Source of the DNA: an uncultured delta proteobacterium
GTDB lineage: Bacteria > Desulfobacterota > Binatia > UBA9968
Direction of reading: 5' to 3'
Assembly (NCBI GenBank): GCA_963804165.1
Contig: CAWDPO010000015.1
Location: 1-64,000 of the forward strand
DNA length: 64,000 nucleotides
Shown: positions 1 to 64,000 of the stretch, piece by piece
Layout of the letters: every line of letters starts with the position of its first letter
How positions within the stretch are numbered: the stretch's first letter is position 1
Notes under the pieces: generated by a model
Database searches by the model: none
What the model was told of the DNA's origin: nothing
Seen by the model: the letters and a program-made list of their open reading frames with translations, nothing else
Program-made: the position numbers and the translations under genes

Positions 1-15
1 ACCGTCTGGGAAAGC

Positions 16-35
16 TATTGGACTAAGGGGCAATA
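16..35. promoter_or_regulatory. Palindromic operator copy 1 (TATTGGACTAAGGGGCAATA)
   Basis: Reverse complement of the motif at 9297 and 24277, with 2 core mismatches; intergenic. Confidence 0.55.
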
Positions 36-136
36 CGGGAATCATAGGGTCATGACACTTTGATGGACCCGGAGCGTACCAACTTGCAACGCTAGCGCTC
101 CACGTCTGAGCTCAATGCGGGTCTTTGCCCGAGTGG

Positions 137-574
137 CTATTCTGGCCCCGCTTCAAATTGCACCTTGATCAACTGCTGCAGGATCGCCATCAGCGCCGCG
201 CTCGTCATGCCGAACATCAGTACCCCATTCGCAGCCTCGAGGGGACCCATCAGCTTCCATCGCGCGCTCATCACCACGTCACCGTAACCCAACGAGGTGA
301 AGTTCACCGCTGAATGGTAGACCGCCTCATACAACTCGCTGAACTCCCCCAGGAAGATGAACAAAGCTCCCCAGATCATGATCTGGATAAAGTTGCCCAG
401 CATCATGACGATCATCACGATCAGGAGCGGGCGGACTTGCGCGAACAGTCCGCTACCGGGTGGCATCCGGCCTGATTCCCGCATGTAGAACCGGACGCTC
501 CAGAAAGTGAAGGCTGCCTGCAACGCCAGACATACCAGCATGGTCGGCAGCCCAATCATCAGGTTCATCAGCAT
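137..574 (-). CDS. Small potassium-channel-domain (Ion_trans_2) membrane protein
   Basis: AVYHSAVNFTSLGYGDVV pore/filter motif between TM helices. Confidence 0.85.
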   Translation of the reverse strand: MLMNLMIGLPTMLVCLALQAAFTFWSVRFYMRESGRMPPGSGLFAQVRPLLIVMIVMMLGNFIQIMIWGALFIFLGEFSELYEAVYHSAVNFTSLGYGDVVMSARWKLMGPLEAANGVLMFGMTSAALMAILQQLIKVQFEAGPE

Positions 575-590
575 TGTGCTGCTCCCTTGT

Positions 591-1626
591 TCAGGTGCGC
601 TTGAAGACCAGCGCTCTGGATCTCGAGGCACGCCAGCGCTCAAGCGCCCACACCGTTGCCCATGCGTAGAGCGCCACCCCGACAAACAGAGTGACGCGAA
701 CGGCGGAAGCGGCGTAGACATCCTTGCCGATGGCAGTGTCCTCGATGGCGGGCCCCAGCAAGATCAGCATGGTGACCAGGGCATTGCCCAGAACGATGGT
801 GCAAAAGACGTGGCTTTGACTCCAAATAGCCTGGCGCCGGCCCATAGCGCTGCAGCCACCATCCATAACATCAGCATCCATAAGTTCGGCCGCAGCGTAA
901 GGCCGAACCAGACCAGTGCCGCCATCCATGCACCCATCAGGGTGGACCCCACCAACTCGCGTCCGGCCGACTGCGCGCTGGTGGAGCCGGCCTGCTGGCC
1001 CAGTGTCACCGTTTTGATGATGGCCGCCAGATAGAAGGCCGGGTTGGTCAGCGCCAGGACGAAGACGGGCATGACGACCAGCGTGGCCTGCATGGCCGCC
1101 CAGCTTGCCGTTTCCGGACTGACGGCGGCGGGCGCCGCTGCGACTTGGCTGGCGCGGAGCATCCGGAAAAAAAGCGTGTGAGACGCCACTGACCAGAACT
1201 CCGGTGCCGAGCCCCACACCAACGGCCACGGGCTGAGCCGGTGACCAAGGCCTGATCGGCGACACCGGCCACAGGAATAAACGTAATGGCAATCACCAGA
1301 AAGATCGTCAACGGATTTGCACTGCGCGCGCCAGCGAAGAACACTGCGTAGAGCAATGCGCCTGTCAGCAAGACGCCGGTGGCGGCGTAGTTTTCCAGGA
1401 TCGGGACCATCAGCACGCCCGCCACCAACAATGCAGCGATGACCATGGCCATCACCGCGCCCTTCAGGAACGGGATCGGCGGTCCTGGTTTGCAGAGCAA
1501 CAACACAGTCAACACGCAGACCACGAATGGCGCCGGCAGCGCCAGTCCGTAGGCGATCAGCGCGGACAGGCCCAGGCCTACGCCCAACCGCAGTACCGCT
1601 TTGTCGGCCCGGTCCATCTGCCGCAA
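591..1626 (-). CDS. DUF2955/FUSC-like inner-membrane protein (frameshifted)
   Basis: Multi-TM segments across ORFs 1048..1626, 764..2851 (3' part) and 591..1292; lies after the MFP gene. Confidence 0.65.
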
Positions 1627-2851
1627 TCAATAGAGATACGAAACGTAGCTCATCAAACTGATGAAGACCCCGGCAAGCCAGTTCATCACGGGGTGGTCTC
1701 CTGTGTAGATCAGCACGTCGGCCTGGCCCCCTATTCGCACCCCACGCAGTCGCTCGCGTTCGGACGGGTCGAACTCCACGGCCACCGGGAAGCGCTGTGC
1801 CTGCCGCAGCCAGTCGCGGCTGTTCTCGACCGCAGGCAGGGTGCCGGGTTGAGGTTGCTTTTCGGGACCGACGCCGGTACCTACGCTGCGTACGCGCCCC
1901 TTCAACACTTCGCCCGGCATCACGTCGAGCATGATCGCCACCTTGTCGCCGGGTTTGACGTTGCCGAGGTTGTTCTCGGTCATGTCCGCGCTGATCCAGA
2001 GATCGTGCATGGCGATCAGAGTCATCGCCGGCGCGCCGGCCTGCGCAAATTGCCCGACGTCGGTGCGCAGGTCGGTGACCGAACCGCGGGCGGGAGCGAC
2101 CACTTCGAGTACGTTTGAGATCCAGCTCGGCCTTCTCGATCGCCGCGCGTGCACTCAACAGTTGCGCGTTCTTTTCACCGCTTTCACCCGCTGTTTCCTG
2201 GGCCTTGCGCAGATCCGCCCCGGCTTTCTTCTCCTGACTGTGGGCCGTGATCCGGTTGGCCTGTGCACTCTGGACGCGGCGGACAGAGAGCGCGCCTGGA
2301 TCTTCGGCATGGATCTCTTCCAGTCGCGTCGCATCCTGCTGTGCGTAGACATGATTTGCCACAGCCGCCTGCAGTGACGCCTTGGCCGCTTCCACCGCCG
2401 CCGTCGAGGCATTCACCGAAAGACGCACCGACTCGTAGTCTGAACGGCTGCGTTCAAGCGCGATCCGGTACTGGGTCGGATCGATATCGAACAGGCGCTG
2501 CCCGGGCTGCACCTCATCGTTGTTCTTGACGTGCACCTTCAGCACGGTGCCCGATACCTCGGCCGCCACCGGCACGACGAAGGCCTGAATCCTGGCCTGC
2601 GAGGTATACGGGGTCAGGCGATCCGAAACGAAATACCAGGCCAGGCTCGCGACGATCAGTATCAGCACGATGATCGCGCCCAGCCGGCTTCCCTTGCCAG
2701 GCGCGGACGGCGGCGATTTCTCTCCTATCGGAGCCGGGGATTCGTCCGGCTTGGACGGCGGCGACGTTGTCTCATCGGGGCCGGGGTCTCGTCCGGCTTC
2801 GCGGATTCTTGACTCATGGTCTTGCCGTTCCGGGACGGCTTTGTGGAGCAT
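1627..2851 (-). CDS. HlyD family membrane fusion protein (frameshift near 2115)
   Basis: TM anchor, VVPVAAEVSGTV lipoyl half-motif, coiled coil, WLRQAQRFPVAVEFD. Confidence 0.9.
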
Positions 2852-4393
2852 CAGCGCCGGGCGCCGGTAGCGGGGTCGTCCAGTATGCCTTTCCAGTTAC
2901 TGCGTTGGCCCATGGTTTCCCGCGTCGCATCGTCCAGCACGGGCCGTGTTCGGCCCTGCTCCCAGCCGCCACCCATGGCCTTGTAAAGAGCAATCAGGTT
3001 CTGTGTCAGGTTGCCACGGTTGGTGACCAGAAGTTCCTGTTGGCTGAACAGCGTTCGCTGAGAGTCTAGCACGCGCTCGAAGTCGGTCAGCCCTTCACGG
3101 TACTGCAGGGCGGCAATGTCCAGCGAGCGCTGCGCGGCCTTCACGGCGTCTGCGAGCAGCGCGATCTGCTCTCCGGTTTTGACGAAGCCAACCGCCGCGT
3201 CGTCGACCTCGCGGGCCGCCCGCAACACCGCGTCCTGATACTGTTCATACAACTGCTGGAATCGGGCGTCCTGGACCAGTACGGAGTTGGTGAGTCGGCC
3301 ATAGTCGAACACGTTCCAGACCAGGCTCGGGCCGAAGCGCCCAGCTCAGCACCCGCGGCGCCCCACTCAAAGTCGTGGCGGACAGTCCAACAGATCCCAA
3401 CAGCGATATCGATGGATAGAGGTCCGCCACGCTCACGCCGATCAGGGCGGATTGAGCGGCCAACTGCATTTCTGTCGCCCTGATGTCCGGGCGGCGGCGC
3501 AGCAAATCGGCCGGCATGTCGACGATGACGTCCAGTTCAGCCTGCGGGATCACGTCTTTGCCTGCAGCCATTTCAGGTAATGGGCCCGGAGCTCTGGCGA
3601 GCAATGTGCTCAGTGCATTTTCTGTCTGGCGTTGTACGCCCTCCAGCTGAGGTATGGTGGACAGCGTGCCAAGATACAAGGCCTTCGCCTGTTGCACATC
3701 CAATTCGGACTCGGTGCCACCCTTGAATAGCCGCTCGGTAATCTCCAAGCTGCGCTTTTGTAAGGCTGCATTTTCGCGAGCGATCACCAGCCTCGCTTCC
3801 ACGGTACGGATCGAACAGTAGAAGCTGGCCACTTGGGCGGCCATCAGCACCTGCAGGTCATCGTACTGGGCGATGCTGGCAAAATAGCCGGCATCCGCGG
3901 CCTCGATGCTGCGCCTGAACTTGCCCCAAAAATCGATTTCCCAGCCGATACCCAGCCCGGCGCTGAAAGACAGCGCGCTGATGTCCTTTCCTTTCGACCT
4001 TTCCTCTCCCGCCCAGAGCGCATCGCCAGTGGCCTGCTGCACCTGCGGGTAGAGCAAGCTGCCGGCGACCCCGAGTTGAGCGCGCGCTTCCATGATCCGC
4101 ATGCCGGCGGTCCGCACATTGGGATTCACGCGCTGCGCCTCGGCGACGAGGTGGTCGAGCACGGGATCGTTGAAGCTGCGCCACCACTCCTGAACTAGCC
4201 CGCTGCGCAGACCTCGCGTCGCAGCGTCCAGCGACTCGAGTGAACCGCCGGTCCAATCGGCCAGCCAGGAGGGCACTTGGGGTCGCTTGAAGTCAGGTCC
4301 AACCATAGTGCAGCCGCTGAGAAATGCAGCCGCTGCCAGCCCCACCGCCCGCGTTCGCAATCTATTTGCAGACATGCCCCGCACGCCACTCAA
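2851..4393 (-). CDS. TolC/NodT outer-membrane efflux lipoprotein (frameshift near 3335)
   Basis: Lipobox LSGC-TMVGPDF, WEIDFWGKFRR, LLRRRPDIRA, LYKAMGGGW. Confidence 0.92.
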
Positions 4394-5513
4394 CTCGCAG
4401 CCTGCGATTTGCGCTCCGTCGGTACCTTGTCAGGATTGGTAGCGACCCACCGCATGAAGATCTGATAACCCAGGGCCAGCAACGTTGCGCCGACGAACAT
4501 CCCCAGGACGCCCTGGGTTGCCAAGCCGCCCAACGCGCCCAGCAGAATGACGACCATCGGCGCATCGACACCTCGACCCAGCAGCAGCGGTTTCAGCACG
4601 TTGTCGAGCATGCCGGCAACTACCAGCAGCACGGTGTAAATAACGGCCGCCGCGGTACCGTAGTCCCCACTCAGCCCAGATGTAGACGATGACCGGTACA
4701 GTGACCAGCAGGGCCGGCACCTGCGCGATTCCCAGTATCAGCACTATCAATGCGAGCACGCCTGCAAATGGAACGCCGGCGATCATCATACAAGCCCACG
4801 ACGATCGCCTGGATGAACGCCACGCCGAGGACACCTAACGCCACCGCGCGGATGGTCGCCGTGGACAGCTGTGCAAATTCTTCGCCCTGCCCTGTGCCGA
4901 CGATGCGATCGAAAATGGACACGGTGCTTCTGGCGCCCGACTGGCCGAAGGCCATAATGATTCCGGCAATGATGAAGGAGACCAGAAACAGCAACAGCGC
5001 GCCGCCGATGCTGGCAACAATCCCCAACACGTTTTTCGCTACGTCGCCGAGCTTCGGCTGCAGGCTCTGAACGACTGCCGGCAAATCCGAATGAGCCTGC
5101 GACCAAAGCCCATGGATCCTCTTGCCGACGATCGGCCACTCGGCAACCCCCGGCGAGGGTGCGGGAATCTGCAGGGTGTTGTCGCGCACACGGCCGATAA
5201 AGTCTTGAACTGAATCGCCTAGCTCGAACATCAGCACGGCAGTAGGAATTCCGATCAGCGCGATACCGCCGAGCACCAACGTTGTGGCCGCAAGCCCCTG
5301 TTTCTCTCCCATTCTGTGCGCCAGCTTTTGATGCGCCGGATAAAGCGTCACTGCCAGGATCAGCGCCCACACCATCAGAGCGAGAAACGGCGAAAAGATC
5401 TGGTAGCATAACACCGCCATAGCGAAGACCAACCCGGCCCGGATGAGGACATCTAGCAGTCTTCCGGCTAGACGCTTCTCGATATCCAGATCAGGCGTGG
5501 AGGGTGCATTCAT
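4390..5513 (-). CDS. AI-2E family transporter (frameshifted)
   Basis: DNVLKPLLLGRGVDAPM...GALGG motif; clear paralog of 28018..29166. Confidence 0.9.
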
Positions 5514-5901
5514 TGGATCGGCTCCTTCTTCTGCGTTAGTCATTACCCAACGAATGCCGGTGCAGGACCCTATTTCACCGCCTGCGCTTGGGACTTCCAC
5601 GTCCGTTCGAGCTTAGGTTGGGGCCGCTGACGTAGCGCGGACGATCGACCTTTGCGCGATGTTGAAACAATGCGCGCATCTTGTCCTAAGAGTCGCCGCG
5701 AGGACGAAGGTGCCGTCCAGCGTCGCGCGCTTACCGCGTTCTCGCGAAAGCTCAGTCAGCCAAACGCGGGTATTGATTTGGTAGAGCGAAAGGTAGGCTG
5801 ATGATCGCATGATTGGTAATCCTCGAAGCGTTGCTGCCTCGTCCAGACCCTATCGGCGAAGAACAAATAGATAACATCGTCGGACGCCTTCATTGCAATG
5901 G

Positions 5902-6259
5902 TTACAGCCTCGCTTTGCGGACAAAATACATATACGCGCCGACGTTCACGAAATTAATCACTATCCCGATCATGTTCCAGGCACCACCGGCCGCGAAACA
6001 ATCAACAAGCCGTAGTAGACCCAGGCGATTTGAAAGACGCCCCTGATGCCCGCCATCCTCGGGTTATCCCCCGCTTGACTGCCGCTTGAGCATTGCCAGT
6101 AAGTCGGGGACGCCGGCAAAGGTCGTTAGATCTTGCCACAAGGCCAAGAATTTCAGACCGGTGAAAGCTGGGAATGAGCAGACTCGACGTGTCGCGTATA
6201 ACCAGGTCCTCACAGCCATAAAGTGTAAGAACGCTCAGCACGAGAAGATTGAGCGTCAT
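5902..6259 (-). pseudogene. SemiSWEET/PQ-loop-like small membrane protein, frameshifted
   Basis: Reassembled across frames: SEILGLVA..TTFA.VPDLLAMLKRQSS..NPRMAGI.GVFQIAWVYYGLLIVSRPVV.WNMIGIVINFVNVGAYMYF. Confidence 0.55.
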
Positions 6260-6382
6260 TCTGTTGGAGCAATTCGATATCAGATCGGACTCTATAGCGG
6301 CTATTAATTACCTTGTGCTCCCAGGCCTTGTCTGGAGATGAGCTTGCAGATGGATTCGAACGATCTGGAATAGGGCAGGATT

Positions 6383-9214
6383 TCACGCAGAGCGCATTGC
6401 CCCTGCTTCCTTCTCGTCCGTCTTTTCTCCGGTCACCTGCTCCCGCACAAGCCGGGCGAACACGTGCCCGCGTTCGGTCTCAAGCACGGTCTTAGCATCG
6501 AGACGGCCAAATAAATCTAGCAGGGGCGCGACCAAACCGGTCCATCCCGTCTGGTGGCTCGCGCCCAGCCCGCGCCGTTGTCGCCGTGAAAGTACTCGTA
6601 AAACAGCAATAATCGCGCCAGTGCGGGTCGTCCTGGAACTTCGTTGATCCCGCCGTAACACCGGCCGTTGGCCGTTGTGTCGCGCAGGAAGATGCTGGTC
6701 AGGCGGTTGACGATCTCCTCAGCCACCTCGATACAGCGTCATCTGGTTACCGGATCCGGTCGGGCATTCGACCGTGAATTCGTCGCCGTAATAGGTGTAC
6801 AGTTCAGCAACGCCCGAACGATCAGGCTGTTGACCGGCATCCAGATCGGTCCTCGCCAGTTGGAGTTGCCGCCGAACATGCCCGGTGTTCGATTCGGCAG
6901 GCTGGTAATCGACTCTGTACTCCTGGCCGTCGACTTGAACAGAATGGATGGTCCAGGTGATAGCGCGAGAGCGAGCGAATGCCGTAGGGGCTAAGAAACT
7001 CGTTCTCGTCGAGCATCACGCCAGCACGCGCGCAGCTTCGTCTCGTCCAGGATAGCGAGGACGTCGACGGTCATTGACGCCAAGCTTCCTCGGGTCGGCG
7101 CATATTGCCGTCAGTTCGGGACGGCGCTTCATGAACCAGCGCAATCAGCTCGCTCAAGCCGGGATCGCTCGCAGCATCGTCGCCTCGAAGACGGTCGAGG
7201 CGCACAGCGGCAGCAGCCCCACCAGTCGAGCGCACCTTCAAGCGGATAGCCTGGCCGTCGGGCAGGCGCAGCACGTCGTAGAAAAAGCCGTCCTCCTCGT
7301 CCCACATCTCGTCGTCGCTCGCCAACGTGATCCATCGCATAGGCGATCCACAGGAAATGCTCGAAGAACTTGAACGCGATGTCTTCATACGACGGATCGT
7401 GTTCAGCGCCAGTTCGAGCGCGATCTGCAGCATGTTCTGGCAGTAAAACGCCATCCAGGCGGTGCCGTCAGCCTGCTCCAGATAGCCGCCGGTCGGCAGC
7501 GGCGCGCTGCGGTCGAAGACGCCGATATTGTCCAGTCCCAGGAAGCCACCTGCGAAGACGTTGCGCCCGTCAGGATCTTTGCGATTGACCCACCAGGTGA
7601 AGTTCAGCAGCAGCTTCTGAAACACCGTTCCAGAAACTGAGGTCGCGCGTCCCGAGTCGCTCGCTCTATCTTCAGTAGACGAAGAGCGTGGCCCAGGCGT
7701 GCACCGGCGGATTGACGTCGCCGAAATTCCATTCATAGGCGGGAATCTGGCCGTTGGGATGCATGTACCGCTCGCGCAGCATCAGCTAGAGTTGCTCCTT
7801 GGCAAAGTCGAGATCGACCAGCGCAAGCGCAATCGTGTGAAAAGCCAGATCCCACGCCGCATACCACGGATACTCCCACTTGTCGGGCATCGAGATCATG
7901 TCGGCGTTGAACATGTGGAGCCACTGGCCGTTGCGCGACCCTGCCTTGCGCGCTGACGTCGAGCGGATCGCGCCATGCTCCTTGCAGCCACGGTCGACAT
8001 CGTAGTAGTAGAACTGCTTGCGTCCACAGCATGCCCGCCAACGCCTGGCGCATGCACCAGCGCTGATCTTCGTTCAGCGAGGTCGGCGTGATGCGGTCGT
8101 AAAACTCGTCCGCTTCGGCGACGGCGTGCTTGAAATGTCGTCGTCGAAGTCCTTGCCGAACGCGCTAGCCTGTGCTGGGCTGGCTCGACAAGCCGAAGCC
8201 GGACAACTGTCTGACTCACCTGCCGGCACATCCAGGACGTAATGCGCCGCGGCTTTCGTCCCGTCTTGCGCCGGGTTCACCGCATCCTGCTGTCCAGAGA
8301 CGACGTAATTGTTGAAACGCGTCTTTGACGTACGGCGACACGTTCGGCATGCCCCAAAGCCGTGCGGCATTCGTCTCGTTCTCGGTGAACAGCAGCTCGG
8401 CGCACCTTCGCATGCCAACGAGTAGTCACCCAGCTCGGGATGCGACGCCTGGATCGTGCCCGTCGCGCCGTCCGCGCAACCGGCTTGCGGCTCGATCTTC
8501 GCTCCCACGACCAGGTATTGCGGAACCACAGCGTCGGCAAGCACGTGCAAGCGGCGCTGCTTCCGGCCCGCGATTGTGAACCGTGATCTGGATCAGGATG
8601 TCTTCGGGCGTCTGCCTTGGCGTACTCGACGAACACGTCGAAGTAGCGGTCGTCGTCGAACATGCCGGTGTCGATCAGCTCGTATTCCAGCTCGTTGCGG
8701 CCGCGCTGCGGTTCGTCTCGACGAGGTCGTCGTAGGGAAACTCCGCCTGCGGATACTTGTAGAGATACTTCATGTACGAATGGGTCGGCGTGCTGTCGAG
8801 GTAAAAGTAGTATTCCTTGACGTCCTCGCCGTGGTTGCCTTCGCTGTTGGTCAGCCCAAACAGCCGCTCCTTGAGGATCGGGTCCTGCCCGTTCCACAGC
8901 GCCAGCGCGAAGCACAGCCGCTGCTTGTCGTCGGAGATGCCGCCAGCCCGTCTTCGCCCCAGCGATACGCCGCGAGCGCGCCTGGTCATGGGTGAAGTAA
9001 TTCCAGGCATCGCCATCGTCGCTGTAATCCTCGCGCACCGTTCCCCACTGCCGCTCCTCAAGTACGGTCCCCACTTCTTCCACGGAACTTGCGCCTCGCG
9101 CGCCTCGTTCAAGCGCTTTTGCTCAGTGACATCGACGATGGGGTTTTTCACGGGTTGCCTCGATTCGGCCCGACGACATCCGTCCGGCAGTGTTTGCGCA
9201 TCGGTCGAGGGCAA
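6383..9214 (-). CDS. GH63/MGH1-like glycoside hydrolase (many frameshifts)
   Basis: Fragments [81 protein letters not shown]. Confidence 0.88.
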
Positions 9215-9293
9215 TGATTCAGACCAGCCCTCTCTTGGCGCTCGATAATCTTCCTAATCTAAACTATTTTTCTAGCGCACCGTCGAAACCAGG

Positions 9294-9317
9294 TATATTG
9301 GACCTTAGTCCAATGTA
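9294..9317. promoter_or_regulatory. Palindromic operator copy 2 (TATATTGGACCTTAGTCCAATGTA)
   Basis: Near-perfect palindrome upstream of the glycosidase; 19 nt identical to copy 3. Confidence 0.7.
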
Positions 9318-9451
9318 CGAACTGGCCGCATCCGCTGTAGTCGAACCGATTCCGACGAATCGTGATAACCTAAATTTGTCGGCGAGACACCGGTTGCGCC
9401 GAGAAATACCAGTGCGTCTGCTCGTTGGTTCATTGTGCTGCCTCCGTCCGG

Positions 9452-10132
9452 CTAATCGATATATGTGTGGCGCCCGTAGAGGCTTACCAAACGAGCCACC
9501 ATCACCGCTAGAAAAAGCTGTCCGCCAACGCCCTCGACGATCGCCAAGCCGCGTGCCAGTCTGCGCGCGGTACGATATCGCCATAGCCCACTGTCGCTAA
9601 TGTGACAAAACTGAAACAGAACGCGCTCATGCGCGAGAAACCACCCGTGAAAACGAAGGACCCAGGCCAGCTCTGTTCCAGGATCCAATATAACGGCCGA
9701 AGAAAATTCCCGCGAGAAAATAGGCGCTGAGCGCCGCATAGAGATGCTCGCCGTCGACCGATGCTGCGCGCAGGCGAAGCGCAGCGCGCCGGATGCCGCG
9801 AACAACCCAATCACCGTCCAGATTCCCAGAGTCATTGCCGAGAGCGCCGGATACTCGAGCCAGGCGATGGCTGACCTGGCCAGCCACACCAAAATCATCA
9901 GGCCGAGCAGCACGCCCCGACCTCTGCCGGCGCTGACCGGCAGCACCGCGGCGAGCAAGTTGGCGGCGAGTAACGACTCGATCAGAACTCCGGGAAGCTC
10001 CAGGGCGGCGAAAACGGGAGCGGCCACGATCGTCGACATCAGCGTGTAGAAAAGAATGGCGTAACGACGGCGCAAATAAGCGCGCCCCCGCTCGCCGAGG
10101 CCAATCGTTTCGACAACGGCGCTATCGCTCAT
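9452..10132 (-). CDS. Potassium channel family protein (frameshifted)
   Basis: FSFVTLATVGYGDIVP and EGVGGQLFLAVMVARLVSLY. Confidence 0.85.
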   Translation of the reverse strand: MSDSAVVETIGLGERGRAYLRRRYAILFYTLMSTIVAAPVFAALELPGVLIESLLAANLLAAVLPVSAGRGRGVLLGLMILVWLARSAIAWLEYPALSAMTLGIWTVIGLFAASGALRFACAQHRSTASISMRRSAPIFSREFSSAVILDPGTELAWVLRFHGWFLAHERVLFQFCHISDSGLWRYRTARRLARGLAIVEGVGGQLFLAVMVARLVSLYGRHTYID

Positions 10133-11205
10133 CGCGGCGCCGCCTCCGGCATGAAGTAAAATAAGAATGCCATAATGAGGTACACCGTGATGAGTTGCAC
10201 GCCCTTATACCAGTTCGATCGCCCGTCCCCCGAAACCATCGCGCCGATCAAAACAGCGAATAACAGCGAGCCAAGCTCGGCCCTGCCGAAGGCAAGCTCA
10301 AGCGGCTGGGGGGCCAGCGCATAACTCATCAACACCAGTGCAGGGGCGACAAACAACGCGATTTGGATACAACTGCCGAGGGCGATGCCCACGGTTAGAT
10401 CCAGCTTATTTTTTCGCGCCATGGCGATCGCCGATCCACTCTCAGCGGCGCCACCGACGATGGCCAGAAAGACGATGCCAATGAAGGTCTGCGACATGCC
10501 CAACGCTTTGCCAGTCCCTTCAGCCGCCCCAACCAGGATCTCACTCATCCATGCCGCCAACACCGAGGCGACGAGCAGGCTGCCGACCGCTCTGGGCATT
10601 CCCCAATGCTCGCCCTCGCTATGATGTTCTTCTTGACCGCCTGCAGCCGCGAAAAATTCCGGGTGAGTCTTGAGCATGAACAGGAGGTACAACCCATAGG
10701 TGATCAAGAGGACGAACGCCATGCCCAAATTTAGAAGTTGCTCTTGGCGCATCGTCGCCACCGACGAAAAGAAGCGGCTGAATGAGCTCGGCACTACCAG
10801 GCTGATGACTGCGATGAGCATCATAGAGCTGTAGACCCGCGTTGCAGCGGAGTTGTATTCCTGATTACGGTAGCGTAGTCCGCCGAGAAGGAAGGCGACT
10901 CCCTGAGCCAGCAGGAGATTCGCCAGTATCGCGCCGATGAGCGAAGCCCGCACCATGTCGAACAGTCCGGCTTTTAGGGCAACCGTCGCGATAATCAACT
11001 CGGGGGCGTTGCCGAAGGTCGCGTTAAGCAGTCCGCCGACGGCATCGCCCGTCCGTGACGCGATATGCTCGGTAGCCTTAACGATGAGCGAAGCAATTGG
11101 AATAATGGCCACACACGCGGCAAAAAAAATCCAAGTGTGGGCCTGCGGCGCCACGTGCTCAAGAATGATGACGACCGGGACGAAGATGAGAAGCCAGTTG
11201 ATCAT
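10129..11205 (-). CDS. cax: Ca2+/H+ antiporter (CaCA/Cax family)
   Basis: GGLLNATFGNAPELII alpha-1 repeat and GSCIQIALFVAP. Confidence 0.93.
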   Translation of the reverse strand: MINWLLIFVPVVIILEHVAPQAHTWIFFAACVAIIPIASLIVKATEHIASRTGDAVGGLLNATFGNAPELIIATVALKAGLFDMVRASLIGAILANLLLAQGVAFLLGGLRYRNQEYNSAATRVYSSMMLIAVISLVVPSSFSRFFSSVATMRQEQLLNLGMAFVLLITYGLYLLFMLKTHPEFFAAAGGQEEHHSEGEHWGMPRAVGSLLVASVLAAWMSEILVGAAEGTGKALGMSQTFIGIVFLAIVGGAAESGSAIAMARKNKLDLTVGIALGSCIQIALFVAPALVLMSYALAPQPLELAFGRAELGSLLFAVLIGAMVSGDGRSNWYKGVQLITVYLIMAFLFYFMPEAAPR

Positions 11206-11337
11206 TGCAAGTTTCCTTGAATTGCGTCGACCAACTTAGATCGACGGCCGCTTTACTCTCAATTAACATAGCGATCTTTAGCGGACCCGGCCTGCACGCG
11301 GAATGCTGCCGCCAATTGCGGATCCTCGCGAACAGAC

Positions 11338-12542
11338 TCATCGACCGCCGAGCTCCTGCCATCCATGGAGGAGATCATCGACCAGTTTCGAGGCTTCCCT
11401 GCGATACCGTTTCTCGAGTCTGGCCGTCGCCCCGAGTAGTCGCTTCCGGTCGTAGTCGCTCAGCTGCACCGTCCGGTCCTGAAGCCGGCCCGCGCCAGCT
11501 GCACGCCGGAATCGTACGCGATGGCAAAGAGATCTCGGACGGATTGGAGCTCCGTCAAACTAACTTGACGGTAGGAAGGATCCAGGCTGCGCATCCACCA
11601 GTCCTCTAACCGCTGCCCCCGGACCGCGACGTCAGGGACGACTATTTCGGGTCCAGCCGCCAGTATATTGTACTTGAGCCGACCGAGCCGTTTGCTTCCA
11701 TCTATGATGCGGAGCGTGGGTTGAACCGCCGGTATCTTGAGGCATCGCAGGCCACTGAGATCCTCGATCTTTTTTAACTCGAGGATCTCATCGTCGGCTG
11801 GCTGCTCGGACGGGCCCTGCACGCGCACCATAATTTTCGGGCTGGCGCCGCTACCGATGCCGCTTTGCACCGAGCCAGCTCGAACGACGCGAAAGTAGTC
11901 CGGCGCAAGATCTGACCGCTCGCGCAGCACGACCCGCGCGAAGGCGTCGATTGCCGCGACCACAGCTTTCATTGCAGGATCGGGCAAGGGTTGCATCTTG
12001 CTCTCAGCCCACACAAGAAGCTTCGAGCGTGTAGCTGGCGTCTGACTGCGTAACCGATGCACGATATCAGGCGGCGCAGGCAGATAATCGGGCTCAGTAA
12101 GACCGCGCTTATAGCCATCGACAAAGCGATCGAACAGTTTTTCCCGATCGTTTTTCCAGGAACGTTGACGAGCGACAAGATCGATGGAGCCCAGGAACCG
12201 CACGATATCGATGACCGCTGGACCTCGAGAGGAGTCGTCGAAGTCGTCGAGTCCCCATGCATCGCGGGTCATTGCGAACTGTTCGACATGCGCGTCGCCG
12301 TGCAACCGAACAATTGGCAGCTCTTCAAGATCCCTGCCGAACACCTCGCAGACCCGCGCGATCCAAGGGCGGTTAACGAAGCGAAAATAATTGTAAGGGT
12401 CAGCTTTGAGTCGCGCGATCAACTCGGGCGCCGCGCGTTGGAGAGATTCCGGCTCTGCTCGGAGCGGTTCCGAGCCGTGTGCTGCTCCCATATGACGACA
12501 CGACGATCAGCAAACACACAGGTGAAGTGGCGGAGTATGCAT
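11338..12542 (-). CDS. DUF2252-like (kinase-fold) protein, frameshifted at both ends
   Basis: LHGDAHVEQF, GLDDFDDS, SGIGS..KIMV, ILELK motifs. Confidence 0.65.
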
Positions 12543-12628
12543 GCCTTGGTTTCCCTTTTTGTCTGCCGGTGCGCGGCTTTCGTTCATTGGCGGGACGCTC
12601 GCTGACCGCCCGGGCTTCGATCGTGACT

Positions 12629-14152
12629 TCATAGAAGCAGAGCGCACAACGCGGTTATGACCAGGATGCCGGCAAGGTTCAGCCAGAAACCCGCTTTCAT
12701 CATCTGCGGCATGCGCACCAGCCCGGTTCCGAAGACAATCGCATTGGGCGGCGTCCCCACCGGCATCATGTACGCACTGCTCGCGCCCAACGTGCACGCG
12801 ATAACCAGGGCATAAGGATCGATTCCGAGTTGTGGGGCCATCGCAGCAAGCACCGGAAGCATGGTCGCCACCTGCGCGGTGTTGGAGGTGAGCTCGGAAA
12901 GGAACACGGTCATCGTCGTAATAGCAAGCAGGAGTACAACGGGCTGCAAACCGGCAAAGCCTCGACTCGCGTTGCCGATGAAACCCGAGACGCCGTTCGC
13001 TTCAATCGCAGCTGCGAGCGTGAGGCCGCCGCCGAACAACATCAGCACACCCAGGGGAGTTTCACAGCCGTGCGCCAGTCCATGGCGCGGATGCAATTGG
13101 CGCGATCCACCGGAATCAGAAACAGCGCCATCGCTGCCAGCATGGCGATGCCGGTGTCGGAGAGCCCCGCCAGCGGCTTCACGCCGGCGATGACGATCGG
13201 TTTGAGCAATGGGCTGCAGGTCCAGAGAAAGGCGGTCACGGAAAACACGGCCAATACCACCTTCTCGCCGCGGGTGAGTGGTCCCAGCTTGCGGTACTGT
13301 TCGTCGAAATGCTTGCGGCCACCCGGAATTTCGCCGATGTCAGAACGAAACAGCACTTGAGTAATCAGCAACCAGGCGATCGGCAGGAAGATCAGCGTGA
13401 ACGGCCCGCCGATCAAAATCCAGTCGAAGAAGGTCACCTCCTTCTGAAACGTTTGCTGCATGTAACGCACGGCGATGCCGTTAGGCGGAGAGCCGATAAT
13501 CGTCGCAATTCCGCCGATCGATGCGGCATAGGCAATAGATAGCAGCAAACCCGTGGCGAAGTTGCGCTCGGGAATGCGATCCTGGGGTATGCCTGCCGAT
13601 TCCTTGAGACCGATGCCGGTGCGGCTCCGCAAGACCAGGTCGATGACGCTCAATCCGATCGGCACCATCATGGCTGCGCACGCTGTGTTCGACACCCACA
13701 TACTCAGGAAAGCGGTGACCGCCATGAAGCCGCCGACGATCGCGCCCGGGCGGGCGCCGACCAGCTTCAAGAGTGAAAAAAGCGATGCGCTGGTCGAGCC
13801 CCCAGCGCTCGATCGCAAGACCGATGATGAAGCCGCCCATGAAGAGAAAAATCACATCCGCCGCATCGGCTGGGAGAACTTTGCTGAGAGACGCAATGCC
13901 GAACAGCGGGAAGATCGCGATGGGCAGGAGCGCGGTAACCTCGATATCGACCGCCTCGGTGACCCACCACGTGGCCATCCAAACCATCATGCCCAGTGTG
14001 GCGCGGCCGGGAGAATTCGATCCACTCGCCAGCGCCGCCCGTGTAATGAAGCGGCAGCAGATGGTAACAGAGCAGCCCCAACACTGGGCCGCCAAAGAGG
14101 CCGAAGCGTTTGATCTGCGCGACTCATTCAGTGACTCCCGGTGCCGTCGCAA
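12629..14152 (-). CDS. SLC13/DASS sodium:dicarboxylate symporter (frameshifted)
   Basis: LSMWVSNTA, TIIGSPPN, ELTSNTA, MPVGTPPNAIV motifs. Confidence 0.9.
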
Positions 14153-14286
14153 TCACGTTTTGGTGTTGATAAGGGTGGGATGTTGGTTCCGCTCGGTCGG
14201 ACTCGAACCCTAATGCTCGTTTTGGTCCTGATCCTTCCAAACGTGCTCCTGCTTTGCAGGTTTCGCCCCGGCGATGCCCGGACTGG

Positions 14287-15674
14287 TCATTTCGAAAAGG
14301 GGGGGGACTCGAGAATGGCGTTGAGCTGCTCGCTGGTAAGCAGCTTATCGCGCAGGATTAGCTCGCGGACAGGTTTGCCGGTGGCAATCGCCTCGCCCGC
14401 GATACGCGCCGCGGTCTCGTAGCCGACATGCGGGTTGATCGCGGTGATCACACCGACGCTGCCGTCAACATAGGCGCTCATGCGTTCGGTATTGGCGGTA
14501 AGTCCTTCCACCAGATATTCGCGAAGAAGACCGCGAAGACATTGGTCATGATGCTGATCGACTGGAGCAGGTTAAAAGAACAGCACCGGCTCCATAACGT
14601 TGAGCTCGAACTGGCCGGCCTCCGAAGATAGACAAATCGTATTGTCATTGCCGATCACCTGGAACGCCACTTGATTCACCACCTCTGCCATCACCGGGTT
14701 CACTTTTCCCGGCATGATGCTCGATCCCGGCTGGCGCGGCGGCAGGTTCAGCTCGCCGAGCCCGCAGCGCGGCCCCGACGCCATCAGCCGCAGATCGTTG
14801 GCGATCTTGGAGAGGTTCATCATGCAAACCTTGAGAGCCGCCGAAATCTCGGTGTAGCCGTCGGTGTTCTGAGTCGCGTCGACCAGATCCTCGGCGCGCT
14901 TGATCGGCAAGCCAATGAACTCGGCGAGGTATTTTGCCCCGAACTCGATATAGGCGGGATCGGCGTTCAGCCCGGTGCCGACCGCGGTCGCGCCCATGTT
15001 CACTTCGAGCAGCTGCAGTCCGACGCCTCGGATGCGTTCGATATCGCGACCAATGACGCGACGGTACGCGCCGAACTCCTGACCGAGGCGAATCGGCACC
15101 GCGTCCTGGAGATGCGTCGGCCCATCTTGATCATTCCGCTGAACTCTTTCTCCTTTGCGGCAAAGGCTTCGTGCAGGCGCCGCAGCTCCTCCATTAGCTT
15201 CCTGCCGAGGAGCAGTGGCGATGCGAACCCCGGTTGGAAAGGAGTCGTTGGTGGACTGGGCCATGTTGACGTGGCTGTTCGGGCTGATCACCTCGTATCG
15301 GCCTTTCGGATGCCCGAGCAGCTCGAGGGCGCGGTTGGCGATCACCTCGTTGGCGTTCATGTTGATGGACGTTCCGGCGCCGCCCTGGAGCGGATCGACG
15401 ATGAACTGGTCCGTCGAGCTTACCGGCGATGACATCGTCGGCAGCGCGAGCAATCGCGTCGGCGATCTTGGACTCGATGTGACCGGTATCGCGGTTGGCG
15501 AGCGCCGCCGCTTTTTTCACGATGCCCAATGGCGCGGAACGCGCCGGATGATCGGTAGCCGGTAATGGGAAAGTTCTCCGCGCCGCGCAGCGTCTGGACG
15601 CCGTAATAGGCGTCCGCCGGAACCTCGCGGTCGCCGAGGAAATCGTGCTCGATGCGAAAATCGTTCGAAGCCAT
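14287..15674 (-). CDS. aspA: Aspartate ammonia-lyase (frameshifted)
   Basis: [52 protein letters not shown]. Confidence 0.9.
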
Positions 15675-15806
15675 AGCCTTATCTCCTTCTGTGGTTCCGC
15701 CGGCTCACCGTATCGCCGGCATCCACGGCACGCCGTGGCCAGAAACACGGCGCAGAAGATCACGCCAACAACGCGGGCCGCTTTCTCGACCACAATTATG
15801 TCTCTT

Positions 15807-16446
15807 TCACTTGAAGATTCCAGTTTTCCGGCCAGGTCGCGGTTCACGAGACCTTGCAGCGCCACGCGCAGGTCCGGCCGCGTGTCCATGAACCGGCGCA
15901 GGCTTGGAAGCGACCAGCACATGTAGCGTGCGGGCTCGGTGAAGGTTACTTCCACCGGTGAGGGTTCGCCGGTGAGCGCCAGCGCAGTGCCGATGAGGTG
16001 CCCCGGTGCCAGGGCCCCGATACATCGACCCTGCTTGTGACGTCTGCCTTCCGGTGATCGGAATGCTCACGGACGACACCGGCTCCCCTTCGGTTATGAC
16101 TCTCTCACCGGCCTCGGCATTCTTCCATTCCCCCACGAGCGACAGTGAAATGAACTCGCGGGGACGAAGCGAACGGAATCCCAAATCATAGAGCTTTTGC
16201 TCGTCCTGGGAGAGCACTACCGGACGTCGCTCCAGGTAGATACGCGCGATCTGGTAGAGATTGATGGCCGTGAATACGACTGCCCAGAGAACCGGTGGCC
16301 AGAGCACAGTACCCTGAAGGAGGAAGTACGGGATGTTGGTAAGCGCGGCGGCAACCGCAAACCAGCGCAGCCACAAAATCCCGCACCGAATACGATACAA
16401 CCATCAGGATGTTCGAGAAATGCACCAAATAATTTATAGCGTGCAT
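15807..16446 (-). CDS. Prokaryotic Popeye-domain / cNMP-binding membrane protein (frameshifted)
   Basis: Three TM helices (SYSVRD.LWLR..INLYQI), then ERRPVVLSQDEQKLY...GERVITEGEP cNMP-like domain. Confidence 0.7.
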
Positions 16447-16452
16447 ATTTAT

Positions 16453-17171
16453 CTAGTCTTCTCTCTCAACCGGTGAAGAAAAAACACGATCCAGTTTTCC
16501 TTCGAGCAGGTTATCCTGGATCATGCGCAGCCACAGCTTCCGCGCGATCTCGTCAAGAGCGACGGTCTGCTCCGAAGTAAGTAGCTTGGTCGCCACGGTG
16601 ACTTCCCCAGCTGACTCCCAAAGAATCTTCCCCGTCTGTGTGTCCCAGAGCTGCAGCCACAGCCTGAGGTAGTGACCCGACTCTGAATAAAGTTCCAGCC
16701 ATAAATCGAAAGCCGATCAATTATGACTTGATTGAACTCCGCGAGCCCTGGTAGCAGCACGTAGCGGGAGGAGAGTGCCGATCCGATCCGTTGTAGCGGT
16801 TCGCTCTCCAGAATGCCGCCTCGACCAAAGCCCGCGATCAGCGCGCCGTACTCCGCGGCCAGGCCCTGTTGATTGAGTACGTTCACTGTCTCATGAGCCG
16901 CAATTCCGCGGATGGGAGGGGACGTTTCCGAGAGCGCCGCGTTAAGGGCGTGAGACAGAGGCGGGTTGAAGCCCTGGAGACCGGCCGGGGTGACAAGGCC
17001 AAGTGTTGCCACCGGTTCGTGCGCCAGTTCGGCGACATTGAAAGACTGTGACCTCGGAGTAGACGTGGTGTGTGTATCCGACAAATATAAAGGTGTGCAA
17101 CCAATAATGAGCGCTGCCGCCAAAGGCGGGATTATTTCGCGAAATCTCCTCGTGAGCTGAATTTGAATCAT
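16453..17171 (-). CDS. Hypothetical lipoprotein (frameshift near 16670)
   Basis: IIGC lipobox-like; QLWDTQTGKILW segment in the alternate frame. Confidence 0.55.
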
Positions 17172-17194
17172 CCTGGTATCTCAAAATTCGCGGT

Positions 17195-18706
17195 TTACCG
17201 TATGAACAGCATCCAAGGAACGCCGATGGCCAGAAATACGGCGAAGAAGATCACGCCGAAAATCGCGCCGAGGCGCCAGTAGTCGGCGGCCGGCAGATAC
17301 CCACTGCCGTAGTACACCGGGCTTGGCCCGCTCGCGTAAGGGGTGATGAATACCCATGATGCCGAGCTGCAAGCAGAGACCGAGAGCGAGCGTATGCATG
17401 TTGACTCCGGGAATCGTCGACGCGACCGCGAGCAGCACCGGAATCATTGCGGTAACGTGGGCGGTGACGCTGGCAAACAAATAGTGGCCAAAAAAGTTGA
17501 TCAGCAGCAACATCGCAACCGCGATGGCCGGCGGAGTGTCGGTCAGTTGACTGGCGACGGTCTCCGCAAACCACTTCACGAATCCCACGCGAGTGAGGCC
17601 GTCGGCGAGCGCGATCAAGGTCGCGAACCACGCCAACGTGTTCCAAGCCGCGGAATTTTTGATGATGTCATCCCAGGTCACCACGCTGGTCAGCAGCATC
17701 AATGAGATAATGATGAGCGCAGCGGTGGTGGCGTTCACTTCATCCCCGCGAAAAATCCACATCACCAGAGCGATCAGGACCAGAACTGCCAGGATAATCT
17801 CCCGCTTTGTGAACCCGCCCATTTTCTCCAGCTCCTGGGCCGCCCAGCTCTGGACCTCCGTTCCCTCCTTCACCTGGGGCGGATAGATCCAGTAGACCAG
17901 CAGCGGCAACACCGCGAGCAGAAGGATGCCGACGGGAGCGAAGTATTTAAACCAGTCGATCCAGGCGATCTCGATCTGCGCGGTCTTTCGCACCAGCTCG
18001 ACGGCGAGCAGGTTGGGGGCCAGCGCGGTGAGAAACATCGAGCTGGTGATGCAGGTCGCCGCGATCGCCACCCACATAAGATAGGAGCCCATACGCCGCA
18101 TGGACGGGTCGTCGGGTTTCGAATCATAGAGGGGCGGCAAATTTTTGATTACCGGGTAGATCGTCCCGCCGCTGCGCGCGGTGCTGGAAGGAGTGAACGG
18201 CGCCAGAATCGATCGGCAATCACCACCGCGTAGCCGAGAGTCAGGGTCTTTCGCCCCATCGCCTTTACCAGCACCAGCGCGATGCGCCGGCCGAGACCGG
18301 TCTTTTCATAACCGAGAGCAAACATGAACGCGCCGAAGATCAGCCAAACCGTGCTATTCGAGAAGCCCGAAAGCGCCCAGCTCAAGGAGGCGTTAAGCGC
18401 GTTAAAACCGGGCTTGGCGAGTTGCTCCGGCGAGTAGAGGACGTACTCGGATAGTCGCGCGACCAAAGTCACGGCGATCAAGCCGATTGCGCCACCGGGC
18501 AAAGGTTCGAACATCAGACCGACGATGACGCCGGCAAAAATGGCGAAGTAGTACCACGCATACTGTGGCAGCCCCGCCGGCGCAGGGATGAGCGCAACAA
18601 TGAGCGCCACAACAATCGGGGCGAAATGTTTCCAGCCGATTTTTTTAGAGCTCTCTTTTTTGGCACTTACGGCGGGCGTTACCGTCCCGGTTTCTACCTT
18701 ACTCAT
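17195..18706 (-). CDS. DASS anion antiporter (CitT/TtdT/YbhI-like), frameshifted
   Basis: ALSGFSNSTVWLIFGAFMFALGYEKTGLGRRIAL, SSMFLTALAPNLLA, HYLFASVTAH. Confidence 0.9.
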
Positions 18707-18755
18707 ATGAGCCTCCTTTTCCGCCGCTGCGGGTTGTTACAACCCGCTTTCCCGG

Positions 18756-19497
18756 CTATTTCAATCCAACCGAAACCATTTTACGTCTGAGAAACGCGAT
18801 CTGCGTCGCCAGCGGCAGCTCCTTCGGACAGACGTCGTGACAGGCAATAAGCGACATGCAGCCGAAAACACCGTCGTCATCACCGATCAACTCGAAATAA
18901 TCGTCATCGTTGCGCCGGTCGCGCGGATCGAGACGGAAGCGCGCGATTTTGTTGAGTCCCACTGCGCCGACGAAATCCTCGCGCATGCGCGCCGTGCCGC
19001 AGGCGGCGACGCAACAGCTGCACTCGATGCAGCGATCGAGCTCGTAGATTTTTTCGGCAAGCTCCGGCTCCATCTTCTCTTCGAACCTGCGCAGATCGAC
19101 CTCCGGCTGCTTCATATGCAACCAGGTCTCTAGATCGCTCGCTCATGCCGCGCATCCACTTGCCGGTGTTGACCGAGAGATCGGCGATCAGCTCGAAAAC
19201 CGGCAGCGGCGCCAACGAGATCTCAGTACCCAAGTCTTTCGTCAACATGCGGCAGGCGAGGGTCGGACTGCCGTTAATCAACATGCCGCAGCTGCCGCAG
19301 ATGCCGGCGCGGCAGACGAAGTCGAACTCCAGTGATGGATCTTGTTTCTCGCGAATCTCCATGAGCGCGATGAACAGCGTCATGCCTTCGGCTTCTTCGA
19401 TCTCGTACGTCTGCATGCGCGGCACGCTTCCCGGCTCCTGCGGATTGAAGCGCAGAACGCTGATCTTCAGCTTGCGGGGCACGGCTTTATTTTCCAT
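18756..19497 (-). CDS. frdB: Fumarate reductase Fe-S subunit (frameshift near 19130)
   Basis: [35 protein letters not shown]. Confidence 0.92.
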
Positions 19498-19524
19498 TTT
19501 CAACTCTCCTTCAATTAAACCTAG

Positions 19525-19600
19525 GTTCAATCGCGCTTCGCGCTTCGTTCAACCGGCGCTGCAGCGCCTCCGTTCAATCGCTTCGCTCCGTTCAAGCCGG
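19525..19600. repeat. Short GTTCAA-unit intergenic repeat
   Basis: Four GTTCAA units; GTTCAATCGC..CTTCG repeated between fumC and frdB. Confidence 0.5.
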
Positions 19601-19630
19601 TCACCCTACGCACCCACTGCGAGACCAGGC

Positions 19631-21027
19631 TCACATTCCCGGAGTGATCATTTCTTCGGGCTTGATCCACTTGTCGAAGTCCTCCGCTTTCACCAACCCA
19701 AGCGCCAGCGCGGCTTCTTTGAGGGTCGTGCCGTCGGCGTGAGCCTTTTTGGCGATCTTGGCCGCGTTGTCGTAACCGATGTGCGGGTTGAGCGCGGTCA
19801 CCAGCATCAAGCTTTTCTTCATCAGCTCGTCGATGCGGGCGGCGTTGGGCTGGAGACCTGCGATACAGTGCTCGGTGAAGCCCTCCACGCCTTTGGCCAA
19901 GAGCTTGGCGGAGTGAATGAAGTTGTGGATCATCAGCGGTTTGAAGACATTAAGCTCGAAGTTGCCGCTGGCTCCGCCGATGTTGACAGCCACGTCGTTG
20001 CCCAAGACCTGGGCGCAGATCATGGTGAGTGCCTCGCTCTGCGTGGGGTTGACCTTGCCCGGCATGATCGAGCTGCCGGGCTCGTTCTCCGGAATGCTGA
20101 TTTCCCCCAGGCCCGCCCGAGGACCCAGGCGAGCCAGCGCACGTCGTTGGCAATCTTCATCAGGGAGCACGCCAACGTTTTGAGCGCCCCATGGGCGAAA
20201 ACCAGCGCGTCGTGGCCGGCCAGAGCTTCGAATTTGTTCGGAGCGCTGACAAAGGGTTGGTTGGTCAGCGATGCGATCTTTGCCGCCCCTTTGGTGGCGA
20301 ACTCGGGATGTGTGTTGAGGCCGGTTCCAACCGCCGTGCCGCCGAGAGCCAGCTCGTACAGTTGGGGCAGAGTCGCGGCGATGCGCTGTAATCCGTGGTC
20401 CACCATCTGCGCCCAACCCGAAATCTCTTGACCCAGGCTGAGCGGCGTGGCGTCCATGAGGTGAGTGCGGCCGATCTTGATTACGTTGGCGTGAGCGCTC
20501 GCCTTGTTTTCAAGAGTTTTCTTCAAATCCTTCAATGCTTCGACCAGCCGGCCCAACACCTCCACTGCAGCGATATGCATGGCGGTGGGAAAGGTGTCGT
20601 TGGAGCTCTGCGCTTTGTTGACGTCGTCATTGGGATGGATGGGTTTTTTGCTCCCCATCACGCCGCCGGAAATTTCGATGGCCCGGTTGCTGATCACCTC
20701 GTTGACGTTCATGTTGGTCTGGGTACCCGAACCGGTCTGCCAAATCACCAGCGGAAAATGTTCGTCGAGCTTGCCCGCAATGACCTCGTCGGCGACCTGA
20801 ATGATCAGATCGCCTTTTTCCTTAGGCAAAAGTTCCAGCTCGACATTGGCCATCGCGGCGGCCTTTTTGAGGATGCCGAAAGCCTTGATGAGCTCTCTCG
20901 GCATCGTGTCGCGTCCCGCCCCCGCCTGAAAATATTTGAGAGACCGCTGTGTCTGCGCGCCCCAGTAACGGTCCGATGGGACCGCAATATCGCCCATAGT
21001 ATCTTTCTCGATCCGAGTCTCAGCCAT
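19631..21027 (-). CDS. fumC: Class II fumarate hydratase (frameshift near 20130)
   Basis: [49 protein letters not shown]. Confidence 0.95.
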
Positions 21028-21167
21028 GGCGGATACTCCTTTCGTGTCCCGCTACAATACCGCAAAAAAGGGGGACTCGAGCCGATTCAAGGTGATCCGT
21101 CTCGATTGCGCATTGCGAAACGTTAGTTCAACGCTGAACGCTCTCGCATTCACTCGGGTCCGAAATT

Positions 21168-23180
21168 TTATCCTGCTCGCACGTCGCGAGGCTCTCCACG
21201 GTCCGCAATCGTTTCGCCAAGCCGTTCATTCTTGCCGCGCAGGGTCTTCGGCAACAGATGCTCGTAGGGCATCAGCTTCGCCTGTACCGTAAAGCGATCC
21301 GCGCCATCTCGCGATTGCTTGAGCGCATCGACCTCCGCCATGCGTCTGGCCGTGTCGGCATGATCGATGTGGTCCTTGGCGCCGTAGCCGCGCCAGCCCG
21401 GCGGCAATTCCATTTTCATGACATCAATTTTTTCGTAGGCGAGCGACGGCAGGGTGTCGCTTTCCGACTTCCAAGTCGCCAAGGTGCGGTTCAGCCACTC
21501 GGCGTCGTTGCGGCGCGGGAAGTCCTCGCGGAAGTGAGCGCCGCGGCTTTCGGTTCGCTGGAGCGCGCCATAGGCGACGCACAGCGCCATCTTGAGCATT
21601 TTCTGCACCCGATAGGCCGTCACCAGCTCAGGATTGGCGCCCCGCGCCTTATAGCGCAGGCCAATGTTGCGGCTGCGCAATAAGAGTTGCTGTAACTCGT
21701 GCACCGCCTCCTCCAACACTGGGCCGCGACGAAAAATGCCGACTTTATTCGTCATGAGCGTCTGCATCTCGCCCATGATCGTCGCGGCGTTTTCCGTGCC
21801 GCGGCCGTCGATCAATACGTCGATCTTGGCTTGCTCCCGGCGCAGCGCTTCCTCGATCACGCCGGTAGGAATATTCCCGGCCTTGTCCCTCTCGCAGAAG
21901 TCGGCGATAAACTCGCCGACGATCATGCCGGCTGCCACTGTCTCGGCCACCGAGTTACCGCCCAACCGGTTGAAGCCATGCATGTCCCAGCACGCCGCTT
22001 CGCCGGCCGAGAATAATCCCTTCAAGGTCGGACTTTCGCCGGTATAATTCGTGCGCACGCCGCCCATGGTGTAGTGCTGTGCCGGCCGCACCGGCACCCA
22101 GTCTTTCACCGGATCGACGCCAAGAAAGTAATGACAGATCTCGTAAACCTCACGCAGGTTGTGCTTAATGTGGTGCTCGCCCAATAGCGTGATATCCAGC
22201 CACAGATGGTCGCCGAATCGCGACTTGACGCCTTTGCCCTTGGCGATGTGCTCTTCCATGCGCCGTGAAACCACGTCGCGGGAGGCGAGCTCCTTTTTCT
22301 CCGGCTCATAGTCGGGCATGAAACGGTGGCCGTCGACGTCTTTCAGCAAGCCGCCGTCACCGCGCGCGCCCTCGGTCAGAAGAATGCCTGCCGGAAAGGC
22401 AGGCGTCGGATGGAACTGTACCGCCTCCATGTTCCCCAGGGTGGCAACACCGGTCTCCAGCGCGATGGCGGTCGGAATACCTTCGGAGATCACCGCATTC
22501 GTCGTCACGCGGTAGAGCCGCCCTGCACCGCCCCCGGTTATCGCGGTGGCTTTCGAGACGTAGGCTACCAACTCGCCGGTGACCAAGTTGCGAACTATGG
22601 TGCCATAACAACGAGCACCGTCATGGATCAAGGCGATCGCTTCGGCGCGCTCGTGCACCGGGATCTGATGAGCGATCGCTTGGTCACTCATCGTAAACAG
22701 CATCGCGTGCCCCGTGCCGTCCGAGACATAACAAGTTCGCCACTTGTTGGTGCCGCCGAAGGCGCGCTGAGCGATCAATCCATGGGCTTCATCGCGCTCG
22801 GTGATCGTGACTTTCTGACCGTTGATGATCACGTCGCGGTCGCCTCTGGTGACGCGGCTCCATGGTAAACCCCAAGCCGCCAGCTCGCGCACCGCTTTGG
22901 GCGCGGTGTCGACGAACATGCGCACGACTTCCTGGTCGGCGCCCCAGTCGCTGCCGCGCACCGTGTCTTCGAAGTGCACGTCTTCGTTGTCGCCCTCGCC
23001 CTTGATGACGTTGCCGAGGCTCGCCTGCATACCGCCTTGTGCCGCGGCGGAATGCGAGCGCTTCGGCGGCACGAGAGACAGAATGATCACGTCATGACCG
23101 CGCCTTTTGGCGCCGATGCCGATGCGCAAACCTGCGAGACCGCCGCCGATGACCAAAACGTCGGTATAGATTATCTTCAT
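21168..23180 (-). CDS. frdA: Fumarate reductase flavoprotein subunit (Wolinella/Desulfovibrio type)
   Basis: [16 protein letters not shown] covalent-FAD His, [21 protein letters not shown]. Confidence 0.95.
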
Positions 23181-23244
23181 GGCTTAACTTCTTTCGTCAG
23201 AATCATTTCAAGAATTTTTCTGCCAAGCACAGGAAAAAAATTCA

Positions 23245-23395
23245 AAATCCGAATATCGAAATCCGAAACAAAGGCAGACAAAATTTTCAAAACCGGCAAA
23301 TCCAAATTACCGAATCCGAATGCCTCTCGTTTAGAATTTTCCGTATTTTGATCATTTGAGATTGTTTCGGATTTCGGGTTTCGTGCTTCGAATTT
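23245..23395. repeat. AT-rich heptamer-unit inverted repeat (AAATCCG/AATATCG ... TTTCGGA)
   Basis: AAATCCGAATATCGAAATCCGAAACAA pairs with TTGTTTCGGATTTCGGGTTTCGTGCTTCGAATTT; lies between frdC and frdA. Confidence 0.75.
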
Positions 23396-23403
23396 TGGCC
23401 CCG

Positions 23404-24179
23404 TTAGCGTTGCTGGACCGGCGCGGCGTGGGATGGCACATAGCGCTCGCCGAGCCGGTCGCGGCGCTCGTGGCCGAGCTTCATGTATGCGGCCAAGGTG
23501 AGCAGCCCGAGCGTGAGAAAGAAAATCGTGATCGCCCACTTGAGCCGCTTGAGCATCTATGCGCGTCCGATTCGGATCTTTGCCTTCGAACCAGCCCCAC
23601 TTTACCGCCAAGCCGATACAGGCCGACTCCACCGTGCAGCTCGACGGCAAACAACAAGACGAGATACAGCGGCCACCAGCGGCCGCTCCACACGCGCTCC
23701 GCCGATTCGTAAGGGCCGATGTCGCCGGGATGCATGAGCATCTGGTAGAGATGAACCGAAGCCAGAAAGAAGAGCGCGAAGCCGGTCCACGCCTGCACCC
23801 ACCAAAGCGTGGTGTCTTCATGGCGCAGCATTTGGCGGTGGCTGGCGAAACCTTTGTATTCTTGAAAGTTCGCAGGAAATTTTCGCATGGCGAGCAAGCC
23901 ATGGAGCACGAACAGGAACGAAACCACGGCGACGACTGCAGCCACGATACCGGGATAGGCTTTGCCGAAAATAAACTGTCCCTCGAACATCTTGGTCACC
24001 CACCACATGGCATCGTTGCTGATCAGAATCGTCGATACGAAAGCCATATGGCCCCACATGAAGAGGCCCAAGAACAATCCGCTCGCGCTCTGGGCAAAAT
24101 CCAAACGCGCCGGCCAGTGACTCTTTCGCGCTTTGAGGTCGAGACCGGTTCCGGCAATGACATCGACTTGGTCATTCAT
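23404..24179 (-). CDS. frdC: Fumarate reductase cytochrome b subunit (diheme, 5-TM type; frameshift near 23560)
   Basis: PARLDFAQSASGL..MWGHM, LHGLLAMRKFP, SVHL, VELHGGVGLYRL. Confidence 0.9.
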
Positions 24180-24273
24180 GGCTCTTCCTCCATCTCTATG
24201 CCGCTCGGTTCAGTATTGGACGTGGTAGCCCGGGTGAGTTTTCTTAAACGCGTATCAGGAAGCCGCTGGGGCG

Positions 24274-24297
24274 CATATTGGACCTTAGTCCAACATG
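24274..24297. promoter_or_regulatory. Palindromic operator copy 3 (CATATTGGACCTTAGTCCAACATG)
   Basis: About 95 bp upstream of frdC; extra half site TATTGGAC at 24214. Confidence 0.7.
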
Positions 24298-24432
24298 GCG
24301 CGACCACCCAGGGCAGAAAGCCGCGGTGAAGATCGCGAAGAAAAGAGTCGAAAGATGGTGCACAGTCGCGGTAATCGGCCGACTGCGAGGGGGTTTTGGC
24401 ACGAGTCCAGTAAGTAAGAAACTATGAGCTAG

Positions 24433-24664
24433 TCACGGAGATCTCCGCGTGACGATCCACATGAGAGTGACGATATTCAAGCCTTTTTCTCCAAGGGCTT
24501 TGATCATAGCCGGATTTCCTTTGCCGTCGGCGCCGTGGCACCCCGCGCAATTTTTGTCATACACTACCTTACCCGCGGGGGCATCGGCGGCCACAACCCA
24601 TGAAACCGGGCCATCCGAACAAGAAAACGATGCTGCTAATCGCTAATGTACACGCTATGTTCAT
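24433..24664 (-). pseudogene. Class I cytochrome c, N-terminal fragment
   Basis: Signal-like N-terminus, then (frameshift) AGKVVYDKNCAGCHGADGKG; appears truncated. Confidence 0.65.
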
Positions 24665-24675
24665 TGCTTTTCTCC

Positions 24676-24933
24676 TCATTTGAAATTCGTTCTTTTACGT
24701 CCTCGAAACATTGTTTCAGCCGTCGCGTTCGGCCGGTTCATGGGGTCAACGATGGCCGTGAGGTAAACGATAATGCCCAAACCGATGAGAGTTCCGCCGA
24801 CCCCGATGAAAAGCATGAAACTCAGGGGGCTGGACCAGTACAACGTCACGGCTTCCACCAGCAGCCCGGCAATCAGCAGGTAAGCGGCGATCTTGAGCCT
24901 TCGTTGCAATCGATAGGTAATCTCGGCCATCAT
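24676..24933 (-). CDS. Small 2-TM membrane protein
   Basis: Overlaps the napC-like stop; two hydrophobic helices. Confidence 0.6.
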   Translation of the reverse strand: MMAEITYRLQRRLKIAAYLLIAGLLVEAVTLYWSSPLSFMLFIGVGGTLIGLGIIVYLTAIVDPMNRPNATAETMFRGRKRTNFK

Positions 24934-25535
24934 CACGGTCCTTTCCACAGCTTCATCGTGTCCACCTGCGGAACGTCATGGATCTTGTTATGACAGGTCA
25001 GACATGACATGTCATTGGCGCCCAGCTGCTCCCGCATTTCTTTGTGAGGCGAGGTTTCTTCAAACGATCTCGCGCCGTCGTGGCAGTGCAGGCATTCACG
25101 ATTGTTGTAAGGCTCATAAAGAGCGAGCTTTTCCGGGACCGTCCCGAAGTAGTAGACGTAGAGATGCTTGAGGCCGCCGAGCTTGGCGTGTAAGCCGCCA
25201 AACATCGCGTAGTTAGTGTGACAGGTATAACAAGCTTCACTTCGCGAAATGAGATTGTTTTGGAAGTGGAAGGCGGGAAGATAGGTTGGATCGTCAATGC
25301 GCAGACTTTTTCCGTAGGCCTCCATCGGATGGCAGGATAGACAGAAGCTGGTGGATGTGGCCTCTTTGAGATGAACCGCCGAGCCCAATGCTAGCGCGGT
25401 GATCGGCAAAATAAATAGGGCGATAAAGGCTAGAATCTTGCCGCCGGTGACCGCGGTAAGCGACGGCCGAACGATCAGCAGACCGATAAGAACAACGCTC
25501 AGAATAATGAGAATCGTAACGGCGTGGTCTGCCAA
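24933..25535 (-). CDS. NapC/NirT family tetraheme cytochrome c
   Basis: N-terminal TM helices; four CxxCH (CLSCH, CYTCH, CLHCH, CLTCH). Confidence 0.88.
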   Translation of the reverse strand: MADHAVTILIILSVVLIGLLIVRPSLTAVTGGKILAFIALFILPITALALGSAVHLKEATSTSFCLSCHPMEAYGKSLRIDDPTYLPAFHFQNNLISRSEACYTCHTNYAMFGGLHAKLGGLKHLYVYYFGTVPEKLALYEPYNNRECLHCHDGARSFEETSPHKEMREQLGANDMSCLTCHNKIHDVPQVDTMKLWKGP

Positions 25536-26034
25536 TGGCTTATCCTCGAACGTTGTTCCGTGCGGGCGATGCAGAGTTCCTAGGTCGCGTTGGGCAGCAG
25601 AGCTAAGGCTAGTTCAAACATACCCGATACGATGCCTATATATCGCGTCATAAACACTGCGTTCGAAACAGTCAACGTTTAGCATCAGCCAATCGGCATT
25701 TCTAGCGATTGTTATCAGCAAGTGGTGTATGGCGCGTTCGCTCTCAACATTGCGCTATTAGCCTATCGGAGAAATTGCATCTGGCGATTGAAGCGTCGTA
25801 CAGTTCAATCCTGCGGAAGTTTGCGATGGTCTGGCCGAAATAGGCCGCCGATCGTTAGGTAAATAAGCTGCCGTGCCGGTCGGCTTTTTAACGAAAAACT
25901 CTACGTTGACAATCCAGGTGGCTGATGGATATTCCACGCAATTTGAACTTTTATTGTCCAAGGTGTCGCGAGATAAGCCGACCAGTAATTGTCGCTCTCT
26001 ACGGCGGCTCACTTAATAGTTAGGCGGCAACCCG

Positions 26035-26538
26035 ATGTCTACCGGGTTAGAAATCCAAGCTCAAATTGACGCGGAGAATGTCAAAGGCCTCTTGTTGATT
26101 AATGGCGGCGCAGCGGTTGCTTTGTTGGCGGCCCTTCCCCATGTCGTTGACAAACCCGGCTTTGAATCGCTGACTCGTTCAATTCTCTGGAGCCTTTTAG
26201 TGTTTCAAATTGGGCTTGTATTATCAGTAGTACACAACCGACTTCGTCGTATCTGCTCCCTGGAGTACGAACGACACAATTATAGGCCACCGCCTTGTGA
26301 ACGGTTTGGATTACGATTGCGCGAGCCCTGCGTTTGCCACGCCAGTATTCTCTGTATGTGGCTAGCTCTTATAGCCTTTGTTGGTGGTGGCGTAACCGTA
26401 TTCTGGGGTGGTCTGAAGTCCTTGGACGAACGAGCAGCGATAGTTAGGGCCACGAAGGCGGCGACACTGCAGGTTCCGAAAATAGAGCCTAACACCACTG
26501 CGGAGAGGGACCCCGCGAAGCGACGCGCCACTCCGTGA
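26035..26538 (+). CDS. Cassette 1: hypothetical membrane protein
   Basis: LLINGGAAVALLA TM; starts 10 bp after GTTAGGC; reads into its attC. Confidence 0.75.
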   Translation: MSTGLEIQAQIDAENVKGLLLINGGAAVALLAALPHVVDKPGFESLTRSILWSLLVFQIGLVLSVVHNRLRRICSLEYERHNYRPPPCERFGLRLREPCVCHASILCMWLALIAFVGGGVTVFWGGLKSLDERAAIVRATKAATLQVPKIEPNTTAERDPAKRRATP

Positions 26539-26547
26539 ACATTAAAC
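26487..26547 (+). other. attC site (degenerate R': ATTAAAC)
   Basis: GCCTAAC (complements GTTAGGC at 26019); CGGAG...CTCCG arms. Confidence 0.6.
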
Positions 26548-26565
26548 AGTATCGATGACTGAAGT

Positions 26566-27021
26566 ATGACAAGAAGTCGATTGCTACGATTGATCGTGTT
26601 TGTCCCACTTTCCTTTTGGGGTCTAGACACAAACGCTCGCGCAGACACAGCATGGCTGCTTTGGCACCACACCTACACGACCAGGGCACCCAAAGAAGTT
26701 AAGGCAGCAGACTACGAGCGATGGGTGATACAGAACGATTGGGTGATTCTGAACGCCGTTGAAACTCGGGGCGAGTGTCTTTCTTCGCTGCGTGAGGAAT
26801 TTTCTAGAAAACGCGAGTCGATGATTGCCGATGATCCGGGAGGAAAAGTAAACCAGAACCTTTTAGCCGTTGGGGTTAGCGCTTCGCTTTGGAGTGGGCG
26901 AAATATCAAGTTTGGACAACCGAGTACAGAGATGCATCTCGGCCAGGAACATCATTTTTGGTGTCTACCAACGGGCGTTGATCCTAGAACTACTCGGATA
27001 AACTTAATGCCGCAACGGTAA
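26566..27021 (+). CDS. Cassette 2: hypothetical secreted protein
   Basis: Signal peptide, AWLLW motif, C-terminal CLPTGVDPR. Confidence 0.7.
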   Translation: MTRSRLLRLIVFVPLSFWGLDTNARADTAWLLWHHTYTTRAPKEVKAADYERWVIQNDWVILNAVETRGECLSSLREEFSRKRESMIADDPGGKVNQNLLAVGVSASLWSGRNIKFGQPSTEMHLGQEHHFWCLPTGVDPRTTRINLMPQR

Positions 27022-27145
27022 AAAACCATGCTCGGCGCGGCGCATGGTGCACTCGTCGCTCGGTAGCCATGCTGTTACCCGAGCATCGGTCAGACGCCGC
27101 GCAACACATTAGGTTCGTGGGACTTATGCAAAGATTGACTAAAGC

Positions 27146-27226
27146 GCCTAACATTCGGCTTGAAACAGATCTTCGGACCCGCTCGCTTCGCTCGCTAGCC
27201 TCGTCCGTTCAGCCTTTGCGTTAGCC
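27146..27226 (+). other. attC site
   Basis: GCCTAAC...GGCTTGAA...TTCAGCC...GTTAGCC; near copy of 29838..29919. Confidence 0.88.
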
Positions 27227-27242
27227 CGCTTCAGGAGCACTA

Positions 27243-27799
<557 letters not shown>

Positions 27800-27819
27800 C
27801 TTCCCATGACGAGGACGCG

Positions 27820-27912
27820 GCCTAACAGGTCGATCGACCCGGACGACCAGCGGGGTTACGCGGCTTCGCCGCTTCACTCACCACCGGTCGCCGGTCATCT
27901 CCGACGTTAGGC
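27820..27912 (+). other. attC site
   Basis: GCCTAAC...GACCCGGACGACC...GGTCGCCGGTC...GTTAGGC. Confidence 0.88.
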
Positions 27913-28017
27913 CGCCTGAGGCAAAACAGGTGGCGATGACTCATACGACTGTTTACCCGCCATTCTTACGTAGTACACTGAGGGCGGCCGATTCAACCTC
28001 GCAAGAGGATAAAACCA

Positions 28018-29166
28018 ATGAATCCCCTTCCACAGGCAGATTCCGAATTGGAACAGCGAGCGTCGTCCTCTCTGCTGGATGTGTTGATTCGCGCCAGTTT
28101 GATTGGCGTGCTGGCGGTGCTGTGCTACCAAGTCTTTTCGCCATTTCTGACGCTGATGGTCTGGTCAATCATCTTGGCGGTCACGTTGTATCCGTTGCAC
28201 CAATGGCTCGCCCACAAGGTTGGCGGGAAGCAATGGCTCGCCTCGACTATTCTGGTGATCGTCGGCCTTTTGTTGATCATCACTCCGATGGCGTTGCTGA
28301 TGAATTCGTTTGCCGACTCCGTTCGTCATTTTATCGGCGCTGTGCAACAAAACACGCTGGCAATACCCGCCCCGCGAGAGGGCGTTGAAAAATGGCCCCT
28401 AGTTGGCAAGCAGATCCACGATGTCTGGTCGAAAGCTCATACCGACCTGCCCGGATTCGTGCGGAGCATGCAACCGAAGATCGGCGACTTGGCCCAGAAA
28501 GCAGTTGCTATGGTCGCAAGCATTGGCAGCGGCCTGTTGCTGTTTCTAGTCTCATTCCTCGTCGCCAGCATCCTGATGGCATACGGTGAATCAGGCGCGC
28601 GCGGCAGCCGGGCGATTTTCGTTCGTGTCGCTGGCGCGGCGAGAGGCGAGGCCCTCGCCAAACTCTCCACGGCAACCATCCGCGCCGTCGCGCTAGGCGT
28701 CATCGGCGTCGCCTTCATTCAGGCAATCCTCATCGGGTTGGCGCTGCTGCTCGCCGGCGTACCGGCGGCGGGCGTGTTGTCGGCCATCGCGCTCGTAATG
28801 GGTATTGCCCAAGTGCCAGCCCTAATCGTCACGGTTCCAGCCATCATTTACATCTGGTCGAGTGGTGATTACCGCACCGCGGCGGCGATCACACATACCA
28901 TCATCCTGCTGCTGACCGGCATGGCTGACAACGTTTTGAAACCGCTGATGCTGGGTCGCGGCGTCGACGCACCCATGCCGGTGATCCTGCTCGGCGCATT
29001 GGGCGGTATGGCGAGCGGCGGAATTTTAGGAATGTTTGTCGGCGCGACGTTGTTGGCGCTTGGGTATCAAATCTTCATGGGTTGGATCGCCACCAGTCCA
29101 AACTCGGATCCGGCAGTGTCACAAAACGAAGAGACTGGACCGGGCAATATTGGCCCAAAAACTTAA
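28018..29166 (+). CDS. Cassette 4: AI-2E family transporter
   Basis: Intact 382 aa; DNVLKPLMLGRGVDAPMPVILLGALGG. Confidence 0.92.
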   Translation: MNPLPQADSELEQRASSSLLDVLIRASLIGVLAVLCYQVFSPFLTLMVWSIILAVTLYPLHQWLAHKVGGKQWLASTILVIVGLLLIITPMALLMNSFADSVRHFIGAVQQNTLAIPAPREGVEKWPLVGKQIHDVWSKAHTDLPGFVRSMQPKIGDLAQKAVAMVASIGSGLLLFLVSFLVASILMAYGESGARGSRAIFVRVAGAARGEALAKLSTATIRAVALGVIGVAFIQAILIGLALLLAGVPAAGVLSAIALVMGIAQVPALIVTVPAIIYIWSSGDYRTAAAITHTIILLLTGMADNVLKPLMLGRGVDAPMPVILLGALGGMASGGILGMFVGATLLALGYQIFMGWIATSPNSDPAVSQNEETGPGNIGPKT

Positions 29167-29200
29167 AGCCGTGTCCGATGTTCGGACAGTTCGGTTAGCG

Positions 29201-29309
29201 GCTTGACAACTCATTCAACCGGAGCCCGCGATAGCTCTCTTTTCATGATTGCTCTTTGCCATAAACTTGGATGTTGCTCGCGCGGGCCCGGTTAATTCGG
29301 TCGTTAAGC
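29201..29309 (+). other. attC site
   Basis: GCTTGAC...AACCGGAGCCCGCG...CGCGGGCCCGGTT...GTTAAGC. Confidence 0.8.
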
Positions 29310-29315
29310 CGACAG

Positions 29316-29843
29316 ATGCAAACTGCCGCAATCCGGAAAGCCACAGTTGATGATGCTTCCGGGATTGCATCAGTTCACGTGCGCTCATGGCAGGTCGCTT
29401 ATCGAGGGTACATGCCCGATGACTTTCTCGACGGCCTTGACGTGGAAAAACGAACAAATATGTGGCGTGAATTGACCCAGGATCCGGACAAGATCATTTT
29501 CATCGGTGAATATACCGAAGACAACATAGTGGGGTTCTCTGCGCTCGGCTCTTCACGCGACCCAGATGCTAATCCGAGCACGGCAGAGGTTAGCGCAATT
29601 TATGTTCATCCGGAGAAATGGGGAAAAGGAATTGGTCGCGCATTGCTCTCCGCGTCACTCGGCGAAGTTCGAAAGCGCGGATTTGACCAACTTACTTTGT
29701 GGGTATTAGAAGCAAACCAACGAGCACGCACTTTTTACGAATCGTTTGGATTTATCCAGGATGGTGCCGTAAAGGATGACGACCATTGGAAAAACTTTAC
29801 GATACGTGAGATTCGTTACCGGCTTAATCTGCGAGCGACCTAA
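29316..29843 (+). CDS. Cassette 5: GNAT N-acetyltransferase
   Basis: IYVHPEKWGKGIGRALL, WVLEANQRARTFYESFGF; TAA stop lies inside ACCTAAC. Confidence 0.92.
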   Translation: MQTAAIRKATVDDASGIASVHVRSWQVAYRGYMPDDFLDGLDVEKRTNMWRELTQDPDKIIFIGEYTEDNIVGFSALGSSRDPDANPSTAEVSAIYVHPEKWGKGIGRALLSASLGEVRKRGFDQLTLWVLEANQRARTFYESFGFIQDGAVKDDDHWKNFTIREIRYRLNLRAT

Positions 29844-29919
29844 CAATAGGCTTGAAACGGATCTTCGAACCTGCTCGCTTCGCTCGCTGGTCTCGTCCGT
29901 TCAGCCTTGATCGTTAGCG
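29838..29919 (+). other. attC site
   Basis: ACCTAAC...GGCTTGAAACGGA...TCCGTTCAGCC...GTTAGCG. Confidence 0.88.
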
Positions 29920-29932
29920 CGAGGAGAGAGAT

Positions 29933-30757
29933 ATGGCCGAAATCAGCATCGAGGGACGGCGCGTCTCCTACTTCGAGTGCGGATCGGGCGCACCCGTTGT
30001 CTTGCTGCATGCTGGCGCGGGCTCCGGAAAGCAATGGCTGAAGACCGCCCGGCTACTTGAGGCGCGGTTTCAAGTGATCGTACCTGATCTCTGGGGGTTC
30101 GGAGGTACCGAGAAGTGGTCCGGAGAACACGAGCTGACACACGATGACCAGGCGCTCCTTGTTGTTGGTGTTATTGAGCATCTCTGCAAGGAACCGGTCC
30201 ACATTGTCGGACACTCCTACGGAGGCGCGACGGCCGTACGGGTCATACTCCAGAAAAGGGAGCTCGTGCGGACCGCGGTTCTCATCGAGCCAATCTTGAC
30301 ACCCTTGCTCGCGCTTGCGGGCGAAGAGAACCACTTTCGCGAGTACTTCGACATGGCCCAGGGATTCTTGGGAGATGTCGCCGCTGGAAAGTTGGACGAG
30401 GGATGGCGAGGCTTCCTTGACTATCGCAACGGCCCGGGCACTTGGGAAGCATTGTCCGAAGCGCCGAGGGAGCGCTTTCGGGAGGCCACAGAGAGCACCG
30501 TAGCTGCCTTTCGATCGAACCTAAATAATCCCACTTCGATTAAAGACCTTGAGCAGCTATCGCTTCCGACGCTCGTGATGTGTGGCGAGAAAACGACTGT
30601 TCCGGACCGACGACTGACAGAGATTCTTCGAGACTATATTCCGCAGTGCCGATATGAAATCATTCCAGGCGCAGAGCACATGTCACCGCTCAGTCACCCT
30701 GCATTCATCGCTGAGGCCGTCGAGCGTCACATCAATGTTGGGACCGTTCAGCCGTAA
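29933..30757 (+). CDS. Cassette 6: alpha/beta hydrolase
   Basis: PDLWGFG, GHSYGG nucleophile elbow, GAEHMSP. Confidence 0.9.
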   Translation: MAEISIEGRRVSYFECGSGAPVVLLHAGAGSGKQWLKTARLLEARFQVIVPDLWGFGGTEKWSGEHELTHDDQALLVVGVIEHLCKEPVHIVGHSYGGATAVRVILQKRELVRTAVLIEPILTPLLALAGEENHFREYFDMAQGFLGDVAAGKLDEGWRGFLDYRNGPGTWEALSEAPRERFREATESTVAAFRSNLNNPTSIKDLEQLSLPTLVMCGEKTTVPDRRLTEILRDYIPQCRYEIIPGAEHMSPLSHPAFIAEAVERHINVGTVQP

Positions 30758-30776
30758 AGGGGAGCCCCGAGTTCTT

Positions 30777-30834
30777 GGCTAACAAGGGCATAGAGCCGAC
30801 CGCAGGAGCGTGCGGCTGAAGCCGGGCGTTAGAC
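30777..30834 (+). other. attC site (short, 58 bp)
   Basis: GGCTAAC...AGCCG..CGCA..TGCGGCT...GTTAGAC. Confidence 0.8.
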
Positions 30835-30879
30835 CCGCGATCCAGGAACCGCCAAGATAACCAAAGTTAAGCGCCCCCG

Positions 30880-31908
30880 ATGTCTCACTCTCGTCTTGCT
30901 TTGATAGTGGTGGCTCTTCTGGGCTTTGTCCAGTGCGCTTTGAGCGGTCCGCAGGACGCAACCGCTCGGGATCAACAACCGGCTCGTCTGCAGGCCGAAT
31001 TTGATCGTTTGGCGGAAACTGTAGGCGGCACTGTAGGCGTCGGCGTCCTGCACATCGAAACTGACCGAGAGATCTATCTCAATCGTACCGTGCGGTTTCC
31101 AATGGGCAGCATCTTCAAGATTCCGCTTGCAGTTCAACTCCTGGCGCTTGTGGACCAGGGGGCGGTTGCCCTGGACAAGACCATCGTCCTTCAACCGAGC
31201 GACCTTCGTCCGGGTAGCAGCAAGCTGGCGAAGGCTTTTGGCGAGCCTCGGAACATATCCCTTCGCCAGCTTCTCGAGACGATGCTTATTGACAGCGACA
31301 ACAGCGCGACTGACATCCTATGGAAAGAAGCCGGAGGGTCTGAGGCTGTCATGGCCCGCCTTGCAGCGCTTGCAATCCAGGGAATGTCGGTAAACCGCCC
31401 AACGGCCCTGCTGCTGGCCGCCGCTGCAGGACTGGGGCCACTTCCGCCGGGCACTGAATTGACCCCAGCGCGATTTCAGGAACTCGTCCGGAAAGTCCCG
31501 CGGACGAAGCGAACCGCCGAAATGGCCGAGTTCTTCAAGGACGACCGTGACACGGCAACACCGGAAGCCTTGGTTGTTTTTCTCTCGAAGATTTGGCGTC
31601 AAGAAGCACTAAGCCCCACCCAGACCGCGCTCCTGATCGACATCATGAATCGATGCGATACCGGCAAGGGACGGCTCAGAGGGAGGTTGCCACTGTGGAC
31701 AAAGGTAGCCCACAAGACAGGCACGCTACGTCCCAGCGTTACGAATGACGCCGGAATCATTTCGCTACCAGGCGGCACGGGACACGTCGCCGTTGCAGTG
31801 CTGATCAAGGAGTCTGCAAAGGACCTCGCAACCCAGGAGCGCGCGATTGCTGAAATTGCGCGGGCGATCTACGACCATTTCGTAAGCGGTCCGGGGCGCG
31901 CCAACTGA
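30880..31908 (+). CDS. Cassette 7: class A beta-lactamase-like protein
   Basis: Signal peptide, FPMGSIFK (SxxK), SDN, DDRDT, HKTGT. Confidence 0.9.
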   Translation: MSHSRLALIVVALLGFVQCALSGPQDATARDQQPARLQAEFDRLAETVGGTVGVGVLHIETDREIYLNRTVRFPMGSIFKIPLAVQLLALVDQGAVALDKTIVLQPSDLRPGSSKLAKAFGEPRNISLRQLLETMLIDSDNSATDILWKEAGGSEAVMARLAALAIQGMSVNRPTALLLAAAAGLGPLPPGTELTPARFQELVRKVPRTKRTAEMAEFFKDDRDTATPEALVVFLSKIWRQEALSPTQTALLIDIMNRCDTGKGRLRGRLPLWTKVAHKTGTLRPSVTNDAGIISLPGGTGHVAVAVLIKESAKDLATQERAIAEIARAIYDHFVSGPGRAN

Positions 31909-31934
31909 ATGCCACACTACAATCGTAAGCTGCA

Positions 31935-32020
31935 GTCTAACTTCAGGTAGTGCGGACGGGCGGCAGCGTTCGTGCATCATGGCGCACCGTGCTCGTCTGC
32001 CGCACACCACGACGTTAAAA
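31935..32020 (+). other. attC site (last in array)
   Basis: GTCTAAC (complements GTTAGAC at 30828); GTGCGGACGGGC...GCTCGTCTGCCGCAC; GTTAAAA. Confidence 0.82.
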
Positions 32021-32215
32021 TACCCATCACCGACACTTTTCTCAGCGACGGTTGCGGTCTCGGACGTTTAAGCTGCTCTGAAATGCGCCGCCAATGAGAA
32101 ACAAGAATTCTCAATTAGTTTTTTGTTCTGCTACGAACCGACGATCCTTATTTCTTAGCAAGTCAATGAACCCTTCCTGAAGCTGCCATCGGCCGTTTTT
32201 TGTCTCCGTTCTCTT

Positions 32216-35200
32216 ATGTCCCTCTACGTACCACTATGGTGTAAGAGCAATTTTTCTTTTCTCGAAGGCGCGAGTCATCCGGACGAATTGGTGGACGAAG
32301 CCCATCGGCTTGGACTGCCGGCGATTGCGCTGACCGACCGAGACGGCGTTTACGGCGTCGTGCGCGCGCATGTGAAGGCGCGTGACCTGGGCATGAAGCT
32401 CATCATCGGCTCCGAGGTCACGGTGGAAAATAATTCCACGATCGTGCTGCTGGCGCAGGACCGCGGCGGCTATGCAAATCTCTGTAGGCTCATTACCAAA
32501 GGACGACTGCGTTCGGAGAAAGGCGAGAGTGCAGTCGGTTGGGATGAAATTTGCGCACATGCAGCGGGATTGGTTGCGTTGTGGAGCGGTCAGGACACGA
32601 ATCTGGATTCCCGCTTTCGCGGGAATGACGGAAAAAAAAGCGAAAGCGGACGGGCCAACATCGCTGCCGGTTCGGATCAAGTCGTCGGCGATTTGCACGA
32701 CGCTTTCGCTGATCGGCTTTATGGCCTGATGGCGCGGCACCGGCGCGAGGAAGAAATCAATCAGGAAGTGCGTTTGCGCGCACGGGCGGCGCGATTTGAC
32801 ATTCCGTTAGTCGCAGCCAACGAGGTGCTCTATCACAGCGCTGCGCGCCGCCGTTTGCAGGATGTGCTGACGGCGATTCGCCACGGCATCCCGGTCGCGT
32901 CTTGCGGCACGAAATTAAAGCCAAATGCCGAATATGGATTAAAGCCGCCTTACGCTTTTGGGCGTCTTTTCGGCGACGAACCCGCGGCGATCGATCGGAC
33001 ACTGGAAATTGCCGAGCGCTGTAATTTCTCTCTCAACGAAATTCGCTATCGTTATCCGTCGGAGCAGTTGCCGGACGGCACGACATCGGCCGGGTGGCTA
33101 AGGCGGCAGACATTGAACGGCGCGCGGCGGCGCTATGGCGAGCGGATTCCGAATGACGTTGCAACGCAGATCGACAAAGAGCTGGAGATCATCGAGGCGC
33201 TCGATTATCCCGGTTATTTCCTCACCATGTGGGAGATTGTCGAGTTCTGTCGCGCCCACGATATTCTCTGCCAAGGCCGCGGCTCGGCAGCGAACTCCGC
33301 CGTCTGTTATTGCTTGGGCGTAACCGCTGTTGATCCGGTGCGCATGAAATTGCTGTTCGAGCGCTTTATCTCCAAAGAACGCGCCGAGCCGCCGGACATC
33401 GATCTCGATATCGAACATGACCGGCGCGAAGAAGTGATCCAGCACGTCTATCAAAAATACGGCCGCGACCGCGCCGCGATGGTCGCCAACGTGGTGCGCT
33501 ACCGCTCGCGCTCGGCATTGCGCGACGTCGGCAAGGCTTTAGGACTTTCCGAAACCGCTCTCGATCGAGTGGCGAAGTTTCTTTCTTCCTACGAGAACGT
33601 GCGGCCCGAAGTGCTCGCACAGATGGGCATCGATCCGACCGACGGCTTGCACGAGCATTTGCTTCAGATCTCCAATGAGATTTTAGATTTTCCACGCCAC
33701 TTGTCGATTCACCCTGGCGGCTTTCTGCTCGGCCACGAGCCGGTGCACGACATGGTGCCGATCGAGAATGCGACCATGCCGGAGCGTACGGTGATTCAGT
33801 GGGACAAGCTCGACGTCGAGGATCTGGGACTGTTCAAAGTCGATTTGCTTGGTCTTGGCGGCCTTACGCAGCTCGATCTCTGCTTCAAGCTTTTGCGCGA
33901 GCATCGCGGCGTCGAGCTGTCGATGGCGACGATTCCCGCGGACGATAAACTGACGTTCGACATGATCTGCATGAGCGACACCGTGGGCGTGTTTCAAATC
34001 GAAAGCCGCGCGCAGATGGCGATGTTGCCACGGCTGAAGCCACGAAATTTTTACGACCTCGTGATCGAGATCAGTATCGTTCGACCCGGGCCGATCACCG
34101 GCGGCATGGTGCACCCATATCTGCGCCGGCGCCAAAACAAGGAAGTGGCGAAATCTCCCCATCCGTTATTGGACACTGTGTTGGAGAAAACCCTCGGGGT
34201 GCCGCTGTTCCAAGAACAAGTGATGCGGCTCGCGATGGTGGTGGCGGATTATACGCCGGGTGAAGCCGACCAATTGCGCCGCGACATGGCGGCGTGGCAT
34301 CGCACCGGACGGATGGAGCGCCATCGCGAGCGGCTGATCACGCGCATGCAATCGAAAGGCATCGCCGTCGAATTCGCCGAGCGCGTGTTTGAGCAGATTC
34401 GTGGTTTCGGCGAGTACGGTTTTCCCGAAAGTCACGCAGCGAGCTTTGCGCTGATTGCTTACGCTACAGCTTGGCTCAAATGCCACTATCCGGCGGAGTT
34501 CGCCTGTGCGTTGCTCAACGCTCAGCCCATGGGATTTTACATGCCGGCGACGATTGTCGAGGACGCCAAACGCCACGACGTTGCCGTTCGGTCTCTCGAC
34601 GCGCAAATCAGCGAGTGGGATTGCACTCTGGAGCCGTGCGCTGAAAGTAGCGGCGGTTTCGCCGTGCGCATGGGGCTCAGATATGTGAAGGGACTCGGCG
34701 AAGGAGAATGGGACAGAATCGTCGAAGCACGCGGCGTTGCGGCGTACGCATCACTACGGGATTTTGCCCGATGCACCGGGTTGGATGAAGGCTCTCTTAC
34801 CGCGTTGGCGGAGGCGGGGGCGTTCGATAGCTTTGGCATCGACCGGCGCACGGCGCTCTGGGATGTGCGGCGCTGGCACGTGCGCAGAAAGATTCTTTGT
34901 CATTGCCGGCGCGCGAGCGCCAACCGGAGTTCGCGCCTTTGACCGACTTCGAAGAAGTCGGCTGGGATTATCGCCGCACCTCGCACAGCGCGCGGCGCCA
35001 TCCGCTCGAACCGATGCGCGCCGAGTTTGATTCGCCAAGGTCTTCCGGATGCGCGCACGGTCGCGGCGATGAAAAACGGTGAGAAGATTCGCTACGCCGG
35101 TTTGGTGATTTGCCGGCAACGGCCCGGAACCGCGGGCGGTGTGGTGTTTATGACGCTCGAAGATGAAACCGGTTTCGTAAACGTCGGTGATTTGGGAAAG

Positions 35201-35363
35201 CGTATTTCAACGCTATGCGGTGTTGGCGAAGACCGTGAGCTTTCTCGGCATCACCGGCAAGCTGCAAGTCGAAGACGGAGTCGTGCATCTGGTGGCGGAA
35301 GAATTATGGGAGCCGCGAGTGGAGCTAAAACCGGCGAGCACGCGCAGCCGGGATTTTCATTAG
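32216..35363 (+). CDS. dnaE2: Error-prone DNA polymerase DnaE2/ImuC (3' frameshifts)
   Basis: [15 protein letters not shown] start, [28 protein letters not shown]-terminal SRDFH. Confidence 0.95.
32603..32629. repeat. REP-like palindrome inside dnaE2
   Basis: CTGGATTCCCGCTTTCGCGGGAATGAC; related to the intergenic copy at 48385. Confidence 0.8.
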
Positions 35364-35390
35364 AAAGGGAAATTTCACCACAGAGGCGCA

Positions 35391-37260
35391 GGACATGAGA
35401 AAAAATACCCGGCGGCTCAGGGGCGTAGTATATATAGGAGCATACTGAAGTTCAGAGCAAGAGCCGGACTCTTATAATAGAAGTCAGACGTGAAGCGGAG
35501 CGGACGAGGAGAAAAGAGAGTGGGGATTGAACAAGGGAGATTGGCGGGGTGTGAAGCGGCGGTTTTGAGTGAAGCTGAAGGGGAAGGCAGGCCGAAGTCT
35601 GAAGCCAGGTTTAGCAAGCCGCGCAACGAAGTGATCGACCGCGAGCAGCTGTGTTGGCGGCGGGTGGATGTAGAGCGGCTGATCGGGGAAGAGCATGCGG
35701 CGCGAGCGATCTGGGAATTTGTTGGGCGGCTGGATATGAGCGGGTACCGAGAAGAGGTTCGAGCGGTGGAGGGCAAAGCGGGACGGCCCGGGTGGGAGCC
35801 GCGGTTACTGATCAGCCTGTGGGTGTATGCGTACAGTCAAGGAGTCGGATCAGCGCGAGCGATCGAAGAGTTATGTGAATGGGAGCCGGCCTACCAGTGG
35901 CTGACGGGATCAAGAGTGGTCAATGCCCATACGCTATCGGACTTTCGCGTCAAGCACGACAAGGCGCTCCAAGGATTGTTCGTCCAGATCCTGGGGCTGT
36001 TGAGTGCCGATGGACTGATCACGCTGGAACGGGTGATGCAGGACGGGACCAAGATTCGAGCGAAGGCGGCCCAGGATAGTTTTCGGAGAAAAGAGCGAGT
36101 CGAACAAGCGCTCAAAGAAGCCAAGGAGCAAGTCGCCGCGCTCCAAGCGCAGAGCGAAGAGGAAACCAGCCGGCGCATGGCCACGGCACGCCAGCGAGCG
36201 GCCCGCGAACGCCAGGAGCGGTTGGAGCAGGTGCTTAAGGAATTTGAGCAACTGGAGAAAGAAGGCAAGGACAAAGAGCACAGACGAGTCAGCACGAGTG
36301 ATCCTGAGGCGCGAGTGATGAAGCAACCTGACGGTGGCTTTGCGCCGAGCTACAACGTGCAGATCGACACCGATGCGAAGAACTGTGTGGTGGTGGCGGT
36401 GGGAGTGGTGCAAGCGGGCAATGACTTCGAGCAATTGGAGCCTGGGATTGACCGAGTGCAACGGAACCAAGGCGAGACCCCTAAAGAGGTGGTCACCGAC
36501 GGAGGATTTGTCAGCCGAGATACGATCGTGGCGATGAAGCGGCAGGCCATAGAGTACATCGCCCCCTGTGTCGATGAGGCGGGCAAGGGACAGAGTTCCT
36601 ATGACAGCCGCGGCGTGAGCGCCGAGTATCAAAGTTCCCAGTTTATCTACGATGCCCAGAGCAATAGTGATCGCTGTCCGCAGGGAAAGATACTCTCGTA
36701 CGAGGGCAAAGAAGAGCGCCACCTGCAGCTGAGCTAGCGGTATCGAGCGCAGAGATCGGACTGCGAGGGATGTCCGATGAAGAGCCAATGTTGTCCTGGG
36801 AATCGAGTGACGGGGCGATCGGTGCATCGCAGCGAAGAGTTGGCCGAAGTGGCTGAGTTTCGCCACAAGATGCAGAGCGAAAGAGCGCGCGAGATCTACA
36901 AAACCAGAGCGCAGGTGGCCGAGACGCCCAATCTGTGGATCAAGGCGAAGTTTGGGCTACGCCAGTTCAGCGTGCGCGGGTTAGTCAAGGTGGGGATGGA
37001 GGCGTTGTGGGCTTGTCTAACTTATAACATCCGCATCTGGATTCGTCTGTGCTGGAGACAAGTGGCAACGGTACCCGCGTCCTGAAAAGGGAGAAGCAGC
37101 TCGTGTAGAGGGGAAAATCGCGAGTTGGGGCGGCTAATGAGCCCAACAGCGTGTCCGAATCGGCTCAACCACTGAGCACGGATGGTTTTTCTGCAACTGA
37201 GAAAACCGCCGACATGCGAGAACGACTCACGTCGCCAAGTTTCGATTTTTTCTCACGACC
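35391..37260 (+). mobile_element. IS1182-family insertion sequence
   Basis: IRs GGACATGAGAAAAAAT / ATTTTTTCTCACGACC; flanking duplication GCA (or CGCAG if the ends are 1 bp inward). Confidence 0.88.
35490..37085 (+). pseudogene. IS1182 transposase with in-frame TAG at 36735-36737
   Basis: GRPGWEPRLL..SAR, DGTKIRA, TSDPEAR, SYNVQ, TDGGF; ORF 36777..37085 continues in the same frame. Confidence 0.85.
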
Positions 37261-37505
37261 GCAGAGAACGCAGAGAGAAAATCCTCTCGGGAAACTCCGT
37301 ATTACTTAGTTGAAAATTTGCGCGACCTACGCAAATGATCTGGAAGCTCAAAGCACTCGGAGTCGGAAATTCCTCCCGCCAAGGCGCAAAGTCGCCAAGT
37401 TTAGAGGGGAAGATGAAAACTCTTACGAATGGCGGACTTTGCGTCTTTGCGCGAGATAATCCGATTGGGTTGCGGCTCTGCCGCGCTGGGTCTCCGCGGT
37501 GAATA
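37261..37505. repeat. Nested REP-like repeats (GCAGAG units; CGCCAAG/CTTTGCG units)
   Basis: GCAGAGAACGCAGAG, CGCCAAGGCGCAAAG...CTTTGCGTCTTTGCG, CTCCGCGGTGAA between convergent genes. Confidence 0.65.
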
Positions 37506-37517
37506 TTTAGGTTTTGG

Positions 37518-38612
37518 TTAGGCCACCGCTTTGGTTTCGGCTTTTTCTACTCGGGCTTTGAGCCGCGGATAAAAGCGCAGAGGGTTGTCCCAGAAGATTT
37601 TCCGCTTCAGCTCGTCGCTGACGTCCTTTCGATTGATCAGATTCGGGATGTCGCGGCTGAAGTCGCGTTGATCGCGCTCGTGCGGATAGTCGGACGCCCA
37701 GATGAGTGCGTTCTCATTCGCCACCTGTGCCGCCAGAGGCAGCGCCGATTCTTCGACTTCGACGGCGAAAAAGATGTTCCCTTTCTTGACGTATTCGCTT
37801 GGCTTGAGCTTGCAGCGCGGCGAGTAGTGGCCCTTGCGCTCTTGCTCTTCGTCCATGCGATCCATCATGTAGGGCACCCAACCGACGCCGCATTCGATGC
37901 AGCCGAATTTGAAGTTTGGAAATAGTTCAAACACGCCCTCGAACATGAGCGCGGTGAATTGGCGAATCTGGGCGAAAGGATGTTCCAACGTGTGGCCGAT
38001 GGTGAAATTGTTCACCATGTCGAGACCGAGCGCCGGCATGCTCAGTCCGCCGTGGGTCGAAACCGGCACGTCGAGCTTCTGCGCCTCTTCCCAAAGCGGA
38101 TAAAACTCAGGACCGCTGTAAAGTCTTCCGGCCGGAGCGACTGCGGGCAACACGGCGCCGACCATGCCCAATTCATTCACCGCGCGACGCAGCTCTTTCA
38201 CTGCTTCAGAAATATCCTGGATCGGCAGAAGCGCGACGCCGACCAGACGCGGGCTGACTTTCATGAACTTGTGACAGAGCCAGTCGTTGTAGGTGCGCGC
38301 CATGCAGATCGCCCAGTCTTTGTCCTGGATTGCGCCGTGGGTCAAACCTTGCGTCGGATACAGAACGGTCAGTTCAATCTTGTTGATGTCGAGAAAGTTC
38401 AACCAATCCTTCGCATGCGGGCCGGTACCACCGCCCGCCCAACCGCCCGGCTTGCGTAGCGAACGTAGGAAACCGTCCATCGTGAGTCCGGGCCAAAACG
38501 AGTAGCTTTGGTGCCATTCGAGATCCTTGTACGGCGGGCCGATGAATTCGCGCAGCTCGCTGTCGAGTTCCATCACATGTCCGTCGGCATCGATGATGCG
38601 ATAATCAGCCAT
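37518..38612 (-). CDS. Amidohydrolase family protein (Amidohydro_2)
   Basis: IIDADGH, ECGVGW, WASDYPH. Confidence 0.9.
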   Translation of the reverse strand: MADYRIIDADGHVMELDSELREFIGPPYKDLEWHQSYSFWPGLTMDGFLRSLRKPGGWAGGGTGPHAKDWLNFLDINKIELTVLYPTQGLTHGAIQDKDWAICMARTYNDWLCHKFMKVSPRLVGVALLPIQDISEAVKELRRAVNELGMVGAVLPAVAPAGRLYSGPEFYPLWEEAQKLDVPVSTHGGLSMPALGLDMVNNFTIGHTLEHPFAQIRQFTALMFEGVFELFPNFKFGCIECGVGWVPYMMDRMDEEQERKGHYSPRCKLKPSEYVKKGNIFFAVEVEESALPLAAQVANENALIWASDYPHERDQRDFSRDIPNLINRKDVSDELKRKIFWDNPLRFYPRLKARVEKAETKAVA

Positions 38613-38790
38613 CTTCTTGTGCTCCTTCCAGGAATTCTTTGCCGCCAGAGGCAGCGCATCGCGACGATTACGTTCCGAATCATAGGTGGACCTCGATCTA
38701 CTGTCAACGAATCTCCTCATTTCGTTGACAGTCCTTTAGCGCGGTGTTAAGTGACCGCATAAAAAGCGACGCATGGGGGAGGTAAGGACG

Positions 38791-39537
38791 ATGCGCTTCA
38801 AAGATAGCTCCGTGGTCATCACCGGTGGGGGCGGGAAGATCGCAAAAGCATACGCGGTCGCCTTCGCCAAAGAAGGCGCCAAGGTCGCGCTGCCTGACAT
38901 TGCCAGCGCCGATCACGTGGTGAAAGTCATCCGAGACATGGGCGGGACCGCCATCAGCATGGCTTGCGACGTTTCGGATGAGAAAAGCGTGAAAGGGATG
39001 GTGGAAGAAACGGTGAAGCATTTTGGCACCGTCGACATTCTCATCAACAACGCGGCCTATTTTATGACCGTCTGGAAAGGGCCGTTTTGGGAAATGACCG
39101 TGGAGGAGTTCGACAAAGCGATGGCGGTCAACGTGCGCGGCTCGTGGTTGTGCGCAAAGGCCGTCGTTCCCCACATGCAAGAGCAGAAAAAGGGAAAGAT
39201 CATAAACATTTCATCCAACGTCGCTCTCACTGGCAATCCCAACTACATTCACTACGTCACTTCAAAGGGAGCGATCATCTCTATGACCCGCGCCATGGCG
39301 CGCGAGTTGGGAGACTGGAATATTTGTGTCAACACAGTGAGCCCAGGATTCGTGGTCACCGAGGGCCGCCATGTCGATCCCGAGTATGAAAAAATTCGCG
39401 CCCAGCAACGCAGTTTAAAACGTTCTCAGGTCGAAAATGATCTGGTCGGGACGGTCTTATATCTCTCCTCTGCAGAGAGTGATTTCATGACCGGACAACT
39501 CCTGAACGTGGACGGTGGGTATCACTTCGTCGGATGA
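38791..39537 (+). CDS. SDR family oxidoreductase
   Basis: TGGGGKIA, NNAA, YVTSK, VDGG. Confidence 0.92.
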   Translation: MRFKDSSVVITGGGGKIAKAYAVAFAKEGAKVALPDIASADHVVKVIRDMGGTAISMACDVSDEKSVKGMVEETVKHFGTVDILINNAAYFMTVWKGPFWEMTVEEFDKAMAVNVRGSWLCAKAVVPHMQEQKKGKIINISSNVALTGNPNYIHYVTSKGAIISMTRAMARELGDWNICVNTVSPGFVVTEGRHVDPEYEKIRAQQRSLKRSQVENDLVGTVLYLSSAESDFMTGQLLNVDGGYHFVG

Positions 39538-39668
39538 GAATTTAAATCATTTTTCAACGGTAGAAGCCTCGGGTCCGTTTAATTCTCAGGCCAGGGCGGA
39601 CTAAAACTGCAGTTTTTTGACCGCAGTTTAGTTTGTCAGTTGTTTGGCCGCGGATTAGAATACGGCGT

Positions 39669-41414
39669 ATGGTCGATCAAGATCGCTCAGAACACCGCCC
39701 ACAATTCCCGGTATCTTTTCTCAACTACGCCCCGGTGCCACTAACATTCGGCACCAGTGGGTTGCGCGGCCTGGTCAAAGACATCACCGACCTCGAAGCT
39801 TACATCAACGTCAAAGGGACGCTACGTTACTTGTTGGCCATCGGCGATATTCGGGCCAAAAGCACTGTGGTCATCGCCGGCGACCTCCGCCCGAGCACCG
39901 ACCGGATCATGCGCGCGTCAATTCAAGCTATTATCGACCTGGGATTACTAGTCGAGAACGCCGGCAAGATTCCTACGCCTGCGTTGGTTGCGCGAGCTAT
40001 TTCCAATGGACACGCCGGTGTGATGGTGACCGGTAGTCATATTCCCTTCGATCGTAACGGCATAAAAATCAATAAGAGCGCTGGCGAGGTGCTGAAATCT
40101 GATGAGGCCGGTATCATCGCCGAGGTGGAACGGATTCGAGCTGAAGAGTATGGCCGCAACGCGGAAACGTCGATGTTCGACGCCTCCGGCATGCGCAAAC
40201 ACGCGCCCGAATTACCGACGCTCGATCACGCCGCCGAGGATGCTTATGTGACTCGCTACTTGAATTGCTTCCCCCACGGCGGTCTTTCCGGCATGCGGGT
40301 GCTCGTTTATCAGCATTCCGCCGTGGGGCGCGACATCTTGGCGCGGATCCTCCGTGAGCTCGGCGCTGAAGTCGTGACCGTCGGGAGGAGCGATACATTC
40401 ATTCCCATCGATACCGAAAATATCACCGACGAGCAGCTCGACCGTTTGCAGGAATTCGTCAATGCCGTCGAGGCGGATGGCGGCGCGGCACATGCCATCG
40501 TGTCCACCGACGGCGACTCGGACCGGCCGCTGGTGACCGCGGTGTTGCCTACGGGCAGCGCTATGCCAAACGGCAAGCGCGTGCGCTTTTTGCCTGGCGA
40601 TTTACTCGGCGTCGTGGTTGCCGAGTATCTGCGCGCGGATGCGGCGGCGGTTCCGATCAGCGCCAACGACGCCGTCGAGCGCCGCTTGCGCGAACGGAAT
40701 ATCTTGCTTGAAAAGACCAAAATCGGTTCGCCGTACGTGATCGCCGCGCTCGACGAGTTGCGTGGCTCTGGAAAATTCCAACGAGTCGTCGGCTGGGAAG
40801 CGAACGGCGGTTTTTTGACCGGCAGCGATATCATAGTAGGGGAATCCAGGCTGGCGGCGCTGCCGACGCGCGATGCGATATTGCCGATCTTGGCGAATTT
40901 GTTCGCGGCCGCGCAGCAGGGGATCAGCTTATCCGCTCTATGGGATCGTTTGCCCACGCGTTTAGGACGGGCTGGATTGATCGATAATTTTCCCGTAAGC
41001 GCGAGCCAAGCCATTCTTGCCCACCTGATTTCGTCCGGGGACACCATCATCGAAGTGGAGTTCGATGACGCAGGCGGAATTATCGATCGCACGCGCGCGG
41101 GTGGGAGCTCCGTCCGACTGACGGGCCGAGTTGCCCAAGAGTGGCAACAATGCAAAGTGATTTTACAGAGTTTTTTTACCAGCTCGCAGGGATTCGACGA
41201 GATCGTGCGTATCAACGTTCTCGACGGCGTGCGCATATATTTTCGTAATGGCGACGTCGCGCACGTCCGGCCATCGGGCAACGCGCCTCAGCTGCGAATT
41301 TATGCCAATGCCGATTCACAAGCGCGCGCCGACGAAATCGTCAACCTAGCGGTGTGCGAACCTGACGGAATTTTGCGTCAGATGGAACGAGCGTTCACGA
41401 AAAATACGGCGTAA
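39669..41414 (+). CDS. Phosphomannomutase/phosphoglucomutase
   Basis: FGTSGLRG, VTGSHIP, DGDSDR, GWEANGG, RPSGNAP. Confidence 0.92.
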   Translation: MVDQDRSEHRPQFPVSFLNYAPVPLTFGTSGLRGLVKDITDLEAYINVKGTLRYLLAIGDIRAKSTVVIAGDLRPSTDRIMRASIQAIIDLGLLVENAGKIPTPALVARAISNGHAGVMVTGSHIPFDRNGIKINKSAGEVLKSDEAGIIAEVERIRAEEYGRNAETSMFDASGMRKHAPELPTLDHAAEDAYVTRYLNCFPHGGLSGMRVLVYQHSAVGRDILARILRELGAEVVTVGRSDTFIPIDTENITDEQLDRLQEFVNAVEADGGAAHAIVSTDGDSDRPLVTAVLPTGSAMPNGKRVRFLPGDLLGVVVAEYLRADAAAVPISANDAVERRLRERNILLEKTKIGSPYVIAALDELRGSGKFQRVVGWEANGGFLTGSDIIVGESRLAALPTRDAILPILANLFAAAQQGISLSALWDRLPTRLGRAGLIDNFPVSASQAILAHLISSGDTIIEVEFDDAGGIIDRTRAGGSSVRLTGRVAQEWQQCKVILQSFFTSSQGFDEIVRINVLDGVRIYFRNGDVAHVRPSGNAPQLRIYANADSQARADEIVNLAVCEPDGILRQMERAFTKNTA

Positions 41415-41475
41415 TTTCCTTGGTGGCGCGCCATCTTCTCGTGACGAAAGTTTCGAGGATGGGCGGCAATCCCCG

Positions 41476-42534
41476 TCAATATCCGCGTTGCCAGTCGATC
41501 ACGTTTTCCAGCGGTTGGCCTTCCAGATAGCGCGCCAAGTTGTCGCAGAATAAATTTCACGCCTTGATGCTCGGAGACGTCTGTAACCGCGGAAACATGG
41601 GGCGTGATGACGACGCGCTTATCGTCCCACAGGAGCGCATCGGGGGCGCGATCAAATTCACCGTCATAGACGTCAAGTGCCGACGCCGCGAAGTTTGCCC
41701 TCAGCCAGAGCGACGCAGAGCCTTTTCGTCGATGATCTCGCCGCGAGAAATGTTGACTAAAACAGTTCCTGGTTTCATCGCTATGAAAGCCTTTTGTCCG
41801 ATAAGGTGCTTCGTCTCCTTTGTCCACGGACAACAAACGGCAACGAATTCACTCTCGCCCAGCAGTTCATACAATGCGTCGGCGCATTCCAGGCGCGTAA
41901 AGGCGTAGAGGTATGCGGCGCCCGGTGCGATGCTCCGCCGTGTGCCGACGACACGCATCCCGGCCGCCGCGCAGAGCTTCGCGACTTCCTGGCCGATCCC
42001 TCCCGCGCCGACAACGCAGACAGTCTTGTCGCGAATGATTATCGGATCGTAAGTGTGATGATCGAAACTGTGCCGCCGTTGATCGCGGTAACTCAAGTGA
42101 AAGCCGCGAGAAAAATGGAGAAAGCTCGCCAATACATACTCGGCCATGGGGCGCCTATTGGTAAGCCCCCGTGAAGTGGTCACGATAACATCGGAACCCC
42201 AGAGATCGGTATCCAGAAAATTGCTCGCTCCCGCGGGAGTTTCGTGGACCCATTTCAAGAGTGGTGCGCGGGCGCGTATATCCTTTAATGGCGGCCAGCC
42301 GATCAGCACGACCTCGGCGCAAGCCAGCGCATGGTTGCGCTGATCGAGACTTGTCGGAGGATACTTCCGATTACCGAGATACCGATCAATGGTCCATTGC
42401 GGCCAAGTAGCGCGCAGCTCGGCATCAAACCATCCCCTGGCATCGACGACTTTGACTCGTGCATTGACGTCGGCAATTCGGTCGAGCACCTCGTTCGGCA
42501 CTTGCGGGATTACCAACACTTTGACGCTCTCCAT
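41476..42534 (-). CDS. D-2-hydroxyacid dehydrogenase (frameshifted 3')
   Basis: GAGGIG, VNISRGEIIDE, ITPHVS. Confidence 0.88.
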
Positions 42535-42773
42535 AGGGCACGTTATCTAGAGGCGGATTCGAGAGACACAATAGAGATTTTCTGGTACAAATTCAGAGCG
42601 GTGGAACGCCGACACTGTATATTCACTCCCTTGCCTCAGGGATAAACTAAATCAAGCCCAGTTTCCTACCACGGTAGCAACGGAAAGATCCGGGGCATGC
42701 ACCAGCAACTCTGAGTTCGTCTCTCGCGTAATGATTTCCGCGACCGACCGCGATCGACTGCATCTCCGAATGC

Positions 42774-43304
42774 CTACTGACCCGATGACGGTTCGAGTCG
42801 GACAGTGGCGGTACCCGAATCTACCATGTCCAGTGCTTTTGCCGCCGCCTGCGATAGATCGATGATGCGATTTTCGACGAAAGGGCCACGATCAGTAATC
42901 TCTACTTCCACAGACTTTCCATTGGCGAGATTAGTAACCTTGATCTTGCTACCGAAGGGTAGGCTTGCATGTGCGGCGGTAAGCCTGGCTTGATCATAAA
43001 TTGTTCCGCTGGCCGTCTGTTTCCCTTGATGTTGCGCGCCATACCAGGAAGCTTGCCCGGTTTGTGGCAATTTCTCTGGTACGGCGGGAGGTTTCTTAGC
43101 CGTGGGTTGAGCGGGTGCAGGTCGGCCCGGTGTTTCGACCGGCGCGGCAATATCCGGCGGACGTTGAAGCAATGCGCAGCCCTGAGAAAGCAGCAGACCT
43201 AAACAGCTCGCTAATAGACACGAGCGCTTCTCGGAAAAACCGCTGGCAACGAATCTGAGTAGCGACAAAGAGAAACCATTCGCCATCTGCACCTCGTATG
43301 GCAT
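42774..43304 (-). CDS. rlpA: RlpA family lytic transglycosylase lipoprotein
   Basis: GQASWYG, LTAAHASLPFG, ITDRGPF..RIIDLS. Confidence 0.88.
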   Translation of the reverse strand: MPYEVQMANGFSLSLLRFVASGFSEKRSCLLASCLGLLLSQGCALLQRPPDIAAPVETPGRPAPAQPTAKKPPAVPEKLPQTGQASWYGAQHQGKQTASGTIYDQARLTAAHASLPFGSKIKVTNLANGKSVEVEITDRGPFVENRIIDLSQAAAKALDMVDSGTATVRLEPSSGQ

Positions 43305-43556
43305 TTCGCCTATGTTAACAAGGCAAGCCGCCGTGGTCTACCGTCTGAATTTGAGTTTCAACAACGGGACAAGTCAAGCCTGATTGTCGTTTTGTAAGTG
43401 CGGCTGAAAATGCTGATGGGTTGGGGGGAATAACCAAAGAACGATTTGAGGTGTCGGGAGTCTTTTTCAGTTTCGAACCAACAGGTTCACTTTGATGGCT
43501 TACGAAGTTTTGAAATGTTAAATCTAAATCACTCTTACAACGTCCGAAGCTGGGGG

Positions 43557-43853
43557 CTACCTTTTAGGCGGAACTAAAAAGATTTGCTGGATGTTTTTCT
43601 GAGTGGAATGTCTGCCTGTCATCGGGCAGGACACGCCATTATTGGCAAGGTCTGCGAGGTTTTTCGGAACGGGTTTCCCTTTGTACAGCGCGCCGATGCT
43701 TTGTTTGTCGACGGGGCCATCTTCCAATGCAACGGAAATCCCCAGCTCATGGATTCCCCCACATTTGTTGCAAGTAACGAGGACCTCGTACAGGGTTTGT
43801 GAACTCTTCGCAATAAGGGGGTCTGCTGCCAGTATCGTTCGGTGTGGGTGCAT
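43557..43853 (-). CDS. Hypothetical small Cys-containing protein
   Basis: CNKCGGIH and CPMTG motifs; start uncertain. Confidence 0.55.
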   Translation of the reverse strand: MHPHRTILAADPLIAKSSQTLYEVLVTCNKCGGIHELGISVALEDGPVDKQSIGALYKGKPVPKNLADLANNGVSCPMTGRHSTQKNIQQIFLVPPKR

Positions 43854-43956
43854 TAAGTGCGTCCGACGTTAGTTATGCCGGCTCCGTTGTTTGGAAGAGA
43901 AAAACGAACAAGTCTTCGATCGACAATAGAGTCGGTTTCTGTTGGTGGGGAGCCTG

Positions 43957-43976
43957 CCCTGAGTGAAGTCGAAGAG
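43957..43976 (+). repeat. REP-like CCCTGAG-N-GTCGAAG motif
   Basis: Similar to 46882..46902 and to the IS110 target site. Confidence 0.6.
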
Positions 43977-44016
43977 ATCCACTATTGGTTAAAGCCATTT
44001 ACCTGTTACAGCCTTA

Positions 44017-44547
44017 CTAGTTCAACTTGTTTTCACCGGGTTCAAGCGCGCTGTCAATTCGTGCCTCTGCGGCAGTTTTGCTTTCCCCCATGACTTCCGA
44101 GATCTCGCATATCAGGAGCTTTCTCGCGCGATACAGCGTCTCCCGCTCGCGCGCTGCCAGGGTCTTGGTGCTGCTTAGCTGCGTCAGCGACTCGACCATG
44201 TGGGCCAGTTCGAATACGGTTCCCGAGCTGAATAGTTTCAAATTGTCCAGCTCGCGCTGGCGCCAGTTTTTGGCTGTTCCAGGAACTTTAGTTATTGCGA
44301 CGCGGGCCTTGAGATGGCGTAACAGCTTAGGAATCTCAGAGCGGGTCAGCAACGCCCGCATACGTAGATCGTCGGATTTATCGACCGGCACAAACAACTC
44401 GGCCCTACTATCGTCCAAGAGGGCTAATCGGTAATAGCTCGCCGCCCTTCCACAAACCATTTTCTGAACGACCGCACCAATAAGACAGGGACCGCGACCC
44501 GGATAAACAACTTTCTCGCCAACTGTCAGAGTCATTCGAATCTCCAT
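44017..44547 (-). CDS. CarD family transcriptional regulator
   Basis: VGEKVVYPGRG, NWRQR, ARKLLICEISEV. Confidence 0.85.
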   Translation of the reverse strand: MEIRMTLTVGEKVVYPGRGPCLIGAVVQKMVCGRAASYYRLALLDDSRAELFVPVDKSDDLRMRALLTRSEIPKLLRHLKARVAITKVPGTAKNWRQRELDNLKLFSSGTVFELAHMVESLTQLSSTKTLAARERETLYRARKLLICEISEVMGESKTAAEARIDSALEPGENKLN

Positions 44548-44777
44548 TTCTGCTGGATTTTGGGTAAAACTCGTCGTCCAGTGCTTACGCGGCATCGGAG
44601 AGCGTGTCAGATACTGAGGTAAACAGGAGAAAGTAACTACGATCTTCGGTGTAGAGGAACTCTACCACGTCTGTCTGGAATAAGATATAGCTTGCAAGGT
44701 CCGAGTTTACACCGCTATATCCTGGGTCGCGTCGCTCTTTCGGCGTAATCTCGGCGGCGCACCGCTAGCCGATTTGA

Positions 44778-45572
44778 CTACGCCGCCGTTTCCCACTTAT
44801 CGACGTCGACTTCCCAACCTTTGGTTTGCGATAGATCCAATGCGTTCCCTTCGATGTCGCGGAAGCGGAATTCGGCGTACGGTCGGGTCGAGGGGCGGGG
44901 CGTGATTTTTAACACGCTGCTCAACTCGGCTATCGTCGCCTGCATCGTGTTCGTTAAGAAACCAATGTGATTGATGCCGAACTTGGCTTCGTGGCCCTCG
45001 ATGCGATTGTAGAAGGGATGAATGGCGAGATTGGTTTTACCGTCAGCGCAGAAGCGGTTGCCGCGGCCTTGCTGGCGGCGCAGATAGCTCGACGGGATTT
45101 CGCGCAAGCCGAAAACCTGGGTGTAGAAGAGCAGCATGGTCTCCGGATCGAGAGCGTTGTAGGCGATATGGCGCACGCGTGGAAACTGCTTCTCTCTGCT
45201 CGCCGGCACTCCGAAACTTGTCGTCGATACCGTGACCGGGCGGCATTCCGGGTCATGTAGGCGGATCTCGCCATGCTGGAGGTCGTTGGGTTCCTGGATG
45301 ATCACGCCGCGCGGGTTCAATTTCAAAAAACGGCCTTTCACCTCTTCGAGATCGTCGACTTGCAAGCCGATATGATGCAACCCGATGTCCATGTGTATCT
45401 CACCGAGTGCCGGACGCTTTCTAAAAAACGTCAGGTTATAGAAACCGTCGGTGATCGTGATATCCCCTTCGTCAGAGCGGCCAAGCTCTTCAGTACCGAG
45501 GAAACGGTGATAGAAATTGACTAGCTTCGCCGGATCCTCAGCGAGATAGGCGACGTAACGAAGGGCGGACAT
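44778..45572 (-). CDS. VOC/glyoxalase family protein (two domains)
   Basis: GLHHIGLQV, RHIAY, GINHIGF, DIEGN. Confidence 0.85.
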   Translation of the reverse strand: MSALRYVAYLAEDPAKLVNFYHRFLGTEELGRSDEGDITITDGFYNLTFFRKRPALGEIHMDIGLHHIGLQVDDLEEVKGRFLKLNPRGVIIQEPNDLQHGEIRLHDPECRPVTVSTTSFGVPASREKQFPRVRHIAYNALDPETMLLFYTQVFGLREIPSSYLRRQQGRGNRFCADGKTNLAIHPFYNRIEGHEAKFGINHIGFLTNTMQATIAELSSVLKITPRPSTRPYAEFRFRDIEGNALDLSQTKGWEVDVDKWETAA

Positions 45573-45606
45573 GGGAATCTCCTTGTAAGTTGAGCTTCGA
45601 AGCAAT

Positions 45607-45690
45607 TGGAGTGGTGGAGTATTGGAGTGATGGGTAGGGCGAATCCGAGTTACCCAATACTCCAGTATTCCAACACTCCATCACCCCAAT
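45607..45690. repeat. Octamer-unit hairpin (TGGAGTRN ... NYACTCCA)
   Basis: TGGAGTGGTGGAGTATTGGAGTGATGG pairs with CCAATACTCCAGTATTCCAACACTCCA. Confidence 0.75.
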
Positions 45691-45692
45691 TC

Positions 45693-46790
45693 TCAGTCTC
45701 TGATATTCTGCGTAAACCACTCCAGCGGCAGCGGGTGACCGAGTCCCTTGGCTTTTGCCAAGTTATACGCCGTTCCGCCGACTGCAGCGAATTGCAGTCC
45801 TTGAGTTCCTTGGTTGTTGAGAAAAGTAATCTGTTGATCGTTGGCTCTGCCGACCCAACGGCCCGCGATAATGTCCGGTACAGTGCCTATGTTCGGGTTG
45901 TCGATCTCATGATGCGGGGACGCGGGGATTTTCTTCTTCTCGTCCGCATTGCCTGCGATGAAGCCAAACATGCCGTCGCTGCCGGTGACGACTTCGGGAG
46001 CGCTGCGATCGGCGAAGAGAGTGGAGGTACCGAGGCGCGCTCTTACATCGGCGCGCGCCAGCACGTCGGCGCCGGCTTCGTTGTTGCGCACGTTGTTGAC
46101 GTGCATGCCGGGTTCGAGCCACTCCGCTTTGATCACGGGAACCAACGAGTCGGTCGTCAGCGACACGATGTCGGCGCCTTTGAGGGCTTTTTCGGGCGAG
46201 TCCAGCGCCGTGACTTCGATGTCTAATTTTTCTGTCATCTCGGCTGCAAAGGCTTCGCGATTCTTTTTGGTCGGACTGAAGACGCGCATGGCTTCGATGG
46301 GCCGGACATGTTTGATCGCTTCCGCGTAGGTGCGCGCCATGCCGCCGGAGCCGATCATTGCGAGGACCGTGGAATTCTTCCGCGCCAGATACTTCGTGCC
46401 TATGCCGGCGCAGGCGCCGACGCGCATGTGCTGCAGGTAACCGTCGTTCATCAGCGCGAGGGGTTCGGCGTTGCGCGTGCTCAGCAGGAAAATTAAGCCG
46501 CAATAACGGCCGCGCTCCATGCAGAACTTGTCCTCGACCATGAAGCCGTCCTGATTTTCCCAGGCGAGCATGTCGGATTTCATGCGGATGGCGAAGACGC
46601 CGAGCTTGCGCGAAGCGCCTTCCATCGTCCCCCAGCGATAGTAATGCGGTTCCTCGGGCACATAAAAATCGATACGCGGGCGGTAGCCGGCGCGCTGATC
46701 GTTCAAGTCACGGTAGGCCTCTTCCATGGCGTCGATGCAAGTTTTCATGTCGAGAACCTGCTCGATCTGTTCGTTGGTCAGAAAAATCAT
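45693..46790 (-). CDS. Ornithine cyclodeaminase/mu-crystallin family protein
   Basis: LQHMRVGA, IGSGGMA, WLEPGMHV, GLQFAAVG. Confidence 0.88.
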   Translation of the reverse strand: MIFLTNEQIEQVLDMKTCIDAMEEAYRDLNDQRAGYRPRIDFYVPEEPHYYRWGTMEGASRKLGVFAIRMKSDMLAWENQDGFMVEDKFCMERGRYCGLIFLLSTRNAEPLALMNDGYLQHMRVGACAGIGTKYLARKNSTVLAMIGSGGMARTYAEAIKHVRPIEAMRVFSPTKKNREAFAAEMTEKLDIEVTALDSPEKALKGADIVSLTTDSLVPVIKAEWLEPGMHVNNVRNNEAGADVLARADVRARLGTSTLFADRSAPEVVTGSDGMFGFIAGNADEKKKIPASPHHEIDNPNIGTVPDIIAGRWVGRANDQQITFLNNQGTQGLQFAAVGGTAYNLAKAKGLGHPLPLEWFTQNIRD

Positions 46791-47042
46791 CGCCGACTGC
46801 TCCTCCGTCTGCGTTGATCGCAAACGTCTTAGCGAGTTTCACCTTTGAGATGCATATAGCCCGTCACTGATTCCCTGTAAACCCTGACATGGAGTCGAAG
46901 GGGTACCTAACAACCGATGCTCGCACACGCACAAGCATGGCGCGAGAAGATTGGCGGAAACTTTTTTGAAAAGTGACGCCCTTTTCTTTGATTGTTTGGG
47001 AACAATTCTATAAATTGTGTAGCTAAAGACGTTTTTCTCTAG

Positions 47043-48329
47043 TTGGCGTTCACTGCGCGCATGAGCAACCAATCCATCAAGATGAAGCTTCGAGACTCTG
47101 CGCGGCGTTGTCTGTACGTCGGCGTGCTCGCTGCTGTAGCGCTTTTATGCGCGCCGTTTGTGAATTCGTCGCGGCGGGAGCCAGAGTTAACGCCGCCGGC
47201 GGTGGAACCCCCTAAATCTCAATCGCGCGTTGGTGTGACGCTGCGCCGCGGCGACACCCTAGTTTCGGTTCTCAAGCGTTTCGGCATCGAGCCGCCGTCG
47301 GCGCATGCGATGATCGAGAAGGTTCGGCCTTTCGTCAATCCCAGAAGAATTCGCCCGGGCGACAACGTCCATGTCGTGCTCAATGCCCGAGATCGAACCG
47401 TCGAAGCCATGGAGGTCGTCGTCGATGAGGATTTGATTCGCGTCAAAGCGACCGAGGGCGGTTGGTTAGCCGAGCGCCACGAAATCCCGTTCGTCCGGGA
47501 ACGCCGTCTGGTCCGAGGTACGATAAAGGGAAGTCTTTATGAGAGCGGCACGGATGCCGGGCTTTCGCCGCAACAAATTTTAGATTTGGCGAAGATCTTT
47601 GAATACGACATCGATTTCTTTTCTGATTTTCACCCCGGGGACAATTTCACCGTGATCGTTGAATATATCCGTTACGCCGATGGGCGGCGCGGCGCCGGAC
47701 GGATCGTCTCGGCTGAGTTGGCTGCGGAAAACGATATTTTCGACGCCTTTTATTATGTCGGCAAGGATGGCAACGGGGATTATTACAATAGCAAGGGCGA
47801 AGCTTTGCGCCGTTCGTTTTTGCGCGCTCCATTGAGCTATCTGCGGATTTCCTCGCCGTTTAATCGCAATCGACTTCATCCGATTTTCCGGACGCTGCGC
47901 CCGCATCTTGCCATCGACTACGCCGCGCCTGTGGGCAGCCCAGTCGTGGCGATCGGGCGTGGTGAGGTCGCGTTTGCGGGATGGCGCAATGGCTACGGCA
48001 ACGTCATTGATATTCGCCACGCGGGGAATTATATGTCGCGTTATGCACACTTCTCGCGTTTCGCGGCGAAGCTTCGCCGCGGGCAGTCGGTAAATGCCGG
48101 AGACGTGATCGGCTATGTTGGGCAAACCGGACACGCTACCGGACCGCATTTGCATTTTGAGTTTCTCCGCGGCGGCACAAAGATTAACTTTCTCGATCTT
48201 CGCATTTCAAAGACGCAACAATTGGCGGGAGTCGATCTGCAACGTTTCAATCGCCTGCGCGATCAGCAGCTGGCACTGCTGCACAACAACAACGATAGCG
48301 TCGTCGGCAACGCGCAAAAGGGTCTCTAA
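47043..48329 (+). CDS. M23 family DD-endopeptidase (MepM-like)
   Basis: HLAIDYAAP, YAH, ATGPHLHFE. Confidence 0.92.
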   Translation: MAFTARMSNQSIKMKLRDSARRCLYVGVLAAVALLCAPFVNSSRREPELTPPAVEPPKSQSRVGVTLRRGDTLVSVLKRFGIEPPSAHAMIEKVRPFVNPRRIRPGDNVHVVLNARDRTVEAMEVVVDEDLIRVKATEGGWLAERHEIPFVRERRLVRGTIKGSLYESGTDAGLSPQQILDLAKIFEYDIDFFSDFHPGDNFTVIVEYIRYADGRRGAGRIVSAELAAENDIFDAFYYVGKDGNGDYYNSKGEALRRSFLRAPLSYLRISSPFNRNRLHPIFRTLRPHLAIDYAAPVGSPVVAIGRGEVAFAGWRNGYGNVIDIRHAGNYMSRYAHFSRFAAKLRRGQSVNAGDVIGYVGQTGHATGPHLHFEFLRGGTKINFLDLRISKTQQLAGVDLQRFNRLRDQQLALLHNNNDSVVGNAQKGL

Positions 48330-48384
48330 TCTCTCGAATGCCACTCGTGTCGTGGAATTAGCGGAGTGACTTCCTCCCGGTTCC

Positions 48385-48473
48385 GTCATTCCCGCATGTT
48401 TCTAGCGGGAATCCATCTTCCGATTAAGAGTCCTCGCGCAGTCGTCTGGATGCACCGCTTGCGCCGGCACGAC
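48385..48473. repeat. REP-like pair (GTCATTCCCGC..GCGGGAATCCA ... CTGGATGC..GGCACGAC)
   Basis: Inverted pair between convergent genes. Confidence 0.7.
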
Positions 48474-48567
48474 GAACTCTCACTTAAGGGATCAACCATC
48501 TCCGAGACAGACGTTAATCCGCCGCGCTGTCACTCGCCGATGCAACTGCCAGGCATAGTGCGGCGCT

Positions 48568-49650
48568 TTACAATCCATACAACGCCTTGGCGTTGTGTGA
48601 GAGTATTTTTTCTTTGACGGTGGCGTCGATGCCTTCCATGCGTTGGAATTCGTTCAATGCGGTCACGGCGCTGGATGGGTCGGTGTGGCCGTAGTCGGTA
48701 CCGATCACCAGGCGATCTTCGCCGGCGCAGCTCACAATATAGGGCACATCGTCGTTGACTTGGCAGGTAACGAAAATATTGTAAGCCTCGAAGACGTTCT
48801 CCGGGAAAGATCGATTAGCGACCCGGTAACGAATTTTTGCCTCGCGATAGATCCATGGCACCCACTGCGCCGAGGCTTCTATAAAGCCCCAGCGGAGTTT
48901 CGGGAACGTGTCGTGCAGTTCGCTCATGATGACGTCGAAGCAGGCGGTTACGGTCGGCACGCGGAATTGCGCGAAGCGGCCGGCGGGAGCTAAGCGATAA
49001 AGGTCCGCGTTTTCCGGGTTGCCGTTGGCGATGTGCACGGCGATCGACAGGTCGAGATCGCTGGCGATTTCATAGAGCGGATAAAAATAGGGGTCCGATA
49101 GATGGCGCTCGCCTTCGAGAGGCCGCATGCACACCGCGGCAGCGCCGTTTTCCTTGGCGAATTTTATTTCCTCGATCGCTGCATCGATGTTCATCGCAGG
49201 CATGACGCAGGAATAAAATAATCGCCCATGACTTTTCTTCGAGATATCGGCCAGCCAGCGATTCCAACTGCGGCACAAAGCGACCTCGGCGTCGGGCCGA
49301 GTGGTGATGCGCTCGATCCAAAACGTGTTGTGCAGCACCTGAATGTCGATGCCCAGTTCATCCATATGCTTCAGACGCAGATCGACATCGTCCAGCTCGC
49401 GCGCGGCTTGCGGCGTTTCGAAGTTTCGCCCGGTGCGCTGGGCGAAGTCGCGAAGTTCTTGTTCAGATAAAGTTAAGAAACGAAAGCCAGCGATCTTGTC
49501 GTCGATGACCCAGTACTGCCGGGTCGGATCTTCGGGAGTGGAATAGAGCTTGGGGCGAAATTTACGCTCTGACGCGTCGAGATAATCCCAAGTGCGCTCG
49601 GTTTCAATGACGTGGGCGTCGGCATCGATGATTGGAATTGAATGGTTCAT
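48568..49650 (-). CDS. Amidohydrolase family protein
   Basis: IIDADAH, EASAQW, GTDYGH. Confidence 0.88.
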   Translation of the reverse strand: MNHSIPIIDADAHVIETERTWDYLDASERKFRPKLYSTPEDPTRQYWVIDDKIAGFRFLTLSEQELRDFAQRTGRNFETPQAARELDDVDLRLKHMDELGIDIQVLHNTFWIERITTRPDAEVALCRSWNRWLADISKKSHGRLFYSCVMPAMNIDAAIEEIKFAKENGAAAVCMRPLEGERHLSDPYFYPLYEIASDLDLSIAVHIANGNPENADLYRLAPAGRFAQFRVPTVTACFDVIMSELHDTFPKLRWGFIEASAQWVPWIYREAKIRYRVANRSFPENVFEAYNIFVTCQVNDDVPYIVSCAGEDRLVIGTDYGHTDPSSAVTALNEFQRMEGIDATVKEKILSHNAKALYGL

Positions 49651-49863
49651 GGCGATTCTCCCTTCGGGCCGCAGGTCTCTGGCGCTACCCGAAGGTATTG
49701 CGGTGATGAGGCGCTGTCAAGATTGAATTGCGCGCGGCAGGTCCTCGTGGTGCGATAATTTTCGCTTGACTCTAATTTCGCGCCATTGGCATATAACCAA
49801 CCAGTCGCAGCTATTTCTCGTGAGCGTGCGTTGTTGCGCTGAATTCTCGTCGCGTGGAGGGCC

Positions 49864-51027
49864 ATGGTCATGAAAAGCGCTTACGGTCTAATGATTCCTG
49901 AACCCGATCCCACGCTCCCGCGGGTCGGGCCGGGCACGCCGTGCGGCGAGCTGATGCGTCGCTACTGGCAGCCGGTGTGCCTATCAGCGGATCTCACAGA
50001 CTTGCCGAAAGCGGTGCGCATTCTCGGCGAAGACTTGATCGCCTTTCGCGACGGCGAGGGCAGGGCGGGACTCTTATTTCCGCTGTGCAGCCATCGCGCT
50101 ACGTCGCTCAAGTACGGCCGCGTCGAACAGCACGGGCTTCGCTGCTGCTATCACGGCTGGCTTTATGATGTCGAAGGCAACGTCTTGGAGATGCCGCTGG
50201 AGCCAGCCCGTAATCCTTATTTAAAACAGATCCATCATCCCTGTTACCCTGTGCGCGAGTTCGCCGGCTTGGTGTTCGGCTACCTGGGGCCGCTCGACAA
50301 GGTGCCGGAATTTCCCGTTTATGATATCTGGCAGACGGCAGGCGGCACGCTCAAGGCGCGCATGGGACCGCGGGTCGGCGGACCGGTGAACTGCAATTGG
50401 CTCCAGGCCGAAGAAAATCTTATGGACGCGCTGCACACCTTCTGGCTGCATACCCGACACAGCGGCGCGCAGTTCCCTTCGCAAGTCTACGGCGTCGACC
50501 CCGACGCCCTGGAGTATGAAGAGACTGAAATGGGCATGCGCTTCGTGCTCACACGGAAATTGGAAAACGGCAAGCGGTGGGAGCTCATCTGGGAGATGAT
50601 CATGCCGCTCAACGTTCACTTGGTCTATACCGATGAGCCCAACACCGAACGGGTGCGCTCGGTGAGCTACTGTGTGCCAGTGGACGATACCCATCAACTC
50701 GGCGCGAGCATTCGCTGGCTGCCCGACGGCGAGCCCGAAACGCTTTCCGGCCGTGAGCAGCTTGCGCCCGGCGGGCGCAAGAACACGAGCTACGAATACA
50801 CCCAGCGCCATCCGGACGATAAGGAAGCGGTGGAAGGGCAGGGCCCGATCGCGCTACACGGCTTGGAACATCTGGTCACGTCCGACAAGGGCGTGGTGAT
50901 GTTCAGAAGGATTCTGAGAAAAGCCATCCAGGCAGTCGCGCAGGGTGACGACCCGAAGGGAATTTTTCGCGACCCGGTTAGAGCGTCATTCGTTGCCACA
51001 AGCGCCGGCAGCGTCGTTAGGGATTAG
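49864..51027 (+). CDS. Rieske non-heme iron oxygenase (phthalate dioxygenase-like)
   Basis: CSHR..CCYHGW Rieske motif; ENLMDALHTFWLH. Confidence 0.9.
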   Translation: MVMKSAYGLMIPEPDPTLPRVGPGTPCGELMRRYWQPVCLSADLTDLPKAVRILGEDLIAFRDGEGRAGLLFPLCSHRATSLKYGRVEQHGLRCCYHGWLYDVEGNVLEMPLEPARNPYLKQIHHPCYPVREFAGLVFGYLGPLDKVPEFPVYDIWQTAGGTLKARMGPRVGGPVNCNWLQAEENLMDALHTFWLHTRHSGAQFPSQVYGVDPDALEYEETEMGMRFVLTRKLENGKRWELIWEMIMPLNVHLVYTDEPNTERVRSVSYCVPVDDTHQLGASIRWLPDGEPETLSGREQLAPGGRKNTSYEYTQRHPDDKEAVEGQGPIALHGLEHLVTSDKGVVMFRRILRKAIQAVAQGDDPKGIFRDPVRASFVATSAGSVVRD

Positions 51028-51060
51028 GCACTTCCCCCGCACAAGGTCGCTCTCGGCGGG

Positions 51061-52650
51061 TTAGCGCCGACTTGCTGTCTTGCGTGAAACCGGTTTGTCG
51101 ATCGCTTCGCCCCAGCGGGTGAGGAACGTGAGCAAGAACTCACTTTGTTGAGCCGGTTCGACCGCTAGCGGCGCCAGTGACATCGCGACGGTAAGGGCGA
51201 TGTGGTAGCCGATCGAGCGCGATACGAGCGCCCGGTGATATGCAGGGTGGGCGCGATTGACCCAGACCGTCGATTCAACGAGGCGCCCGAGATCCGTACC
51301 GTCGGCGCGATCCTCGAATTGAATATCCAGTCCATAATGGGCGGGGCGGCGAACAGCGGATTTGCCCGGCAACTGCAGCTCCTGCGTCTTATCGGTTACG
51401 TTCCCCGCCGGTTCGTTCACGCTTGGGTTTCCGCCTTCTCGGTCTGCCGCGCTTGGGGTGATTTCTTCGGTTCGCGGTTCGTCCGTTTCTGTTTGGGCGC
51501 TTACAGACGCGGCAACGAAGCTCCGCGCATCGCCGTTACTCTCTCGCGCTGCCAGCGGCAATCGCTTTTGTCCGCCGGCCCGCCGTTCCACCAGACTCGC
51601 TAGCAGCGGAAAATCCATGGCCAAATCTTCAAGCAGATGCGCAAGATCGCGCTGCAATGGGCGTAGCTCGCGCGGCGGCGCTTGTTCGTCTGCAGGCGGC
51701 GCATCGCCCCATTCGGCGAGCTGTTTAGCGACCGCTTGCTGAATCGCTTTGCGAAACGCCAGATAAGTCGCGCCGCGCGCGCCGGTGCGGATGAAATCGC
51801 CCTTGTTCAACGTCAAGCATGCCGCCAGTTCCGGCACCTCGATCAAGCCGCCGATCCGTTCCGGCGCGCTCGGCGTCATACCCAGCCAATCCCAGCCGCG
51901 CCGGATCACCTTGCCGAACGTGCTGATGGCGAGACCGCGTTGATCATCAAGCAGGGCATCTTCTTCGCGAAAGAGGTAACCCAACGCCGACGGTTTACGC
52001 CGGCGCAGCAGACGGATTTCCACCGGCGCCTGCAACGGTGCGAGGGAACGCTGTTTTTCCAGGCGCCGGCCGTTGACGTCGATGGCGATGCTTTTGGGAT
52101 AGTGCGCCGAGAGAAATTCATCGAAAGCGGAATCGAGCAAAGGCTGGAAGTGACGTCTGAGAGTGCCTTCAAGAAATCCGGCGTCGAGCAATGGCGACAA
52201 CGGGTTGCGAAGCTTGAGCCGCACTGCGGTGCCGCGTTCGCCGATCAGTCCCGGAGCAGGCACCCATTTCCATGGCGCGCGATGGCGGGACGCCATGTGC
52301 CATGACGATGCCACGTGATTTTTACCACGCCGGGTTTCGGTCAGGACTTCCTCGCAAATGAGCAATCCGAGCTTGATGCCGACCCCGGCGAAGCCGATGC
52401 CTTGGCCGCGAATCTTATTGCTTGACGCGATGTCATGGAATCGCGCCAGATCGCGCCGCTGCATGCCCGAGCCGTTGTCGACGACCATCAGTGTGCTTTG
52501 CGCCGGATCTGACTGGAAAGAGATCAGCGACGCGCCGGAGTCGAGCGCGTTGGCCATGATCTCGGTAAGAATGGTTTCTTCAAGGGAGCCGGGATAAGCA
52601 TCCCGCAGATCTTCGAGGAGATGCAGCAGGTCTACACGAGTTTCACCCAT
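51061..52650 (-). CDS. GHKL (HSP90/MORC-like) ATPase domain protein
   Basis: EIMANALD, DNGSGM, GIGFAGVG, GTAV motifs. Confidence 0.8.
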   Translation of the reverse strand: MGETRVDLLHLLEDLRDAYPGSLEETILTEIMANALDSGASLISFQSDPAQSTLMVVDNGSGMQRRDLARFHDIASSNKIRGQGIGFAGVGIKLGLLICEEVLTETRRGKNHVASSWHMASRHRAPWKWVPAPGLIGERGTAVRLKLRNPLSPLLDAGFLEGTLRRHFQPLLDSAFDEFLSAHYPKSIAIDVNGRRLEKQRSLAPLQAPVEIRLLRRRKPSALGYLFREEDALLDDQRGLAISTFGKVIRRGWDWLGMTPSAPERIGGLIEVPELAACLTLNKGDFIRTGARGATYLAFRKAIQQAVAKQLAEWGDAPPADEQAPPRELRPLQRDLAHLLEDLAMDFPLLASLVERRAGGQKRLPLAARESNGDARSFVAASVSAQTETDEPRTEEITPSAADREGGNPSVNEPAGNVTDKTQELQLPGKSAVRRPAHYGLDIQFEDRADGTDLGRLVESTVWVNRAHPAYHRALVSRSIGYHIALTVAMSLAPLAVEPAQQSEFLLTFLTRWGEAIDKPVSRKTASRR

Positions 52651-52766
52651 CGATCGTCGCTCTCTTCACCCTTGATATGAATGTATCAGGGCAGCGTCGG
52701 ATGCAAGCGTCGCCCGTCCGGGAACACGTTACTGGCTCGCGTTCAACTCGCCGTACAAACGAATAA

Positions 52767-53183
52767 TCATCCGCTGATTCCGATCCGGCCGGCAAGCCAC
52801 TGGCCGGCGACCATCGCGGCGACGAACAGCACAATCTCAAGTGACCCCGAAGCTAAACCTGCCAAGGCTGGGCCAGGGCACAGACCGCCCAGTCCCCAGC
52901 CAATACCGAAGATAGCGGCGCCAAGGACTAGCGGCAGGTCGAGTTGCGTTTTTACCGGCAAGGCGAATTTTTGTCCGAGAAGTGAGAAAGGCCGGCCCGA
53001 AATGAGCGGAAACATTGTCACCGTAACCGCCAGCGCGCCCGCCATGACCAGCACCAGCGTGGCGTCCCAGCGGCCGGTCACGTCGAGGAAGCCGATGACG
53101 CGGGCCGGATTGATCATTTCGGAAATGCTCAGACCCAAGCCAAAGAGCATCCCGACCGCGAAGCTGCTCAGAACGAAGATCAT
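52767..53183 (-). CDS. YeeE/YedE family membrane protein
   Basis: FGLGLSISEM.NP, FGIGWGLGGLCPGP. Confidence 0.88.
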   Translation of the reverse strand: MIFVLSSFAVGMLFGLGLSISEMINPARVIGFLDVTGRWDATLVLVMAGALAVTVTMFPLISGRPFSLLGQKFALPVKTQLDLPLVLGAAIFGIGWGLGGLCPGPALAGLASGSLEIVLFVAAMVAGQWLAGRIGISG

Positions 53184-53602
53184 CAGAACAACTGCTTCAT
53201 CAGGTATACGGTAATGATTCCGCAAAGCATGAAAGTGATCGTGGCGACAAACGAGCGCGGCGAGCGGCGGGCTAAGCCGCAGACACCATGCCCGGATGTA
53301 CAGCCTGAACCGAGTCTGGTGCCGAACCCGACGAGTAGTCCGGCAGCCACCAAAGTCGGGCCGTGGGTGTGGAGTCGCTGCGGTAATCCGCCATGGATGA
53401 GCGAATAAAGTGCAGCGCCCGCGGCCAATCCCAAAACGAAAGCGAGGCGCCAAAGACGCTCGCCAGAATTATTTGAGCTAACTACGCCGCCCAATATCCC
53501 GGAAACACCGGCGATGCGACCATTTAACGCGAAAAGCAGGACGGCGGCCAAGCCGATCAAAAGCCCGCCGATTAAGCCGCCGGTGACATTGGGTTCAGCC
53601 AT
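53183..53602 (-). CDS. YeeE/YedE family membrane protein
   Basis: NGRIAGVSGI, GSGCTSGHGVCG. Confidence 0.9.
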   Translation of the reverse strand: MAEPNVTGGLIGGLLIGLAAVLLFALNGRIAGVSGILGGVVSSNNSGERLWRLAFVLGLAAGAALYSLIHGGLPQRLHTHGPTLVAAGLLVGFGTRLGSGCTSGHGVCGLARRSPRSFVATITFMLCGIITVYLMKQLF

Positions 53603-53623
53603 ATCGCCTGAGCTTCCGACTCG

Positions 53624-54672
53624 CTACTCCTTGGCCTTCGCTTTGGCCTTGGCCTCGTCGATGATCGGCTGGAGTTTTTTCTTGAGCCCGGGATTGAGCT
53701 GAAAGGCTTTTTGGAAATCGCCGTCAGCCTCCTTGTCCTTGCCCTGATAGACTCGGATGATGCCGCGATAGACGTAGGCGTCGGCATTCTTCGGCTGCAT
53801 GCTGATTACTTCGCTAAAGTCGCGCGCGGCGTAATCGTACTTATCGATTCGCAGATAGGCGAGGCCGCGATTGAACGGCGCCTCTGGATCTTTGGGATTG
53901 ATCCGCATCGCTTCGCTGTAAGTCTTCGATAGCGTCCTCGAATTTGCTGAGCTTCATTTTTGCTAAGCCGCGATTGTAGAAAGCTTCGGTGGATTTGGGA
54001 TTCGAGCGAATCACTTCATCAAAGTCGCGTATCGCCTCGTCATATTTGTTCGCATCGGCGTAGGCGATGCCGCGGTTGTAATAGGCGTCGGTGAGTTTAG
54101 GGTCGCGGCTGAGGGCGGCATCGTAGTCGCTAATCGCCTCTTCTTTCTTATTCAGCGCCAGATAGCTATTGCCTCGGTTGTAGTAGTTTTGCGCGTCCTT
54201 GGGCTCGATGCGTATCGCCTCGCTGAAATCCTTTGCCGCGCTGTCATAGCGTTTGGCGTCGAAATGGATGCTGCCGCGGTTGGTAAACTGCGCGCGTCGT
54301 CCGGATTGAGCTTGATCGCCGCGCTGTAGTCATTGAGCGCGGCCGTTTTCCTGTTTGAGTCGCCGATAAGCATTGCCGCGATTATAGAAAGCCTCGGCGT
54401 CTTTCGGATTGAGCCGGATCGCCTGGCCGTAGTCTTTGACCGCTTGCTGATTTTCGCCGAGGTCGTAGTACGCGTTGCCGCGGTTGAAATAAGCTTCGGC
54501 AAGTTTCGGATGGGATTTTATGACTTTGTCATACTCGGTAATCGCTTCTTTGAGCTTGCCCGATTCGTGCAGCTCCAGGGCTGCTTTGAGCGGATCTTCG
54601 GCCTGAGCGGACCAAACCCGCGCCGCCGTAGCAAATCGCGAACGCGACGATCATCGCAAGTCTCGCTCCCAT
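53624..54672 (-). CDS. Secreted TPR protein 2 (frameshifted)
   Basis: Signal-like start at 54672; repeated AYxNRG 34-aa units. Confidence 0.75.
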
Positions 54673-54687
54673 GGGTTCCAGTTTCCT

Positions 54688-55523
54688 CATCGTTTGCCGG
54701 GGTCATCAGCGGCTCGAGTTTATTCTTGAGGGCAGGATCGAGCTCGAGCGCTTTTTGAAAATCTTTCTGCGCGTCGTCGCTCTTGCCTTGACGCGCCCTG
54801 ATCACGCCGCGGTTGGCATAGATTTTCGCGTTTTTGCCGTCGAGCTTGATCGCTTCATCGTAATCTTTAACCGCGTCGTCATACTTGCCGAGCACCGAGT
54901 AGGCATTGGCGCGATTGTTATAGGTCTCGGCGTTTTTCGGCGTCGAGCTTGATCGCCTCGTGAATAGTCTTGAACCGCCAGCTCGTTCTTACCGAGACGG
55001 CGATAGGCGAGAGCCGCGGCCGTAGTAAATATCGGCGTCTTTAGGATCCAATTTCTGCGCCTGATTAAAATCTTGAATCGCGTTGTCGAATTGTTTCAGA
55101 CGCAATATGGGCGAGGCCGCGCTGGCGATAAGCTCTCGGCGCTTTGGCATCGTTCTTGATGACCTCGTCGTAATCTTTGATCGCGCGGTCGTAGTGATTC
55201 TGGCTAAATGGGCGTTGCCTCGGTTGAAATAAGCGTCGGTCAGTTTTGGATTGAGCTTCAACGCTTCATCGTAGTCTTTAATCGCGCTATCGATCTGGCC
55301 GAGCTTGAAATACGCCAAGCCGCGGTTGTTGTACGCTTCGTCCGACTTGGGCGCGGCTTTGAGGGCGCGGTTAAACGCCACGACGGCGTCTTTAAATTTC
55401 GCCGCCTTGTAAAGCTTCACGCCATCATTGAAGGCATTTTGTGCCTCGCCGGCGAGCAACCCCGGCGGGCAGCAGCAGTAATAGAACGAAGCAACTCGCC
55501 GCCGCGCGATTTATTGTTCTCAT
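54688..55523 (-). CDS. Secreted TPR protein 1 (frameshifted)
   Basis: AYNNRG/AYFNRG repeats; C-terminus FQKALELDPALK resembles that of TPR protein 2. Confidence 0.75.
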
Positions 55524-55655
55524 AGCTTAAAATTCTTTAACGTATGCCTACGCCAATGTCCAATTGCTTGGACGGCGCACAGCGCCGCTGGACAAAAATC
55601 GCAAAAAAGAATAATGATGAAAGAAATCAGGGTCGTAACTACAGGAGGATAAGCT

Positions 55656-56716
55656 ATGAGCACAGCCGCTGCGGTCAAGCGAACCGCGGAACAAGTACTG
55701 GGAAAAGATAAGATCATTTCGTCGGATTCCCATATCATGGAGCCGCCAGATCTATGGGAAGCCAACCTGACGCCAAGCCTCAAAACCAAATTTCCGAAAT
55801 TTCCGCCACGAAGCTCGGCCGGTGAAAAACCGGGCGGACACGATCCGAAGGCGCGCCTGGATGAGATGGCGGTCGACGGCGTCAGCGCCGAGGTGTTGTA
55901 TGCGACTCACGGCCTGCGACTTTATGCGTTGGAAGACGCCGATCTGCAAGAAGCCTGTTTTCAGATCGCTAACGATTGGATGATCGATTACTGCCAATCC
56001 TCACCGGGGCGGCTGTTCGGTATCCCGATGATCTCGATGTATAACATCCCGAACGCTATTAAAGAGCTCGAGCGCTGCAAGAAGCAGGGCATGATCGGCT
56101 GCATGATCTGGCAGGTACCGCCCGAGCATTTGCCGTTTACCAGCGACTATTACAATCCATTCTGGGAAGCGCCTCGGAGCTCGACATGCCGGTCAATGTG
56201 CATATCTTGACCGGGTTCAACTATAGCCGCTTCGAGCGCAAGGGTTTGGATACGTATCGGATGACCGTAAATCAGAAGCTCACCGATGCGGCGAATACCT
56301 TATTTGATTTCGTCTTCGGCGGCGCGTTGGCAAAATACCCAAAACTGAAACTCGTCTACGTCGAAAATGAAGTCGGTTGGATACCGTTCTATTGCCACGA
56401 GTGGGATAAATATTTCGTGCGCCACAGCCCTAAGGCGCCGTTGGCGTATATGAAAAGGCTGCCGAGCGAGTACGTGCAAGATCAGGTTTTCGCGACTTTC
56501 TTCAGCGATCCGTGTGGCGGGCGCATGATGGATTGGTTCGGCGAAAATAATTTCATGTGGTCGAGCGACTATCCGCACGCAGCGTCGACGTGGCCCCATT
56601 CGCGCCAAGTCATCGCCGACGAGCTCGGCCATCTGCCGAAACCGGTCATCGACAAAGTCGTACGAAGCAACGTGATCGATCTCTATCACCTAAAGGTTGA
56701 CGGCGTTAACAACTAA
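55656..56716 (+). CDS. Amidohydrolase family protein (frameshift near 56175)
   Basis: ISSDSHIMEP, ENEVGW, WSSDYPH. Confidence 0.88.
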
Positions 56717-56744
56717 ATCAAAAACCACCTTGAAAGGAGTTCCT

Positions 56745-57227
56745 ATGAACGCAGCAAGAAAGTTAGAAGCCACGGAGAAACCGAAGACGCAAAAGTTTTC
56801 GCTACGCACCCCATACATGAAGCAGGGCCGGATCACCCAGTTGGTCGCGGAAACCGAAAACATGTGGATTCATACCAAGATCAACTACGAGGGCGGCGAG
56901 AACGAGATTCACTGTCATCTCGATGAAGACCATTCGTTCATCGTGCTCGAAGGCCAAATGAGCGTCTTCGATGAAAACGGCAACGAGATCAAGGTCGAAA
57001 AACATCAGGGCGTCATGATTCCCAAAGGCGCCTATTATCGTTATCTCAATACCGGCAGCGAAAATTTAGTCGTGATCCGCGTCGGCGCGGGGGTTAAAGG
57101 TCAGAAGCAGGGCGGGGAAGAAATGCGCGTTCGTCCGGATGGCAAACCGTTGATCGCTTCCTCTGAGGAAAACAAGACCGTGCCGCCGATCGAAGATACG
57201 CGATTTTTTGCCGACTCGGCGGGCTAG
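56745..57227 (+). CDS. Cupin domain protein
   Basis: EIHCHLDEDH, IPKGAYY; RBS AAAGGAG. Confidence 0.82.
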   Translation: MNAARKLEATEKPKTQKFSLRTPYMKQGRITQLVAETENMWIHTKINYEGGENEIHCHLDEDHSFIVLEGQMSVFDENGNEIKVEKHQGVMIPKGAYYRYLNTGSENLVVIRVGAGVKGQKQGGEEMRVRPDGKPLIASSEENKTVPPIEDTRFFADSAG

Positions 57228-57312
57228 GCGTCGAGCGATCAATCAACTCATAGGGTTCGATGCACCGGCCACTGATCTTTTCAGTGGCCGGTGTCGTTTT
57301 GAGGAGGCGAAT

Positions 57313-57877
57313 ATGGCGCAAGAGATCAGAGAGATGCCCGAGGAAATGGATCCGGGGTTGTGGCGCGGCTTCAAGTCACCCAGTTCCGCGTGGCAAGGCA
57401 GCGTCGCAGCGATTTTCGTGACACCGGAATCCTCCGGCGACATGGTTTCGCTGCCCGCCGTGCGCGCCTTTGCCGACCGCGGCCTGGAAGGAGATCGTTT
57501 TTTGCGTGAATCTTGGGATGCCGTCAATCGGCCAGACAAAGCTGTCACGCTAATCGAAGCCGAAGTCCTGGAACTGGCCGCTCGAGGAGCTTGGAATGGC
57601 ATCGATCGCGGCCAAGACGCGCCGCAATATCGTCACCCGCGGCGTGCCGCTGCTCGAATTATTGCACCGGGAATTTACTATCGGCGGAGTGCGGATGCGC
57701 GGCATTCGTTTGTTCGAACCCTGCGGCCATCTAGTCAAAGTCTCCGAGCTGCCGGGTATTTTCAAGGCGCTGAACCATCGGAGCGGCCTGAAGGCGGCGA
57801 TTCTCACCGACGGCGAGATCCATGTCGGCGATTCGTTGACGCTCGTTGAACCTCAAGCAGCGGTTGTCTCCGCCTAA
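57313..57877 (+). CDS. MOSC domain protein (frameshift near 57585)
   Basis: GLEGDRF, RRNIVTRG, EPCGHL, GEIHVGD. Confidence 0.85.
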
Positions 57878-57971
57878 TGTGCGGTCGTTGCTTGCCTCTC
57901 GATTTCACCTGAGTTAGTTTCCAGCGTGGCCGTACCCGCGGCCATCGGTCCAATAAATTTACGGAGACTCT

Positions 57972-58907
57972 ATGGAATTCGGACTCCATTTGCCCGCGTC
58001 CACGGCAAGGGTCAAGGCGGAGGATCTCATCCGCTTCGCCCAGCGAGCCGAGACTCTGGGATTTTACTGCATCACCGTCGCGGACCACGTCATCGTTCCG
58101 CGCGACATCTCGGTACCGTATCCCTATACCACCGACGGTAAATATCCCGGCACGGGATACCACCTGGAAACACTAATGACCATGGGGTTTCTCGCCGGCG
58201 CGACGCAGCGCATTCGCTTTATCACCAGTGTCATGATCCTGCCGTACCGCAATCCCGTTGTTACGGCGAAGATGCTCGCGAGCCTCGACGTATTGTCTGG
58301 CGGGCGCGTGATCGTCGGCGCGGGCGTCGGCTGGATGAAGGAAGAATTCGAGACGCTGCGCACCGAGCCGTTCGCGGAGCGCGGCAAAGTTACTGACGAG
58401 TATATCGCCGCGTTTCGAGAGCTGTGGACCAGCGACAATCCGAGTTATAGCGGCAAATATTGCAACTTCTCCAACATCGTCTTTCTGCCCAAACCTGTGC
58501 AGAAAACGATCCCGATCTGGATCGGCGGTCACAGTAAACAAGCGATCCGCCGCGCCGCGCGCCTGGGCGACGGCTGGCATCCCATTGGCGGCGTGCCGAC
58601 GATTCCTCTGGAGCCAGAGGACGTCGCCGCAGATCTGTCGATGCTGAGAGACTACGCCGAAAAAGCCGGGCGCGATCCTAAAACAATCCGTGTCGCTTTG
58701 AAGGGCTCGCTCTTCGACCGTGAAAAACAAATTACGCCGGGAAAACGACGGCGCTTTATCGGCAGCGCCGAAGAGATCGCGTCGGACATCCGCGACTATC
58801 GCGCTGTAGGTGTCGACACGATGATCTTCGACGTGCGCAGGCCGAGTGTCGCGGAAACATTGGAGAGGATGGAGTGGATGGCCAAGGACGTGTTTCCAAA
58901 AGTGTAG
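57972..58907 (+). CDS. LLM class (putative F420-dependent) oxidoreductase
   Basis: ADHVIVP, SLDVLSGGR, GVGWMKEEF, PIWIGG, GDGWHP. Confidence 0.9.
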   Translation: MEFGLHLPASTARVKAEDLIRFAQRAETLGFYCITVADHVIVPRDISVPYPYTTDGKYPGTGYHLETLMTMGFLAGATQRIRFITSVMILPYRNPVVTAKMLASLDVLSGGRVIVGAGVGWMKEEFETLRTEPFAERGKVTDEYIAAFRELWTSDNPSYSGKYCNFSNIVFLPKPVQKTIPIWIGGHSKQAIRRAARLGDGWHPIGGVPTIPLEPEDVAADLSMLRDYAEKAGRDPKTIRVALKGSLFDREKQITPGKRRRFIGSAEEIASDIRDYRAVGVDTMIFDVRRPSVAETLERMEWMAKDVFPKV

Positions 58908-58987
58908 TGCGATTTTTCTAAAGGTCGCTGAATATCTCATGGTTTCCGATTTAAGTATCGGCCGTTGCCAAGAAGCTGCGGAATAAT

Positions 58988-59053
58988 GTCATCCTGAGGC
59001 AACGCCAAAGGATCTCGCCTTGGCGACTTACGCTTCGGACGAGATTCTTCACT
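58988..59053. repeat. REP-like pair (GTCATCCTGAG..AGGATCTC ... GAGATTCTT)
   Basis: Typical GTCAT-headed inverted pair; second arm degenerate. Confidence 0.55.
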
Positions 59054-59149
59054 ATGTCGCGCGACCGCCCTTCGGCTTGAGGCCAAGAGAACGTTCGTCA
59101 TGCCGACCCTTCGACGGGCTGCTGCTATGTGGATGTCAAGTCAATAACT

Positions 59150-59304
59150 CGCAAAGGCTCTTAAATTCTCCTATGACTTTTTCTCCCTACCCACCCAAGA
59201 GAGACTCGCTGCTATACGTGGCACGGCACTGGGCCGTCACACTGACTTGCGATGCGCCCTCTTTGGCACTAAGCCCCGGGATCTCTGTCTCAAGGGTCGA
59301 ACCT
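59150..59304 (-). ncRNA. Predicted bridge/seekRNA region
   Basis: Non-coding, downstream of the transposase; stems flank matches to the IS end junction. Confidence 0.6.
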
Positions 59305-60462
59305 TCAGGAGTCTTGTTCTCCTGGTACTGGCCGTCGTCGAGTCGTTCCCTGGGGCACAGTCTCCTCTTGGGTCAAAGGAGCCGATTGAACTTTTTCTCT
59401 CACTTCGTAAGGTCTTTGTTGCATCAACACCACCGCGGCCCGCACACACAGTTTATGGGCCACCGCCACAATGGCCACTCGAGGACCGAGATGACGCGGA
59501 TGTTTTTTCGCCACGGTGCGGAAGAACTCTCTCAACTCGCCGTCCTGGCGGATCGCCGACCAAGAGGCTTGAATGAGTTTGCTGCGCAGTCTTGGATCTC
59601 CGCTGTGAGTAATCGAGCCGCGAGTGGTTCTCTCTCCGGTGGAGCTCTCGGTGGGTACCAACCCCACAAAGGCCGGCAGCTCACGAATGTTATTGATCTG
59701 GCGCCAGTCCCCGATACGGGCCATCATCTGGCTGGCCACGATCCAGCCGATCCCAGGAAGCGTTTTCAGATACTCGATACACCGAGACAGTTCCGGGTCG
59801 TTGTGGCAAAAGCGGCGAATCTCACGGGTGACCTTAAGGACTTGCTTCTCCCCAAACTCCAGATTGTCCAGCAACTGATCGAGCTTAAAGCGCACCACCG
59901 AAGAGCAGGGAAGCTTTCTCAGCTTGGCTTTGACCAAAAACGACCACTGGCTGCCGGCCGGAGCCGGGGGAAACTCCAGCCCTTCCATCAGCAACAGCGA
60001 TTTGATGCGTTGCTTCATCGCCACCACCTCGCTGACCAGAGCGTCGCGCAGTTGAGTCAAGTGACGCAGCTCTCGATACAAGGTTGTGGGCACATGAATG
60101 CTCTTGAGCTGTCCGGCGCGCAGATTCTCTGCCAATCCCACGCTGTCGAGCCGATTGGTCTTCACTCGCTGTCCTGGCGCTTTGGGGATCATCGATGGAG
60201 AGGCGATCAAGCAAGGGTACCGTTGAGCGACCAACCCGTCATACAGTCCATAGCCCGTCGGTCCCGCCTCATAGGCAAAGGCTACTTTCTTATCGCCATA
60301 GTGCTTACGAACATGGTTTACAAGATACTCGACATTGTACGGCATGCGCATCGACTTCACAGATCCCTGATGATCGGTAAAGGTCACCGAAATGCTTTTC
60401 TTGTCCACATCGAGTCCGCCAAACACATCGTAATCGCGAGGGATGAAAGTTTCGATTCCCAT
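59305..60462 (-). CDS. IS110 family transposase/recombinase
   Basis: GLDVDK, YEAGPTG, KTNRLDS (DEND variant of DEDD), PGIG, GLVPTESSTG. Confidence 0.95.
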   Translation of the reverse strand: MGIETFIPRDYDVFGGLDVDKKSISVTFTDHQGSVKSMRMPYNVEYLVNHVRKHYGDKKVAFAYEAGPTGYGLYDGLVAQRYPCLIASPSMIPKAPGQRVKTNRLDSVGLAENLRAGQLKSIHVPTTLYRELRHLTQLRDALVSEVVAMKQRIKSLLLMEGLEFPPAPAGSQWSFLVKAKLRKLPCSSVVRFKLDQLLDNLEFGEKQVLKVTREIRRFCHNDPELSRCIEYLKTLPGIGWIVASQMMARIGDWRQINNIRELPAFVGLVPTESSTGERTTRGSITHSGDPRLRSKLIQASWSAIRQDGELREFFRTVAKKHPRHLGPRVAIVAVAHKLCVRAAVVLMQQRPYEVREKVQSAPLTQEETVPQGTTRRRPVPGEQDS

Positions 60463-60690
60463 CGTAGTGCCTCCCTGGTCCAACGGCCGATAAGTTTCGG
60501 CCACTGTACTATCACGGAGCACTCGCGGTACAGCTCGACATCCCTCATACAAGTCTCAGGGTTAATTCCAACCGGCATCCAGGTTCGTTTTCAGTTCGAG
60601 TTCGAAACCCACCCGGCTTCGACAAGGCCAAAAAGAAAAGACCCGTCAGGACTGCTCCGCGCGCTAATTTCCCTCAAGTCGCAAGAGAGC

Positions 60691-61542
60691 CTATAGCCCC
60701 GCCTTGGGCTGGGGAATATCCGCCGGCCAGTTCTCGATGTAAACCGGCTCCGGCGGAAAGCCGAGGACATTGAGATAGAGATACTCCCGCCATGCGGGAA
60801 ATCTCCGCACGTTTTCCACCGGCACGTTGAAATATTTCCGCAGAAACTCGCGGCGCGGCGGATCGAAGACCGTGCGCGGGCGGCTGTTGAGCGCTTGCCT
60901 TTCGATCTCGCCGATACGCCGGCGAATCGGCGCCTCGCCCCAGATCTCGATCTGCTCCCACACGTAGTCGTGGAGTTTCTGCAAAATGGCGTCGTGATGG
61001 CTCCGCTCTTCGGCATGCACCACGCGTTCTTCGAAATCGAGCAGCTTCGGTGTTGTTATCTGGATGCTCTGGATGCTCGCTGCGGTGACGTGGCCGTAGG
61101 GCCACAAGTTGCCGGAAAAAATGTAGCTCAAAAAATCGCGCTTCATGATCTGGTGGTGCTCGACGCGCGGTGTCAGACCGTATTGCCGCTCAAACTCAGG
61201 GTCGGGTTTGGAGTGATCGCGGCTTGGGTCGATGGCATTGGCTTGGCGGATGTACCCCCAGCCGTGGCCGGCCTCGGTGCCGGCATGTTCGGCGAGAAAA
61301 TAACGCCATTCGCAGTCCATTTCGAAGTGCGCCATGGCGTAACACGCCGTGCCGACCGTGACTTCGAGCTCGTCGCGGCCGCGGTGCGCCAGCCAGCGGG
61401 CCAAACGTTCGCGCTCCTCGTCGTCCTTAGGCGGCCGCTTGATATTGTCGCGACTTTTGCGCAGTGCCTCGATCTCCGCGCCGATCGGATTGTCCTCACT
61501 GTACGTGATTTTTTTCCCGACTCCCCTGATATCTTCTGCCAT
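60691..61542 (-). CDS. Ferritin-like (putative diiron) hypothetical protein
   Basis: DELE, EAGH and EERSHH (ExxH-type) motifs. Confidence 0.55.
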   Translation of the reverse strand: MAEDIRGVGKKITYSEDNPIGAEIEALRKSRDNIKRPPKDDEERERLARWLAHRGRDELEVTVGTACYAMAHFEMDCEWRYFLAEHAGTEAGHGWGYIRQANAIDPSRDHSKPDPEFERQYGLTPRVEHHQIMKRDFLSYIFSGNLWPYGHVTAASIQSIQITTPKLLDFEERVVHAEERSHHDAILQKLHDYVWEQIEIWGEAPIRRRIGEIERQALNSRPRTVFDPPRREFLRKYFNVPVENVRRFPAWREYLYLNVLGFPPEPVYIENWPADIPQPKAGL

Positions 61543-61564
61543 GACGACCTCCGAAAAATTATCC

Positions 61565-62569
61565 TTATTTCGTCGAATAGAGCGACCTGACAAATCCTTC
61601 CTTTTCAATGCGCTCGAGCAAACTCATATCCAACACGCCGAACGGGTTGCGACTGGACGGCGCAGTTGAAAGCTTGACTACCGTCTCGATCGCTTCCTTG
61701 GGAACCGTCGGTACACGCTCGTATGCCGCGACCGCACGCTGATAGACTTCTTCGAGAGTTTCCGGATCGGTGAGCCGCATGTTTCGGCTCAATGCTTTCT
61801 TTGCCATATCGGGATTGGTCAACGCAAGTTTGATCCCGTGAAGTATCCCTTTGAGAAATCGCTCCAACGGCGCCGATGATTTTTCCAACGCGGCTCTGGT
61901 GGTGACGACCGAAGTGAAGGGGCACGGGATCCGCGCCGTGGCCAGATCCAAGACCATGCGCATGCCGGTTTTTTTAGCTTCGATGGTATCGGCCGGTGAC
62001 AAAAGCGCGGCGTCGACAACACCCGTGAACAGGGACTGGGAGACGAGCCCCAAACGGCCGAACGCCACCAGTTTCACGTCCCTCAGTGGATCGAAGCCCG
62101 CTCGTGTGAGTAAAATCTGGTTGGCTAAATTGAGCGACGTCCCCGGTGGAGTGTTTGCAATCAGCTTTCCTTTGAGATCCTTGAGCTGAGAAATCTCCGG
62201 CTTCGCCCAAAGTTGAAAGGGCACGATGTTTACGAGCCCGCTGATGATCCGAACGTCCACGCCTTTCAGATAGGCGCTCAGCGCTTGGCCGCCGCCCACG
62301 ATGGCGACCTGCAAGCTGCCCGAATCGAGGGCACGTATCATGGTCGTGCCCGCCGATTGGGTCAATTCGACGTTCACACCGTAAAGGTCGAACAACTTCT
62401 GATCGACGGCCAAGTAGCCCGCCAACTGAGTTGAGCTCGCTCCAGAAAATCCCAGCCGGAGAGATTCCGCTGCCCAAACGATCACGCAGTTATGAGCGAG
62501 CGTGAACGCTGCGAGAGCAAGGACCACGGTTGACTTGGCGAAGAAACAGAAAATATTTTTCGACAGCAT
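61565..62569 (-). CDS. ABC substrate-binding protein, NMT1/SsuA-like
   Basis: Signal peptide, LKDLKGK, GVVDAALL. Confidence 0.85.
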   Translation of the reverse strand: MLSKNIFCFFAKSTVVLALAAFTLAHNCVIVWAAESLRLGFSGASSTQLAGYLAVDQKLFDLYGVNVELTQSAGTTMIRALDSGSLQVAIVGGGQALSAYLKGVDVRIISGLVNIVPFQLWAKPEISQLKDLKGKLIANTPPGTSLNLANQILLTRAGFDPLRDVKLVAFGRLGLVSQSLFTGVVDAALLSPADTIEAKKTGMRMVLDLATARIPCPFTSVVTTRAALEKSSAPLERFLKGILHGIKLALTNPDMAKKALSRNMRLTDPETLEEVYQRAVAAYERVPTVPKEAIETVVKLSTAPSSRNPFGVLDMSLLERIEKEGFVRSLYSTK

Positions 62570-62839
62570 TGAAGAGTCTGGCCGCGTGTAGGTATTTGGC
62601 CTCTAAAGATCAGGTCCGAAATTCCTTCTAACACTCAACTGCCGGAAATCGCAACCAAAAGAAGTCTGCTTTCTCTCCCCGTTTGCACTGTAGATATTGG
62701 ATCGGACTACGGATCGTGGAAACACAGATGAGCTGCCGGGTTTTATCAACTGAGCGCGATAGCCGCAACGAATAGTCGACGGTGCAAACCGACGAATTCC
62801 GACTATTCGGATTGACCTTTCGTACACACGCCCGAGCGA

Positions 62840-63493
62840 ATGATGTATTATCCGCGGCGGGTTATGCGAACACTCCTTGTTTTAGCAATTATCATCGCAC
62901 TCGTCCTTGGCTTTGGTTACTATCACGCCGCCACTCACGGCTGGCTATACATCGACTTAGTCGACACTTCACAAAAGTCTCATTCCGCCAATCTTCGCGA
63001 CGCCGAAATTCGCTTGCTCGATGGTCAAGGCAGGTTCCTCGCCAACGCCAAGTCTGATCACAAATACGGCGTGGTTCGGCTCATCCATCCCGAGGCCGGA
63101 GATTGTTCAGTCGAAGAGCGCAACGCGTCGTCGTCATCATCGGCGCGCGATCAGTGGCAGAAGTGTTTTGAAGCCTTATCGACTTGGTTGATCGGCTGGG
63201 TACGTCAGGTTCGCATTGCCGACGTAAAGTTCGCGGGCTGCGATCTCAAACGAGTACCGGTAGATCTAAACGAAAGCCGTGAAGATTGGTGGCTTTGGTG
63301 GGTGCCGCTGCCGCATATCGGCGGTAAGCCGTTTACTTATTTCCGCGTGCCGATCAGAGTCGACGGCGCGAATTGTTCGCCGCTCGATAAACATCTCGCC
63401 TCATTGTATCCCCGTTACGATCGTTCCATTTGTATCTTCTTCGAGGCCTTCGGCGCAATGCGTCCATCGAGGCCGTCAATGGCCGCCGTTTGA
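62840..63493 (+). CDS. Hypothetical membrane-anchored protein
   Basis: N-terminal TM; WWLWWVPLPHIGG motif; 3' end uncertain. Confidence 0.6.
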   Translation: MMYYPRRVMRTLLVLAIIIALVLGFGYYHAATHGWLYIDLVDTSQKSHSANLRDAEIRLLDGQGRFLANAKSDHKYGVVRLIHPEAGDCSVEERNASSSSSARDQWQKCFEALSTWLIGWVRQVRIADVKFAGCDLKRVPVDLNESREDWWLWWVPLPHIGGKPFTYFRVPIRVDGANCSPLDKHLASLYPRYDRSICIFFEAFGAMRPSRPSMAAV

Positions 63494-63798
63494 CTCTGGT
63501 CACAGGGATCCTACGAGGGAAACGTCCATCCCGCCCGGACGCTAAAACGTAATCTTTGAAACTGTGAAACGGTATTTCGTCAGGCCCGTCTCTGATTACC
63601 GGTTATCCTCACCGTATAAATTTGGGGCAGGCGCGCAAAATTTGCCTATACAAAAATGAACGCCTGGCAATAAAAGGAGTTTCAATAAAAGTCACATTTG
63701 CTTCTCTGAAGGTGATGAATTTCCTAGTCTCGCCAAGGAACTCCTTAAATACCTCCCCGTTGTGAGCAAAGCATGCCACGCTTCGACCGGCACCGGTA

Positions 63799-64000
63799 AT
63801 GCAATACCGTTCGTACGTGGCCTGCAAACAAAAGATACTCATCGTCGAAGACAATTCCGACTGCCGAGAACTGCTCGCTCTCGTTCTCAGACGATCGGGC
63901 TACGAGGTTGCTGAAGCGGCAACGGGGCTCGCGGCCGTAGAACAAGCATATGCAACCCAGCCTGATTTAATTCTTATGGATCTGGGCTTACCGGGAATTA
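63799..64000 (+). CDS. Response regulator receiver domain (partial)
   Basis: KILIVEDN...PDLILMDLGLPG; runs off the window. Confidence 0.85.
   Translation, partial: MQYRSYVACKQKILIVEDNSDCRELLALVLRRSGYEVAEAATGLAAVEQAYATQPDLILMDLGLPGI

Follow-up and report, generated by a model that had tools for sequence, protein, structure and literature searches.

An IS1111-type insertion sequence in a REP-like site with a predicted two-loop guide RNA

RNA-guided recombinases of the IS110/IS1111 kind were described in 2024, and the targeting of repetitive extragenic palindromes (REPs) by the family has been known for longer. As both RNA guidance and REP targeting are already known, the element described here, found in a 64,000-nucleotide stretch of DNA (the window), adds no new principle; it is a well-preserved but ordinary example of this kind. 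Its transposase shares with those of ISEc11, ISKpn4 and ISPa11 a DEDD-type N-terminal domain and a PF02371 C-terminal domain (Siddiquee et al. 2024, PMC11187229). According to that paper, the IS1111 seekRNA elements have a GL-P----(S/T)G motif, a junction promoter, subterminal inverted repeats, short asymmetric extensions and a longer 3' non-coding end, all of which recur at this locus. The order of the guides is common to both, the top-strand match lying 5' of the bottom-strand match with overlap at the insertion point, and ISPa11 likewise has a REP as its target. In contrast, the protein is longer (385 aa against a stated 330–350) and the third acidic residue of its tetrad is replaced by Asn. 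The predicted RNA starts inside the tnp frame and its right-target guide precedes or contains the stop codon, an overlap that published IS1111 RNAs may share.

The bridge RNA of IS621 (Durrant et al. 2024, PMC11208160; Hiraizumi et al. 2024, PMC11208158) also has two internal loops. One binds the target and the other the donor, meaning the joined ends; in each, a left and a right guide both take in the core dinucleotide. Common to both systems is a 'handshake', in which one or two guide-adjacent bases match the partner DNA after strand exchange; here the candidates are AC, which follows the left-target guide, and C/G/U, which follows the right-end guide. The present element has its predicted RNA at the 3' end, whereas that of IS621 is upstream of tnp; the guide order in each loop is reversed, and the extra matching bases follow the left guides instead of lying beside the right guides. 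The core here is AG in the tnp sense, and the two proteins are weakly similar (E 9e-7 over the C-terminal domain). ISPpu9 and ISPpu10 of Pseudomonas are likewise multi-copy IS110-family elements at a fixed point in REPs (PMC12288879); they belong to other hosts and REP families, and the likeness is one of description.

The element, its transposase and its ends

Coordinates are those of the window.

59124 to 60554, minus strand: insertion sequence of 1431 bp
60555 to 60556, minus strand: core dinucleotide AG (CT on the plus strand), left side; right-side copy at 59122-59123
59305 to 60462, minus strand: tnp, 385 aa, IS110-family RNA-guided transposase, by Pfam, NCBIfam and motifs
60534 to 60548, minus strand: left subterminal inverted repeat ATGAGGGATGTCGAG, set in 6 nt from the left end; homologs keep ATGATGGATGTC
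59127 to 59140, minus strand: right subterminal inverted repeat CTTGACATCCACAT, set in 3 nt from the right end and including the −35 hexamer TTGACA
60544 to 60549, minus strand: −10 hexamer TATGAG of the predicted circle-junction promoter, TTGACA-17-TATGA(T/G/A) across loci

The genome holds four copies of the element (1431/1432 bp; the window copy in C15, one in C6 and two in C34), which are 99–100% identical, differ at 0–9 positions and, in the tnp sense, all start with ACTTGTATGAGGG and end with CACATAGC. All four occupy REP-like sites of the form C(C/T)CT(G/A)AG-IS-AG-C..GTCGAAGG. The first-pass annotation had read the locus as an IS1111-type element at a CT core inside a REP and had asked whether other genomic copies have unrelated flanks or different ends; the four share their ends, sit in related REP sites and carry the marks of the IS1111 group, in agreement with that reading. 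Homologous loci were collected by transposase relatedness (n = 102; 106 with the four own copies) and derive from soil and sediment assemblies. With up to two substitutions tolerated, the end motifs were matched in 94 (left) and 95 (right) of the 106. AG adjoins both element ends in 4/4 copies and in nearly all homologous loci, so that insertion is site-specific with duplication confined to the shared core dinucleotide, as in the IS1111 group.

The transposase matches PF01548 (53.9 bits, cut-off 29), PF02371 (74 bits, cut-off 21.3) and NCBIfam NF033542 (202.5 bits, cut-off 140). Both the N-terminal RuvC-like DEDD domain and the C-terminal Transposase_20 domain are present, the latter with GLVPTESSTG as its G--P----(S/T)G motif, in which T275-G276 align with the ESG of ISCro4. 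By these profiles and the IS1111 features the protein is an IS110 family member with IS1111 features, the family to which it had earlier been assigned. Translation starts at an ATG at 60462, preceded by GGGAGG, and stops at TGA (59307-59305); the frame is open in 4/4 copies. Tetrad residues D18/D20, E65 and D106 are invariant. The third DEDD position is N103, with KTNRLD in place of KTDxxD, whereas K(S/T/D)D..D stands here in five further IS110-type proteins encoded by the genome, and KTDAVD in ISCro4. The Asn is found in 103/103 family loci and in two of three distant plasmid relatives (the closest plasmid-borne transposase being at most 36% identical); this distribution marks it as a trait of the clade, with a possible effect on catalysis, and not as a lesion.

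The subterminal inverted repeats, ATGAGGGATGTCGAG and ATGTGGATGTCAAG (the right end in reverse complement), are imperfect, with one indel, and leave terminal extensions of ACTTGT (6 nt) and GCT (3 nt). For the IS1111 group, PMC11187229 gives subterminal inverted repeats with extensions of 7 or 6 nt on the left and 3 nt on the right, and a longer non-coding end downstream of tnp; here 181 nt follow the tnp stop and 92 nt precede the start. When the right end is joined through one AG to the left end, the junction reads TTGACA (59139-59134), a 17-nt spacer and TATGAG (60549-60544), the circle-junction promoter that had been proposed earlier. Its geometry is kept in 86 of the 87 loci with both ends (72 TATGAT, 13 TATGAG, 1 TATGAA; one has none). 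Four sequencing runs (assembled contigs) contained no circle junction or empty-site joint, although a stretch that they leave uncovered is not evidence of absence.

One detail of the right end bears on its coordinates. At the right junction the window copy and L002 have ATAGC-AGC-AG-C..., which is one AGC beyond L003/L004 and all homologs and leaves 3 nt ambiguous in two of the four own copies. The right boundary is possibly at 59121, because the extra AGC may belong to the element, and this alternative, with the core at 59119-20, fits the window copy equally well. No exact empty site for the window locus was found in the relatives examined: the two flanking genes are separated by ~70–160 nt, free of REP and IS, in G011 and G016, and in G020 a different filler occupies the corresponding locus.

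The REP-like target and the predicted guide RNA

59097 to 59123, minus strand: right half of the REP-like target, (AG)CAGCCCGTCGAAGGGTCGGCAT, by sequence, copies and genome REP sites
60555 to 60582, minus strand: left half of the REP-like target, ATGCCGGTTGGAATTAACCCTGAG, by sequence and copies

The element is inserted in the loop of a REP-like hairpin. The genome has 27 uninterrupted sites of the form C[CT]CT[GA]AGC(0-9)GTCGAAGG, most of them with ccgttcg before and gctccg after, and positions 60557-60620 are a multi-copy repeat in the genus. The REP core motifs reported earlier at 43957 (CCCTGAGTGAAGTCGAAG) and 46882 (CCCTGACATGGAGTCGAAGGGG) do exist, in degenerate form and on the plus strand; a stricter REP pattern has no match in the window.

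59195 to 59394, minus strand: predicted bridge/seekRNA, from a conservation peak and predicted fold; overlaps the last ~88 nt of tnp
59330 to 59337, minus strand: predicted right-target guide CGACGGCC, from flank complementarity; within the tnp ORF and, in the fold, at the 5' side of the target-binding loop
59287 to 59297, minus strand: predicted left-target guide ACCCUUGAG (59297-59289) plus AC (59288-59287), on the 3' side of the target-binding loop
59244 to 59251, minus strand: predicted guide (CG)CAAGUC for the left IS end, at the 5' side of the donor-binding loop
59223 to 59237, minus strand: predicted inner hairpin ACGGC/GCCGU of the donor-binding module, its stem invariant in 64–67 of 67 sequences
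59207 to 59215, minus strand: predicted guide for the right IS end, AUAGCAG (59215-59209) plus CG (59208-59207), on the 3' side of the donor-binding loop

Across 78 full-length elements, 59394-59195 is the best conserved part (0.90–0.93; the tnp body reaches ~0.84 and the sequence immediately downstream 0.76). The fold predicted for 59378-59183 (−76.7 kcal/mol, z −2.35) consists of two stem/internal-loop modules. A guide RNA had been placed at this location and on this strand by the first-pass annotation, which began it at 59330; it appears instead to reach into the tnp frame, to ~59394. The narrower span then proposed for folding, 59124-59330, gives z −0.67, which is uninformative because the first module is cut off. 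The ACGGC/GCCGT hairpin is present as described (59237-33 / 59227-23). For the AAGAG/CTCTT closing stem one predicted pairing agrees, but a second, competing pairing exists, and GUCUCUCUU has two mutually exclusive partners in alternative consensus folds. The stems are invariant across the aligned sequences, with compensatory base pairs at 0/49 pairs in one consensus fold and 0/42 in another (15 or 67 sequences). An Rfam scan of 58000-62000 at E ≤ 1 gave no match, and the tnp strand showed no internal site resembling a promoter. Three metatranscriptome runs (assembled contigs) contain pieces 90–99% like tnp and the 3' region that come from relatives; DNA carry-over is possible, and these pieces are no proof of transcription. 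One X17 contig has adaptor sequence beside the start of the second module, a single unsupported hint.

The right-target 8-mer was absent from the guide set proposed earlier, which missed CGACGGCC at 59337-59330, inside the end of the tnp frame. It is complementary to the right flank at 7 or more of 8 bases in 56/73 insertion events (8/8 in 24, 7/8 in 32, 6 or fewer in 17), and none of 5000 permutations reached the observed total. The homologs carry 25 distinct right-target 8-mers, which pair in two registers: in 45 events the 8-mer pairs with the core G plus seven flank bases, in 11 with flank bases 1–8. In L006, L007, L011 and L015 a stop codon (TAG, TAA or TGA) falls within the guide. The own copies match their occupied sites at 6–7/8, that is, with one or two mismatches each; the genome has no perfect REP target for the guide of the window lineage, since register 1 gives two perfect matches, both outside REPs, and register 2 gives none.

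The octamer CCCTTGAG at 59296-59289 (CCCUUGAG in RNA), proposed earlier as a target guide, holds its place as the left-target guide, at the 3' side of the first internal loop. If one U is bulged out, the guide is identical to the left flank of the window copy, ACCCTGAG, and read in this way it tracks the left flank in homologs (34/5000 permutations reach the score); in lineage L036-L040 the flank is GCGCAGAG and the guide ..CCAGAG. Read without the bulge (variable 5 nt before UGAG) it did no better than chance (1312/5000). The AC at 59288-59287 corresponds to the opening two bases of the left end. The guides are thus complementary to both target strands, overlap at the core and place the top-strand match first, as expected of a bridge/seekRNA. 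A match of GGUUCGAC to REP TTCGAC was discarded on inspection by eye, as it does not track the flank (in L006 the flank is ATCGA and the RNA GGTTCGAC).

The donor guides CAAGTC (59249-59244) and ATAGCAG (59215-59209) are as first described, lie in the loop and are invariant or nearly so. The guide for the left end pairs with ACTTG (left-end bases 1–5) as well as the core G, with Watson–Crick pairs in 40–53 of 53 events per position; left-end position 3 is C in 10 events with the guide A unchanged, without covariation. ATAGC equals the last five right-end bases in 55–57 of 57 events, and the donor-loop base after the core equals the first right-flank base in 56/59 (C/C 41, G/G 12, T/T 3). Because the ends are nearly invariant, the case for the donor guides rests on match and conservation, with little covariation (158/5000 permutations). 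The first-pass annotation had suggested testing guides for covariation with ends and targets and had taken non-conservation in homologs as a sign against them; the right-target and bulged left-target guides track their flanks, and the donor guides covary little but are near-invariant.

Proposed mechanism and alternative explanations

We are confident that the element belongs to the IS1111 group within the IS110 family, is lodged in a REP-like hairpin loop and carries a predicted two-loop guide RNA. The observations behind this reading are the copies, ends, target family, protein family, conservation, predicted fold and guide–flank complementarity across homologs; by analogy with the family we infer that the RNA is produced, is bound by the protein and guides recombination. 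The element would excise as a circle, and the joined ends would create a sigma-70-like promoter driving tnp. The 3' part of the junction transcript (~59394-59195, minus strand) would be the bridge/seekRNA, forming two stem/internal-loop modules. The first loop would read the target, its 5' side CGACGGCC pairing with the top strand right of the AG core and its 3' side ACCCUUGAG with the bottom strand left of the core and with the core itself. The second would read the joined ends, CAAGUC pairing with the left end and AUAGCAG matching the right end and core, and the recombinase would then exchange strands at the AG core.

The conserved 3' region could instead act as subterminal single-stranded DNA that pairs with target and ends, as in IS200/IS605. 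Guide–flank complementarity alone cannot separate an RNA from a DNA guide, and the tnp strand lacks an internal promoter-like site; nevertheless, the protein scores above the cut-off of the IS110-family RNA-guided transposase model, related enzymes are solved in the PDB, RNA guides have been shown in ISEc11, ISPa11 and IS621 (PMC11187229; PMC11208160), and the two-module fold and guide order fit the known RNAs, which makes a DNA guide very improbable. We give just as little credence to recognition of the REP hairpin by the transposase through shape or sequence, with the loop matches as by-products of ancestry shared by elements and host REPs. The target is indeed a structured palindrome in which TCGAAGG and CCTGAG are nearly constant, the stems show no compensatory changes, and related elements in related hosts are not independent samples. 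Yet the evidence is direct complementarity and goes beyond correlation: in many pairs the four variable bases of the 8-mer are the reverse complement of the variable REP spacer (for example GGCTCTCG, GCCAGCCG, GTTTATCG, CAAAGTCG, CGGAGTCG and CTTTGTCG), and it is 25 distinct 8-mers whose score was reached by 0/5000 permutations.

That the window copy is a relic unable to move alone, its guide no longer in step with its targets and a catalytic residue replaced by Asn, is unlikely but carries more weight. Its right-target guide ends in C where the closest lineage, L027-L031 (92–94% aa), has G, with all 8/8 bases matching its flank CGCCGTCG, and to this are added the 6–7/8 match at its own sites and the want of a perfect REP target in the genome. 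Against decay stand the near-identity of the four copies (0–9 differences) with all frames open, the sharing of the Asn by all 103 family loci and two of three plasmid relatives, and the frequency of a single mismatch in natural events elsewhere (32/73 at 7/8). The description 'intact, programmed for this REP family' given in the first-pass annotation is an inference: the frame is open in all four copies, but the one or two guide mismatches per occupied site and the missing perfect REP target qualify the programming.

Family rules and use as a data set

This member of a known family is of value as a natural data set: about 100 close relatives carry 25 right-target guides on an otherwise constant scaffold, each guide fitting the REP variant that its element occupies, which maps the programmable loop positions of an IS1111-type RNA, the candidate handshake position included. 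The element also exemplifies a guide that overlaps the end of a coding sequence. It is possible, though we consider it doubtful, that the family forms a distinct IS1111 subgroup with rules of its own, namely a right-target guide in the tnp frame, two registers and the Asn variant. If so, the position of the guide inside the tnp frame would mean that retargeting rewrites the stop codon and C-terminal tail of the element's own enzyme, and two registers one base apart would mean that the cut position is not set by the right-target guide alone. For annotation, the element accounts for a 1.8-kb intergenic region and for four genome repeats.

The element, its copies and its transposase

The insertion sequence spans 1431 bp (window 59124–60554) with its transposase gene (tnp, 59305–60462) on the minus strand. 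The first-pass annotation read it as an IS1111-type element with its own RNA guide, inserted in a repetitive palindromic (REP) target, and both observation and interpretation were essentially right. Judged by its sequence, it is a new element, so far without a name, of the already known RNA-guided IS1111 group. What makes it interesting is not a new mechanism but the range of retargeted guides found in nature and the fact that guide and gene overlap. Its subterminal inverted repeats are imperfect, with extensions of 6 nt and 3 nt, and of its two non-coding ends the longer follows tnp; such repeats and such an end are IS1111 marks (excerpts of PMC11187229 and PMC11208160).

The 385-residue product matches PF01548, PF02371 and NCBIfam NF033542 [‘IS110 family RNA-guided transposase’, 202.5 bits (cut-off 140)], and its GLVPTESSTG motif fits the GL-P----S(t)G form of IS1111 transposases (excerpt of PMC11187229). 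Asn takes the third place in the DEDD tetrad (KTNRLD, codons at window 60154–60139), as in 103/103 loci of the family and two of three plasmid relatives (~35% identity); ISCro4, in contrast, has Asp there, and so do five other IS110-type proteins encoded by this genome. Among plasmid-borne relatives, identity does not exceed 36%. Across 20 places the genome carries IS110-family transposase genes of five or more other kinds, several of these in multiple identical copies (e.g. five places at 51.3 bits, two at 70.1 bits).

Mapping of further genomic copies, proposed in the first-pass annotation, brought the total to four in the assembly (7.5 Mb, 46 contigs): the window copy on contig C15, one on C6 and two on C34, differing from the window copy at 0, 3, 3 and 9 positions. 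In tnp sense all four start ACTTGTATGAGGG and end CACATAGC, with the core dinucleotide AG at both sides.

Flanks of the four copies
Window copy: AACCCTGAG / IS / AGCAGCCCGTCGAAGGG
Second copy: GGGCTCTGAG / IS / AGCAGCGTCGTCGAAGGA
Third copy: CGCCCTAAG / IS / AGCACCGTCGAAGGG
Fourth copy: GGGCTCTGAG / IS / AGCGTCGTCGAAGGA

One extra AGC at the right junction (ATAGC-AGC-AG-..., window 59121–59126) is present in the window copy and one other (L002) and absent from the remaining two and all homologues, so the right boundary could be 59121 instead of 59124. Either the right end is 3 nt longer in these two copies, or recombination slipped within the AGCAGC repeat. An empty REP site (C46:105682) also reads CCCTGAGCAGCGCCGTCGAAGG. 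In copy L004 (C34:140341–141772), the RNA region differs by a 1-nt insertion and by two substitutions; one of these changes falls in the left-target guide, which reads ACCCAUGAG rather than ACCCUUGAG.

A genome-collection scan yielded 22 homologous loci (51–93% protein identity) in assemblies labelled Binatia, Syntrophobacteraceae, Pyrinomonadaceae, Nitrospira and ‘delta proteobacterium’; from a metagenome scan the best 80 of 549 confirmed stretches were kept (75–94% identity). Among the 106 loci, own copies included, the right end was found in 95 and the left in 94. In two homologues, L023 and L026, stop codons interrupt tnp 12 and 7 times, yet the ends and RNA region are kept; mobilisation in trans is one possibility, simple decay another.

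Fold of the predicted guide RNA

Across 78 full-length unique elements, conservation peaks at 59394–59195, where 0.90–0.93 of sequences agree with the majority despite the variable guides inside this stretch (tnp body ~0.84; 59194–59155, 0.76). The last 88 nt of the tnp frame fall within it, and their synonymous positions are invariant.

Modules predicted by RNAalifold from 15 sequences
Module 1, outer stem: GCCCCAGGG (59356–59348) with CCCGGGGC (59280–59273), minus strand
Module 1, interior: internal loop, then inner stem GUACC/GGUUC and AGGAG/CUCCU hairpin cap
Module 2: outer stem, internal loop and GUG..ACGGC/GCCGU..CAC hairpin

An alternative pairing, seen in a 67-sequence fold and in the single-sequence fold of 59378–59183 (-76.7 kcal/mol, z -2.35), closes both modules by joining GUCUCUCUUGGGU (59205–59193) to ACCCAAGAGGAGAC (59373–59360, in the tnp frame); the AAGAG/CUCUU closing stem noted earlier is one of two predicted options. 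Compensatory changes were absent at every pair in the 15- and 67-sequence alignments, so the structure rests on energy, conservation and analogy.

Predicted target and donor guides

Loop 1 would read the target and loop 2 the joined IS ends. The three guide segments named in the first-pass annotation do sit in these predicted loops, but its set lacked the right-target guide, the 8-mer CGACGGCC (59337–59330) on the 5' side of loop 1, directly before AG(U/A)ACC. Homologues carry 25 different versions of this 8-mer, which corresponds to the right flank in reverse complement. Over 73 distinct insertion events it matches at 8/8 positions in 24, 7/8 in 32 and six or fewer in 17, a total of 506/584 (permutation mean 363.5; reached by 0/5000 permutations); with 19 events, a previous test had given P = 0.0014. 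The register of the 56 good matches includes the core G in 45 and begins one base further out in 11. The window's own copies match their occupied sites at 6–7/8 positions; the guide of this lineage is one base away from the version in its nearest relatives, where the match to the flank is perfect, and no perfect REP target for it was found in this genome.

On the 3' side of loop 1, the proposed left-target guide CCCUUGAG equals the window left flank ACCCTGAG with one U bulged. The four bases upstream of the bulge track the flank (77 events; 194 matches, permuted mean 152.7, reached by 34/5000 permutations), but the unbulged alignment was no better than chance by permutation. Lineage L036–L040 has flank GCGCAGAG and guide ..CCAGAG.

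Both proposed donor guides lie in loop 2 and match the IS ends in most events. CAAGUC (59249–59244, 5' side) is complementary to the core G and to bases 1–5 of the left end in 42, 50, 53, 41, 40 and 50 of 53 events; AUAGCAG (59215–59209) is on the 3' side, ATAGC being the right end in 55–57 of 57. The three bases before the left-end guide (59251–59249) and the three that begin with the right-end guide's core G (59209–59207) are complementary in some lineages (CGC/GCG, UGC/GCA, UGC/GCG) and non-complementary in others (CCC/GCC, UUU/GCA); where complementary, they may form a short helix closing the donor loop.

In loop 2, the base that follows the core is identical to the first right-flank base in 56/59 events (C/C 41, G/G 12, T/T 3); in loop 1, the core is followed by AC, the same two bases with which the left end begins. 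These bases resemble the handshake positions of IS621 (excerpt of PMC11208158), although the candidates here follow the left guides. The guide pairing with the top strand lies 5' of that pairing with the bottom strand, as in IS1111 seekRNAs (excerpt of PMC11187229); the order in IS621 is the reverse (excerpts of PMC11187229 and PMC11208160).

Gene overlap, predicted promoters and the REP target

Because the right-target 8-mer sits in the tnp frame, the stop codon shifts with the guide: it lies within the guide as TAG in L006, TAA in L007 and TGA in L011 and L015, and the window frame extends eight codons beyond that point.

The predicted circle-junction promoter reported earlier was reproduced: the joined ends give TTGACA-17-TATGAG, a geometry kept in 86/87 loci. 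No circle junction turned up in the public sequencing data covered, all of them assembled contigs. No promoter-like site was found inside the element on the tnp strand, a pattern that fits the published view of guide RNA processed from a junction-driven transcript (excerpt of PMC11187229). The sole promoter-like site in 58900–60800, TTTACA-17-GATATT (9/12, window 60743–60715, minus strand), lies ~160 nt upstream of the left end, is directed towards tnp and could allow an integrated copy to be transcribed by read-through.

The genome contains 27 uninterrupted sites of the form C[CT]CT[GA]AGC(0-9)GTCGAAGG, most within the frame ccgttcgCCCTGAGC....GTCGAAGGgctccg; the REP motifs previously placed at 43957 and 46882 are present but degenerate. 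The insertion point falls within a hairpin loop; at the window site the short stem is ACCCT ... AGGGT. Repeat material of ~360 nt surrounds the IS between genes (58908–59123 and 60555–60698). In two same-genus relatives the flanking genes are only ~70–160 nt apart, so this material and the IS within it are additions in this genome. The 64 nt directly right of the IS on the plus strand (60557–60620) form a multi-copy repeat, with many occurrences across several genomes in the genus.
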